A stretch of DNA of 64,000 bases from Oikopleura dioica. Taxonomy: Eukaryota; Animalia; Chordata. Of the stretch, positions 1 through 64,000 are shown piece after piece. Made by a program: the position numbers and the translations under genes. How positions within the stretch are numbered: position 1 is the first letter of the stretch; each line of letters begins with the position of its first letter. A model generated the notes under the pieces. The model searched no databases. It saw only the letters and a list, made by a program, of their open reading frames with translations, and was not told the DNA's origin. The DNA is taken from assembly GCA_907165135.1 (NCBI GenBank), contig OU015567.1, forward strand, positions 11,842,001 to 11,906,000, written 5' to 3'.

Positions 1-2
1 AA

Positions 3-113
3 GCCATCTCAGCAAGCTCGTTTGAAATCAAACGAGAAGAGTACAAGATCGCCAGCTGGTTCAACGCAGTCAAGGCTGCTTGGTACGAAGAAGACGATCA
101 ACAGGAAGATTGA
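3..113 (+). CDS. 3' end of an unidentified gene entering from the left edge (...AISASSFEIKREEYKIASWFNAVKAAWYEEDDQQED*)
   Basis: Open frame 3 runs to TGA at 111-113 and is followed by AT-rich sequence. No family recognised. Confidence 0.45.
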   Translation, partial: AISASSFEIKREEYKIASWFNAVKAAWYEEDDQQED

Positions 114-299
114 TCAAAAAATTTTTTCATTTATTTATTCTTTTTGTTAGTTATACAGTATATTCACCACCCTGCCACTTACACTGAATAAATATTCACA
201 AATTGAAACTCGGCGCGCAATCGATGCAGCCCAAAAAGCAGGCGCCATAACGCGCACACATGCGGGAGAGCACGGTGTTCCACTCGCGCTCCGTTCCCC

Positions 300-486
300 A
301 TCGCTTCCGGCCTTTGTGGCTAAGATCAAGTGTAGTATCTGTTCTTCTCAGTGTGACAGCTGGGACCGTCCCTACTGGGACGTCTATTGTCACCCTGATT
401 TTTGGAACTAGGGATGTAGTTAGGGGCTTGCTCCGCTCTTCCCACGGGTTGACTCGCTATTGCAGTACCGGCGAGCTCGGCCCACT
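300..486 (+). ncRNA. U2: U2 spliceosomal snRNA
   Basis: 5' end ATCGCTTCCGGCCTTTGTGGCTAAGATCAAGTGTAGTATCTGTTCTT matches U2. Branch-point recognition GTAGTA at 332-337, Sm site ATTTTTG at 398-404, stem-loop IV loop ATTGCAGTAC. Stems IIa (TCTCAG/CTGGGA) and IIb (CGTCCC/GGGACG) are compensated, as is the IIc pairing (GTGACAG/TTGTCAC). Confidence 0.97.
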
Positions 487-519
487 CCCCCACGGGGGAG
501 AAACATAATCGGAACAAAC

Positions 520-820
520 ATGAAAACCCGGTAACAGCCGAATAAATACCGTAACTAGTTATTCTCATTTGGGCCAGCTGTCAGGGGATATCCCGCTTCC
601 GAAATATGTACTACCGTTTGCCATTTTCTCAGAAGCAGGGCCGGATTACCGGTCAGAGTCAACACGATTCCTGAGCGCTAAATACGAATCAGAACTCAAA
701 GAGCATGAGTACGAGAAACTCACAAATAAAAAACGAAGAAGTTTTCTGTCGAGGGTGCCATTGTACAGGAACACTCTATGTTTCCAATGGACAGGTCAAC
801 CTTGTTCCTTTCCCGTCTAA
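520..820 (+). CDS. Candidate small secreted peptide precursor (KKRR followed by a two-Cys peptide)
   Basis: C-terminal ORF ...KKRR-SFLSRVPLYRNTLCFQWTGQPCSFPV*. A 41-nt GT-AG intron joins it to a signal-like frame (ILIWASCQG). AATAAA lies near 875. The first exon junction is off by one base. Confidence 0.45.
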
Positions 821-940
821 GCCCCACTTCTTCACCCAGAAGTTCGGCGTTATCTTTCACAAACAGTAAGATCAATAAATAATTCAAAATCTTGATTGAA
901 TATTAGCGGTGGCGGTACCAATCGACAATGGGCTGCGTAC

Positions 941-2820
941 ATGAGTTTGGGAACAATTTTCTGGTTATCAATAGTGCTAATAACAAATTATATTGGGCTC
1001 GAGAAGCTCACTTCTCATCTGACCTTCTTGACAACTACGTGCAATAGAGAATACAAAGTTTGCATCCAGCGTGGTCTCTTTTATGATGACTGTGTTGATG
1101 CATTTGATGACTGCAGAGGGACGAAAGTATTTAAATTCCCAGAATATCATCATTATTTGGAAGCTCATATTCGAAGGCCGATTGTACAAGACATGTATAA
1201 TTACACAGAACTTGAACAGATAACGAATCGCAAAAGATGCAAGAGTTATGAGTTTTACGACTTAAAGATTTGCAGGTCTCTCTGTCCTATTCAGGGCGAG
1301 GGAGTTTTAGAATGCAACACGATATGTCGCCAACTTCTTGGGAGTAAAACTGGACTTTGGGGACTTATATGTCCTGGAGACGAGCTATGCCCAAATGGAT
1401 GTCCATGTCCGCATTATGAGTGTGAACAGATTTCAGATAATAGCATGCTTCAAGTTGGTTGGTACTCTGGACACTTGGATGATTATTTTGACCCGGCATT
1501 AATCGGGCCTGTTGTTATGAACTCGTGGTATGAACTCTCGGAGTTGACAATCATGAGGATTGATGGATCCTTACTTGCCCTCTATGACTATAGAACTGGT
1601 AACAAGACTATTTATAAAAACGTTCATTTTGGAAGACCATATGGGGTAAACTCTGGATGGAATGGACATAATTTTGGGGGGTTTGAACGTCCTGATGCTG
1701 ATTATTACGATTCGTATGGTAACGCGGTTCATTGGGCACCAGCTGAAGTGGACAAGAATAATGTTTATGTCATGCAAGCAGAACCAGCGACTTCGGTTTT
1801 CTACGAAGGAAGGATTTTATAGTTCTTCTCTAAAGATTCTGCAGCGATTTGAAATAATAATTTATCCTTCTAAAGATGAACATTATTTAGTAACTATGGA
1901 TTTGAGGGTGTTCAAGCTCCTTCATGATGGGAACATAGATGATCTTAACCTAGACATTGACCATCGCAGGATGTTCCGTTATGAAAGGATAAAATTTAAT
2001 CAAGGAGGAGTAGTTGCCGGTTTTAAAGGTCGCATTTATTTTTGCCAGCTCCACATACTTCGAGATGGTTGCTACTACGCGCTTTTTGAGAAAAATGCCA
2101 AGATCTATAGATTGAGTGGTAACAAAAATATCTTCCATAGAAAGAAGCTAAATGAACTCAACACTTGTAGCATATATTCCAAATCGTCACTCCGCAAGAT
2201 CGCATATGACAGTTTGGGACGAAGAGCTTCATATTAGTAGTGTGAGGTTACAAATGGGAGCATATGGCTATTTCAGTGAAAATTATATAAGAGTTTCAAG
2301 CTCGTCTAATCCAGGTTTGGAAACTTATCCCGTACGCTTGATAATTTTGAAGCTATAAAATGGACAAGAGATGAAAACATGCGTGGCTCTTATTCATCTG
2401 TTAGAAATTACTGTTTTCCACACTGTAATGGAGATATTTATCTGAATGATGCTTTTCCGATTCCCGATCGAGAGGGCGTGCTTATTTTAGCGACGTACTC
2501 ATTCAATTTTTTCGATCTAGCCACCCACAGCTGGGAATGTAATAGATTACTGGTTGCTTACAGGTTTTCCATCATAAAGAAAAATATCTTTCTTTTGTAG
2601 AATCAGGAGTGGTATCTTCGTAAAAATCGATCATAAGCTCATCTACTACAGAAACAACAACTTTAAAATTTTCGACATCAAAGCCTTCGAATCTTACGGA
2701 GATATTGCAATTACTACGAACCAATATGACGAGACAAAAATTATAACATGGGATTTAAATGAAGAAAGGATGGTTATATCAAGGAAGGTCTTGTTTGACA
2801 TTGATCTGATTGCTATCTGA
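941..2820 (+). CDS. Secreted or membrane-anchored Cys-rich protein (CPxxxxCPNGCPCPHYEC motif) with a beta-rich C-terminal region; multi-exon
   Basis: ORFs 896-1822, 1662-2237 and 2379-2600 plus a terminal exon ending TGA at 2818-2820. Hydrophobic N-terminus MSLGTIFWLSIVLITNYIG. AATAAA near 2862. Internal junctions uncertain. Confidence 0.6.
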
Positions 2821-3122
2821 ACTTAAGACATTAAATTTGCCAAATTGCGATTTTTCTGCTCAAATAAAAACTTAAGAAATAAAGTTTTATGACCTTATTT
2901 CATCCAGAGACGTGTTCTTGCAATGTTTATTCAAGGCTGAACTTAGAAGGGGTCAAGGGCAGTGAGGTGCGTGAAGATAACCGGGTTAAATGGGTAGGGT
3001 GTCAGTGGATGAGTGCTCTTGCGAAGAGAGAAATCGAGCACAATCATTGTCAAGCTTAGCAAATTATGTGAGCGGGAATGGGAGGTGAAGTTCCAATGAT
3101 TTATGTACAGAGAGCGGGGAGT

Positions 3123-6100
3123 TTACTCGATCTCTTTAACTCCTCGCTTGATCCAGGCCAACCATTCTTCTTTGGTGTGTTGCGGCGCTGTGACATGCAT
3201 CAAATCGGCAGCCTTTTCAAACGCGACTCTGAATGAATGAATGCCATTTGAATACTTTAAAATATTAAATCACCTCAGCTTGTTATCTGATTCCTCAGAG
3301 CTAGACTCGGAGTCAGAAGTCGAGGGTGCGACAACTGTGTTGTCGATTTGTTCGGAAGTTGTATCATCATTCTCATCAAGATCGTCCATCTATAGAACTG
3401 TAATCTCATAAAGTGCATTGATTAGTACCTTTTCGGCGTCGATCAGCGGCTGAGCATCCTTTTCTACGGCATTCGATTGGATGGATTGCCGATCTTTTTT
3501 CATGAACGATCCAGGGAACTTCTCGATAATGTCCACCCCATCGACGAGAATGAGCGCGTCAGCTGTCACTGGGCCAGTCGCGTTGACATTCTGGATCGTT
3601 TTTGGCATTCCTTCCTTGCTGTAGATCTAAAAAAGAGTCGAATTAATGGGTGTAGGGCGGCCACGTTCTGCAGCAGAACGGCGTTCTGCAAATGCAGAAT
3701 GGCGTTCTGTAAATACAGAACGGCGTTCTGCACTCAAAAAATATATGCGCTTCGCGCCTGTCTTAAAGGAAATCTCAGAATTTCTAAAGTCAGGAGTTAC
3801 TATTTCAGCATAGCTGAATGCGTTAAAACTGAAAAGAATCAAGTTACATCGTTAAAAAAAATCCTTATGCAGAACGCCATTCTGCATTTGCAGAACGCCG
3901 TTCTGTATTTGCAGAACGCCGTTCTGGCAGAACGTGGCCGCCCGTCACCCGAATTAATGATTGCCTCATTCGGTTTTCTTACCTCATCGAGAAAGTTGTT
4001 AACAGCTTGTTCGTCGCCATCGAATTGCCAGCCAGACTGAACGAAAAAGTACATCATCGGCTCTTTGCATTGCTCTTCCGTGATCTTTCGACAGGACTGC
4101 TCGTAGTTTTCATTCTTGATCTCTGTCTCGTTTCCATAGTCGACGAAGAAGACTGTGAAGATGTGATCTTTCTTCTCCATGACACAGGCTCTGTACCAAG
4201 ATTTATCTTCGTCCCACTGCGCGATGATGAAATCACCTTCTTCCGGCAATTCGAGCAGTCGGTCTTGGTGAGGCGCGCATTTCTCAAGTTCCTCCTGAAG
4301 CACGTCAAGGCGTTCTTCGGGATCACCTCGAGCGATAAGGAAGCCATTTTTGTCGAAAGCCTGGATTTGAGTATCCTCGTCTCCTCGGAGCGGAATCGTA
4401 AGCCTTTGATCAGAGGCCTCTTCTAAAGCTGGGCTCTCGGGTGTGTTCTTTTTGGGCTCTTCTTCTTCAGCTAATGAAACTCGGGTAACTCCTGTTTCCT
4501 CGTTGCATGAAACAGTTGTCGGTTGAATAACAAAGTCCGGATTTTCATCAAGGCTTTGGTTGAGGTCCTCGAAGTACTTGTCTTCCGCGTCTGCGAAACT
4601 CAACATCGAGAAGGCCGCCGGACGGGCATATTCTGCGGACACTTCCCAAAGATCTTCAGCTTTCTTCACAGAACTGGAGTAGCCGAAATCTATCCAGAGC
4701 AGCACAAACTCACCCCCGCTATTGATATCAATAATCTGAGCTCGTGAGTTCCCGTCCGGGGTTGGGGAGATGCAGAAGTCGCCGATTTTGGGATTCATGA
4801 TCTGCTTTTTGTTCTTGATCGCATCGAGGGACTCGGTGAAGCTTTCAGTCCAGTCAAGGTCAGAATCGGCCACGCTTCCAATCACATAGTATTGGCCGTT
4901 CATTCTTACAACGTCCGAAACAAGAAGCGACTGAGACGGGCCCGAGTAACTCTCGTAACGGATGAGGTTCACTCGGTTCGATCCTTCTTCCGCCATTTCT
5001 TCTACCTGCTCGGTGGCTTTCTCGCTGCCGCAGCTCTCGGAAATAGGCTCTTCATCCTCCGAAATAGATGGGAGAGAGTGTTTTTCAACAAGAGGAACTT
5101 CTTCCTCGTAAATTTCTGTTTTTGGGATGACCTCGGGCTCTTCCGAAGTTTCCCCTTCGAACATTCCGGAAAATTTATCCATAAGAACGATGTCTTCTCC
5201 ATCAATGAGAACTTTCGCGGAGGCGGAATTCGGGCCAGATTGAACAACGCCCTCGATCTCTTTCTTGACTTTGTTGTTCTCATAAATATCATCAAGAAAC
5301 TGGTTCACAGTTTCTTCTTCTCCATTGAATGGGCATCTGATATTGACCCAGAAGAAAAACATCGGTTCTCTCGCCTGCGCTTCGTCGATCTTTCGACAGG
5401 AATCCCCAACGCACGACTTGGTAATCTCTGCGCAATTTCCATAGTCTGTGAAAAAGACGAGAATGTTGTTTTCATCTTCGCTCTGGACGAAAGCACGATA
5501 CCATCGGTCGTCTTCCTCCCATTTCGCAATGATGAAATCGCCAATAGCTGGGGGATGCGAAAGCTGTTGCAATTTGAGGGCTTCAGATTGAAGACGATCG
5601 TCGAGACCTTCCAACTCGCTTGATTCGTCCACACGTGCGACAAGGAAGCCTTTTTCTGCACAAAACTCCTGAATGCCCACGACGAGTTTGTCTGAGCTTG
5701 GAATCTGAATAACAACTTTTGGATCAGAATCTCCAGGGGCGGATTCAGAAGGTGCGTCCTTAGTGTTTTCCACGTTCTTCGATGCTGTCGGGTCCTCAAG
5801 CGAAGAATTCTCTTCGGATTTTTCAACATCGCTCTCATCTGCAACGGACGCTATCTCGTCCGCCTGATTAGACTCTTCCTCAACAGACTGCTCCAATTCA
5901 AGATTATTGATCTTGCTGTTGTTTGATTCTTCAAACTAAAAAAAGATTCCTTTATCTATACTTAGGAGTAAAAAACCTTGTCAGAGTCGAGAACTGGCTT
6001 GGAATCTTCTTCTTGTTCCTCCTCGTCGTCCTTTGAGGAAGTAGACATACCCTCCGATTTGAACTTTCCAGGGAACATATCCAGAATATCCACTCCATCA

Positions 6101-9100
6101 ACAAGAATAAGAGCGCTCGCCGAGATTGGTCCGGTCACTTTTATTGCCTGCAACTTTTTCGCCATTTCAGCTTTGTCGTAAATCTAAATATCATTATTTT
6201 AAAATATCAAAAGAATAATGGTCGTTTACCTCTTCCAAATAGGCATTCACAGCGTCTCTATCGCCATCAAATACCCAGCCAGAGTGTACCATAAAGGACA
6301 TCATCGGCTCGTCGCACTGGGTATCGAGTATCTCTCGACAAGATTTTGGGCATTTGTCATTGCTGATTTCTGCCTCGTTTCCAAAGTCAACGAAGAAAAC
6401 CTTGAAGCTGCTATCGGTTTTCTCTACGACGTAAGCCCTGTACCAGCAGTTGTCTTCGTCCCACTGCGCGATAATGAAATCGCCGACATTGGGAAGCTCA
6501 AGAAGTGGACTCTGGCTCGGTGCAGCCTCATCAAGATGAGTCTGAATTGCTGTTAATTTTTCTTCTGTATTTGTAAGAAGGACAATGAATCCTCTCTCAG
6601 GGACAAATTCCTCGATAATGACGTCCGTAGCTTCCACGGGCACTGGAATCTTGAGATCTGAGGCTTTCTCTGGGGCTTCTTCTAAAGCCGGGGTCAGAGG
6701 AGGTTTAATGTTTACAGCCTCTTTTTTCTCAGATCGAACGCGAGTTATTCCTGTTTCTTCATCACAGGAAATGAAGGCTGGTCCAATTTCAAGCTCTGGA
6801 TTTTCATCGAGGGCTTTCGTCATCTTCTCGAAGAACTCGTCATCTTCGTCTTCAAAGTCCAAGAGAGAACACGCTGCCGGACGACCGAATTCAGAAGTCA
6901 CTTCCCAAAGATTTTCAGCCCCTTTGATAGTGCTGAAGTATCCGAAATCGATCCAAAGAATCTCGAACTTCTCATCGCCAGAGATCCCCATGATCTGTCC
7001 TCGTGAAGTTCCATCGGACGTTGGAGAGATGCAGAAGTCACCAACTTTTGGAGAAGCGATCGGCTTCTTATTTGATATCGTGTCGAGGGACTCCGTGATG
7101 TTTTCTATCCAGCTAATATCAAGATCGGTCTCATTCCCAACGACGAAATATTTTCCACATTTTTGTACGATGTCTAGCACGACGAACGGCTTGTCTGGGC
7201 CCGAGTATCGCGCATACGGGATGATGTTCACCCGGCCTTCAAGACACAAGTTCTCTTTGTCTTTCTCTTCGGGCTCGTTGTCTTTTTCAATATTGGAACT
7301 GGGTTCTTCTTCTGGTACAGAAGGAAAAGAGCTTCGTTCGGAAGAAACTTCCTTTACTTCGTCTTCTGGCTTGGATAAAGACCCAACAGAGTTTTTCGGA
7401 GTGAAAGAGTTGGAAAGTTTATCAGAAAGCACGATATTTTTTCCATCGACGTAGATTGTAGCAGAGACTTTATTCGTTCCTAAACGCTCGATTTCAACCA
7501 CTTGTTTTTCAGCTGCCGGATCCTCATACAACTATAAAAAAGTTTTATTAATAATCATTACATAATTTATTATACTTCATCAAGGTAACTGCTGATCGCT
7601 CCCATATCGCCAATAAAGCGATAGCCAGTGTCCACCCAGAAGAAGCCCATCGGTTCTGCAGCCTGCTCTTTCTCAATTTCACGACAGGAGTCCGCAATGT
7701 AGGACTTCTCGATGACAGCGTTGTTGCCATAGTCGACAAAGAACACGACGAAACTGTCTTTGTCCTCGCTGACGACGCAGGCACGGTACCATCGGTCATC
7801 CTCGTCCCATTTCGCAACGATGAAATCACCAACTTCAGGCGCTCGCGAAAGTTTCTGTAATTTTTGAACCTCTGTCTGAAGACGAGCGTCGGAAACCTCG
7901 AAAGAGTCGTCCAAACGTGCGACGAGGAATCCTTTTTCTGGGCAGAACTGTGTAATATCCGCAGAGATTGATTGTGGAATTGGAATCACGAGCTTTTCAG
8001 TTTGAGCTGGAGTTACCAAGATTTTCGAGTCAACAGCTGCATCCGTGGTCGTAGACTTCTCGATGATCGTGCTACCAGTCACAGTTTCCTCTTCATATTT
8101 GGCCTCTGCTTGGTCTTTAGCCTCACTTGCCTTCGAAGAAGCGTATTCAATCGAAGAAGATACAGCGGAGTCTTGAACATTCGCATGACTGTCAGGAAGT
8201 TTTTTGTTCGCTGGCTCGACAAGAGTAATTCCAGTGACTTCGTCAAATTCAACAGGGGCGACGGTAATTTTGATGTCTTCAGTCGAATCTTCGAGTTGTT
8301 TTACTAAATCCTTGACAAACATAGAATCGTCGCTGCTGAACTTGAGCAAAGAACAAGCAGCGGGACGGCTGAACTCTTTAGCAACTTCCCAAAGATCTTC
8401 CGAATTTTTGGTAGTCGACAAGTATCCAAAATCGATCCACAGCAAAGTGAATCCTTTTTCATCGATGGTAGTTATTTGTGCTCGAGAGTTTCCATCCTCG
8501 GTCGGAGAGATACAAAAGTCGCCAACTTTTGGAGCTTCGATCACTTTTGCCTCGTCGCCCTTGATTTCGTTGAGAGTCTCGGTGAATTCGTCGATCCAAT
8601 CGTTGTCGACTTCGGGAGCATAACCGACAGCGAAGATTTGATCGCCCATGCGAGTAATGTCGCTGACGAAAAAGTCATTGCCGGCGAATCGTGTGTAGGC
8701 AATGCAGTTCAAACTGGGCTTGACGGCTGGTTCTTCGGCTTTGTCGCTTGTAGAGAATGCACCGGACTCCGAAACCACACTATTGTCGGCGGACTTGTCT
8801 CGGGGCTGTCGGATGGTCACAACTGTAATTTCGGGGTCCTCTTTGGTGGCATGGAAAAGAACATTCAAATTTTCAGTCTCTGGCGTAAGATTCTCTGGCC
8901 AGACTGCAGGTGTGCATCTTAAATATCAACTTAGTACGAAAATAGATCTATAATAATCTTTATAGGAATCATATCACACCTTCTGACAAAAGGGGCAAAC
9001 TCGCTTAGTTCTTCTGTCAGCTTGTAGGCCTTCTTGAACTGGGTCGCGTAGCCGTGATCACAAACTCGGGCAATTCGAAATTTGAGTAAACTCGAACTTT

Positions 9101-9368
9101 CCACAACACCCCGACAGTAGTACTCTTCGCCAGTTTCTTCGTCTTCCGCCAAAATAACGTAACATTCACCGATGACGATGTCTTTCGCGGGGACGTCAAC
9201 TTTATCCGCGTCTCCAAAACGAAGGCAGATTTCGTCAATCTGTTCTCCTTCTGGATCGCTTTGTTGAAATAGCCAAATGCAGTCGGCCTCGACGACACTG
9301 ACTGCCATTTTGACGTAGCCGTCATCACGGCCCGGCCATTTTTTCTTCGGGAGATCTTTGAGCTTCAT
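3123..9368 (-). CDS. Multi-Tudor-domain protein (8 extended Tudor domains; TDRD6/Tudor-like)
   Basis: ORFs 8931-9392, 7570-8868, 6194-7531, 5962-6165, 3839-5896 and 3390-3608 join through GT-AG introns. Four GDFI(I/V)A(K/Q)W..D..WYRA...(F/T)DYGN-type domains (one has DFGN), three GDFCISPT.DG.SR.QI...WIDFGY domains and one N-terminal Tudor. Stop TAA at 3123-3125. Confidence 0.85.
3648..3950. mobile_element. MITE (303 bp) inside a Tudor-gene intron; GG...CC termini, 8-bp TSD
   Basis: TSD GAATTAAT at 3640-3647 and 3951-3958. TIR GGGTG..GGGCGGCCACGTTCTG / CAGAACGTGGCCGCCC..CACCC with inverted subterminal GCAGAACG(G/C)CGTTCTG repeats. Removing it leaves a normal ~45-nt GT-AG intron. Confidence 0.9.
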
Positions 9369-9829
9369 CCCGCTCGTAAGTTCGTTACACACGCTAAACT
9401 AACAAGAACGTTATAGTAAGAGGTTTGAAACAACAAGAAAGAGGTACAGAAAATCATTAAATAAATTAAAGATGAAAGGTTGTTCAAATTTTGAGAATAT
9501 TGAACACGATGAATAAAATTCATTGACCGAGCAAATTTTTCGACACCCAGAATCTCTAGAATAACTTCCTCTAATCCGGATGCAGCGAAACGTGTTGAAA
9601 ATTGGGTCAATAAGTTCACATCTAAGTGTGCTGGCCAATGAGCGTGAAAACGAGAGTGACTCATTCTGTCGGAAATCAGGTGCAGTCCACGCCTCCATCA
9701 GATGTTTAGGTTTAAATTTCGCGCACTCTTTCAAAACCTTCCTTCAATAACTCAGATTTGTAACTTCTCGGATGAAATAAACAGGTTAGCCTTTTATTTA
9801 CACTATGATTTGAAGAACAGATTTATTTT

Positions 9830-12755
9830 ACTCTTAGATGATCGGGTATTCTTGCAGGGCCAGTGAAATTTCCCCTGAGATCGTTGAAGGCATCGTTGAG
9901 ATCTTTTTCGAAAGAAAAGGCATTGATCAGTTCCACCGGACTGCTGTACTTATGCTGTTCGCAGAAATAGTACTTCGGTCGTAAACTCGTCGATGATTTC
10001 TCCTGGAAGATCTTCATATGCCGCTGCTTTTTCTCCCAAGTCACCATTGAAACAGCTTGAAACCCGGTTAGAAAAGAATTGTGAGCTTTGTCTTACCATA
10101 GGGCGCTTGTTTGACATCGGCACCAGCTCGATCTCGAACAAGGAATTGACCAGCAGAAGATTGCTCTAAAATACGCCTGGCTTGATCTCTCTCCATCATT
10201 CCGACATAATATGGCTTTTCTTTCAATTCCCTGTGATTTTTATCTGAAAGGGGTTGAAAATTATGTTTGAAGTAAAAAATCATCTACCGTGAAAGTCGTG
10301 TGCTTCGGTAGGATCAACAGAATAAGGGTTTTCTTCAGGTCTTCTGTAGGTTTGAACATTTTCAATGCACCCTTCGTGAACATAGATATTCGGAAACTTG
10401 GTCGATCTGAAGCCCTGCATCTCCAATCCATTGAAGAGTTTTTTACAAATTTTACAGCAGCTGATTTTGGGAAAGTAATTTTGGCAGTTGTAACCCAGTG
10501 GAATATTGAACGCGGTCCAGCCTTGCTTCATATTCTTTGTGTAAGTCTGGTAAACATTGCTCAATCGCGCGTGGAATGTCTTCGCAAATTGCTCCGTTGG
10601 AAATTTTATTTCATAATTTATCGATCTGCCATAAGTCGTTTTGACTCTGACTTTCCATTGGCTTCGTTGGCGCAAAACAGCTCTGGATTCTTCTGGCTGG
10701 CTCACTTCCGGTTTGTTGTTGCCAGCATTCACGATGTGTTCGAATTTTATTACATTGATTAGGAATGCTTTCGCGTTTCTTTCGAAGCCGACGATGACCA
10801 GAACGGTGTGGAAGACGAAGACTTCAATTTTCTCCCAGTTTAATTTTTCGCCATCTTTCGAGACTTTGTCAGCGTTGAGGCCTTCTTTGTACTGCGTTTT
10901 GTCCTTTGTTCTCAAAGGAAACCCGAACTCTTTAGTTGGAACCCCTGTCCTTCGACTGATTTTGTTACGCTCAAGGATGCCTGTATTGTCCCCACTACAC
11001 GCGTTGACGTACGAGTTTATTTCCTTCAATAGATCAAAAACTATCTTCAGATTGTCATAATCAGGGTGCTCTGGACCAGATTTGTTGATCAATCGCTCCA
11101 CAAACAGTGGATATCTGCAGAGTCTTTCCATCGGAATTACCAGGGCTTCTTGAACCTCTCGTTTGCAGATTATTCTAAAAATGGGTTTCTTCGTTGATTT
11201 CGAAGCATTATTTATACCTTGATTGCTCGGCATTAGTGCGAATTACGTGTAAAGCTTTCTTATAAGCTGGATTTTTGTCGGCATCCCGGTCGATCAGCTT
11301 CATTTTGTCTTTAGCGCTCTCAATTTTTGTTAGGTACTCTTTGTATTCAAGCAAGTTCGACATCATTTTCAGGAAGCATTCTAAATATTTGGTAGATTCG
11401 GGAATGGTGCTTTTTCTTACCAGAGATTTTGCGGCTCTCAAATTGTTTCTCGCTCTCCCTCTTTATGTCCTTGTAGAAGTCTTCATGAATTTCCTTGATT
11501 TTCATCAAGTTTATAAAAACAGCTTTCATATCTTCTTTTGATAGAATTTCAGAAAGAGGCTTGATCCAATGTTGGTCAATGTCTCGGAGAAGACTGAGGT
11601 AGGTAAGTTCTGAGCTGACAAGTTCATCAATAATGCGCGTTCTAATCTCGATTTGCCCTGGAAAAATATAATGGTGGTTCTTTTGGATCTTTTGTCTACC
11701 TGGAATGCCATAAATTTGCTGCTGGCCCATGTAAGCACCCGTTTGAACTCCATCTTCTTCGACATCGCCGCCGAGACTGTCCATATCGTACGGGCTCATC
11801 AGAACGGTATAGAGATCTGATGGGTTAGCGTCATAAACAGGAATTGGAACTAAAAATATGCGTCAATAAAATGCCAATGCTCCAATTATTTTTACCATCA
11901 GCATCCATGACACTCAAGCGAGAAAGAGTCGAAAGAGGACGCGGTGGGATAGCTGGGGGTACATCATCTTCCGGGACTTCGTCGTAAGGTGTTGGTGGCA
12001 CTTCGTTATAAAAATCTAAAAAATTGATGCGCGCGTCGCTACTGAATCTAACCTGAAGCTACGGGATCATATGGAACGCCAATTTCACCCAAATCTCCAT
12101 TGAAATCAAATCTCGGTCTTGATCGGAACTGGCTTGTGATTGGAAAATGTTGAATCTTTGTGACCCCGTTCAAACGGTTCATTTCCGGAATACCAGATAA
12201 AGCACACAAAAGCTCCAGGAGGTAATCTCTTTTAACGTCGTCTCTCGGCAAAAGGGGCAAGGTAAATAAATCTGTTTCTCCTATTCTTGGGCTAAAAAGG
12301 TGTAAAGATAAAGTAGTGAAGTAGAAACTACTTGATATATGCGAATTCTTCGGCTAAGACATTGAAAAAATTCCTTGCATTTCTTCGTGAGGATTCTTCT
12401 CTTGCGTCAACCTGCGGGGATGCATCGATGGAAATATTTCGGCGATGGAAACAGCCACTTTTTGAACGAATCAATAATTGATTTTCGAATCATTAATTAA
12501 TAGGTCATTATTGACCTTGATTTTATGCTCGTTTCCTGATCACCTCATCGAGAAGATTGCATAAAATATGGCCGCTTTTGAGGTTTTTAGACAGGAATTG
12601 AAATTGCCAATCTTATTCCTAATTATCTAACCATTCTCGAAATCAACAAGCCTACCTAGAGCTCGTTTGTCAAAGTCAGTAGGCTTTCCCATCCTTCCAA
12701 CCATCGCCAACATTTCGAAAATCTTCCCGTACATTTGGTCCACGTCTCTCGCCAT
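9830..12755 (-). CDS. VAV: Vav-family Rho/Rac GEF (CH-acidic-DH-PH-C1-SH2); 3' end unresolved
   Basis: Spliced CH motif (NLKSGHILCNLLDE...DLFTLP...LLCALS). DH (IIDELVSSELTYLSLL...ALVIPMERLCRYPLFV), PH, C1 (SCCKICKKLFNGLEMQGF...HEGC) and SH2 (YYVGMMERDQARRILE...GQFLVRDR...KQRHMKIF). Domain order is diagnostic. Confidence 0.88.
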
Positions 12756-12895
12756 GATTACCCTTCAGTATTCAGATTTGATCAGCAGTTAAACAGAGAT
12801 TCTTTCAAGGTTGCTTCTGAGTTGATTTCTCTGGGGAAAAAGCTTCGTAGTATATTTTCTCCACGGCCGCTCTGCTCGCGTAACCCTGAGCAAAC

Positions 12896-13737
12896 GGCTG
12901 CTCCCGCATTTCCCAAAATCCTGGATTTCCCAAATCCTGGATTTCTCAAAATCCTGAATTTCTCAAATCGCCAAATCAGGATTCTGCCGATTCAGGATTT
13001 TGGGAAATGCGGGATTATTTTTTCTTTTGAGTCAGTTTTCTTGCTTTACCAAATTTGAATTGATTGATCATATAACTTTTATTTCTTGGCTTCTCCACAG
13101 TCTATCCCGACTTCACCAACTTCAATCCTGGCTTCAACAATTTCGATCCTAGCTTTACATACGTCAATCTTGGCATCTCCAGCGTCTATCCCGGCTTCTT
13201 TAAATCCGATCCGGTCGTCACTTTTTTTCAATCCTAGCTTTTCAGATGTCAGTCCCGGCTTCTCAGTTCTCTATTATTGCTTCTTGAATGTCGATCATGG
13301 CTTATCCAAGATTAGATTATTGTTGGAAAAGCCGTGATTGAAAATGATGACATTGAAGAAGTCGGGATTGACGTCGATGAAGCCGGGATTGACATTGGAG
13401 AAGCCATGATTTAAGTCGGTGAAGCTAGGATTGACGATGTACCAGAATTGACGATGGAGAACCCATGATTGATAAAATATCAATGATATTGGAGAAGACA
13501 TGATTGAAGTTGGTGAAGCCAGGATTGGGGTTAAAGAAGCCAGAATCGGCTTCTTTTCGGGCAAACGGAGACCAATTTAAGCTAAATCCTTAATTTCTCA
13601 AAATCCTGCTTTTCCCAATCCTGCATTTCCCAAAATCCAGAATCGGCAGAATCCTGATTTGGCGATTTGAGAAATTCAGGATTTTGAGAAATCCAGGATT
13701 TGGGAAATCCAGGATTTTGGGAAATGCGGGAGTAGCC
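12896..13737. mobile_element. Non-autonomous foldback-like TIR element (842 bp); GG...CC termini, 9-bp TSD, internal inverted ~21-bp repeat arrays
   Basis: TSD TGAGCAAAC at 12887-12895 and 13738-13746. TIRs of ~100-120 bp start GGCT(G/A)CTCCCGCATTTCCCAAAATCCTGG. Degenerate ATCCCGGCTTC-type units run in opposite orientation in the two halves. Confidence 0.9.
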
Positions 13738-14407
13738 TGAGCAAACAATTATTTCCTCAGAAAAATATGAAAGTCTTCATTTTTCAATCTTTCGTAAAAT
13801 CAAGATAAACTCTGTATTTGACTGATCTTCTGAGATAAAAAAACAATGGTGATATTTGAACAACCCAGATTTACTCTAACGAGGGGACTTTTTGACTTGA
13901 CAAGAAAAATAAAAAGGGAAAGGAGAATTTTACTAATCATTAGTATGCTTTGTTAAAAAAAGATATTTTTATGAGCCGAGTGATGAAAAACATAAAAGAG
14001 ATAAATAAAATAGATGAATAAAAAGTCAAATAAGAGACCATGACCTTCATGAATAGTCACTATTCAAACTTACTTATGAAAATATCCAACCGTTATTGAA
14101 AAGAACTTCAAGTATCAGATTCTCTTCCAGCTTTTCTTCAAAACTTCAGTTTCAAAGTGAACCCAGTTTTCGGAACGCTCGGAGCACAAAAACGATAAGG
14201 CGTAATAACGTGATGCTAGCGCTGATGATTCCGTCTCAGACCCTCAGGCAGGTCTCATAAAGACCTATTGTTTCCGCATGAGGCGAAATTATTTATGACT
14301 CAGGGAGATTCAGTCTCTGAAGGTCAAATATTTTTCTGCTAAATATTTAACTAAACTTGGATCCATGATGAAATTTATTCAAAAGAGAAACATGTCAGGT
14401 AATCATT

Positions 14408-16390
14408 TTATTGCATGGCAGCTAGCTCTTCCTTTAGCTCAGGAAAATCATTGACGGCTTGATCGCGGAGAAGGTATTTTTGAATTTTGCCAGTGACGGT
14501 TTTTGGGAACTCAGAAGTGAACTTGATGTACTTTGGAATCTTGTATCGGGCAAGTCCTTCTTTGCAGAACTCGACGATATCTTCGGAGGTGACAGTATCA
14601 TCTTTCAACTGTATGTACGCAGCTACTTCTTCTCCCAATCTGGAAGAAGGAACGCCGATCACATAGCAGTCAACAACCTTGGAAGAAGATAGACAATGTT
14701 TACTGGCGAGGATTGTGTTTACCTTGTCATGCGTGGCGATGAAATTTTCGATTTCCGTCGGCTGGATATTCTCTCCTCCTCGAATGATCATGTCCTTCGA
14801 TCTGCCGCTGATCTGAAGCGTTCCATCGTCACGCACCAGGGCAAGATCGCCGGTTTTCCAGTATCCATCTTTCGTGTAAGATTCTTTTGTTTTAGCCTCG
14901 TCCTTCACATATCCTAAAAACGATTCTCTAACAAAATTTATTCCTCGTCCTCACCTTGGAAAAGAACGAATCCCTTCGTAACCAACTCTCCAATTTGTCC
15001 CTTCTCAAGAGTATTTTCTTCATCGTCGATGATTTTCGCATCGACACCGGGAATAGGAAAGCCAACGGTGTTGCAGGTGACATCTTCGGTCGATCCCGGG
15101 GGAGTCAAAAATGTGGCACAGGAATTTTCCGTCATTCCATAACCGACTGTCATTTTTACACCAAGCTCTTGGTTTGCTTTTCGCACAAGAGCAGGGGTTG
15201 CTGGAGCTCCCCCAACAATCGCGTACTTCAAAGAGGAGATGTCGTGATCTGCGCGTGTTGGATCGTTGACAATGTCTTTAGTGAGTTGAAAAAGCTCTTA
15301 GTTTATAGAAAATGTTTTCTTCCGAAAGTAACTCGATCCTGTAAACATTGTGGGAGTTCCAAGAAGAAATGTGCATTTTTGATTAGCACAAGCTTGAATA
15401 GAAGCAGCGGAGTTGAATCCAGGCGCCGGATAGATATTTGGAACGCAGTTATAAGCGCCGGATAAAGAACCACCAACGAAGGAGAAAACGTGATAGAGCG
15501 GCAACACGTTCAGGAATGATGTATTTTCGTTGAGAGAGGGTTCAATAACATTCAAAGCTCTGGTCAGCGAGATGGCGTTGTTGGTAAGGTTGAAATGCGA
15601 AAGTGAGGCCGCTTTTGGCATGCCGGTCGTCCCAGATGTAAATTGAATATTCGCAATTGAATGTGGATCAACTTTCATTTCATTGATGGATTTCAGATCA
15701 GCGTCGCTACCAGCTTGCTCCAGTTCTGACCACTGAAAGGTTCCAGCTTCGGCTTCAGGGGAACTGTAGTAAACGATTTTCTTCAATGTTGGCACGGAAG
15801 GAATATTGAGACTGAATCGGTCTTGCTCGGCGAGATTCGGAATAAATTCCTGGACTTTTGCATGATAGTTGAGTGGGCCGATCGTCTTTGGGCAAACGAG
15901 CATTTTTGCGTCAACTTTTTCCAGCGCATATTCAAGCTCGCGTGTTGTATAAAGAGGGTTGATGTTGACCATTTCGAACCCAGCTCTTGCGCAAGCCCAC
16001 TTCATCACCAACCACTCTGGTTGATTCGGCCCCCAAACAGCAACACGATCTCCAGGGCGAATTCCCAAATTGAAAAGACCTGCGGCGATTCTCCCCGCTT
16101 CATTGTGCATTTCACCAAAGGTAAAGGCCTTTTTATGCATTTCAAAGGAAGCCATCAATTTTGAGTCGTTCTTTTCGCACGCGCCAAGGACAAAATCGTA
16201 CATGCATACTTCTTGTGAAGTGTACGAAGCGCCCTGGATTTGGCTTGACAATGAACGTGCGAGTCTTAACAAGTTCGTTGATCTTTATGAAAACGAAACT
16301 TAGTGAACTCTACTTTTCTTATGGGCACTGCTCATTGCGTAGCAGTCTCTTGAAGAGAATAAGTTACCTTCTCCCTATTGTACCCTTCAT
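14408..16390 (-). CDS. ACSF2: Acyl-CoA synthetase family member 2-like, copy 1 (mitochondrial-type presequence)
   Basis: AMP-binding motif IQFTSGTTGMPK, YGMTE, TGDL, GRSKDMIIRGGENI and PKTVTGKIQK. Spliced N-terminus MKGTIGRRSTNLLRLARSLSS. Confidence 0.88.
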
Positions 16391-16742
16391 CCTTCTCTCT
16401 AGAACAGAATGAAAATGGTTGACCTAGATTTTCTAAAAGAATCTCAAGTGGATTTTAAAAAACGTAGGCGTTTCTGGTCTAGGAAACAAAAAGATTGAAA
16501 AGCTCCTTGCCTCCGGGAGTCGTTCGACGCCCAAAAAAGCAAATAATTTAGTTCAAGCAGTGCAAATAATGGTCTAAAAACGTTCATTTTGGGCATTGAC
16601 CTTTGGACAAGAAGATGAAGCCATAATATCAACAACAATCCTTATAAAATAAATCATTTAGCTAAGCGAAATTGAACACGCTAGAAATGTGGAATTTATT
16701 AAGTTTTTTCATGAAAGGAGCGTTGAGGGCCAACTTGAGGCT

Positions 16743-18984
16743 TTATTCTTGAATTTCGTCTTTCAGTTCAGGAAAATCTTCGAGAGCTTGTTTTTGAAGC
16801 AGGAACTTTTGAACTTTGCCAGTCGTCGTCAGAGGATAGGTATCTTCAAATTTGATGTATTTTGGGTGTTTGAATCGGGCAAGTCCGTTTTTGCAGTGGG
16901 CTTTCACGTCGTCGATTGTGATGGAAGCACCTTCGTTTAGCTATAAAAATATGTTATAGAAGCAAAAAAATGACTGCTGCGAACTTGAATATAGACAGCA
17001 ACTTCCTCGTCAAGACGCTTTGATGGAACTCCAATAACAAAAGATGCTTTGACTGCTGGCATTTCATTGATGTAGTCTTCGATTTCCGTCGGCTGAATAT
17101 TTTCTCCTCCACGGATGATCAAATCCTTTTCACGGCCAGTGATTCTGAAATTATACAATTCCGATGATTCGAAGGAAATTCTTACTTGAGCATTCCATCC
17201 TCACGGAGGAGGGCTAAATCTCCAGTCTTGAAGAATCCATCTTCGGTGAAAGATTCCTTGGTTTTTTCATCATCATTGACATATCTAAGTTAAAAGTAAT
17301 GATAAACTGAATATAATACGTTTAGCTACCCATTGAAAAGAAAGTATCCTTTTGTAACAAGCTCTCCAATAGTTCCCTTCGGAACAACATTTCCGTCTTT
17401 ATCGAGGATCTTCGCTTCAACACCTTGGTAGGGCTCGCCAACACTTTCAGAAACAACGCTCATATCTTCAGACAGAATCGGTGTCTGGAAGGTACCACCA
17501 GAATTCTCAGTCATTCCATAGACAATAGACACTCGAGAGTCCAGGACTTCTTTTGCTCGCTGAACCAATACCTTCGAAACGGGGGATCCGCCGAGTACCG
17601 CGTAATCTAAGGAGCTTCGATTGGGATAAATTTTGATCTTGATATGCTTCTATCACAGATATTATCAAAGTTCAAATCCCAATTCTTAAATCAAGCTCCT
17701 TGGCCAAAGGTGAGTTGATCATGTCGACAAACCTAGAAATAATTAGATCAATCAAAGTAGAATCAACAAACATTGTAGGAGTGCCGAGAACAACATTGCA
17801 TTGATAGTCAGCGAGACAATTGAGGGCTGCATCCGCATTGAATCCCGGAGTCGGAAAGACATTTGCCTGAGAAAATCATATCGTCCTCATTCTTACAAAT
17901 ACTCTTAATGTACCTGCAAAGAGTAACATCCTTGCATTGACCCTCCAAGATAAGAGAACACGTGATATAATGGCAGAATATTTAGTATCTTCGTTTCGCC
18001 TGGGACTGAAACTTGGCCATTTTTGTTCACATGGTCATGAACTCCAATCGCATTGTTCACAAGCCCATAGTGGCTTAACCCAGCCGCCTTAGGCCGACCA
18101 GTTGTTCCGGAAGTGAATTGGATGTTCGAGTTACTGTAGGGGTCGACTTTTACGCTTCGAACTTCCGTCAGGTTTTTGTCTGATCCCATTTCTTCGAGCT
18201 CGTCCCATCTTATCGCGCCACCGACTTCTTCGTAGCAAGAGTAAAAGACGATCGTTTTCAAGTCAGGCATTGCCTTTGATTTGATGCTGAATTTGTCCTG
18301 GCTTTCAAGATCAGGAATCAATGATTTTAGAGCTCCGTGATAATTGAGAGGTCCAAGCTCTTTTGGACAGACGAGTGCTTTCGCGTTGACCTTGTTCATC
18401 GCATACTCAAGCTCTGGTTGAGTGTAGAGAGGGTTCAGACTAACTTTGATTTGGTTTGAACTCCAGTAACTTGTTGCTAGACTAGGAATGCTGTCTATCA
18501 ACAAACAAAAAGAAGTACTGACCAGATAGGCGTTTTTCAAATAGTTTCATAGAACGGTTAAATATTTGAACTGTTCACACAAACATGCCCTTTGCATTTG
18601 GGGCAACACACCTCAAGAAGTAAAAATCAGAATAACGAATAATTTCAAACCAGTTCCTAACGGCATGCCAAGCTTAGCAGTGGCCCACTTCATTATGAAC
18701 CATTCTGGCTGATTCGGTCCCCAAACTGCCACTCGATCACCTGGCTTCAAACCAGCAGCAAGCAAGCCGGCGGCGAATTTCTCTGCAGTCTCGTGTGTCT
18801 CTTGAAAAGTGAATTCCGTAGCAAAAAGATCGAAAACAGCCTGTTGAGAGTCAGGCATTTTCTCGACCGCTCTCATGAGAAGTTGATCGGTGGTCCATTC
18901 TTTTGGAGTATAAGAAGTACCGTTGATAATGCTCAAACACCTTTTGGCTCCCCGTGTTAGGCGAACTGTTTTGTTGGCGATCAT
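16743..18984 (-). CDS. ACSF2: Acyl-CoA synthetase family member 2-like, copy 2 (tandem paralog)
   Basis: IQFTSGTTGRPK, YGMTENS, GREKDLIIRGGENI and YPLTTTGKVQK. N-terminus MIANKTVRLTRGAKRCLS. Stop TAA at 16743-16745. Needs at least one non-GT intron. Confidence 0.82.
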
Positions 18985-19500
18985 TTTGCTAACTCTTGTT
19001 GATCGGAATGCGGGCCAAAAGTTTATGCATTCGAAAGAGAGCTTGCCTTGGCTTGCCAAGACAAATATGCATTTACCTTTGGTTTCTTTCTCCTTCCTTC
19101 TCAGTACAAAGGTCGAATTTTTGGACACCACGGAAAAGAACTTGGTCGGCAAAATCTTGATATAATCCTCAGATAATAAAATATCGCAGATTAGAAGATT
19201 TTTCCTACAGTGGAATATAAATTATATTATATAATTATTTACGCAAAATTTTAAATGGAAAAATACTGAGTAGAATAAAAAATCCTGTTTGGCAGAAATC
19301 AATCTCATTTCCGTCGAAAAGACGTTAAATTTATTCATTTTTCTTTTTGAAGGCCGTTTCACGAGACATCGAAATGTCTGGCACCCTTGTGTTTTTTCTG
19401 AATTACCAGGATCAGTGCGTATTTTATTAAACATAAAAGAAATCCATCTACACGAAGTATCATCATTTCTACTACAGCCATATAATAAATAATTGATCAA

Positions 19501-19689
19501 ATGAAAATCCAGATCATTTTGATCGCTTTGGCATCAGCTTTTGACTACGGACAACTAATGCAGGACTATCATCTGAATGCTGAGCCTACTCTCAGGCGAA
19601 GTAATGTGAAACAATGGCGAGCACCTCGATTCCATCCTAGGTCGATGAGCAAGTACTTCCGCAGTTATCTTCGACGAATATCTAACTAA
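19501..19689 (+). CDS. Small secreted cationic peptide or precursor (62 aa)
   Basis: ATG start, hydrophobic MKIQIILIALASA, two RR sites, Arg-rich tail, AATAAA about 100 nt downstream. Single exon. Confidence 0.5.
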   Translation: MKIQIILIALASAFDYGQLMQDYHLNAEPTLRRSNVKQWRAPRFHPRSMSKYFRSYLRRISN

Positions 19690-19915
19690 TCAACTGACTT
19701 TTCTCAATATGTTTCCCTGTTCCTCCGCATTATTTATCTATCCAAATTATTCAACATATTCTTCTCACTATTGGCTTAAATTTAAACATAATAAACTCCA
19801 AAAAATCTACTAAATAACTTTTACTTAAATTAAAATCAACCATACTCAGATTTTTGAATATATATAAAAATATTTATTGGCTTACAGAAAATATTTATTT
19901 ACAGAAGGGCAAAAT

Positions 19916-22900
19916 TCATCTTTGGACTTTCAAAAGAGCAGGGAATGTTTTCTTCCTCAGCCTCTCGACTTCTTGCTTGAGGACACTAATCTCGTTGTGC
20001 TGGCGCTTGACGATCTCTGCCAATTGTCGATTTCGAGCATGGTTTCGCATGATTTTACCCGTGTCGGGCATGATTTGGCCGTTCTTGATGTTGCGTTTTT
20101 CAGAAACGGCAATCAAAAGCTCTTCGATGATTCCGTCGAGATGAGCATTTTCACGAATGAGAGCTTCCTTTCGATCGCGAAGTTTTTTCGCTTCCTTATT
20201 ACGACGAGCCATTTTCGACTAAATTTATGTTAGAAATAGGTCACTCTTTGTGAGTTTACCTTGTGTTGTTCATTTTGCGCCTTCAAATTTCGATCAAGTC
20301 GCGCTAGATCTTGGTTTGTCTTATTCTGTCCGAGATTGCCAGAGAGAAGCACAGCTTGAAGTTCCCTAGTAAGTTTCAAGAGCTGAATATCCTGCGTCTT
20401 TTGGATGAGGTCGTCCTTCTCCATCTCGAGTTTGCGCCTTTCCCATTCGAGTGAGTGAATTCCCTTGAAGCATTTTATAGTAAGAAGGATGAAAATTATT
20501 GATTTACTTTTCTGAAATCGGCGGATTCGATCATGGCTTCAATTTTCGCCGTACCAAATTGTTTGATCTCAGCATTCATGTCCTCAACTGTCTCCCGATG
20601 AATAAATTGCGCTTCTGTATAATCTGAAATCAGAGCTTGAAATGATATTTTATAAGAATAAATTACCTGTGAGGAATTTGCCAGGATTGACCTCGACCTG
20701 GCCCTGCTTGAGTAAAATTTGGATGAGAAGATTTTTCGCCTTGTTTTTCATCTCCAGCTCGTGCGAATTCGATTCCGTCAGCATGTCCGACGCTTGAGCT
20801 TGAATTCTAGCGTCTTCAGAAGCACGAAGCGATAGGAAGTCTTTCATAACATTTACTTTTTGCTGATGATGTCTAAACGGAGTTTTTTACTTGTGAACTG
20901 CGTCAAATATCTTACCTCACAATAGCTTCTTTTCGCATTTTCTCTTCTCGAAGCGTAATCGTCTTTTGCCAATCTGCTTCTTCTACACCTGTTGGTGCCT
21001 CTTCTATGTTATCAAGCTCGGCCATGGTTTCATCTGGCTTTGGTCGGCGCTTGTATGCCTTGAAAAGCTGGTCGATAAAGACGTTTGACTCATCGAATTC
21101 GTTTTTGAAGGATTTTTCTGTTATCTGAAACTAAATTTGACGAGTGAAAATTGTGACAGAACTCACCTTATCATCATTAATTTTATCATCTAACTCTTCT
21201 TTAGCTGTATCGTAAAATCGCTTGAACTCATCTAAATACTTCTTTTTCTCTTTGACTGCTTCTTGAAGATCGCTGATCAGCTGTTTTATTAAGTTGTCAA
21301 TTTCTTGCGCTTCTTCGTCCCAGGTTAGTCCTCGTTGAATTCGAGCCATTCGGAGATATTCTTGGTCGACAGCCAACTGAGCAATCAATCGTTTTTGGTT
21401 GAGTTCTGAAAACTGTAAGACAAACATAAAGAACTGCGATTTTACCTTGAATAGTGAGATCAAAAGAGTGCATTCCCTCGACGATTCCCTGCTGAGTCTT
21501 TTTTGCTTCGATCTCGAGTGACTTTTTAAACTTCGTTCTCTCTTCTTCGAGAGCTGCAACTTTCTTATCGTACTCTTTAGCCTGTTTAACTTCTTCGTCG
21601 GTCCAATCAGACTCCATTTTATCTGGATCATCCATGAATGCAGGTCTTGGGACATCGATTTTGAGGACATCTTCTGATTTCACTTCCAACACGCCATCCA
21701 TCATTTCAAGCAGCGCTCGATCGCGCGCGTTATCACCTTTATTGGCTCTTCTTGCTTCTTCTAAGCGGCGTTCTTCTTCCAAAAGCGCTTGCTGTTCTTC
21801 AGTGAGTACTCGCTCGACCTCGACTTCTTCATCTTCGACTTCAAAAACGAGCTCAGTTTTCTCGCTATCGTCAAACTGCGGCTGAAGAAGCTCAAATTCG
21901 ACGCCAGTGTCATGGGAGATCTCGGTGATTCGTTCGTTCTTCTCGGCAATCTTGGCGATCTCGCTCTGTTTCTGTCGGAAAACCTGGTCAAACTGCTTGT
22001 TGAAATGCCTCTTGATCATAGTTATTCGATTTTCGATGAGAATCATTTCTGTTTTGCGGGATTCGGTATCGATAAGAGAGAACTGGCTTTCAAGCAGGTT
22101 ATCCTCCCCGATGAGCTGGTCGGTGACGGACCCATAAGGATGAATACCTGCGGTTTCTTCGTCGTCAACATTGGTGTCAGAGTTTTTGTTCTCTTTTTTC
22201 TGCACAGGTTCATTTTCTCGCTGGGCTTCTCTTTCTGTCTTTGCGTTTTCATAAATCCCAGAGAATTCTTGAGTAGTTGGCCGGATCTCAAAATTCTTGA
22301 CAGCGATCGGCATGTAAAATGCTTTGAGACATCGAGCGCCAGCTTCCATATTCTTCCAGCAATTATCACTGATCGAGTCAACTAACTTTCCGTAATCTTC
22401 GATTTTGCCGGAGATTTCTTTTCGCAACGATTCGATATCAGAGACTTCTTTCATCGCCATTTCTTCAACCTGTTCTTTATCCAGGTTGAACTCCTGGTTA
22501 TCAAGCTTCTCCAACTCGTCAGCTTCGTCATTTTCTTTCATCATTTTGTTGACAATCTGTCGCAAATCGTCGAGCTCAGAGGTGAATTCTGCTTTGATTC
22601 TTTTGTATTTTTGATCTTCGATTTCCGCAGCTATCTTCACCTGAATGGCAAACCAGTCTGGTTCGTCTGATGCCAGTTTCACATCCGAAGTATCAGCCAG
22701 GAATGGAAGATCTTTCGCTCCTTTACCAAGGGTGATTGCTTTTTGAACAAAATCGCTCTTCGCCTTTAGCTCGATCAACTCGATATTATGTTCGGAGAAG
22801 ACAAGGAGATTCTCACCATTGCGATCAAATCTCAGTTCATAAGCTTTATCTGATGAAGGCAGTTGAATCTTCTGGGTTATGTTTCGGATAAGGCTGAGTG

Positions 22901-25152
22901 AGCCAGAGCGGCATGCTTGTGCAACCCAGAAGTTATGAAATGGAGCAGCAAAGGAGATCGATGAAGTTGGCCACTGACTTAGCTGTCGTACGAATGAAAC
23001 TTCATCTGGGTAGACCTTGCCAAGAGTGAACTCGAGCTGATTAATCGTAGCAGTTTCAGAAGACACTGCCCAGCAACTCGCAACGCTACTCACGCAGCTA
23101 AGGAGCGATACCCGGGAGCAAGGTGGAATCATCACAGTTGTGGCGTTAATCGCTTTTTGCTCCAGCTCGAGGAGGTTGTTTACGTGCTTCACAAGATGCG
23201 ACTCCTTGAAAACTTCTTGCGAGATCTCGAATACAAGGAGAGCATCGATCACAGTTGAGGTCGACCCCTCGGCCAGATTGGCCAGAACAGTAAGAGGAGT
23301 GTTTGCATTTGAGGCCGAAACTGACAAGCCTTGTACCACGCCGTCGACTGGAAGATATCCCATAACATCTGGCAGGATTTTTTCAGAATTCTTCCATGTC
23401 AGCACCAAGATTTTGTCGTCGCTAGCAGACCCGACAATCAATGCTCTGTTGTAAGTGTCGACTGCGATGGATGTGAGGTTCTCCGTGAACAGCTTCTTTG
23501 ATGCCATACAGAGAAGTGTCTTGGTGTCAGGATCTACTTTCAGGGCAACTAAAGATCCACACTCAGTTCCAAGGAAGAAAAGGTTCTCTGACGCTGTTGA
23601 TGAGATTGTCAAAACCTGTGAATCGACATGAAGCACGTGACATCTTTTGAGCGTTGACTCGTAAAGCTCAAGCGTTTTTGAATCCCTCGAAATGACGATT
23701 CTACTATCAGAGGCGATCGCGGATGCAACTATCTTGGATGAACTCTGATAAAACTGCAGCGAAGTACTGTTATCTTCAAGCCTGATGACTTCTCGCTTTC
23801 CACAGGAGTACTCGACGAAAATATGGGTTTCAGCAATGGCATAACAGTTGGTAATATTCTGATAATTTGTTGAAGAAAGCTGCTTCAGAGTTTTAATCAT
23901 TTTTCCTTTTTGTTTTCTTGTCTTTTCTTGCCCAAGTAGCAAAATGCCATCTTCACCAATCATGACCAACTCGTCACTCTTCAACGCCATGCCTTGAATG
24001 CCATCAGAACAAGGGATGAAGTTCTCTAGAGCTAAGCTCGTCATGTTCTTGTACTCGGAGTCAGAAACGAAAAAGTCGTCATGTTCTCCATTTTGTCGGA
24101 TAGCGTAAATTTCACCGTGCGAAGTCGATAATAAGATCTTGGAGTCTTTCCAGAGCGCTGATGTTATTTCGCCATTATTTTGTTTTTCAATTTCGAAAGT
24201 AAGCGGCAGCTCTTCAACGTCGTTTTCCCAAAGATTTTCGGTTCTTCGTGAAAGCAGATTTACGGATCCATCCATGATATCGCTGAAAGTCACGTTCTTC
24301 TCCGTAAGCGTGCATTTTTCCTCATCAAAGCTTTCAATGGTGAACTTAGTGATATGCTTCTTTCTCTGCATGAGAAACTGATTGTTCGCTGATGGGTTGA
24401 ATTTGAGCGCGCGAAGGTCGTCGATGATGTCGATAGGCTTTTCAATGATGATCTTTCCGGTCTTGAGGTTGGCGACTTTTAGGCAGTAGTTAGGCAAACC
24501 GGATGCGAAGACACAAAACAGTCCATCTTGGGTGACATCGGCGGCTTTTTAGGTTTTTAAATCGAAAAAAATCAAGATAAATAATGAAATTCTGTTATGT
24601 AGATGGTGAAACCTTTCCTAGAATCTCATAATCAGCTGCGTCCTCGAGTTTGGCTCCATATTCTTTTCCATTTTTGAAGAATTGGATTTCAACTTGACCA
24701 AGAGCATCCCTAGTAGTAACGCCAAGAATATCCTTTCCGTTGCCGAAAATACGGATGATATTCTTGGAACACTCGATCGAGGACTCTTTCGATCCGTCGA
24801 CATTATAAAAATGGATGTTTCTGCATGTGGCGATGACAAGATTATTGCCGAGGATTATTGATGGGATTGAGCTTGGTAGTGAGTATCCCATCCTGAAAAA
24901 ATGCTCAGCTGAGTTTGAAGGGGCTAACCAAAAAAGGTCCTAGCTGTCACGTCCTAGCTCCAGACTTACTTATTTGGATATTGAAAAAATACCGAATTTT
25001 CCAAAATTTGACTTACGTGGTGGCGCCTTATCGAATGAACTATTTTTCTCACTTAAAATCTCTGTAAACAACTGGTTGTTCTAGAAAAGTCCCATATTTT
25101 AAATAAAATTTGTTTCCTTTGAGAAAATACTCAACGCGATGCGCGTTTCCAT
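19916..25152 (-). CDS. CFAP43: Cilia- and flagella-associated protein 43 (WDR96)
   Basis: N-terminal WD-like region, then MMDGVLEVKSEDVLKIDVPRPAFM...WTDEEVKQAKEYDKKV and the C-terminal EVERLRKKTFPAL, both matching CFAP43. Start codon (25152) tentative. Confidence 0.88.
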
Positions 25153-25569
25153 GGATACTCCTCGATGCCTTTCCCTTTGCTTCAAATTTCGTATGATTTT
25201 CATTTTTACATTTTTGATCAAGAGTGACCAAGTGGTGCCTTTCTAAATGTATTTCCTGTAATCATGTCTTATCATTCGGCTCGTGAAATGCAAACAGCTA
25301 ACTTTACTACAAGACTTTGAATCATTCTGGGGATTATACTTTATTCGATGTAATTGATCAGTTTCAATTCAATTAACTTGTAAGATAGACCTACAGTAAG
25401 AATAACCTTCGAAGTTGATTAAAATTGGGTACGGGCAAGCTAAGCTAGGGAAAATTTACAGTAGAGAAGGCAGTAAGAATTGTGAGGTGTAGTGGGTACA
25501 AGGGGCAGTTGGTAATTTGAGGTTGATATTTTATCAACTCGTTGGCACAGTGGTGAAAGATGTGCAGAG

Positions 25570-28500
25570 TTAGATGAAGAACAGGGAGTCTTGGAACTTC
25601 GTGCGAACGGTGGTTCGCTTGTCGTGGGAGTTGAAGTACCCTCGGACCTTTGAGAGCTCATTTTCGAGCTGCTTGGTTCCCTTCCAGTGAACACGAGCTC
25701 GTTCAGCGACGATGGAAGCGAGTCTGACAGGGGCGCATTCCGAAGTACTGAAATAATTTTTACCTCTTTGATTTGAGAGGAGTAACTTACGCTCGGTTAG
25801 CCCGCATGGTAGCGAGAGACAGCGCGTATGTCATTTCGGACATGTTTTGGAGCTCGACGTTGTTGTCGTCGTGCAGGACCTGATAGAAGGTCGGATTTAC
25901 GGTTCCGCAGGCCGCCTGTGAAGCAAGGTGGAAACTGTAGCTATCTAAATAAAAAGTTGGTGAAAGGGTGGCGCGATTTGGACTTACCTGGAACGCCGTT
26001 TCCGTAGCCGGCGACAACTGTTCCAGCGGGGATGTTCTCACCCATTCCATCCTTGTCCTCGTCATTAACGCAGAAGTATTTCTGCTTTGAGCCTCGGACC
26101 GAGCATATGAAGGTGATGCCAGGCTGGTAAGACATGTCGATTTCGGCGAGGGCCTTGCGGATGCCTTCCATGAGCTCGTTCTTGAGAATGGCCTGGATCG
26201 CTCCTTCGCTGGCTCCTCCTCGGTAGATGATGATCCGCTCCGGCTTGACACCGTTGTTCTTCGTGATGAACTGGCCGATGAGGTGCTTGAGGGCGGCCTT
26301 GAGCGTATCCTTGTGGATGATGGCGAGACGGGGGTCTTGGTGGTGAACGTAGTTGACAAAACCAGTACCACCTTGAGTCGTGGACGCAACAAAACCCACG
26401 AGAGATGGGTCAGTCGACTCGGGCTCCGCGTGTGAGATGCTCATTCCCATGATCATTAGCGGAGTTGGTGAAGGTGGGAGAGGAACATCAATTCGCCAGT
26501 TTTCGCCGCCAAGTTTGGCGTTGAGCTAAGAGTTTCCTTTAGATATATTCATAATCTAATGAATAGTACCTTGTACCAGAGGTTTTTGAGCATCGCTTCG
26601 TCTGGCCGCATCACATTTTTCGACTTGACCATTTGAGTCAGAATGCCATTGTTAAGCTCGGCGATGGATTTGACGACTTCGTAGTCATGGCCAGAATCAG
26701 GGACGCAGACGAGCACGAATGGGAGTTCGTTGAGCGATCTGCCCTTATCAGCGTACTCGGAGACGATTCGATCGAAGTCAAAGCCCGAGTCAAGTTTGAT
26801 GTCGAGGACTGGCTCAGACTTGATTTCCACGCCCAGTTTTCTCCCGACTTCTACGAACATTCTGCAGAAGCTGTCCCAGGTCTGTCGATCTCGAATCTGG
26901 TTTCCGATGCAGATTCGTCCCCACATCGGCACCACGGCGGCCTTGTTGAAGGTGTTGACATTCCAGGTGCCGTTTCCTTCGCCCTTGGATTTTTCAACGT
27001 CCACTTGTTGGCCAGCGTTGGCAGTGATAGCCGGCATATCGAGGACTCGACCTTCAGCGCCCATCGCTTCTTTGTTGATTCGTATGCCAAAGTCTGCAAG
27101 CATTTGGTCATCGAAAAGCTCTTTTGTCTCGACGATCTCTTGAATCTTCGCTTGTCGGACTGGCGCAGCTTCTGCCGAAGCTCGGATGAGCTGAGCTTTG
27201 TCATCTGCAGAGATGACCTTAGGTTTTTGCCCCGCGAGGACGCGGCACATGTCGGCAGGGAACATCTTCTTTCCGCCGCCCCGACCACGGCCTCTTCCAC
27301 CGCCACGCCCTCGACCACGACCGCCGCCACCGGCTTTCGCAGTTGTAACGACAACAGGGAAGTTGCCATTTGGATTATAGCGGGAATATTCATCTCCAAG
27401 CCGGGTTTCTCGGCAAATTGGACCAAACCCGTCGAACTTGTAAATTTTTCCGTCCTCTCCTTAAAAACAAAGTTTTTTCAAAAATATGTCTTTGCATATT
27501 ACCTCGCACTTCGATGTGGAGGTGTTTAAGGGAATCAGCGAGTTCCTGGGAGTTCTCCGGGTCGTACGAATCACGGAGAATGTCAGCAATCGGCTTGTGC
27601 TGCATGAACATTCCATAGGCCACTATTTAAAACTTGATTCAGGAACTTTTTGATACTAAAATACTCACAGTCGAGATTAAGAGTGACTTTGGTGCCGATG
27701 CCTTTCCAGTTGGAGATCTTGGCACTCTGATGAATTCCGTGCCAGACTTCCCGGCCGCGAGGGATGATTCGACGATCAGCATCCTTGTTCGCGATTTGAC
27801 AGAAAGCAGCCCGGCCCTTTGAGATGGCGCTGAGGTAATCGTTTATAAGGATGAATATTCACTATTTTGTTAGACTTACGCTGCATGAAAAGCGGGGTTA
27901 GTTCGAAGAATGATTTCGATCGCCTGGATCACTTCGGCAGGATGTTCTCCTCCGCCCTCCATGAAATCGAAAAGAGCTCTCATCTCGACTCTTTGTTCGC
28001 ATTCTTCGAGAGTTCCTTCCGCTGTTTCCTCCTTGTCGCCAGTTGGGTAAGTGACGCGGAAACCAACTCCATTGTGGCGATCTTCGTAGACGCTTCCATT
28101 GCGATCGTCTATTTCGCGGAAGCCTCGAAGCTCCCGTGGAGAAATCAGCATCTTGTCCCCATCAAACGCGAACTTGACTCCGAAAATCTGGGACAGAGTG
28201 TTGACGATTTTCCGCTTGTTCTCCTTCTTCACGTCTGGAGCAGGCCCTCGGCTTGGACCTTTCTTGGCAGAAGCAGCGACCTTAAAGTTACGAACTGAAA
28301 ATAATTGAAATCCACTCACTTTTGCGTTGAAATGGTAGATGTAGAAGACTGCGCCCTTGTCGTTCTTGAAGTCCAGGAGATAGTTGTTCGTCTTCAGCGA
28401 GATCAGTTTTCCACGGGTGAGCTCTCCATTCATCCTGGCCACTGGAATATCCGCAGTGGTTTTCGCGATCTCTCTGGCTAAAATAATGAAGTCAGTAATT

Positions 28501-29279
28501 GATTTTAATCAATTATCTTATATAAGATTTTAATTTACCCATTTTATGTTGCTTGCGGTCCTCTTCGGTTTCGGAAAACTTAGCAATATTGGCCTTCAAG
28601 TTGAGCGCGTCAAACTTGCGAGCAAGATCAGCCTTGGCATACTCGACCTGACCATCACCAGTGTATGCTTCGCGCTTGATGTTCTGGAGGCGCTCCTCTC
28701 GTTCTTGAGCCTGAAATCTCTATTAATAGTCGCTCTTGAGCGCAAGGCGCCAACATGCGGTTATCGAAGATTCGAAATCGTCTAAAACGCTCTGGCGACT
28801 AGGCGATATCATATCGCTCTGTCTAGCCTATCGATTTCTTCCGTTTTATAACCCTTGTAGAGACGTACCTTGTCTGGGCCCTTGCCGCGACCTCCGCGCC
28901 CGCCACGACCACCGCGTTCGCCTCGACCACCACGAGGTCCTCCTCGTCCGCCACCACCACGTCGGTCACCATATCCTCGGCTGTCTCCGTGATCTGAAAA
29001 CAAAATTTGAAAATGTGAGAATTTAAATCTCAATCGAAAATTTCAATTTGAATAATTTAAGAGAATGATTAAATTTGATTAATGATTTATCGCAAACTTA
29101 CCTCGACGATCGTAGTCGCGACCACCCCCGCGATGATCCCGGTCGCGGTCCCTGTCGTAACCTCCTCTGTCTCGATCGCGGTCATAGCCGCCTCGGTCCC
29201 GGTCGCGATCGTATCCACGATCACGATCTCGTCGATCATAAGATCGATCCCGGTCGTCGTATCCCCGATCGTATCCCAT
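25570..29279 (-). CDS. AGO: AGO-clade Argonaute, predicted slicer-inactive, with RD/RGG-rich N-terminus
   Basis: L1 motif RGREVWHGIHQS. PAZ end FPADMCRVLAGQ. MID Y..VK...TQ...KLNAKLGG. PIWI KPERIIIYRGGASEG, YQPGITFI and NIPAGTVV. C-terminal SLFFI*. Exons join with GT-AG. Confidence 0.92.
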
Positions 29280-30468
29280 CTCTCGTCTTCGATTTTTATC
29301 TGCAAAAAAAGTGAAAAAATTGGTTCATAAAATGAATGAGGAAAAGTGAGCTGGACGGTGGTTTAAATACTGAGGTTCGAAAATTCTTGATCAGAAATGA
29401 TAAAAGGGGGAGAGTCACAGGTAACCGGATATTGGAGCTTCAATCCTGATGAAGTAGGATCGTTTTTCTCTTTCTGAATAAAGGGGATGAAGAGGTGGAG
29501 TGTAGGGAATTCAGGAGCGGAAATACGAAGAAATAACCGAGGATTTTCTCTCGCGGGAGTGGGTGGCCTTCTGAGCAATGAGAGGAAGTCTCTTTCAATT
29601 CTCGAAATGAAAATCTCCTGTCATTGGTCAAAAGCAGTTACGCCTCGTGCTCAATGTATTTTCAAAAATGACCATCTGCCATTAGGGTTTCGCACCGGCT
29701 CGAAAGTCGCCAAAATATATTTGCAAAACTGGCGACGATCATAAAAGCAATCTTTACTTGGGGTAATAAACCGGCCAGGTTATCTACGTAGAATACAATT
29801 CTAGAATATTTTATTAAAATGAATCAATTTTAGTATTCTAGAAATAATCGGGAAATTCAGTTTTGTTGGAGGGGGGGGGCGACGAAAATACTGGAAACGA
29901 ATTTTCTTTCGCTGATTTCTCTCTCAGAAATCATTATATTTTTTCACTTTATTTACATACCTTAGGTGTTTTTTTCGATGAAGGGAAGTTTCGGAAGTTT
30001 CCAATTCTCGTTGTAAGATCTTTGATCAACAAACGACTCAATGCTGACGTAATAAAACGCGGCTCATTTTTCAATGGACAAACTTCGTCTCGCAGACATC
30101 TCAAAACACAATTTCGACGTTCTGCGATATGATTCTGCTGTTATTACACTGTAAAAGTGAGACTTCGTAGATTGGGCTGTTAGTAAATAATTTATTAATA
30201 ATGATTGATCATTTTTGAATCCAGTCCTTCACCAGAATCAGGTGTAAAGCGACAGTTTTGGCAAGAAAGCAAAATAAAACGAAAATAATCTTAGGAAGGA
30301 ATAAAAAAATGCACAGTTGGAGAAAGCAAAACAGCGTAAATGAACTTAGATATTAATTGGAATTATTATTGTGCTAGTAAGAGCAAATTTAGAAGTTTTG
30401 AATTTGCTGCGAATTTTGACGATGCTGGTTCAGCAGAAGAGCATGGATTTTCAGTTGGGAGAAGCGGC

Positions 30469-31489
30469 TTAGGAAATCGTACATCTTTTCTTAGCTGAAA
30501 ATAAGGTTGGGAAATGCATTTTCAAAGCAAATACAGCAGGTTACCTCTTTTGAAGAGTGACTTCTTTGATTTGGGTTTTTCTTCCTCAGCTGGAACAGTT
30601 TCTTGAATCTCTTCCGCTTGTACAACATTAGTAACATTCACACTAAAATTATCTTTTTAACATCGTCAATCTTAGTCGCTCTAATTACATAATTGCTTTT
30701 TCCTCTTCATCGTCGCTAGAGGAAGATGACGAAGAAGAGCTCTTTGAGCTTTTGGAAGACTTGGATTTCTTTGACGCTCCCGAGCAGCAACTGACGTTGT
30801 CTTGCTCTCCACAATCGACCGGGACTTCTTGGACGATCACTGGGGCGACGACTGGAGCTGGAGCGACCTCTTGATTGACCTGTACGATCACATTGACTTC
30901 GACATTGACCTCCTTTTCCTAGAGTTAAATGTCAATCAAGTGCAGAACTTTCAAAAGTACCTTTTCTGAGTCACTATCCGAGCTGCTGCTGCTTGATGAC
31001 TTATCATTCTCCTCTTCTTCCGCCTTCTCAGCCTCTTCATCTTTGCTACCCTCTTCGGCGTTATCTTCATTTTCAGCGGGCTCATTATCGTCTTCATTCT
31101 TATCATTATCGTCACTCTTTTCCGCGCTTGACTCAGTGCCATTTTCTTTCACTTCGTTCTCTTCTTCTTGTTCTACAGATTCCTCTACTTCTTCTTGTTC
31201 TTCTTCTTGCTCCGGTTCCAGCTCTGGTTCGGGTTCTTCCTCATATTCTGGCTCAGGCTCAGGTTCTGGCTCGACAATTTCATCTTCTATTTCAGGCTAG
31301 AGATAGTTTTTTGTAAGTCCGTGCAGTTACATAATCATAACATACTTGTTCCTCTTGAGTTTCTTCCTCTTGTTCTGTGCTATCTTCTTCCGGCTCTAGA
31401 ATTCAATGTAAGGCTCTTATCAATCACTTCAGTTTCTCTTTAGCTGCATCAGTCTTACCGGTATCTTCCCACTGTCTTTCGATTGTCAT
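30469..31489 (-). CDS. Acidic low-complexity protein ending in a polybasic stretch plus CaaX (KSKKSLFKRAKKRCTIS*)
   Basis: Exons joined by GT-AG introns by eye. Glu/Pro- and Ser-rich body. Stop TAA at 30469-30471. Confidence 0.6.
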
Positions 31490-32378
31490 TATTGGTGCTT
31501 GGGGGTTATTAAAAGTATACTTATTGTTTTGGGTGTTTAGTGATTGCTGCGGAATTTGTCTCTCCGGGCGGGCTTCAGCTCTCGATTATGGAGAATTCTC
31601 AGTGGCGGCGAATCATGTTCTAAGCTAAATTCGAAAACTGCGCCGGGGGGCCGCACTATCAACCTTGGCGCTCAATGAATCAATCTTCTCCCTTTTAGAA
31701 GAATTCCTCTCTCCTTTCTCTTCCTTTTGTTGAAATCTTAATCCTCAATAGGTCGTTTTTTATAGCCTGACTTGGTATGAAAGGTGTTGTTTTAGCGCCG
31801 CCTTCTCCGGAAAGTTGTTTTATCAAAACAAAACACGTTACGTGACGATAAACGTGCGGTTTTAAATTTTATGTTGACAGGGATGAAATTCCGTCTACAG
31901 GTATTGCTTGTTCAAGCTTCACACAGATACAGGTATTAATTTCAATTTGTGAATCGAAGTTTATCAAATTTTACCATTCTCAAGTGCAAGCAGCTTTCAC
32001 CTGGAAATTTAAGTAGCAAAAGCTGATAAGACGCCCCGAAGATTTTTATTATTTCTACCCACTTCTCGTAGCGTTTCTCGGCTTCCCCCTTAAAATATCA
32101 TCTTGTGAATATGATTCGAAGAAAATTTACTGGTACTGATCATGATGACATGAGTCGGTTAGATTATCTGACTACTGTTTTGAGTCAAAGTTTTCGTTGA
32201 ATAAGGGGCGTGCGTTTATAAGCGATTGACTACTCTATCATCTAATCAACTTGATATTCTCATCATAAATCTCGCGTGTGACAATATTTAAACGTTCGAT
32301 TTGTTTGTTAGTATTTTATATTTATCCAGTGGTCAGTCACATTCTCAAGAACTTCCAGCGCTTGTCATTTTCTTCATA

Positions 32379-35815
<3,437 letters not shown>

Positions 35816-36041
35816 TAAAACACATCTAAGATGAAAGTACAGCATCTCTCATTATTTTCTATAACCGAATTAGCTTCAGAAGATTTCTTATTTCCTTGAT
35901 TACTGCTTTATCGCCAGAACTTGTTGTTTGTTTTACATAGAACAGAATAGCCTTGGACAGATCTGAGATCTCCTCCAGTCATTTATCAATAGAGAAAGCG
36001 AGAAAGGATACAACTGGGTTGAAAACTTGAAAAGTCAATAA

Positions 36042-39000
36042 ATGTCAAGTGCATCGAGCTCACAATCGAACGTTTCAGCAGCCTCTCAAAAGGTAATTCA
36101 CCACTTTATTCACTGGAATTCCTGGGCGCTTACTAATCTATCTTTTATAACCGTTAATTGTTGAAATTGCTGAAGGACAGATTCTCCTTGTTCTGAACTT
36201 TTAGGCGCATTAGCGCGGGCGCACGAGCTCTTTTGTCAGATTTGGAGTCTGACGCAAGTTTTTCTCAGGCAAGGCATAGTAAGAGACCGACGAATCAGGG
36301 AGGAGAATCTCACGCCTATTTTTCACCACTTTTCCAGCGCTGGTTAGAGATCACGAGTTCATTGATTTTCACTTTACGGACTTGGTCAGAGAAGTTCAAA
36401 AAGAACGAAATCATTGAAGGAAGGGCTGACCGACAAGAGATTTAAACACCAAGTTCTTTTCTAGACATGAACTTTTTTCCAATTTGAAAATTCACGTCAG
36501 CTCCAAAAGAAATAAAAATTTGAATAAAAAAGTTTCCGCAGTGAAAGTCTAAACCCACTAACCCTCATATGGGTGCCCAAAAATATGAAGAAGAGAAGTT
36601 TCTCGAGAAATTTGACCAGGTGGTTGTTTGATTTTTTCGCCCAGTGAAACCCAAGGGCGATATTTTTCGAACCAATCTTGATTTTTTACAGCCGAGATCT
36701 GGATCTCGCCAGAAAATTTTCAGTCGGGCGCGGCTCATTTTTTGAGTTTTTTTGTTATTTTTTTATATTTAATAATGGGTGTATTAGAGAAGAGTGAATC
36801 GGGATCATCGGATTCAGAGACTACAGGCTTTTTTCGAAGAAGCGGTTCTGTAAGGAGAATTTTTGTTTCAAGTCTTATCTGATTCATTATCGTAGTTACG
36901 TTGAACTCGTGAGACGATAAGTCATTTGAGTTGATTGCTTCGTTATGCAACAACTCAATAGCATCTAGTAACAAGTAAATTTTAGGAAGAAAAGGATGAG
37001 AAAAAAGGAAAGAAGAACAGCTCTATCACCACCATCCTATCCATTTGGAACTGCATCATGGGATCCGGACTTTTGACCATGCCCTGGGCTTTTGAAAAAG
37101 CTGGATTCGCTCAAACCATGGTTATCATGGTCCTCTGCGGAGTTTTTTGCTACTACACTGCTTATCTTGTAAGTTACTGAATAGCTGATGCTTGAGTTCT
37201 ATCTAAATTCTAGTGCATCAAACTTGCCGACCACCAACGAAAGAAAGGCGAACCCCTTCCCGAATTCCAGACAGTTTGTAAAATCTACCTCGGCCCATGG
37301 GGAGAATATATTGCGCTCTTTGCGGCTGACGTCATCGTCATCGGCGCGTTGACGGTTTATTACGTACTAATGGCTAAGTTTCTTTACGGCGCCGGGATGT
37401 CCATTTACGAGCTCAGTACTATGGTAAGATGTTGACTTCTTGCCCCTATTCAACACTCGAATGTAGCCTGAAGGAAGCGAGATTAAAACTTACGTCGACC
37501 CGCCAAAATGTATCGCTTACCAAGAAAGCCGACTCGGTCTTCCGTTTTCACCAGCTGCCCAAGAAACCGGTGACGAAGAGACTTTCTCCGCTGCTTGGCA
37601 AAAGAACGCAACAATCCCGCTTTATATCCTCGTTGTGTTCTTCCTCACCAATATCAAAAACGTTACTTTCTTCGCCAAGTTCTCTGCCTTCGGAACTTTC
37701 ACAGGTTTTACATCAATTGGTTATGTCGATAAATAATTGAGCATAGTCTTCCTGATCTTTTTCGTCACAATCTACAAGGGCGCTCAGTGGGGTTTCAGTG
37801 ACAATGTCGATTTCGTCAATACAACTTCAATCCACTACGTCTCACAATTCAAAGCTACAGGAACCGCTGCTCTACCTGGAGTTCTATCGATGGGATATTT
37901 TGTACATTCAGCTGTTTGCACTTTGCGTATGTTTTTCGGCAACCAGATACAGTTTTTTTCCATCTTAAGAGGCCCCAACTTAAGAGGACTTTTGCGTCAA
38001 TTTGGCTGATTTTGTCACCCTGAAAAATTCCAACTTAAGAGGACTTTCATGATAATTTTTATTAAATTTTAGAAAATTTCTATAAACCTGAGCCAGCCAG
38101 AGTGCACCATCTGTGGATAACTGGTCAAAGAATCAGCTCTTTCGGCGAAGTGATTTTGATATTTGAAAAAAGAAAGAAACTGTAGGGCAATTTATCGATA
38201 AGCTACCCTTAGACCCCCTTCCGGCTATTCTCAGTTAGGAGTAGGGTTAGGAAACAGCCTTACTTTGAGGATTACTAGATGCACCATGTGCGGTGCACAA
38301 CTATAATAGCGCCGACACCTCTGAAGGTGTTTTTGGCCGGTAGGCTAAAATTTTCCGAAAAATGCACCGAATAATCTCCCTCTTCAAATTTGATGTCTGT
38401 ATCCGATGCTGAAACCCAAATCCGAGCCAATTTTGGCATAAATATTGATTTTTCTTGGTCAAAACTTCTTGTTATCAAGTTTTTGTAGCAACTTTAACCT
38501 TCGGACGCATTAGGAAGCAAAAATATGGGGTTTTCAAAAATTTCAATTTTTAAAAATATGTATACCTGATTCGACTCGAAAATTTCCAACTTAAGAGGAC
38601 TTTTTCTCAGCCCTTGTAATCTCAAAAGGCCTCTTAAGATGGAAAAAAACTGTACTGTTTAAAATTTCTTTAGTGAAAGACAACAAGAATCAGGAAAAGA
38701 ACGCTCGTGATCTTGGCATCGCCTACATCCTCGTTTTCATCACCTACACTGCCCTTGGACTCATCTTCTACCTCTCTTATCCTGGCTGGAAGGGATGCAT
38801 CTCAGATATGTTCATCGAGGTTATTCTTTCTATTTTTTCAAAAGGCGAAACAATCTCTTAGAACTTCGACAAGCGAGAATGGATTGTGCCAATGATGGAC
38901 ATTCTCATGTTTATCCGAATCCTGACTGTCTATCCTCTGCTCACCTATTTTATCCGCTGCCAGAACTTCCTCGTTTTCAGCAAGACCGAATGGCCTGGAT

Positions 39001-39341
39001 ACCCGAAAGTCGCCATGGTGAATTTCTTTATCGTCGCCCTTGGATATTTTTGCGCTACCTTCTATGACAAGGTATAATTAGTGGTATTCTTGGATGTTGA
39101 ATTATTATAGATTGGGAATATCATTCGATACAGTGGAAGCTTCTGTGCGATGATCTACATGTTTTTCTTACCCTGCGTTGTCTACATGGTGCATCAAAAG
39201 CAAACCCTCGGCAAAGTACCCATCTCTTCCTATCTCATCCACGGTGTTTTGATCCTCATCGGCATTGCCAATTTCATCAATCAGTTCATCGTCAAAGACC
39301 CATACGATGAGTTCGTTGGAAATACCACAGTTGCCGCTTAG
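36042..39341 (+). CDS. SLC38A9: Lysosomal amino-acid transporter/sensor SLC38A9-like
   Basis: KNSSITTILSIWNCIMGSGLLTMPW, FFAKFSAFGT, GVLSMGYFVHS, NQEKNARDLGIAY and YDKIGNIIRYSGS match SLC38A9. N-terminal exons uncertain. Confidence 0.85.
37950..38652. mobile_element. Tc1/mariner-type MITE (703 bp) in an SLC38A9 intron
   Basis: TA TSD at 37948-37949 and 38653-38654. Perfect 25-bp TIR CAGTTTTTTTCCATCTTAAGAGGCC. Internal CCAACTTAAGAGGACT occurs three times. Confidence 0.9.
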
Positions 39342-42300
39342 AAAAATTACACTCTGCACACTCACACACAGTTAGCCCAACTACCTTGAACCTAGTCACA
39401 TTATTTGTGCCAGACCTTTTTCCTGCGATGTGATAATGTTTATATATAAATAAATATTATTATCTCATGATGAACTCTTTTAGCTTCGTCGATAGCCGTT
39501 ACTCTTGCCATTTTCGTAGGTAGGTATCACAAAAATCTACTAGCCATTTACCTCTATTAAAAAATGGAAATATCGTCCGTTGCCAGAATAAAAACCCTAT
39601 GTGGAAAGATCTGATACAGTATACAGTATATGATATACTTTATATCATATACTGCATATCAGGTACAGTTTGATCGATCAAGACTGCTGAGAACGCACTC
39701 ATTCAAAGTTGAAATTCATCATAGATTGATGCATTAGAAACGCGGGCATGACATGCGCGGTACAGTTATCCCAAGAAAATTGCCTCTCGAGAAGAAATAA
39801 TATCGTGGCTTTATAAAAGAGAAGTCCATTCTTTCGAGTTTCAGAGCAGTAAAAGCATGAAACCTTTTCAATTTTTCCTCCTTGCAAAACTAGCACACTC
39901 TCACACGGCTGGAAAATATCCCGTGACTTTCAAAAAAGTTATGGAGAGACTTCAAGACTACGATCTTTCGAACGAAGATCTGCTCGATCAAATCTTTGAA
40001 AATTATGTTGGTTAATTCATCTGTTATCCTTCAAACAAGATTCTGAAATAAAAAAAGCATTTGATTTTGGCCGCCAGTCACAATTGCGCACATTTGTGTC
40101 GGACAACTGTAATTGAGTAATTGTAGTGTTGTTTATCTTAGAAGGCATTTTTGTTGTTGATCGGATCGGTTATCCCCTTGTATTAGCTTCTAATGGAAGG
40201 ATTCATTAATCGAAGAAGAAAGAGAAAACGCCGAGAGCTGAGGGCCCTTCACCCGCTCGCTAGCCAGATGCTCCAACTCAAAAACCATAAAAAAACGTCG
40301 GAAACTTTCGCCACAAAATTCTAAAGCGAGTTTCATCGAACTTTAACAGTATATAAATGCATGGCTAAGTGTGAGTCTTAAAATCAAGATTGATGAATTA
40401 AAATAATAATCAAGGTATAAAAACTGGCATAAAGGAAATAGCTTCTTTTGGATTTAGGAAGTTAGGAGCGTGGCATCTGCTCACTACAGGGTGCCGTGTA
40501 TACAGTATCCCTGTCGTTCTGTATTTACTCTCGTTGAATGGCTAATCGATTAAGAATTTTTCAAATTCTGAAGCTTTCGGTTCACATTATTTGTGTAACA
40601 CAATCTTCTTTCATGGAAAGTTGGTTGAGCTGTACGAATTTGGTAGTAAAAAGGCTGAGAGATTTTTGCAAGTGGCTGATGACTTCCTCTGTCATAAAAA
40701 GCATGTGTTTCTAGTACCGGGCGGAAGCGATTTCTGCTGCGAAAGGTTGAGCCTTTCATAATTGGCACGTGGGTTTGTTATTTGGACAGTTGGTGCAAAG
40801 TTGGAGCTTTCAGTGGAGCAGAAGCTGAAGTGGAGTCAACAGTCTAGAAAATTTAATTGATTTCCGGCCGCACCTAAGTCCCCAAAGTGGATGATCATCA
40901 CTTCTTCCACTAAAGCCGGTTAACCGAGCGGAAAGTAAATTCAATTTCAGTTTCACCAACGGCCATTCAAGAACTTATAGAACTTGAAATCCCGTTTTAT
41001 CTTCCCGGTCGTGCTGAAACTTTATGAAAATCAAAGTGTTCTTTTTCACTAATGCTACTTGAATTCATTTTGATGGGCCGAATTTAAGCACGGAAGTAGC
41101 TGTTAAACCCTTCTGCATAATTAATCACTTGATTCGTAACTGTATTCCTAACTGCCGCGCCTTCTGACCAGACGGATTTGGCTCCGTGCGAACATAATGT
41201 AACTCGAGCTGTAACTCGCCTCTTGCCAAAGAGTACAGAATCGGTTAAACAGGCGTCTTCTCTATTTTGCATTTGGACAGTGATCAAAAATTAATTTTTA
41301 AGCGCATCGCAGAAAAGCACATACGTACAGCGCTTGTTCATTAACGCGTTTAGGTGCATTTTACAGTTAATATTTAGCCAGCCACTTGAAAATCTGACTT
41401 GAAAGTTTGCCTTTTGCATCTTTGATCGGCCTTTTTCGAGCTACATTGAGATTCAATTAGATTTCTTGGACGAAAATCTAGCTCTGGATTTGTTTTCTGG
41501 AGCAGGTGAAGTACGTTTTTGAAGTTCCATTCGATTGAACGGTTCCGCCCAATTAATCAAACTTAGCGATATCAAATTCTCAAATTTCCAATTTTATTCT
41601 TATCCCTTAATTTTTCCTTTGAAACCGAAAAGTACAGGGAGGAGGAAAAGGGTTGAGTAGTGATAAATGAAGTGTCAGAAATGGTGTCAACAGCTCGTAA
41701 TATGTCGGCAAGTTCTGAGGCGTATTGTGGTACCACGCCGCGCTAATTGAGCCACATTTACGCTCTTCAAAGGAGACCAGTGACCTGGAAGCGATAACCT
41801 GCCCATCTGGCGAGCCAGTACTTTTATAGCACCTCCAATAACTGATGATAGCTGATTGATAATAATTTTCAATATCTCTTAACACGATCATATCACATTT
41901 TTTATCTAAAAATGGGGTTCTAAGTTTTAAAATAAAATTTTCAATTATACCAACAATAAGATTCTTAATATTATTCCTAAATGATTTTTACAAAAAAATC
42001 TGCTTTCATCACCTTTGAAATCTATTTTGAAGCCTCTGAAAGTTCTGATTATTTTGCTCGAACTTGATAAATGAAATTTCATTTGTTAACATTTATTGTC
42101 TAACACATGCTTTAACATGTTTTTCCCTAAAATCTTCGAGATGCTTTAACACGCTCTCATTACTTTATTTGCCGAGTTCCATTCTCACATCTTGAGTTAA
42201 AACATTCAGCGGTAGCGCTCCTTCACGGTGAAAGTTTCACCTCATAAACCCAGGCCAAAATCAGATCTACCAAAACCTAACAGTAAATTTGGAACAACCA

Positions 42301-42572
42301 CGGGTCAAGTGATGGCGCTGTTCTGTGCGGCGCTGCTCTTCCGACGAGCGAAGTATCTTTACGGTCGATTCATAGTCCTCAGCCACTGACAAGTCGAACT
42401 CAAAGCAGCTACATTCAAAAAGATTTTCTCGAGTACTTAATCAAATTCAGAACTCAGAAAACAGAGAAAGAGAGAGAGAAACCAAGTCAAAGAAAGGATG
42501 TTAGAGCCACTAGACGCGGCAAACTTACCGATTTCGGTCAGCTTACCTTCTGGCTGCTTGGATACTCCTGTG

Positions 42573-44170
42573 ATGAGCTTTTCTGAGCTTTTAGAGCAGC
42601 CGATGAGCTACGACTTTCTCCCAAACAATGTAAGTGATTGAAACACTTTTGCTCAATAAATTTGGACTTTTAATTCATCCGGTGCTTCGAAGCCCAGAGG
42701 GGGACCCGAAAGGTGCCCCCAACAGTGCGTCCGGTCGTGTGCCCAGAAAATGTTTATTACCTGCGGCGGAGCTGTATCGATTAGGAAATAAATTTCTCAA
42801 CCTTTCAAGAATACAAATTAATTTGACGACGAAAAACGGCGAAGAACTATAAAATGAAATTTATTCAAAACTATAAAAAGACGCTCCTGATCGATAATTG
42901 TATACTAAACTTTTAAAACTTTGATCGATCTTCTTTTTAAAACCAAATTTCAGTCTCTCGATTCTGGCCGGGAAAGTTTCACATCAACAGGATCGGCTCA
43001 ATCGTCTCCTACATCACCTCTTACATCTCCGGCGGAGCAAACTGCCTCTCCTACCCTTCCAGAAGCTCAAGTTTCTCTCAGTCAACAGCAAACTCCAGCG
43101 ACATCTTCAGCTCAAAGCCATTATCCGCAGGAATTTTATCCTCAATACGTTCCACAGCCTGATGTAAGATTTTGCTCATTTAAATATTGGTTTTAACTGT
43201 CTCTTAGGTCTATCTCTACCCACAATCATATCTCCCCGTTCAAAATCAACAGTACCAGCAATATCACCCGGAAATGACTACCAACTACAGCAATACGGCC
43301 GCTTTTTACCCACAGATTCCAAAGTCAACTCAACTCGCTCCTGAACAAGGCTTTACTGGAAACTTCAGCAGTCATTTGCCATCAAATGTCCCTCCACCTG
43401 GTACACGTCTTTCGAGGAAATCTCCGAAAAAGAAGAAGAAAAAGGATCCTAACGAGCCAAGCAGACCTGTTTCCGCATACGCCTTATTTTTCAGGTAATT
43501 TAAAAGCAAAAGATTTCAAATTGAGATTCTCTTCCTTGATTTCAAATTGCAACAGATGCGTTATTAGGAAATTTTAACGCCTATCATTCAGAGAAACACA
43601 ATCGCTCATCAAAGGCCAGAAACCCGAAGCAACTTTCGGCGAAATCTCAAAAATCGTGGCGTCGATGTGGGACGCACTCGGGGATGAAGAAAAGACGGTA
43701 AGAAGCGATAAATTACATTATGCATTGATCAAGGCGCGCGCAAACTCGTGTCGCTTTCAATTATTTCCAAAGCTCACTCCCCTTGGGCTAAAGACGAGAT
43801 TTTGTTTACTTTTGAAAGGGGATAATGTATATTGATGGAATCGGATCAGGGAATGATTATTTATTCGCTGAATACGAGCCTCTCATCTCCGTCTGTTACC
43901 GATGTAACTCAGGTTGAGCGCCGGATAAGCCTACAACTAAATAATACTCTAATGGGAACTGATCGAAATGCAGTTTGTTCTGACCATAAATACAGATATC
44001 TGACTGATTTGAACTGAAATAAGTCGTAAAAAACAATTTAGGTCTACAAGCAGAAAACCGAAAACGCGAAAAGAAACTATCTCCGCGAGCTGGCATCCTA
44101 CCGAGCATCCCTGGTTTCAACATCCAACGGCCAACAACAACAACACTCAGTCCGGGCGAAGCCTTACTGA
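42573..44170 (+). CDS. TOX: TOX-family HMG-box transcription factor
   Basis: Spliced [87 protein letters not shown]-rich N-terminus. Start tentative. Confidence 0.9.
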
Positions 44171-44465
44171 GCACAAGGCATCACCATTCATTATTTCATA
44201 TTTTCTCATCGCACATAAATCCTAAACTCATCAACCGACGCGTAATTGAACTGTTCAGTTATATAATTTGTACATTTGCGCTTTCTACGGAGATAAAAAA
44301 TATTTTCATAAATTTCTGTAAATAAATAAAAAATTTCAGCAAAAATTGAACCGAGATTTCAACACGGAGGCGTGTTATTTACACAGTCCTGTGCTCGTAT
44401 TTATCTTTTTGTCTACCTTTCTTTACGAGAAATTTTTTTTTTTCAAAAAAAGGAGAACGAGAAAA

Positions 44466-45394
44466 ATGCTCGAATTTCTTTTTATTGTAATTTCAACTTT
44501 TGTCACGTGCCATGCTGAGTTTCTGGATGCAGAGGATACGCGTTGGGTCAGAGTTTGTACGAAATGGATTCCATGCCTTTTGCTTGCGATTATGATCCAA
44601 AATGAGAAAAAGAAGACGAAATGCATCCCAGGCAAGCTTTAATTCATTAATAGAGAGCTTCCACCCAGTATATTTTACAGTACTAAGAATCTGAGCTGTC
44701 CATATTTATCCGTAGTTATCATTTTCTAGGTGCACCAACAACGATCCAAGTTGGTTTGTTCTTTTCTGCCATCGGTGAGTAACAGAACTAAGGACTATTT
44801 GTTTTACAAAGCTCCTCCTGACCTTCAACTCAGGTGATGTTTTTCTGGTCTACGGAATGTACGAAAACTACTTTATTGCTGGCGTATGCTTCTTTGGCAT
44901 TGCACAAATGTTTTACACAATGTCATTCGGCTGGGAAGTTTGCAACTACGTCTCGATGATGATGATGGTCTCTATGAACTACATTCTTCAGGTAAATTGT
45001 ACTCATCCTTGATTTTCATTCACAAAACTCAAATAGAGAACGGTCATCGCCGAGGTTCAAGATGAGAAAATTCATGTCATGGTTGTTGGTTACAGCGTTC
45101 TTCTTACTTTTATGGGCTGGAGAGCTGTTGATGCTGCAGTAGCACCTGATGCTTCTGGTAGTAATTTTTATGATTCATGTTTTGAGTCTGTTTTTAGGCT
45201 GGGAGCGAGTCTATTCTCTTCTGGGAGGCATCATTTTCGTTATTTCCGACCTTATGATCGCTGTGAATCAATTCGTTCGACCGATTCCAAATCACAAACT
45301 TTATATTTTGAGCACTTACTTCTTTGCCCAGTACTGTCTCGCTCAATGGTCAATTTGCAAGGCTCACCGAATGCCCAAGATAAAAACCAACTAA
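44466..45394 (+). CDS. TMEM86: TMEM86/YhhN lysoplasmalogenase-like membrane protein
   Basis: TKWIPCLLL, GLFFSAIGDVFL, GGIIFVISDLMIAVNQF and ILSTYFFAQ match YhhN motifs. The first intron is GC-AG (44632-44729). Confidence 0.85.
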
Positions 45395-45761
45395 TTCCAT
45401 GGAGATTAATTTCGCATCAAAATAAACGCCACGAAAAGCCTATTCATTCTTTTAATTTTATTATCTTCTGAGGAAAGAGAATCAGACATGTGATGGATTG
45501 GATTCTAATACCGCTTTCGAAGGTCGCCCGCGAACATAAATTATCTCCTTGCTCAGCGTCTTGAAAATTGAGTTGTCTTCGTTGTTGGCAGTTTGATTTT
45601 ACCTTGGTCGATGATTTTGGTTTTATAAAGGCGAGTTGGAGCTGATGTCTTCCATAAATAAGTGCACTTTTTGAAGTGAATATTAGCAATTATTATCCTC
45701 TATTTTCCGCTATCTTTTTCTTTGTAAAAGATCTTTGAATTTCAAGAAGAACTCTATTTGT

Positions 45762-46385
45762 TTAGGACATTATTTCACTATTTCTTATAAGCGCCAGATG
45801 CACAAGCCCGCCTGATATGCTCAGAAACAAATTGACGCTCATTTCCAGTTTCGTCGAAAAGAAATTCGAGTAATGTCCGATAAAACCGAAGCAGACCTGA
45901 ATGATTCAGGCTGAATCCTTCACTCTCTTTTTTCATCACGAATATCTTACCGAACAAACGAAGCTTGAGAAGCAGCAAAATATGCTCAAAGAATAGGAGC
46001 AAAGAGTTTTCAGATGACCAGCTAGAATGGATAATATTCCTGTGCAGAGAAAAACTGTATCGAGCCCAGAATAGCCATAATAGTAAACAAACCAATCGTC
46101 CCAAATAGACCAGCTGGTCCAGCTATCTAATCATAGAATTACAAATCGTCGTATTCATGAAGTCAAACCGTCACAATTTGAATCCAAATCATCACTTGAA
46201 CCCGATTGACTAGAGCCCGAATCATTTTCATCGTTGCATAATTTTGGCTTAGGCGGCGCTAGAATGAAAATCTAGATTAATAAAAAGAGGATGATTCTAC
46301 CTAAGTAACAGTGGAATATTATCGTAGCTACCGTAATGGCAATTTGAGAAAATGCTAAGTTTTGGAGAATTTTTTCTTGCGTCAT
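45762..46385 (-). CDS. Four-TM protein (MS4A/CD20-like topology), spliced
   Basis: Assembled exons give four hydrophobic segments (LAFSQIAITVATIIFHCYL; TVFLCTGILSILAG; YSLSIFCCFSSFVCSVCFGFIG; VNLFLSISGGLVHLAL). 3' end uncertain. Confidence 0.45.
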
Positions 46386-47828
46386 TTCTTTCTCTCTTTT
46401 TTACAAATGAAAGTTCAATGCGTTTTCTCTTTCTTTTTCGTTTCTCGGTGCAATCAACAGTGACTTTGATTGAGGGCTCACTTTTCTTTGGTTTCTTCGA
46501 TTGTGCTCACTAATGAGATGCTGGGCCAGTTCAATTTAAAATCGAAATTGGGCACACTGGCCGGGATCGTACGTAACTCGCAGGCGTTCCAACTGATCTA
46601 ACCACAGATCGTGGATGCACCAGTCCTCCCTTGGGCCCCGAGCAGGTGTCAAATCCACATTGAAAGGCGTAGATCATTTTGGTTATTACCTTCCTCGTCC
46701 GAGTTTCGATTTTTATGCACGGTATCTTACAGTCTTTTACAGACTCTGTGTGATATTTTTTGCGCGAGAAATCAACGAGGAGTAATTAGGCGAAGCAGAC
46801 CTATTTTAATGACGATTTTGATAGGCGAAAATCGCATTGATATCTTTCCAAGTACTAATTTTGAATAAACACCATCTAGTCATTGTATCCCATAGAAACT
46901 CTAGTCATCAAAGCGATCCCGCGAAAGTCAAAAATAAAAAGTTCAATCACGCGAAGACGCGAGCCGTAGAGGAGCTTAAAATTTTTATGAGGCTGATCGA
47001 GCCAGGTGAAGCGAGAAACCTGTTTGGATTTTAAGGAAATTTATGTGCTGTTTCTATTTAGGCTGTGTATTTGCTCCGTCACGGAGGTTGAAATGGACCC
47101 CTCCCCATGTTTTTTCATTGAAGGGCAAATAATGCAAAATAAGCTTTCAAAGAATAATTCCCAAATGAGCAAACTTTCGACAGAGTGAGAATCCAGTGCT
47201 GTCCGAAAATTCATTGTGGTCAATTTTGTGGTGAGTTTGACGCTCATTTAGACCAAGAAAAGTACTCTTCATACAAGTTTAAAAGCTCCTATGCTTTAGA
47301 GCACTCCTTTGACATTGTGAATAAATGAAATTTTACAAATGCCAATAGTTGTGTTAACAAGAAGTTCTTGATCCTTCTTCTGGGGAGTTAGCTATTTATC
47401 AGGATCAACTCGTCTCGTCTCTAATTATTGCTTTCATCTGACGTTGATCCCCTTACTTGTGGCAGTCGCTTGATTGACGACGACTTTTGCGCTGATCGAC
47501 GAGTTTATACCGCAGCATTTTTACAGACTTCAAGACGTACTCAGAACAAGTCCTCGTGATATCAAAAGCCCTAAAGAGCATTTTTCTTTTAGGAAATATG
47601 GTGGAAGAGCCTCAATTACGTTCCAACTTACCTGGACGCAGGTGTCCATAGCTGCACTTTCCCCACATTGGATCAGAGGCATTTACTTATTGACCGCTTG
47701 ATTACTACTTTCTTCCTTATCAGATCTCTCGTACCTGATCATCACCTGTTGCCTTTGGCGCTGTTCTGAATCTATATAAATCTATCTTCTCTCATTTTAC
47801 CATTCACAACAAAAATCGAAAACTCACA

Positions 47829-48563
47829 ATGGTTAATCTTCTTTCAAACACTAACCTTCGATTCCTCACCTCCCTCCTTTCAATCTTCGCCATCGCCGCC
47901 GTCTTGTGTCATTGTTTCGTCTTCATCATTTTATTCTCCAACATTGGCATTTCTGCGCAAATTTCCGAAGAACTTCCTTACTCGATGATCGGCCAAGGAA
48001 TTTGGTCCGGTGGAATCGCCCTCGTCACAGCTTGCATTCTCTTCACCTTCATCGCTTGCAGAATTCAGTGCACTTTCTCGAAGTTCTACTTTTCTAGCGA
48101 CGAGAAAACTAGCGAGAAAACAGTAGTGGTCATCCTACTCGGGACGTTTCTGACGACTCTGGTTTGCGCGCTCATCGACGGCTTTGGCTGCGTCAATCTC
48201 GTCCGATCCGTTTATTTCGAAAGCGTTGGCGGGTCAGTTCTCTTCGCAATGTTGCTTTTTGAAGGCATCAGTCTCCTCGGCTGCTCGCTCGTATCTTTCA
48301 TCATCATGGCCTACTACACGAGCAACAACGAGCTTGTAGCGAACTTCCGCGCTCTGCAATACCAGTCAGATGTCAATTCAATCCAACGCTCCGTCTCCGG
48401 CCGAACCGACGATTTAACAACTCTGGTGGATGCAAGGATTGTCAACTCGCGGAAAAACTCGACATTTTTCTACGTTACGAGCGAAAATACTTCCGGATAC
48501 AGATCGTATTCAGATGTTGATGAGTATATGTCCGTGATCACCAATTCGAACTTTTACGACTAA
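47829..48563 (+). CDS. Intronless four-TM protein (MS4A/CD20-like)
   Basis: 244-aa ORF with four hydrophobic helices, a GQGIWSG motif at the start of TM2, a polar Tyr-containing tail and downstream AATAAA. Confidence 0.7.
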   Translation: MVNLLSNTNLRFLTSLLSIFAIAAVLCHCFVFIILFSNIGISAQISEELPYSMIGQGIWSGGIALVTACILFTFIACRIQCTFSKFYFSSDEKTSEKTVVVILLGTFLTTLVCALIDGFGCVNLVRSVYFESVGGSVLFAMLLFEGISLLGCSLVSFIIMAYYTSNNELVANFRALQYQSDVNSIQRSVSGRTDDLTTLVDARIVNSRKNSTFFYVTSENTSGYRSYSDVDEYMSVITNSNFYD

Positions 48564-50354
48564 ACTGGTTCTGTATATAAACTGTATTTTGTCTGAATCT
48601 GTAAATAAAATGAATATTCTAAATCGATTCTGATATTGTTAAAATGATCTAGGGTCTAACGATCTCCCATAACTTCATAAGTAGCGATTTTCCTAAAGCC
48701 ATAAATCCCCTGAAGGTCAGCACCTGCTTTTTTCTACCCTGCTGCAAATTTGACGCGTCTTCTGAGCTCCGACGCTCTTGAAATCATATTTGTTAATACC
48801 CTGGCTATTCAAAAATTTATTTTGGGAAAACGTGGGGAGAATCTAATCATCCATCTCAATTTTCATGTTCAAGTTTGTAGATGAAAGAAAGAGGTAAACT
48901 TTTAATTTTCCTTTTCCTTTGGCTACCCTTCAGCTTGCTTATTTTTAATGGGACTTGAACTTTTCTACTTTCTGTTTACTTTTAGAAAGTTTTTGGAAAC
49001 AGAAAGCCAGGTCTCAGCTGTCCCTTTTTCTTCTGATAAGGATTCATCTCCCGCCGGGGGACGAATCACCACTACGCTTATCAGTATTCTGACAGGCCTC
49101 AGAATAATTGATGGCTTTTACTTCCGTGAGAAGTAATGATTAAAGCTTTTAAACGGTTCTAAAAGGGTCTTTTTAAGCGATTTAATAACTTTATTGGCTT
49201 AAAAAGTTGATAATGTCGATTTCCGCTCGATATAAAATTATCGCCTTGTTTCTTTTTTTTTGACCTCAGAGTAGCATCAGAATGACGTGAAGATTTTTAA
49301 CTAATAAGCCGTGTTAATCCGATTTTCCAACAGTGGGTTTTGGGCATTAGAGGGCGCTAAAAACGCGCTACTCGCGACTAGCGCTGATTGAGCTCCGACT
49401 CTCTGAATCATTCACGCTTATTTAGCGCAGCGCCAGAGATCTCCTCCAACTCGACAAATTTCATTTTCTCTAAAAAAAAGAACATTCAAACTGACATTTT
49501 TTTCAAGCACTAAAAAATTTAAAAAAAAGAGGTTGGGCAGATCGACATCGAAAACAAAAAAAAAATACGAATTTGAAGAAGATTTTTGAGAGAGGGTCTA
49601 TCAATTTTATACGAAAATTTCAGGTACATTTCTTGCCTTTTCGTTTATTTACCGACATATTAAAATGTCATTATATATTTCTATAGCTAAAGAAATTACC
49701 AATTAACCCGTATGTTCTCTGATGACAAGATTAATAACAAGTCGGACGCAAATTACTGTAATGGTAATTGAGTTTTTGAGTAGTTGTCCTTTGCTGCACA
49801 AGTGCTCCTTGTCATTTTTTGAAAGGTTTCTTTCTGAAGAGCGGAATCCAAACAGATTCACAACGTCATGAGAAAGTCCAAACACTGATCCGAAAATAAG
49901 TACAGGAGATTACTGTTATTAAATTTTCACACACTCCTGAGGGACAGCAGTAGCATCATATGCTTGTTAGGAAATATGCATATTTCTGATCATTCACTTA
50001 GAAAATCGAGTGGATCAGTTCAAAAAAAACAATGATGAAAATTTTAAATTTCAGCTGTCGAAATTTCAACAACTTAATTTGGCTGGCCCTTTGATGAAAA
50101 ATTTTACGAGCAGAATGAAGACACTCACAAAGTCGCAGAACCATTTTTATTTTTTAATAAGGCAGCTTTATTAGTAAAACACTTTCGCACTAAGCCGTAC
50201 TTAGACATCCTCGAAAGGAAAATGCTGATTAATTAAAAAAAATGAATTTTGGCGCCGGACCAAGCTCACGCCAAGGAATCGCCCTTTTACGATATTTTCG
50301 AATTAATTTATCATCTATTAATCTCTTTCCTCCTTCCAATCAAAGACTTTTAGA

Positions 50355-51647
50355 CAGAATGAGCGCTGGAATCAATCATCAGTGATGTCAAACGCCACCG
50401 AACTTTTCCTGACAGTAACTTCCGCCACAATTGCAGATTCTGATGAAAATCAATTGAGCCAAGCAAAATGTCTATTGCCAAAAATTTGCCTTTGCGAAGC
50501 AGGTACTTTTTCTTTCATAGAGACAAAAATGGTCAGAAAACAAGCTTTTATTGAGGAATTATTGTATCATATAATTGAATGATTTCGCATTCAGAGCTGT
50601 TCTTCTGGAAAGAACTCAATTTGATCCCTAAACCTTTTTTTCCTAAAATCGATCACTTTCCACAACTTGCCAAATAACAACATCAGAAGGCATAATTGGG
50701 GAAGCGAGGTCTAATTAGAGTGAATAATTTTAGAGGATAACTGTCGGACGTCATTATCGGCAGTTGAAGGTTTATAACCGATAGTTGACGCAGTTGCAAA
50801 ACTTGCAATAAAATATATATTATTCAAGGCAAAAACATTCTTGACTCTCACTTTTAGCTGACAAAGAATGCCTCGTAATTCTGGGAATATTGATGATTGC
50901 CGCAGCACTCGCTCTAGCCGCTGTGCCCGTTTGTGTCATCTTCATTCGCTCAAAGCGAGTCTCAAAGGTAAATGTTAAAATGAATAATATTTTTTAAATA
51001 AAACTTTTTCATTGAAGATCAAAGCGGCGCAAAAGGCAGACCTGGAATCAATAGCAGAATCCAACAGGCGCGACACTTTGCTAAACAGGTAAATTTCACT
51101 CAGACAAAATAGCGCGCCCCTCTGGCGATTTGGCAAAGGCCTGGAAATTCAATAAAACACCTTTATTAGAAGCAATGCGCGCTTCCGGCGAGAGTAGCAT
51201 CGATCTGTGACAGATTTTGTCAGAAATTGACCTTAAAATTCAATTAGAAATTCTATCGGTGCGTAATTTTTAAGGCTAAATTTTCACTGACTATTATGCT
51301 CTTGAATAATTTTGAATTATAGCGCGAAATTATAATAATTAAGCTAAATTGTGGATCAAAGACACCACTTGAGATATTCCAGATGTTATTCTCTTCATTA
51401 TTGATCTCAACTGTAGATGAATTAACCGCCTCAAAATTTCTGTTTTAGGTCGAGTACAATCAATTACTACGCTACAGAGTTGGAAACCAACACAGTAAAG
51501 ATGGATTCTGCAAACAGAACGTATTCAAATCTAGCGCCGAGTGTTGGCAAATCAAGTTCTACTGGCTCTACCGACGAGTCTGGCTACACTTCCGATTCGC
51601 TACTGGCGACTTTTGAACTGCAAACTTCTTTTTCAAACTCAAACTAA
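50355..51647 (+). CDS. Type-I membrane protein with Tyr-motif cytoplasmic tail; 5' exons unresolved
   Basis: Spliced ...CLVILGILMIAAALALAAVPVCVIFIRSKR...INYYATEL...TYSNL...SGYTSDSLL...*. GT-AG junctions keep the frame. Confidence 0.5.
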
Positions 51648-51706
51648 TATATTCAAACAAAAATTGTTAATTAACAAATTTATTGGAAATCGTGGTCAGT
51701 GATAAA

Positions 51707-54700
51707 TTACTTGCTCTCAAGAGCCTTTGATCGAGCCTTGTTAACAGCGGCTTCAGCCATTTCAGCTCGCTCGTTAGCTTCGTCAAGTTCGTGCTGGACC
51801 TTTCGGAATCGGGACATGGCGGAAGAAGCAGATTCAGTGGCGTCTTCAGCGGCCTTCTTGTAGGACTTGACCTTGGAGTTGAGCTTGTCGATGCTGTCAG
51901 AAAGTCGGACAAGGTTCTTCTTGTCTTCATCGTTCGCGTAGTTGGCTTCCTTGTATTTACGCTCGAGCTTTCGCATGACCTTGGTGTTGTCGCTAGTTCG
52001 TCGCTGCTCGCTCTCGAGTTCCATTTCGATTTCTCTGCACTTGGTCTCGAGCTTCTGGACGGCCTTCTTACCACCCTTAAGAGCGACCTGTTCAGCTTCG
52101 TCAAGTCGCATCTGGAGATCTCGAAGGGAGTTCTCCTGGTTCTTCTTCATACGCTCAAGATGCTGGGACTGGTCCTGCTCCTTCTTTAGGTCTTCAGAGA
52201 GAAGGGCGGCGGTAGTGAGGGCCTTCTTAGCAGCATCCTCAGCAGATCGAGCCTCACCAATGGCTTCTTCGACTTCGGTCTTGACAGCGTTGAGCTCACC
52301 CTCGATCTTTCGCTTCTGGTTGATGAAAGCGCCGTTTTGGGTGTGGAGCATGTTAGATCGCTCGTTAGCCTCCATGAGGTCGTTTTCGGCCTGTTTTCGG
52401 GTTCGCTCGGCCTGCTCGAGTCCCTGTCGGAGCTCTTCAATTTCAGAGGTCATAAGGCCAACTCGTCGCTCAGAGACAGCAGATTGTTCTCGAAGATCTT
52501 CAGTCTGTCGCTGAGAATCATCAAGTCTCTGGTTCAAGTCCTTGAGCTGAAGGAGGAGATCCTTGGTGTTCTTCTGGGCATCCTGAGCCTGTCGGGAGGA
52601 TGTAGCCATGTTGACCTCGAGGTCATTAAGATCGGATTCCATCTTCTTTCGGGATCGGATGGCTTCACCTCGAGCTCGCATCTCATTGTCGAGAGAAGCT
52701 TGGATCTGCTCAACAGATCGTGAGGCATTTCGTCGAGCGTTGTCGATTTCTTCGTCCTTCTCAGCCAATCGTCGATCGATTTCCTGCTTGAGCTGCTGAA
52801 GTTCAACCTGGACTCGGAGAGTCTTGGCTTCTTCGGACTCAATGGCGGCCTCGGCTTCTTCAAGAGAGGACTGGATGTCCGCTCGCTCCTGGTCAGCCAT
52901 TCGCTTAGTCTTCTCAAGCTCATGAATAGTCTTGGATCCTTCTTGGAGCTGGTCGACAAGCTCCTGAGCCTCTTCAGCGAGATTCTTGTTTTCTCGTCGG
53001 ATAGCTTCAAGGTTCTCAACAGTCTCTTCAGTAGAATTCTTGAGCTTGAAGAGTTCAGTCTGCTGGTTTCGCACTTCTTTTTGAGCAAGCTCAAGTTCGA
53101 CCTGGGCTTCTTCTTGCTTCTGTTTAGCTTCTGCAAGGAGCTTATCGAAGTTTCGCTGCTTCTTGTCAAGCTGAGATGCAGCGGCGTTTGATCGTTCAAG
53201 ATCGGCGGAGAGATCTTCAACTTCACCCTGGAGTCGGGTCTTGGTCTTTTCGAGAGATCCGCATCGGCCTTGAGCGGCTTCGACCTGCTCTTCAGATTCC
53301 TGAAGTCGAGCGACGAGCTTCTTCTTAGCTTCCTCAAGTTCTTCAGTTCGCTGAATAGCATCAGTCTCGTACTTGTTTCGCCACTGGACGCACTCGTTGT
53401 TAGACTTGCTGAGATTTCGCTGAAGTTCTTGCTTGGACTCCTGCTCTTCCTCCATCTGTTCTCGGAGCATATCAGTGTCGTGTCGCTGAGACTGAAGTTG
53501 GTGAGAGAGCGAGTTCTTAGACTTGGACTCTTCATCGTGCTGTCGCTTGAGCTCATCGTGAGTTTGAGAGAGGGAGTTCTTGTTTCGAACAAGCTGAGTG
53601 TTAACAGTGTCCTTCTCTTCAATATGTCGACGATAGTCGTTGATCTCCATCTGGATTCGATTGTTATCGTTGTTGGAGTCGGAAAGTACGACGGCGCCTT
53701 CTTCAAGTTTCATCTTGAGGTCAGCGATGTTATCCTCAAGGTTGCGAGTCTGCTTTTCGTAGTTAAGCTTAGATTTGGTGAGAGACTCAACATTGACGTG
53801 GAGCTCATCGACTTCCATCTTTGCTTCGGACTTTTCCTTTTCGAGCTTCTGCTTGATTCGGTTAAGATTTTCAATCTGCTCGCCGAGAGAGGTGGTCTGA
53901 TCACCCTGCTTCTTTCGGATATTAGAAAGAGATGATTCGTGGTTAAGAGTGGCTTCCTCAAGTTCTCGTCGAACCTTGGCGGCTTCAGCGTCTCGTCGCT
54001 TGGCAATTTCGATCTGAGCTTGAGTGTTGGATCCAGCTTCTTCAAGTCGCTCAGCGAGCTCCTCAAGTTCTCTGGAAAGATCTCCTCGAGTCTTTTCAGA
54101 TCGAGCTCGTCCACCTCGCTCAGATTCGAGCTCTTCTTCGACTTCTTCGGTTCGACCCTGGAGCTCCTTGATTTTTTTCTGGAGCTGAGCGGCCATAGCC
54201 TGCTCATCCTCAAGCTTCGCGTTGAGCTGGGAGAAATCAAATTCAGACTTCTTCAAGGCTTCTTCCTGACCAGCCTTGTCATTTTCAAGATCCATAATCT
54301 GTTCTTGAGAGAGTCGAATGTCGCCTTCAAGCTTTCTCTTGGCTCGTTCAAGGTCCATTCGAGACTTTTTCTCAGCTTCGAGGCCGATTTCAAGATCATC
54401 GACCTGCTGTTCGAGTTTGCCCTTGGACTTGGTGAGATTGACGACCTTTTCTTCCTCATTTTGAAGATCTCCAAGAGTCTGCTTGTGAGCTTCTTGAAGA
54501 GCTTTCTTCTCCTTTTCAAGCTTGTGAATGGCCTCGCTAACAGAAGCAAGTTCCTCGGTAACGTTCTTGGACTTGTTCTCAGTTGCGTGCTTTTCTTTTT
54601 CAATCTTGGCAAGAGTCAGCTCAAGATCATCAATATCCTTCTTAAGTTCGGAAGATTCATCTTCGAGCTTTCGTTTCTTAGCAACAAGCTCGTTGTTCAT

Positions 54701-57636
54701 TTCTTCCTCATCTTCAAGTTTCTCCTGGAGATCTCGGATCTTTGCATCAAGCTCGATCTTAGCAGCAATGAGTTCTTCGCATCGACCCTCAGCGTCATCA
54801 AGGAGAGCGTTTTGAGTCTCAGCCTTTTGGGTCAGTTCATTTCGCTCCTGTTCGAGAGCAACAGACTGCTCCTCGAGCTCAGCTCGTCGCTTTTTCTCCT
54901 TCTCGAGCTGCTTTTTGACCTCATCATAGTTCTTTTCAAGCTCCTGCATCTTCTTGCCCTCTTCGGCTTGGGAGATAAGAGGCTTGATTTTGTAGATGAT
55001 CTTCATCCATTCCCAGTCCTTCAAGTACTGGAAGGCTCGGATATTACCCTGGATGATTTCGATCGAATCTCGTCGCTTGATCATCTCAGCGTAAGTTCGC
55101 TCAGCAAGTCGGTATCGCATGTAAGACTGGAGAGAAGTGAGAATGGCAGCAATTTTTTCATCACGCTCGTCTTCGAGATCACCAATAACACCAGCTTTGA
55201 AGAAAAGTTTAGTGTGGCCGAACTTATGCTTCTGGTCGGAAAGAGCGATTCCAGTACAAATTTCCTTAGACATGGCTTTCCAGTCACAGAACTCCTGGTC
55301 CTTCTTTGCTTCAGCGTGAAGAATGACATATCGCTTGGCAAATTCTTCGTACTGGACTCGAGAAGGGAAACCCTTTCGGCAAATACGGATACCTTCCAAC
55401 ACACCGTTACATCGAAGCTGATGGAGAACAAGATTCCAGTCCATGTGGCCGGGCTTTTTGATTTCGTTGGGGACAATGCAGCGGACAAAATGGGGCTGAG
55501 TAGATCGAAGGTTTGACATGAGTCGACCAAGGGATTCTCGGTGAAGACCGGAGACAGTCTGGAAAGAACCACCCTTTTGCCGCTTTCCACCTTTTCCTCC
55601 GCCACCCTTTTTGGCAGCTTCGGCGGCTTCTTCAGCAGAAACGTATGAGTCCCACTGAGCGAGGATACACTTGTTGGAAGATTTCCTGAAAACAAAGTTA
55701 AAATCAGTAAAAATAAAGTGATATTACTTAAAGAGACCGACGACAGAAGGGTTGAGAGGATCCTTGTTCTTGAGAAGCCAATCAGTGACGTTGTAACCGA
55801 CAGTACCGGCGTAGTGGTAAAGCTCAAAGTGAGGAGCAGGGACGTCAGCGTTCTTGTGGTTCTTGGGGTTGGGCTTGCCGATCTTGTCGTTCTTACCCAA
55901 ATGCTGCTGGAAGAGCTTGTCTCTGAAGGTCATATCAGTAGCCTTCGGGAACATGCACTCTTCTTCGAGAGTGGACATGATACCAAGAGGCTTTTCGATC
56001 AAGTCGATGGTAGCGGCCAAATCCATACCGAAATCGATCATTTCCCACTCAATACCTTCCTTCTTGTATTCTTCCTGCTCGAGAACGAACATGTGGTGGT
56101 TGAAGAACTGCTGGAGTTTCTCATTGGTGTAGTTGATGCAGAGCTGTTCGAAGGTGTTGAATTCAAAAATTTCGAAACCGGCGATATCGAGAATACCGAT
56201 GAAGAAAGATCGAGGAAGGTCAGTAGAAAGGGCTCGGTTGACGACTTCGACGAGCCATTTGAAGAGTCGATCGAAGACAGCCTTGCAGATGGCCTTCAGG
56301 GCGTAGTTGACCTGGTCAACGGTCTGACCCTTGGTCACGTAATCAGCGCCGACCTTAATTCGTGGGGTACAGAGGGCCTTGGTATATTCAGAACCAGAGA
56401 TACCCAACATGTAACCAGCAAGATCAGCAGCTTCATGTCCATCGGGTTCAGCCTGTTCTTCTCGGGGCTTCTGCTTGAACTCCATGTTGCCAGAGTGCAT
56501 CAAACCAGCAGTAATCATGTAGATACCAGCCTTCTCCTCAGCGTTGAAACCGAGAACGTCAAAGGAAGAGTCAGTAGCATCGAGTTCTTCAACATCGTTG
56601 ATAGACTTGACCTTAATCTCACCCATTGAGCAGTATTTGTAATCATAAGGGTTGTGCGTGATCTGGGTCATTTCGTTGATGTCCTTTCGGCCTTCGCAGC
56701 AGATCTGGTAGAAAATATGGAAACATCGCTCGGCCTTGAGCTGGAAGACAACTCGAGACTTTTCGAGCAGGTAGGTATCGATATCACCAGAAGCGAGTTT
56801 ACCAGTGAGACCGAAGTGAATTCGGATAAATTTACCGAATCGAGAAGAGTTATCGTTACGGGTGGTCTTAGCGTTACCGAAGGCCTCCATAGCAGGGTTG
56901 GCAGCGACAATCTGATCTTCGAGGGTTCCACCTCCCTTGAGAGCTGGAGCACCGTCGTCACCGTCTTTACCTCCAGATCCAAGGGCGGCGACAACGGCGA
57001 AGTACTGGATGACTCGCTTGGTATTGACAGTTTTACCAGCTCCGGACTCGCCGGTGATCAACATGGACTGGTTATGTCGTTCTCGCAACATATCGTTGTA
57101 GGCGTTATCGGAGATGGAGAAAATATGGGGAGGCATTTCAGACTTTCTCTTGCCCTTGTAGCAACCGACGACGTGGTTGTCGTAGACGGAGAGCCACTTG
57201 TAGGGGTTGACAGTGATACAAAAGAGACCGGAGTAGGTGTAGATCATGAACTTCTTGTATCGCTCGTCCAAGTTGTAGACCACAGCAGCCTCAGAGAGGT
57301 AGGTCATGTTGGCCAAATCCTCGAGCAACTCGTACTTTGGAGGGTTTTGCTTTTCAACCTAAAGACGGAGTAAATCAGTGTTTTTTCAAATCAACAGCTT
57401 ACCTGCTCGTCTTTAAAGTCCTTCTCCTTGTTATCATTCAATCGTCGGACCTTGGTGGTTCCGGGCTTGTCACCCTTACCGATGACGAGACCCTTGACGT
57501 AACCAGTCTCAGAGAAAGGGACCCAGACCTGCTTGCCACCCTCAAAGGGCTGGTTTCGGATCTCCAACATAGTGGTATCGGGAAGTCGGAGCCATTGAGC
57601 GGCACTACCGGCTGCCTCGGGATCCCAAAGCGACAT
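51707..57636 (-). CDS. MYH: Sarcomeric (muscle) myosin II heavy chain
   Basis: [34 protein letters not shown] and a long heptad rod. Only two coding introns (near 55686-55727 and 57359-57402). Confidence 0.97.
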
Positions 57637-57729
57637 CTTTAAAAATAATTAATAAAAAATTAAGTCTCTGGGTATACCTTGTTGAAGTTTTAGTTCAGAA
57701 CAAAATGTTGAATTGCAAAAAGCTGGGGC

Positions 57730-57880
57730 GTATTTATGCACACGATTTGAAGGTGTTGACTTGCTTGGAAGAGCCAAACCGGCTCTGATAAAGATGACGA
57801 GTCGCTAATTTCCTGCGTTTCAGCTGTACTTAACCAAGTGCCAAGCGCGTTTGTACCTTTCTACCGCACGAGAGTGACGT
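57730..57880 (-). promoter_or_regulatory. Putative MYH proximal promoter: TATA-like box with T-box, CRE-like and E-box motifs
   Basis: CATAAATA on the minus strand near 57731-57738. AGGTGTTGA 57751-57759, TGACG 57795-57799, CAGCTG 57821-57826, TGACGT 57875-57880. Confidence 0.45.
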
Positions 57881-58280
57881 TAATCTTGTTGAAAGATAGG
57901 CAATATCTGTAAGAATACGAGCAGGAATGGTATTTTATACCTACCTGATCTCCCGTGCGGTACATTGTCACCATCGTTGATTGACGACTTTCACACTTTG
58001 TTTTATTCTTGGCGCGTGCATATCACTATTAGCGCATCTAAAATAATCCATCAGGAAAGTGATGATAAGCCGGTTATTGGGAAATTTACTTCTGGGTTTG
58101 TTCCTGTAGAAAAAGGTACTTTTCCATCAATCATGGCGTCTGTTAGGCATATGGTGATGGAATTAAATGTCAAAAATGCCGTCTTTTCATGAAAAATTTA
58201 TACAAAAGCCTGGAGTTTCATGAATCAATGCTTCTCGCAGCTTCAAATTTGATTTTCACCTTTGAGTTTTTAAAAGAATA

Positions 58281-58528
58281 ATGTCCTATCGAGATTACCA
58301 AGATGAAACGAAGTATGAAGAACTGTCCGCAATAGTTTGTACTGCCCTGAAAGCAAGAAAGAAAATATTTTTAAGGACTGCATCTCGATGTTCTTTCTTT
58401 CGATCGCGATAATTTTGACAAGTTTGCTCTGCGCACTTTGGATATTGGTCGAGTTTAATATCGAAGAAGTTATTAATTTTATCGGTATCGTTATGTTCAT
58501 TTTCCTCTACCTCTCAACTTCGTTTTAA
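58281..58528 (+). CDS. Small two-TM protein (about 67 aa)
   Basis: ATG exon MSYRDYQDETKYEELSAI, a 41-nt GT-AG intron, then two hydrophobic segments. Confidence 0.4.
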
Positions 58529-59894
58529 CAGTAGTTCTCTTTGGTCAGGCGCCTTTGTTCGACTCGCCGCGGAAACCACCTTCCATTGATATTACCAACA
58601 TGTCCGATGTCGGTTCGGAGGCAAGGATGGTAGTTCAAGTTTACGTTTTTATTGCTCATTTTTAGGCGATGAGCAGAAGGAGCCGCGCGGAACGATATAG
58701 CATTTACAGAAACAGTTGCCATTTTATCGTTGAAGAAGGTAAGAGTTCAATGACAAAGAAATGTGAGTTGAGTTTTAAAATTTTTATAGAAGCAAACGAG
58801 CTTCAAGAAGGAATTATTGAAGAAGTCGAAGAAGAAGAAGATGGATTTTCCTAAAGGAAAGACATTTCATATGTGCATTGAAAATCTAAAACACGAAAGA
58901 ATTAATAATATCGGAAAAGTGATTTCATGGTGTGGATTTGGGTTTATTAGGGCGGGGAAGGTGGTTTGCGAGATCTTGCAAAATCTGCGCTGCGGTCGGT
59001 CGATCCGTTCTGTCCTTGAAGAGCTCGATCCTGGAGCTAATTATGCAGAGATCAGCTACCATCATTTACAAGAGATCATTTCTATTGGCTTTTTAGAAGC
59101 CTTTATAAAGCGAAAAGAAAAATGTAAGTAAAGCGAGTCTGATCCTTTACGGGAAGTCAGAGGATAAATAATTAGAGAATGAATGAGAAACTGTCCTTCA
59201 ATCAGAATATAGGCAGTAATTATAAATTGATATTTAATTTAATTCGGAAAAGGGTGTGAGACAGAGCGCTGCATGTCACAATAATCGACTTTGAAATGAC
59301 GGTTAATAATTTACAACCGAAAAAAAAAGAAAAAGAATTAATCGCCATCTGGCTGTTACAGCCGAGGCTCTATCACTTCTGTTTACTATTCGCATATTGA
59401 ATATTCACAGATAGAAATCTCGAGTTAATTTTAATTTTGGAAAAAAATGAAAGACTTACATGAAGTGGGAAAAGAGGATTAAAAAGAGTGGATAATTTCA
59501 GAGTCAGCGGGTGACTCCCGCGACGATTCCAAATTTCATTTTGCAAGAGAAAAAATCCAAGAAGGTATGAAAATTATTCTTGATTTAAAAAATATCAATC
59601 AGATTTTGTTAATTTAAGAGAATCGTTTGCACATATGTTCCGCATAAATTATTCGAATCTCGATCGAAACAAATAGAGCTTTGATAGAATAAACGGAATA
59701 ACAGACACTCCAGTAGTACTACCCATTTTTAAGGTGTTGGGTACAGTAAGAGTGTCAATCAAACAGGCGGCGGATGATTAAACTTGTGACAGTTGCATTG
59801 TTAATACTCCTTTGGACTTTCTTTTTATAGTTTCTCCGATATCAACTTCTCGCCCTCTCATAACGAGTTGCAGAAAAAAGCAAACAGAGAAATC

Positions 59895-61171
59895 ATGTCG
59901 AGCGAAATTCAATGTGAAGGTCAGTGAACAGTCATTCATGGTATGAAAGATGATGACAACTTTTGTAGATCAAAAATTCATGTGCCGCGATGAAAGTTGG
60001 CTGGTTCAGTGCAACAGAATCGAAAAGATCCGACTTTTATGTCCAAAGGTAATCTTAATACGAGGCATGAAAGACCGTAACCGTCCATAGACATGTGGTT
60101 TATGCTCCGAAGCAGGCGGCACGGTCAACATCGTCATCAGTGGAGTCAAATCAATCGGCCAAAATTCCATTCCAACCCTGACTCCATTCGAATCTGGCAA
60201 CTCGAACTCAGCGCTTCTGTCTTCTCCAGCTACTCCAAACTCGGAAACAGTTGTTCAAATTTCCAGCTCCAGTGGGTTCACATTCCCTGTTCCCGGAGTT
60301 GTTTGGTACCTTGTTCTCTTGGGCACATTTTTATTAGTGATTGCTGTGGGACTGATCGTCATTTTTGAGAGGCATCATTTGAGAAAACTTCTCGGAAAGA
60401 AGACCTACTGCTGCAACAATCCTTGTAAGCTAGAATATCTTAGGATAAGTTGAAACATGATTTAGATTACCTCAAAGAAAATTCAAGCGAGAACACTCAC
60501 AGAGGCGATGAAAGCGTTTTTCCTTCTCATAATGCTACACTTGAAAGACTTGGAAATCAGGTATCAAAAGTAAGCAGGAGAATAGTTGATGAGCTCAATA
60601 TTTAGAGCACGTTACCCTTCCCCAACCCGCCGCCTGCTGAAGGCTCGCTGTCAAAAGAACTTGAAAAAGTCAAAAAGACTACGAAATCGATACAACAACT
60701 CCTCTTGGTAAAATTGTAACTGTTTGACCCTCTTTTAATAGATCTTTTTCTAAGTTGTCGCTCAAGTTTCCAGCCCTTCTACGATGCTCGAAAACAACAG
60801 GATGCATTTCAGATCTTTATGGCTCGAAGCTGCCCCTAAACCGTAAGTTCAAATGAGTAAAATCAGCCTTGAGCACTGCTTTAAGAATCAAGCCGGTAAA
60901 AGACTTGCGCTGGAAAGACCAAGAAGACATGAACAGATCGTATTTACCCGCGGATAATCTAACGACAGTTGTTTCCCAACGTCATTTGGATCAAAAACCA
61001 ACGTCTGAGGTTTCTGGCTCCGGTGGCTCCCTCAGTGTCAACGACGGTAAATTAAAAAGAAATCGATTCAATCATATGCTTTTAGAAGTAGACGATGCTG
61101 AGGCTGCCGAAGCCGAGGAGGCGGAAGCTGAGGCAAACGAAGCTGCCGAAGCAGGAGAATGTATAGTTTAA
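59895..61171 (+). CDS. ShKT-domain single-pass membrane protein; true start may be upstream
   Basis: Spliced CEDQKFMCRDESWLVQCNRIEKIRLLCPKTCGLC (six Cys), S/T/P stalk, TM VVWYLVLLGTFLLVIAVGLIVIF, acidic Ala/Glu tail. Confidence 0.65.
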
Positions 61172-61350
61172 AATGTGGAATAAATTATTTTCAACAAAAA
61201 TGTTTATTTTGTCTAATTAATAAAATGAGGAGGTTCCAGAACACAGTTTAAAATTGAGGTAACAAGTGTGAATGTACAGAGTGAGGAATAGATGAGTAAG
61301 AAATAAATTATATGTACACAAAGATCATTTTTTGGCATAATACAATTTTT

Positions 61351-61620
61351 GGAACTTTTAAGCTTGGACGATGAGTAATCGGAACTTTTAAGTGTGGACG
61401 AGGAGTAATCGGAACTTTTAAGCTTGGACGATGAGTAATCGGAACTTTTAAGTGTGGACGATGAGTAATCGGAACTTTTAAGCTTGGACGAGTAGTAATC
61501 GGAACTTTTAAGGGTGGACAAGTAGTAATCGGAACTTTTAAGGGTGGACAAGTAGTAATCGGAACTTTTAAGGGTGGACGAGTAGTAATCGGAACTTTTA
61601 AGGGTGGACGAGTAGTAAAA
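61351..61620 (+). repeat. 30-bp tandem array (9 units, GGAACTTTTAAGGGTGGACGAGTAGTAATC) in the left TIR
   Basis: Direct reading of the sequence. Confidence 0.95.
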
Positions 61621-61762
61621 GGATTTCCTAAAAATCCAAGAAAAAAAATGGAAATTTTCATTTTTCCAAATTTTTTCAAACTTAATTTTAAGGGTGTAAG
61701 AGGCCTACCGGCCTAGAGAAAACCCCCTTAAAATGCGCCTTTCGGGCCCCTCTTTCATTTAA

Positions 61763-62498
61763 GGGACCCAGTTAGGTAGATTCAGGCGCGCATTCAGGCG
61801 CTCAGCTGATGATCAGTTGTGAAGATTTTTTCGATCTTTTTTCTGCAAAGCATATCCTCAGACTCTCAGCTTTCATTTCCAATTCTCAGAATTTTTATAC
61901 GACCTAAAGTTTGGTCGCTAGAACTGAATGAAGTTCACTAGTTTCAAAAGCTATCTTGTCCTACAGTTTTCATTTTTACCAATCAAAATTACTACTGGCT
62001 GAAAGCTGAGAAAATTCTCTACAAATCCCACCTAGTGTGCAATTTTATGTCAATACTGATTGTAATCAGGAAGCGATTCTTGGAAGTACTTAGCGCGCGC
62101 TCAGTGGGAATCCCTCGCAAATAAGCCTTTTGAGCGCTGCGTGACACGCTGCGCGCGCTAAATTTGGTTCATTTACATGGTTATCAGTTTCTGTACGCCA
62201 TATATGAGGACAAGAAAATTGCACACTAGGTGGGATTTGTAGAAAATTTTCTCAGCTTTCAGCCAGTAGTAATTTTGATTGGTAAAAATGAGAACTGTAG
62301 GACAAGATAGCTTTTGAAACTAGTGAACTTCATTCAGTTCTAGCGACCAAACTTTAGGTCGTATAAAAATTCTGAGAATTGGAAATGAAAGCTGAGAGTC
62401 TGAGGATATAATTTGCAGAAAAAAGATTGAAAAAATCTTGACAACTGATCATCAGGTGAGCGCCTGAATTCGCGCCTGAATCTACCTAACTGGGTCCC
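61763..62498. mobile_element. Nested MITE (736 bp) with TTAA TSD and ~280-bp TIRs (Kolobok-like termini)
   Basis: TTAA at 61759-61762 and 62499-62502. Termini GGGACCCAGTTAGGTAGATTCAGGCG / CGCCTGAATCTACCTAACTGGGTCCC. Arms near-identical around a ~170-bp core. Confidence 0.75.
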
Positions 62499-62640
62499 TT
62501 AAACGGGGTTTCATTAGGCCGGCAGGCCTTAAACACCCTTAAAATTTAATTTGAAAAAAATTTTCTAAGATCACTTTTCCGATTACTAGTCGTCCGTGCT
62601 TAAAAGTTCCTTTTTTTCGCTTAACTTTTTAGGAAAATCC

Positions 62641-62880
62641 TTTTACTACTCGTCCACCCTTAAAAGTTCCGATTACTACTCGTCCACCCTTAAAAGTTCC
62701 GATTACTACTCGTCCACCCTTAAAAGTTCCGATTACTACTCGTCCACCCTTAAAAGTTCCGATTACTACTTGTCCACCCTTAAAAGTTCCGATTACTACT
62801 CATCCACCCTTAAAAGTTCCGATTACTCCTCGTCCACACTTAAAAGTTCCGATTACTCATCGTCCAAGCCCAAAAGTTCC
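62641..62880 (-). repeat. Same 30-bp tandem array inverted (8 units) in the right TIR
   Basis: GATTACTACTCGTCCACCCTTAAAAGTTCC units, the reverse complement of the left array. Confidence 0.95.
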
Positions 62881-63142
62881 AAAAATTGTATAATGCCCAT
62901 TTTTTATACAGAACCTAAATTTGTACTTTTATGCTGTAAATTTTTCGTTTTCGTTTCTTTTTTTTGGCTAGTTAGATGTTGACGCTTTAGAAGTTGGCTT
63001 TCGGACCGACTTTTCGGTCTTTCGTTTTTTTGCAGTGGAAGGAGGTATTATTGCTGAACTGAACTGAGCACGCAGGATGGGAGTCAAGGATGAGTACGTT
63101 TGTAGAAGTTGGGTATCGTTTTTTTTGTCTTTGAGTATTTGG

Positions 63143-63412
63143 CTATTTACACTCTCCAAGCCCGCTTGTTGGAGCTTCTATCAGGTTAAGGCGTAGATCT
63201 AACTCCCGTTTGTTCAGGTACACGTCCGAAATGCATCCATGGAAGCCTTCTATTGAGTCACCGAATTCGTTTTTCATTCCACCAATAAACGCAAAACCGT
63301 CCGCGGCGAAATCGACAGTAGTTAGTGCAAGGTCGGAGTCGGCATAAGAACCATTGTCGATGAGAAGATTGAGGGTTCGGAAACCGACGTCCTTTTCTTT
63401 TTTGTAGACGAC
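63143..63412 (-). CDS. Terminal exon of a laminin-G-domain gene entering from the right edge
   Basis: After a TTAG acceptor: ...GFAFIGGMKNEFGDSIEGFHGCISDVYLNKRELDL...GLGECK*, a typical LamG C-terminal signature. Confidence 0.7.
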   Translation of the reverse strand, partial: VVYKKEKDVGFRTLNLLIDNGSYADSDLALTTVDFAADGFAFIGGMKNEFGDSIEGFHGCISDVYLNKRELDLRLNLIEAPTSGLGECK

Positions 63413-64000
63413 CTAAATAACAGTAATAACAGAAACAATAAGATTCTGTCTCGAAGAAAAGTATTTGTAAATTTACGATATTTTCATCAATGAAAAACAT
63501 TAATCAATTTTAGAACAATCAGAACAGGGCTCCGAATCGCGGGGGCGCGCGCCGTGAGCGCCAGAGGTTGAACTCAAGCGCGAACGAGAATCTCGGGAGC
63601 AAGCGGCGCCCTCCCGAGCAAGTTGGGGAGCAAAATTTCAAAATGAAAGCGCCGGCGGGTCCGAGTTTGCGCCTATTTTCTCGGTTTATAATCGATCAGC
63701 TTGTGAAAATTGAATGAAAGAATCTTCCCCTGAAGAATATCTTTCAAAATTATGATGAATTATCTTCATTATGAATTTTGACATGAGCTATTTTCAAAAA
63801 TTCGTTTTTGCATATATACTTTATATACACTCTTCTTTCTATTGTCGTTTTAAGTTTTTCTCTATCGTTCTTAATTCAGTCGCTATCGACGAAAGAAAAG
63901 TTTAACTTCAAATGGATTCAGCACTTTCAATTTTGAAAATATGAAATTATATAAAATTGCTTCCACCGGAAAGCCCAAAAAATTCTGATCAAAAGTTATG

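Follow-up and report, generated by a model that had tools for sequence, protein, structure and literature searches.

A tetrad-less Argonaute of Oikopleura dioica with a retained guide pocket and a predicted non-cleaving role

Can an Argonaute gene in which the whole slicer tetrad has been replaced encode a working protein, and if so, of what kind? The question is raised by a gene on the minus strand of the 64,000-nucleotide stretch of Oikopleura dioica DNA analysed here (the window). The initial annotation had drawn attention to positions 25570–26520, which correspond to exons 9–11 and encode the PIWI domain, and had proposed a guide-binding, non-cleaving and fast-evolving Argonaute of the AGO clade, similar in its logic to the nematode WAGOs.

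Gene structure and transcripts

The gene contains eleven exons (Table 1) separated by introns of 39–158 nt, all of them GT..AG. With the 39-nt intron between exons 4 and 5 removed, the translation of this model is exactly identical to the annotated O. dioica product CAG5113211.1 (P0188; Oidioi.mRNA.OKI2018_I69.chr2.g7338.t1; 1024 aa), whose public label is merely that of an unnamed Piwi-domain protein. The short introns and TTTCAG acceptors are reminiscent of a worm WAGO gene; a nematode origin is rejected, since the sequencing runs that contain the sequence are of marine plankton and the product matches O. dioica, a planktonic larvacean tunicate.

Table 1. Features of the Argonaute gene; positions are those of the window.
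Feature	Position	Strand	Evidence or remark
Whole Argonaute coding region	25570..29279	(-)	11 exons, 1024 aa plus stop codon
Exons 1–2, N-terminal tail	29102–29279 and 28869–28993 (feature listed as 28872..29279)	(-)	
Exon 3, charged linker	28539..28710	(-)	splice model
Exons 4 and 5, Argonaute N domain	28320–28477 and 27880–28280	(-)	Pfam ArgoN, E 4.9e-11
In-frame 39-nt intron between exons 4 and 5	28281–28319	(-)	no read coverage; P0188 and P0240
Exon 6, linker L1	27669..27829	(-)	both flanking introns confirmed by spliced contigs
Exon 7, start of PAZ region	27503..27622	(-)	both flanking introns confirmed by spliced contigs
Exon 8, remainder of shortened PAZ, L2, MID and start of PIWI	26570..27459	(-)	human AGO2 alignment; Pfam ArgoL2
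RG cassette AGGGGRGRGRGGGRGRGRGGG in PAZ, residues 481–501	27272..27334	(-)	insertion
Exon 9, PIWI core	25988..26525	(-)	carries K739, S764, A803 and G838
Exon 10, PIWI continued, DSYSFHLASQAACGTVNPTFYQVLHDDN	25791..25944	(-)	Pfam Piwi, 4.5e-6
Exon 11, PIWI C-terminus and stop codon	25570..25747	(-)	carries S977 and R982; ends ...SLFFI

Two departures from this model were considered and rejected. A 10-exon version retains SGFQLFSVRNFKV (13 residues) at 28281–28319; these residues are missing from the annotated product and from a Norway-lineage metatranscriptome open reading frame (P0240), in agreement with a 39-nt intron at that place. A frameshift, as in a pseudogene, would be read at 25945–25987, where a GT..AG intron restores the frame and the annotated protein agrees. 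The frame at this intron reads HPFTNF, similar to the canonical HPxxFDF, and the structure here is the same in two environmental contigs bearing related genes (L001 and L003), the first of which also has an identical exon 10 protein sequence.

The gene is transcribed and spliced, as indicated by contigs from a poly-A marine plankton metatranscriptome that are more than 99% identical to it, although at low depth and from one environmental run. Splicing is exact at introns 27460–27502, 27623–27668 and 27830–27879, and one contig spans 26324–26506, including the S764 codon, with no differences from the window. Absence of expression, which would have spoken against the initial annotation, is contradicted by these contigs; three raw-read RNA runs labelled O. 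dioica gave zero reads on the gene, a result that counts as no test.

Catalytic centre, guide pocket and fold

The catalytic positions were placed by phmmer comparison with the sequences of solved structures and by a 62-sequence alignment (A1) limited to residues 150–1024. Exon 9 (25989–26525) matches human AGO2 residues 567–736 (E 1e-21, PDB sequences), with GMSISH aligned to GADVTH, RLAII to RQEII and YRGGASEG to YRDGVSEG, such that D597 is replaced by S (S764; codon 26439–26441), E637 by A (A803; codon 26322–26324) and D669 by G (G838; codon 26217–26219). Exon 11 alone is too short to give any match to PDB sequences, and the fourth position is taken from alignment A1, where APVRLASIVAERA is aligned to APAYYAHLVAFRA and H807 is replaced by S (S977; codon 25714–25716). 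The protein therefore lacks the DEDH/DEDD tetrad of slicer-competent Argonautes and carries S764, A803, G838 and S977 instead, and the two alignments between them confirm every replacement named in the initial annotation.

Slicing requires each of the two aspartates and the histidine, and in human AGO2 a single mutation at any of these positions abolishes it; because these residues are replaced here, the protein is predicted to be unable to cut. No alternative conserved carboxylate is seen in the alignment beside strands beta-1 or beta-4, and the proposal of a non-cleaving protein is further favoured by the near-fixed replacements in its relatives described below.

The residues expected to anchor the 5′ phosphate of the guide are retained throughout. 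Human AGO2 Y529, K533, Q545, N551, K566, K570 and R812 correspond to Y698, K702, Q714, N720, K735, K739 and R982 of the window protein, the first five of them encoded by exon 8, which matches human AGO2 338–564 with an E value of 4.5e-16. The initial annotation had listed only Y, K, Q and K of the MID pocket, and the alignments to AGO2 add N, a further K and R. Guide binding is thus a well-founded prediction from the intact pocket together with the complete Argonaute fold of the model.

Exon-by-exon Pfam comparison identifies ArgoN (4.9e-11), ArgoL2 (6.4e-6) and Piwi (7.2e-33) together with a weak ArgoMid; ArgoL1 is also weak (E 0.0012; 18.9 bits, under the gathering score), and Pfam PAZ is undetected in the exons. 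Chance resemblance is not an issue, since the gene encodes a full-length Argonaute with strong ArgoN and Piwi matches. An AlphaFold model of residues 150–1024 has a mean pLDDT of 88.3 and a pTM of 0.87, and in a Foldseek search of the PDB human AGO2 ranks first (E 1e-65; TM 0.72–0.83 to full-length AGO2) with all 50 of the top 50 matches being AGO-clade structures. Pfam and the model together, the lack of a Pfam PAZ match apart, give an N-L1-PAZ-L2-MID-PIWI architecture and fold, in a protein that is ~24% identical to human AGO2 over the structural alignment. The PAZ domain is shortened, is without a Pfam match and is modelled with lower confidence (lower pLDDT), and binding of the guide 3′ end may therefore be atypical. 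Within it lies the RG cassette, of which residues 482–499 have a pLDDT below 50 and are the sole disordered part of the model.

A divergent clade under constraint

Close relatives of the gene are few. When the PIWI exon was used in an exhaustive profile search, only two representatives exceeded 50% identity, followed by generic Argonautes at 37–41%. A word search with residues 520–1024 of the annotated product recovered a Norway O. dioica protein (CBY31983.1, 71%), six unnamed marine-transcriptome clusters (42–46%) and, after these, canonical animal AGO1-type proteins at 31% identity; a word search with exon 8 (26570–27457) found only three unnamed fragments. The members assembled in this way (P0193, P0155 and P0194–P0198) are 42–71% identical to the window protein, and we found no literature describing the clade or the catalytic state of the gene.

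The aligned members have tetrads reading SAGS, SAGA, SSGS or SNGS. S-x-G-S is present in the eight aligned members, with an A at the fourth site in one, whereas the site once occupied by the glutamate finger can be A, C, N, S or H. Every aligned member keeps Y, K, Q, K, K and R in the pocket, and the position of N551 is S or T in two. Conserved motifs specific to the clade include QDPRL, YRGGASEG, GTxNPTFYQVLHDDN and APVRLAS. A further member, carried on two contigs (L003 and L004), is ~40% identical and has the same intron positions and a tetrad of S-H-S-N.

Maximum-likelihood analysis recovers the clade as a monophyletic group with support 100, joined to the rest of the tree by a stem of 1.62 changes per site. 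Assignment of the protein to the AGO rather than the PIWI clade, first proposed from an L1 motif, holds in part; the Pfam match for that linker lies under the gathering score. It is favoured by the PDB sequence matches (AGO2 at 1e-21 versus PIWI proteins at 1e-13 or weaker), by the structural matches and by a tree constrained to hold the clade with animal AGOs, whose log-likelihood is higher by 12.9 units (p-AU 0.76); a free quick tree, however, places the long clade branch beside a PIWI-like outgroup with support 76. From the constrained tree and the sequence and structure matches we regard the clade as an offshoot of the AGO branch that has diverged strongly. Species names are attached only to its O. 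dioica members, the rest being from marine plankton, and from these sources the clade probably arose in larvaceans.

Two environmental genomic contigs bear orthologs. The first (L001) is syntenic, CFAP43 being the neighbour there too, and is 83–95% identical by exon block (tblastn); the second (L002) is of the Norway lineage and is 73–79% identical. The first three tetrad sites are S, A (C in L001) and G in both, and L001, which reaches the last exon, has S at the fourth. Across two diverged lineages the dN/dS (Nei-Gojobori) is 0.075 at a dS of 0.55, and ~0.10 where dS is saturated, compared with 0.063 for the neighbouring CFAP43. These values do not fit the fast evolution that the initial annotation had supposed, the acceleration being limited to the old stem. 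Strong but ordinary constraint acts on the gene, which is neither a pseudogene nor currently fast-evolving, given its spliced transcripts, its fold, the kept replacements and the low dN/dS.

The N-terminal tail of ~100 aa consists of 30% G, 30% R and 23% D, with 20 RG/GR dipeptides and 9 RGG motifs. Tails of RD and RGG repeats opening with MGYDR are common to the full-length clade members (P0155, P0196 and P0197 begin with similar ones). The RG cassette of the PAZ domain has a narrower distribution; both L001 and the Norway lineage have it, though at a different length, and the other clade members do not.

Proposed role and comparison with known systems

The data as a whole are probably best explained by a functional O. 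dioica Argonaute that holds a guide and does not cut, belonging to a clade that diverged once and has been constrained since. The complete N-L1-PAZ-L2-MID-PIWI protein retains every residue anchoring the guide 5′ phosphate, and because the pocket is kept and the RNase-H-like DEDH centre is replaced by S, A, G and S, it would be able to bind a guide and locate a target without cutting it. The clade diverged strongly once, along its long stem, with purifying selection since. The most likely role is that of a guide-binding effector which does not cut and may silence through recruited partners instead of slicing, as do many Argonautes lacking the tetrad, which work by recruiting other factors (PMC10101689). 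The likeliest handles for such partners would be the conserved RG-rich tail and, alongside it, the second RG cassette, the O. dioica-specific GRGRGRGGGRGRGRG cassette in the shortened PAZ. RG motifs of Argonautes serve as sites of arginine methylation to which Tudor proteins bind, with a link to germ granules (PMC8421154), and the RG handles here could by analogy be methylation sites for Tudor proteins, drivers of condensate localisation, or both. A role for methylation and Tudor binding at the tail is conjecture, and few germline-type Tudor genes have been reported in O. dioica (PMC12147562). A multi-Tudor protein is encoded at 3839–8868 of the window.

Among other readings, an ordinary microRNA effector is unlikely, though it deserves the most weight; it would be a non-slicing AGO with a GW182/TNRC6-type partner, like AGO1 and AGO4, with no pathway of its own. 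Beyond the clade, the nearest matches are canonical animal AGO1-type proteins, the fold matches human AGO1–4, several positions aligned with the PIWI surface of AGO2 keep their residues, which may lie at the pockets for tryptophan (GW182), and most microRNA repression does not need slicing. Set against this, the clade is only ~31% identical to microRNA AGOs and is separated by its long stem, and the RD/RGG tail has no counterpart in the canonical animal AGOs compared, over the aligned region (A1, residues 150–1024). Somewhat less probable again is a larvacean counterpart of the WAGOs, in which lineage-specific non-cutting effectors with methyl-arginine tails have taken over genome defence; if true, this could mean transposon control, inherited silencing or silencing triggered by DNA or dsRNA. 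Larvaceans have one Piwi and few germline Tudor genes, and the genome-defence reading is set beside this observation.

The remaining alternatives have very little probability. Cleavage by way of other residues or a different metal-binding geometry might be suspected from two features, an aspartate conserved four residues ahead of where the glutamate used to be (QDPRL) and, in most members, a glutamate after the first site (HAE/HGE), but the nearby acidic residues vary in the clade (e.g. HSP in P0197), and both strand-borne aspartates and the histidine have become S, G and S, which are unable to bind metal ions; the effect of single mutations in human AGO2 noted above tells against it too (cf. 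AGO4; PMC4174435). True descent from the WAGO clade, rather than convergence, is equally improbable. Both groups lack the tetrad and are divergent from canonical AGOs, and the basal position of the clade is unsettled, but keeping it with animal AGOs gives a tree no worse than the free one, and the sole tetrad-less Caenorhabditis protein compared (P0109, YTAK) differs in its replacement residues and groups elsewhere, in a weak test that covers this one sequence. WAGOs are regarded as nematode-specific. The least probable reading, that of a decaying or neutral copy in which the tetrad was lost by drift, could appeal to the loss of all four catalytic residues, the shortened PAZ and the variable glutamate-finger site. 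It already conflicts with the data on selection and splicing, namely spliced transcripts from an intact 1024-codon frame with canonical splice sites throughout and low dN/dS at dS values from 0.55 to saturation, and the near-fixation of S, G and S across eight members as little as 42% identical, together with the high-confidence predicted fold, argues against it as well.

The preferred reading, a functional guide-holding Argonaute that does not cut, bears on small-RNA and tunicate biology chiefly. Non-cutting Argonautes are common, but constrained clades with a fixed tetrad replacement have been studied mainly in nematodes, and a chordate clade with S-x-G-S would probably be an independent example of constrained tetrad loss. 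For O. dioica, one Piwi and several proteins of the Ago subfamily have been reported (Henriet et al. 2015, PMC4402516; the accessible text does not discuss catalytic residues). A tiny genome, a single Piwi and a reduced germline Tudor set make it a testable question which Argonaute guards the genome of O. dioica. The species is kept in laboratory culture, and RNAi and DNAi tools exist for it.

The likeness to nematode WAGOs (WAGO-1, HRDE-1) that the initial annotation proposed is one of logic only, descent being neither shown nor likely. Loss of catalytic residues, a WAGO-type feature, is found in the window protein, and both it and the WAGOs have the guide 5′-end pocket; both groups are lineage-restricted and divergent and presumably recruit rather than slice (PMC10101689). 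They differ in the chordate host and in the S-x-G-S tetrad and RD/RGG tail of the clade described here. WAGOs are loaded with RdRP-made 5′-triphosphate 22G RNAs, and our searches of the literature found nothing usable on an RdRP in tunicates. Vertebrate AGO1 and AGO4 share with the window protein the AGO-clade fold, an intact MID pocket and the loss of slicing. They retain part of the tetrad, two or three residues, and are more than 80% identical to AGO2, as is generally known (see also PMC4174435), whereas the window protein has lost all four, has far lower identity to AGO2 and carries long RG-rich additions. A disordered N-terminal RGG/RG-rich tail is shared with C. elegans CSR-1a and PIWI-clade proteins (PMC8421154), but in CSR-1 and the PIWI proteins the tetrad is intact and they do slice; the second RG cassette inside PAZ is a further difference, and the sequence and structure matches, RG motifs notwithstanding, place the window protein with the AGO clade.

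A probable multi-Tudor gene and other neighbours of the Argonaute

The three long Tudor ORFs towards the left end of the window probably constitute a single multi-Tudor gene, located 17-25 kb from the Argonaute gene, whose product has RG-rich tails. The closeness of the two within the window may be a coincidence; the multi-Tudor protein is a natural candidate partner of the Argonaute. The downstream neighbour of the Argonaute is a CFAP43-type gene, and the two are also syntenic in L001, an environmental genomic contig carrying an ortholog of the Argonaute. The window further contains a full-length U2 snRNA gene, a trypsin-domain ORF and a myosin heavy-chain gene with both head and tail domains.

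Features of the window and of related contigs
Feature	Position	Strand	Match or reading
U2 snRNA gene	300-490	plus	Rfam RF00004, 156.8 bits
Three long Tudor ORFs	3839-8868	minus	Pfam Tudor, 3.5e-34, 3.6e-21, 2.7e-19
CFAP43-type cilia/flagella gene	21297-24891	minus	Pfam CC_Cfap43, 1.8e-86
Argonaute intron	25945-25987	minus	...KSKSRHPFTNF (upstream frame)
Argonaute PAZ features	27272-27334 (RG cassette), 27459-27622	minus	
Trypsin-domain ORF	32748-33974	plus	
Myosin heavy-chain gene	51707-57328	minus	
Further tetrad-less Argonaute of the clade	L003 1337-4262; L004 8068-10992		S-H-S-N

The PAZ domain and a short intron

Compared with canonical AGOs and with the other members of its clade, the O. 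dioica protein is missing approximately 13-15 residues of PAZ. This domain also contains a disordered RG cassette of lineage-dependent length: the cassette of the window protein exceeds that of L001 by 10 residues and that of the diverged Norway lineage of O. dioica by 2. Within the 43-nt intron, the upstream-frame reading is similar to the HPxxFDF segment of canonical Argonautes, which is absent from the mature O. dioica protein at this position. The intron may be the remnant of an exon stretch converted to an intron, or the likeness to HPxxFDF may have arisen by chance.

Related Argonautes elsewhere

A further tetrad-less Argonaute of the same clade is encoded on contigs L003 and L004, which derive from assembly GCA_977009715.1 (NCBI) and from a marine metagenome of the JGI; it is ~40% identical, and its intron positions are the same. 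The canonical-looking mollusc AGO1 of Candidula unifasciata (P0199, 'Protein argonaute-1') has YRGGASEG at the third catalytic site (DEGH), the local motif common to the Oikopleura clade.

Follow-up and report, generated by a model that had tools for sequence, protein, structure and literature searches.

A Gly/Arg-only run in the PAZ domain of a non-slicing Argonaute from Oikopleura dioica

An Argonaute gene on the minus strand of the 64-kb window (the whole stretch of Oikopleura dioica DNA analysed here) carries, within the part that codes for the PAZ domain, 20 consecutive codons that specify only glycine and arginine (27272..27331; residues 482-501 of the protein, six of them arginine). This RG run is coding; it is selectively maintained in composition and variable in length. 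By analogy with a region of the nematode Argonaute HRDE-1, it may serve as an additional, RGG-type point of contact with RNA or RNA-rich assemblies, a reading which we favour tentatively and which we judge to have somewhat less than an even chance of being right. As far as we have seen, this loop and this animal group are new for a PAZ-embedded RG sequence, while the kind is already known from nematodes.

The gene spans 25573..29279 (-) and is identical to NCBI entry CAG5113211.1 (O. dioica OKI2018_I69 chr2 g7338, 1024 aa; P0291 below). The entry was retrieved via a cluster look-up; searches were run by single exon, and the fold was computed from the database entry. Nine exon translations from the window occur in P0291 as exact substrings. 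The exon count is 10 or 11 (splice sites read from the sequence versus the NCBI model). In that model, 39 nt (13 codons) of our open exon 4, at 28281-28319 (-), are a GT..AG intron; this extra intron is the sole difference between the annotation and the present reading, and either form may be real.

Exons 1 and 2 (29279-29102 and 28993-28869) translate into a disordered N-terminal tail rich in RD, RG and RGG, of which residues 1-100 are modelled with pLDDT below 50. The tail contains imperfect tandem repeats of 18 and 27 nt (Tandem Repeats Finder; 28884-28931 and 29140-29207) encoding RGG and RD/GYD units. Similar RGG-rich N-termini were seen in the relatives P0164, P0171 and P0173. Splice-site reading places exons 3 to 5 at 28710-28539, 28477-27880 and 27829-27669, exon 9 from 25944 to approximately 25793, and the end of the last exon at 25573. 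Exon 6 (27503..27622), with RNA joints on both sides in the marine metatranscriptome X1, supplies the first two PAZ helices (residues 410-417 and 420-430 in the AlphaFold2 model) and the first strand. Exon 7 (26570..27459, 890 nt, GT/AG boundaries read from the sequence) supplies the second half of PAZ, the RG run, linker 2 and MID, while exon 8 (25988..26525) encodes a PIWI core with its slicer residues replaced (Pfam Piwi, E = 8e-33). On the open stretches at ~25.8-28.5 kb, Pfam searches with exon pieces detected ArgoN, ArgoL1, ArgoL2 and Piwi. The introns measure 43-158 nt and are AT-rich, with a GC fraction of 0.16-0.45 versus 0.50-0.69 in the exons.

Read along the minus strand, the sequence VVVTTAKA leads into the 20 Gly/Arg residues, which are followed by KKMFPADMC. 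The run lies inside the 303-codon open frame of exon 7 and has a GC content of 80%, against 16-45% in the introns of the gene. Its codons are synonymously diverse. A span of 16 residues holds six RG dipeptides, two of them part of RGG, and with its modelled coil (described below) the run qualifies as an RGG/RG-motif disordered region; together with the two lysines that follow it carries a charge of +8. A six-frame scan of the entire window returned just three G/R-only runs of at least 8 residues, all within the Argonaute gene, the remaining two being in its N-terminal tail. A preliminary description of this DNA had proposed an in-frame RG run inside PAZ, and the minus-strand translation, the extent of exon 7 and the phmmer placement given below bear this out. 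It had located the insert at 27272-27333; the location stands, and the end coordinate is corrected to 27331.

Whether such a segment is retained in the mature transcript is an immediate concern. The NCBI annotation keeps the run as coding sequence. Contigs from X1 confirm the introns at 27460-27502, 27623-27668 and 27830-27879, the first of which (intron 6, 43 nt, GT..AG, minus strand) is joined out in an X1 contig, and one contig continues without a break across the first 11 nt of the run, reaching 27321 from the exon 6/7 junction. RNA covers the edge of the run only and none of the X1 contigs bridges it, so the strongest evidence for its translation is evolutionary. Cryptic in-frame GT..AG introns around the run were considered and rejected: 57 such pairs arise by chance, none resembles the AT-rich introns of the gene, and X1 contig 4 contradicts those whose donor lies upstream of 27321. 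That the segment might be spliced out, as the preliminary description had allowed, is thus countered by the coding annotation, by RNA unbroken into the edge of the run, and by the in-frame indels reported below.

X1 contig 3 (223 nt) was rejected as a transcript of this gene, as it matches 27299-27331 only (33 nt, 3 mismatches); its loose ends encode other RG sequence, and it is probably another RG-rich plankton transcript. A Pfam match of exon 7 to FoP_duplication (E = 0.009) was dismissed as a low-complexity artefact. None of the raw reads from three O. dioica-labelled runs (X8-X10) was placed on 25700-29400 at 90% likeness, a result that is no test of expression.

The evolutionary evidence comes from metagenome and Logan contigs, which were sorted into lineages according to their nucleotide identity in exon 7 outside the run. 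In lineage A (the window and L006-L008, 99-100% identical to one another) the run measures 20 residues; in lineage B (L004, L005 and L009, ~87% identical to A) it measures 20, 11 and 10 residues, respectively; and in lineage C (L001-L003, ~70% identical to A) it measures 18. All contigs of these three O. dioica-like lineages keep the run, which answers the earlier doubt as to its presence in orthologs. All copies consist of G and R alone, and no indel shifts the frame. The 20-residue B allele encodes the very peptide of lineage A with seven synonymous differences, from which it follows that A and B descend from a 20-residue form and that the short alleles arose by deletion. In L005 (545-700), an in-frame stop is found ~20 codons upstream of the 11-residue run, at a position occupied by Tyr in L004; a null allele or an error in assembly might explain it.

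By Nei-Gojobori counting, the RG columns show a pS of 0.6-0.8, and of 0.76-0.81 for lineage A against C, with a pN of 0 over ~37 non-synonymous sites, while the rest of exon 7 shows a pS of 0.70-0.73 and a pN of 0.18. At the latter rate, ~6.7 non-synonymous changes would be expected in the run, and none is seen. The placement of gaps somewhat favours the pN of 0, while the purity of every copy is independent of the alignment. These data bear on one alternative, namely that the run is a low-complexity expansion of a surface loop, tolerated and without specific function, in which slippage-prone Gly/Arg codon runs do no harm. Such an expansion would fit the length polymorphism within lineage B, the lack of a run in related species and a weak 12-nt periodicity (Tandem Repeats Finder). 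It is at odds with the missing non-synonymous changes in the face of saturated synonymous divergence, as well as with a run that no contig lacks and no copy interrupts. Moreover, codon usage within the run is heterogeneous, and recent slippage therefore fails to explain its purity. We consider a tolerated expansion unlikely.

An exhaustive search of representatives with exon 7 returned only four proteins below 1e-30. The relatives P0164, P0171, P0172 and P0173 are full-length proteins from transcript-like contigs, are 40-45% identical, and combine a slicer-dead PIWI domain with an RGG-rich N-terminus. In these proteins the same loop comprises 8-16 residues rich in G/K/R/P, with a GGRGR core in P0172. 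Judged from this comparison, the RG run is an apparent expansion of an already basic loop, confined to the O. dioica complex. Three metagenome proteins, P0003, P0158 and P0161 (42% identical to exon 7), carry at the same place a Lys/Thr-rich loop without RG, followed after F-P by H-I/V-R instead of the usual D/E-x-C, and constitute a further divergent relative.

The position of the run within PAZ could be fixed against known structures. In a phmmer search of the PDB, M504-F505-P506 of P0291 align with Y338-L339-P340 of human AGO2, and the alignment is interrupted exactly at the RG run. The run and its two lysines thereby occupy the place of the seven-residue AGO2 loop 331-337 (GQEQKHT), the loop ahead of the YLPLEVC-type strand to which the preliminary description had assigned them. 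An AlphaFold2 model of P0291, built with 78 aligned Argonautes (mean pLDDT 81, pTM 0.81), flanks the run with confident strands: FPVVVTT directly before it (27335..27355 (-), residues 474-480, block pLDDT 87) and K-K-M-F-P directly after it (27257..27271 (-), residues 502-506, pLDDT 89, also located by phmmer against the PDB). The run itself is modelled as coil with a mean pLDDT of 53, falling below 50 at residues 484-488. The modelling proposed earlier thus yields a low-confidence coil, and the run is predicted to be flexible and to lie at the PAZ surface, adjoining the pocket strand.

The PAZ domain around this loop is reduced, as had been noted from the sequence at the outset. According to alignment A1 and hand-checked PAZ segments, ~17 alignment columns, including that of AGO2 F294, are gone at 27419..27427 (-), between F-D-G-F and P-I-C-R. 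From the Y-K-F motif to T-A-K there are 37 residues in O. dioica versus 51 in the relatives and 53 in vertebrate AGO, which leaves the domain ~14 residues shorter than in the closest relatives and ~16-17 shorter than in vertebrate AGO; the nearest relatives keep the columns with the F294 strand. The equivalent of Y279 is retained (Y445), F294 is lost with its strand, and M stands in place of Y338. Residues 451-470 are modelled with pLDDT 57-60. Pfam did not detect PAZ on the exon pieces, yet the model still gives a reduced PAZ of helices and strands.

The residues right after the run are, as we take it from published AGO structures, the equivalents of those lining the 3'-end pocket of human AGO2. 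Through its charge, an arginine-rich loop at this site might hold the guide 3' end or the guide-target duplex in place and so offset the reduced PAZ. The run directly precedes the Y338-L339 equivalents, the lineages with the PAZ deletion are also those with the RG expansion while relatives keep a longer PAZ and lack the run, and a basic loop is found throughout the family, all of which would suit a part in guide 3'-end handling. Such a part is harder to reconcile with natural alleles that have half the run, or with HRDE-1, which loads small RNAs without the RGG region of its PAZ lobe (bioRxiv 10.64898/2026.10.15.759339). We regard it as improbable.

Foldseek matches the model best to human AGO2/1/3/4 (E ~1e-64, target TM 0.77-0.86), and phmmer places the AGO clade far ahead of PIWI chains (AGO2, 2.5e-68; Siwi, 1.5e-27). 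P0291 is a eukaryotic Argonaute of the AGO clade with the N, L1, PAZ, L2, MID and PIWI architecture. With human AGO2 it shares the overall fold, the Y279 equivalent and the strand after the loop; it differs in a loop of 23 residues instead of 7, in the deletion of the F294 strand, and in the replaced Y338 and slicer residues. The 5'-phosphate pocket of MID (Y-K-Q-K-K) is complete, Y698, K702 and K739 being invariant, and Q714 and K735 nearly invariant, in the 78-sequence alignment. In place of the DEDH slicer tetrad, reading against the A1 consensus gives GMSISH for GADVTH and YRGGASEG for YRDGVSEG. By these residues, P0291 is a non-slicing member of the AGO clade, as the tetrad defines slicers and not the family. 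An identity as a nematode WAGO was rejected, as the gene is from O. dioica and the protein belongs to the AGO clade.

To our knowledge, RG/RGG regions were long thought to be restricted to Argonaute N-termini. The closest known counterpart of the O. dioica run is residues 304-371 of HRDE-1 in C. elegans, described in October 2026 as an RGG region in the PAZ lobe, NRDE-3 and WAGO-10 having RG-rich regions at the structurally equivalent position (bioRxiv 10.64898/2026.10.15.759339). Deletion of the HRDE-1 region, or R-to-A substitution, abolishes chromatin binding and heritable silencing and leaves 22G-RNA loading intact; the RGG of hnRNP U can replace it, and its relocation to the N-terminus inactivates the protein (bioRxiv 10.64898/2026.10.15.759339). 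P0291 shares with HRDE-1 an RG/RGG-rich, predicted-disordered insert in the PAZ lobe of a non-slicing Argonaute, in addition to a disordered N-terminal tail, and in both cases the segment is kept among close relatives. They differ in that the HRDE-1 region has 68 residues, including Ser, Asp and Tyr, while the run has 20 and is pure G/R. HRDE-1, compared here by description only, may carry its insert earlier in PAZ and in a different loop, to go by residue numbering. Its host is a nematode WAGO, whereas that of the run is a tunicate AGO-clade protein; any similarity would consequently be convergent and the origins independent.

A role as an RGG-type contact could take the following form. The RG loop would be a disordered insert in the last PAZ hairpin loop, grown from the long basic loop of appendicularian-type relatives. 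Flexible and strongly positive, it might contact nascent transcripts, chromatin or condensates, possibly together with the RG/RD-rich N-terminal tail. It would act outside the pocket for the guide 3' end, and its activity could be modulated by arginine methylation. Since half-length alleles (10 and 11 residues) exist in one lineage, the full length of the run is not essential.

The preliminary description had stated that no Argonaute was known with an RG cassette inside PAZ. This does not hold, given the HRDE-1 region in the PAZ lobe (bioRxiv 10.64898/2026.10.15.759339) and comparable inserts in a wasp and in algae. Among 169 full-length Argonautes, five carry extended RG-rich insertions, placed in an earlier loop of PAZ (~AGO2 244-252): 'argonaute-4 isoform X2' of the parasitoid wasp Copidosoma floridanum (P0200, residues 383-436), P0050 (1223 aa, residues 575-606), Closterium P0217 (residues 398-431) and two further Closterium proteins, P0215 and P0222. 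Like the run, these are internal RG/RGG low-complexity inserts in the PAZ of AGO-clade proteins. Unlike it, they comprise ~30-80 residues, lie some 130 residues ahead of the YLP-type strand, flanked by the first PAZ helices, and are not beside the strand of the 3'-end pocket. At the loop of the O. dioica run itself, no RG run was found outside O. dioica in the same 169 proteins. The objection that such insertions might be common is accordingly borne out in part: they recur, in the wasp and algal proteins in another PAZ loop. To judge from these sequences, RG cassettes seem to have entered PAZ on several occasions, its loops accepting them repeatedly.

Better known are the N-terminal motifs of PIWI proteins, C. 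elegans CSR-1a and plant AGO1, which share the (G/A)R(G/A) and RGG chemistry of the run and are known PRMT substrates and Tudor ligands. These lie in terminal tails outside folded domains, whereas the O. dioica run forms an internal loop between two PAZ strands. A docking function similar to theirs, in which putative GRG sites, once methylated by a PRMT, would be bound by a Tudor protein that brings the Argonaute into a granule or complex, might be suspected from the repeated GRG and RGG units, which resemble the sDMA motifs of Sm tails and PIWI proteins, from the established fact that N-terminal RG motifs of Argonaute and PIWI proteins are methylated on arginine, and from the RGG tail on the same protein. 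The motif chemistry of PIWI-type sDMA docking is indeed present in the run; its internal location and its host, which is of the AGO and not the PIWI clade, set it apart from that type. The corresponding loops of relatives are K/P-rich and not RG, suggesting that charge outweighs the methylation motif, and both germline Tudor genes and Piwi homologues are reduced in O. dioica (PMC12147562). We find methyl-arginine docking quite doubtful.

An auxiliary contact for RNA thus remains our preferred reading of the run. It can be extended to the suggestion that a tunicate Argonaute clade independently gained the traits of nematode nuclear WAGOs, that is, loss of slicing, RG sequence at both the N-terminus and PAZ, and a pruned 3'-end pocket. 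We think this extension unlikely. If it were true, it would imply a previously unrecognised small-RNA pathway directed at chromatin or nascent RNA in Oikopleura, whose Piwi and Tudor genes are few, and an RG loop within PAZ would be a hallmark reached convergently by such Argonautes. The O. dioica run is an independent and compact case, a defined hairpin loop holding 20 residues of nothing but G and R. The natural half-length alleles, together with relatives that lack the run, make it a clean system in which to address the role of a PAZ-embedded RG loop. The run also offers a lead into the function of the divergent, slicer-dead Argonautes of Oikopleura, so far unexplored.
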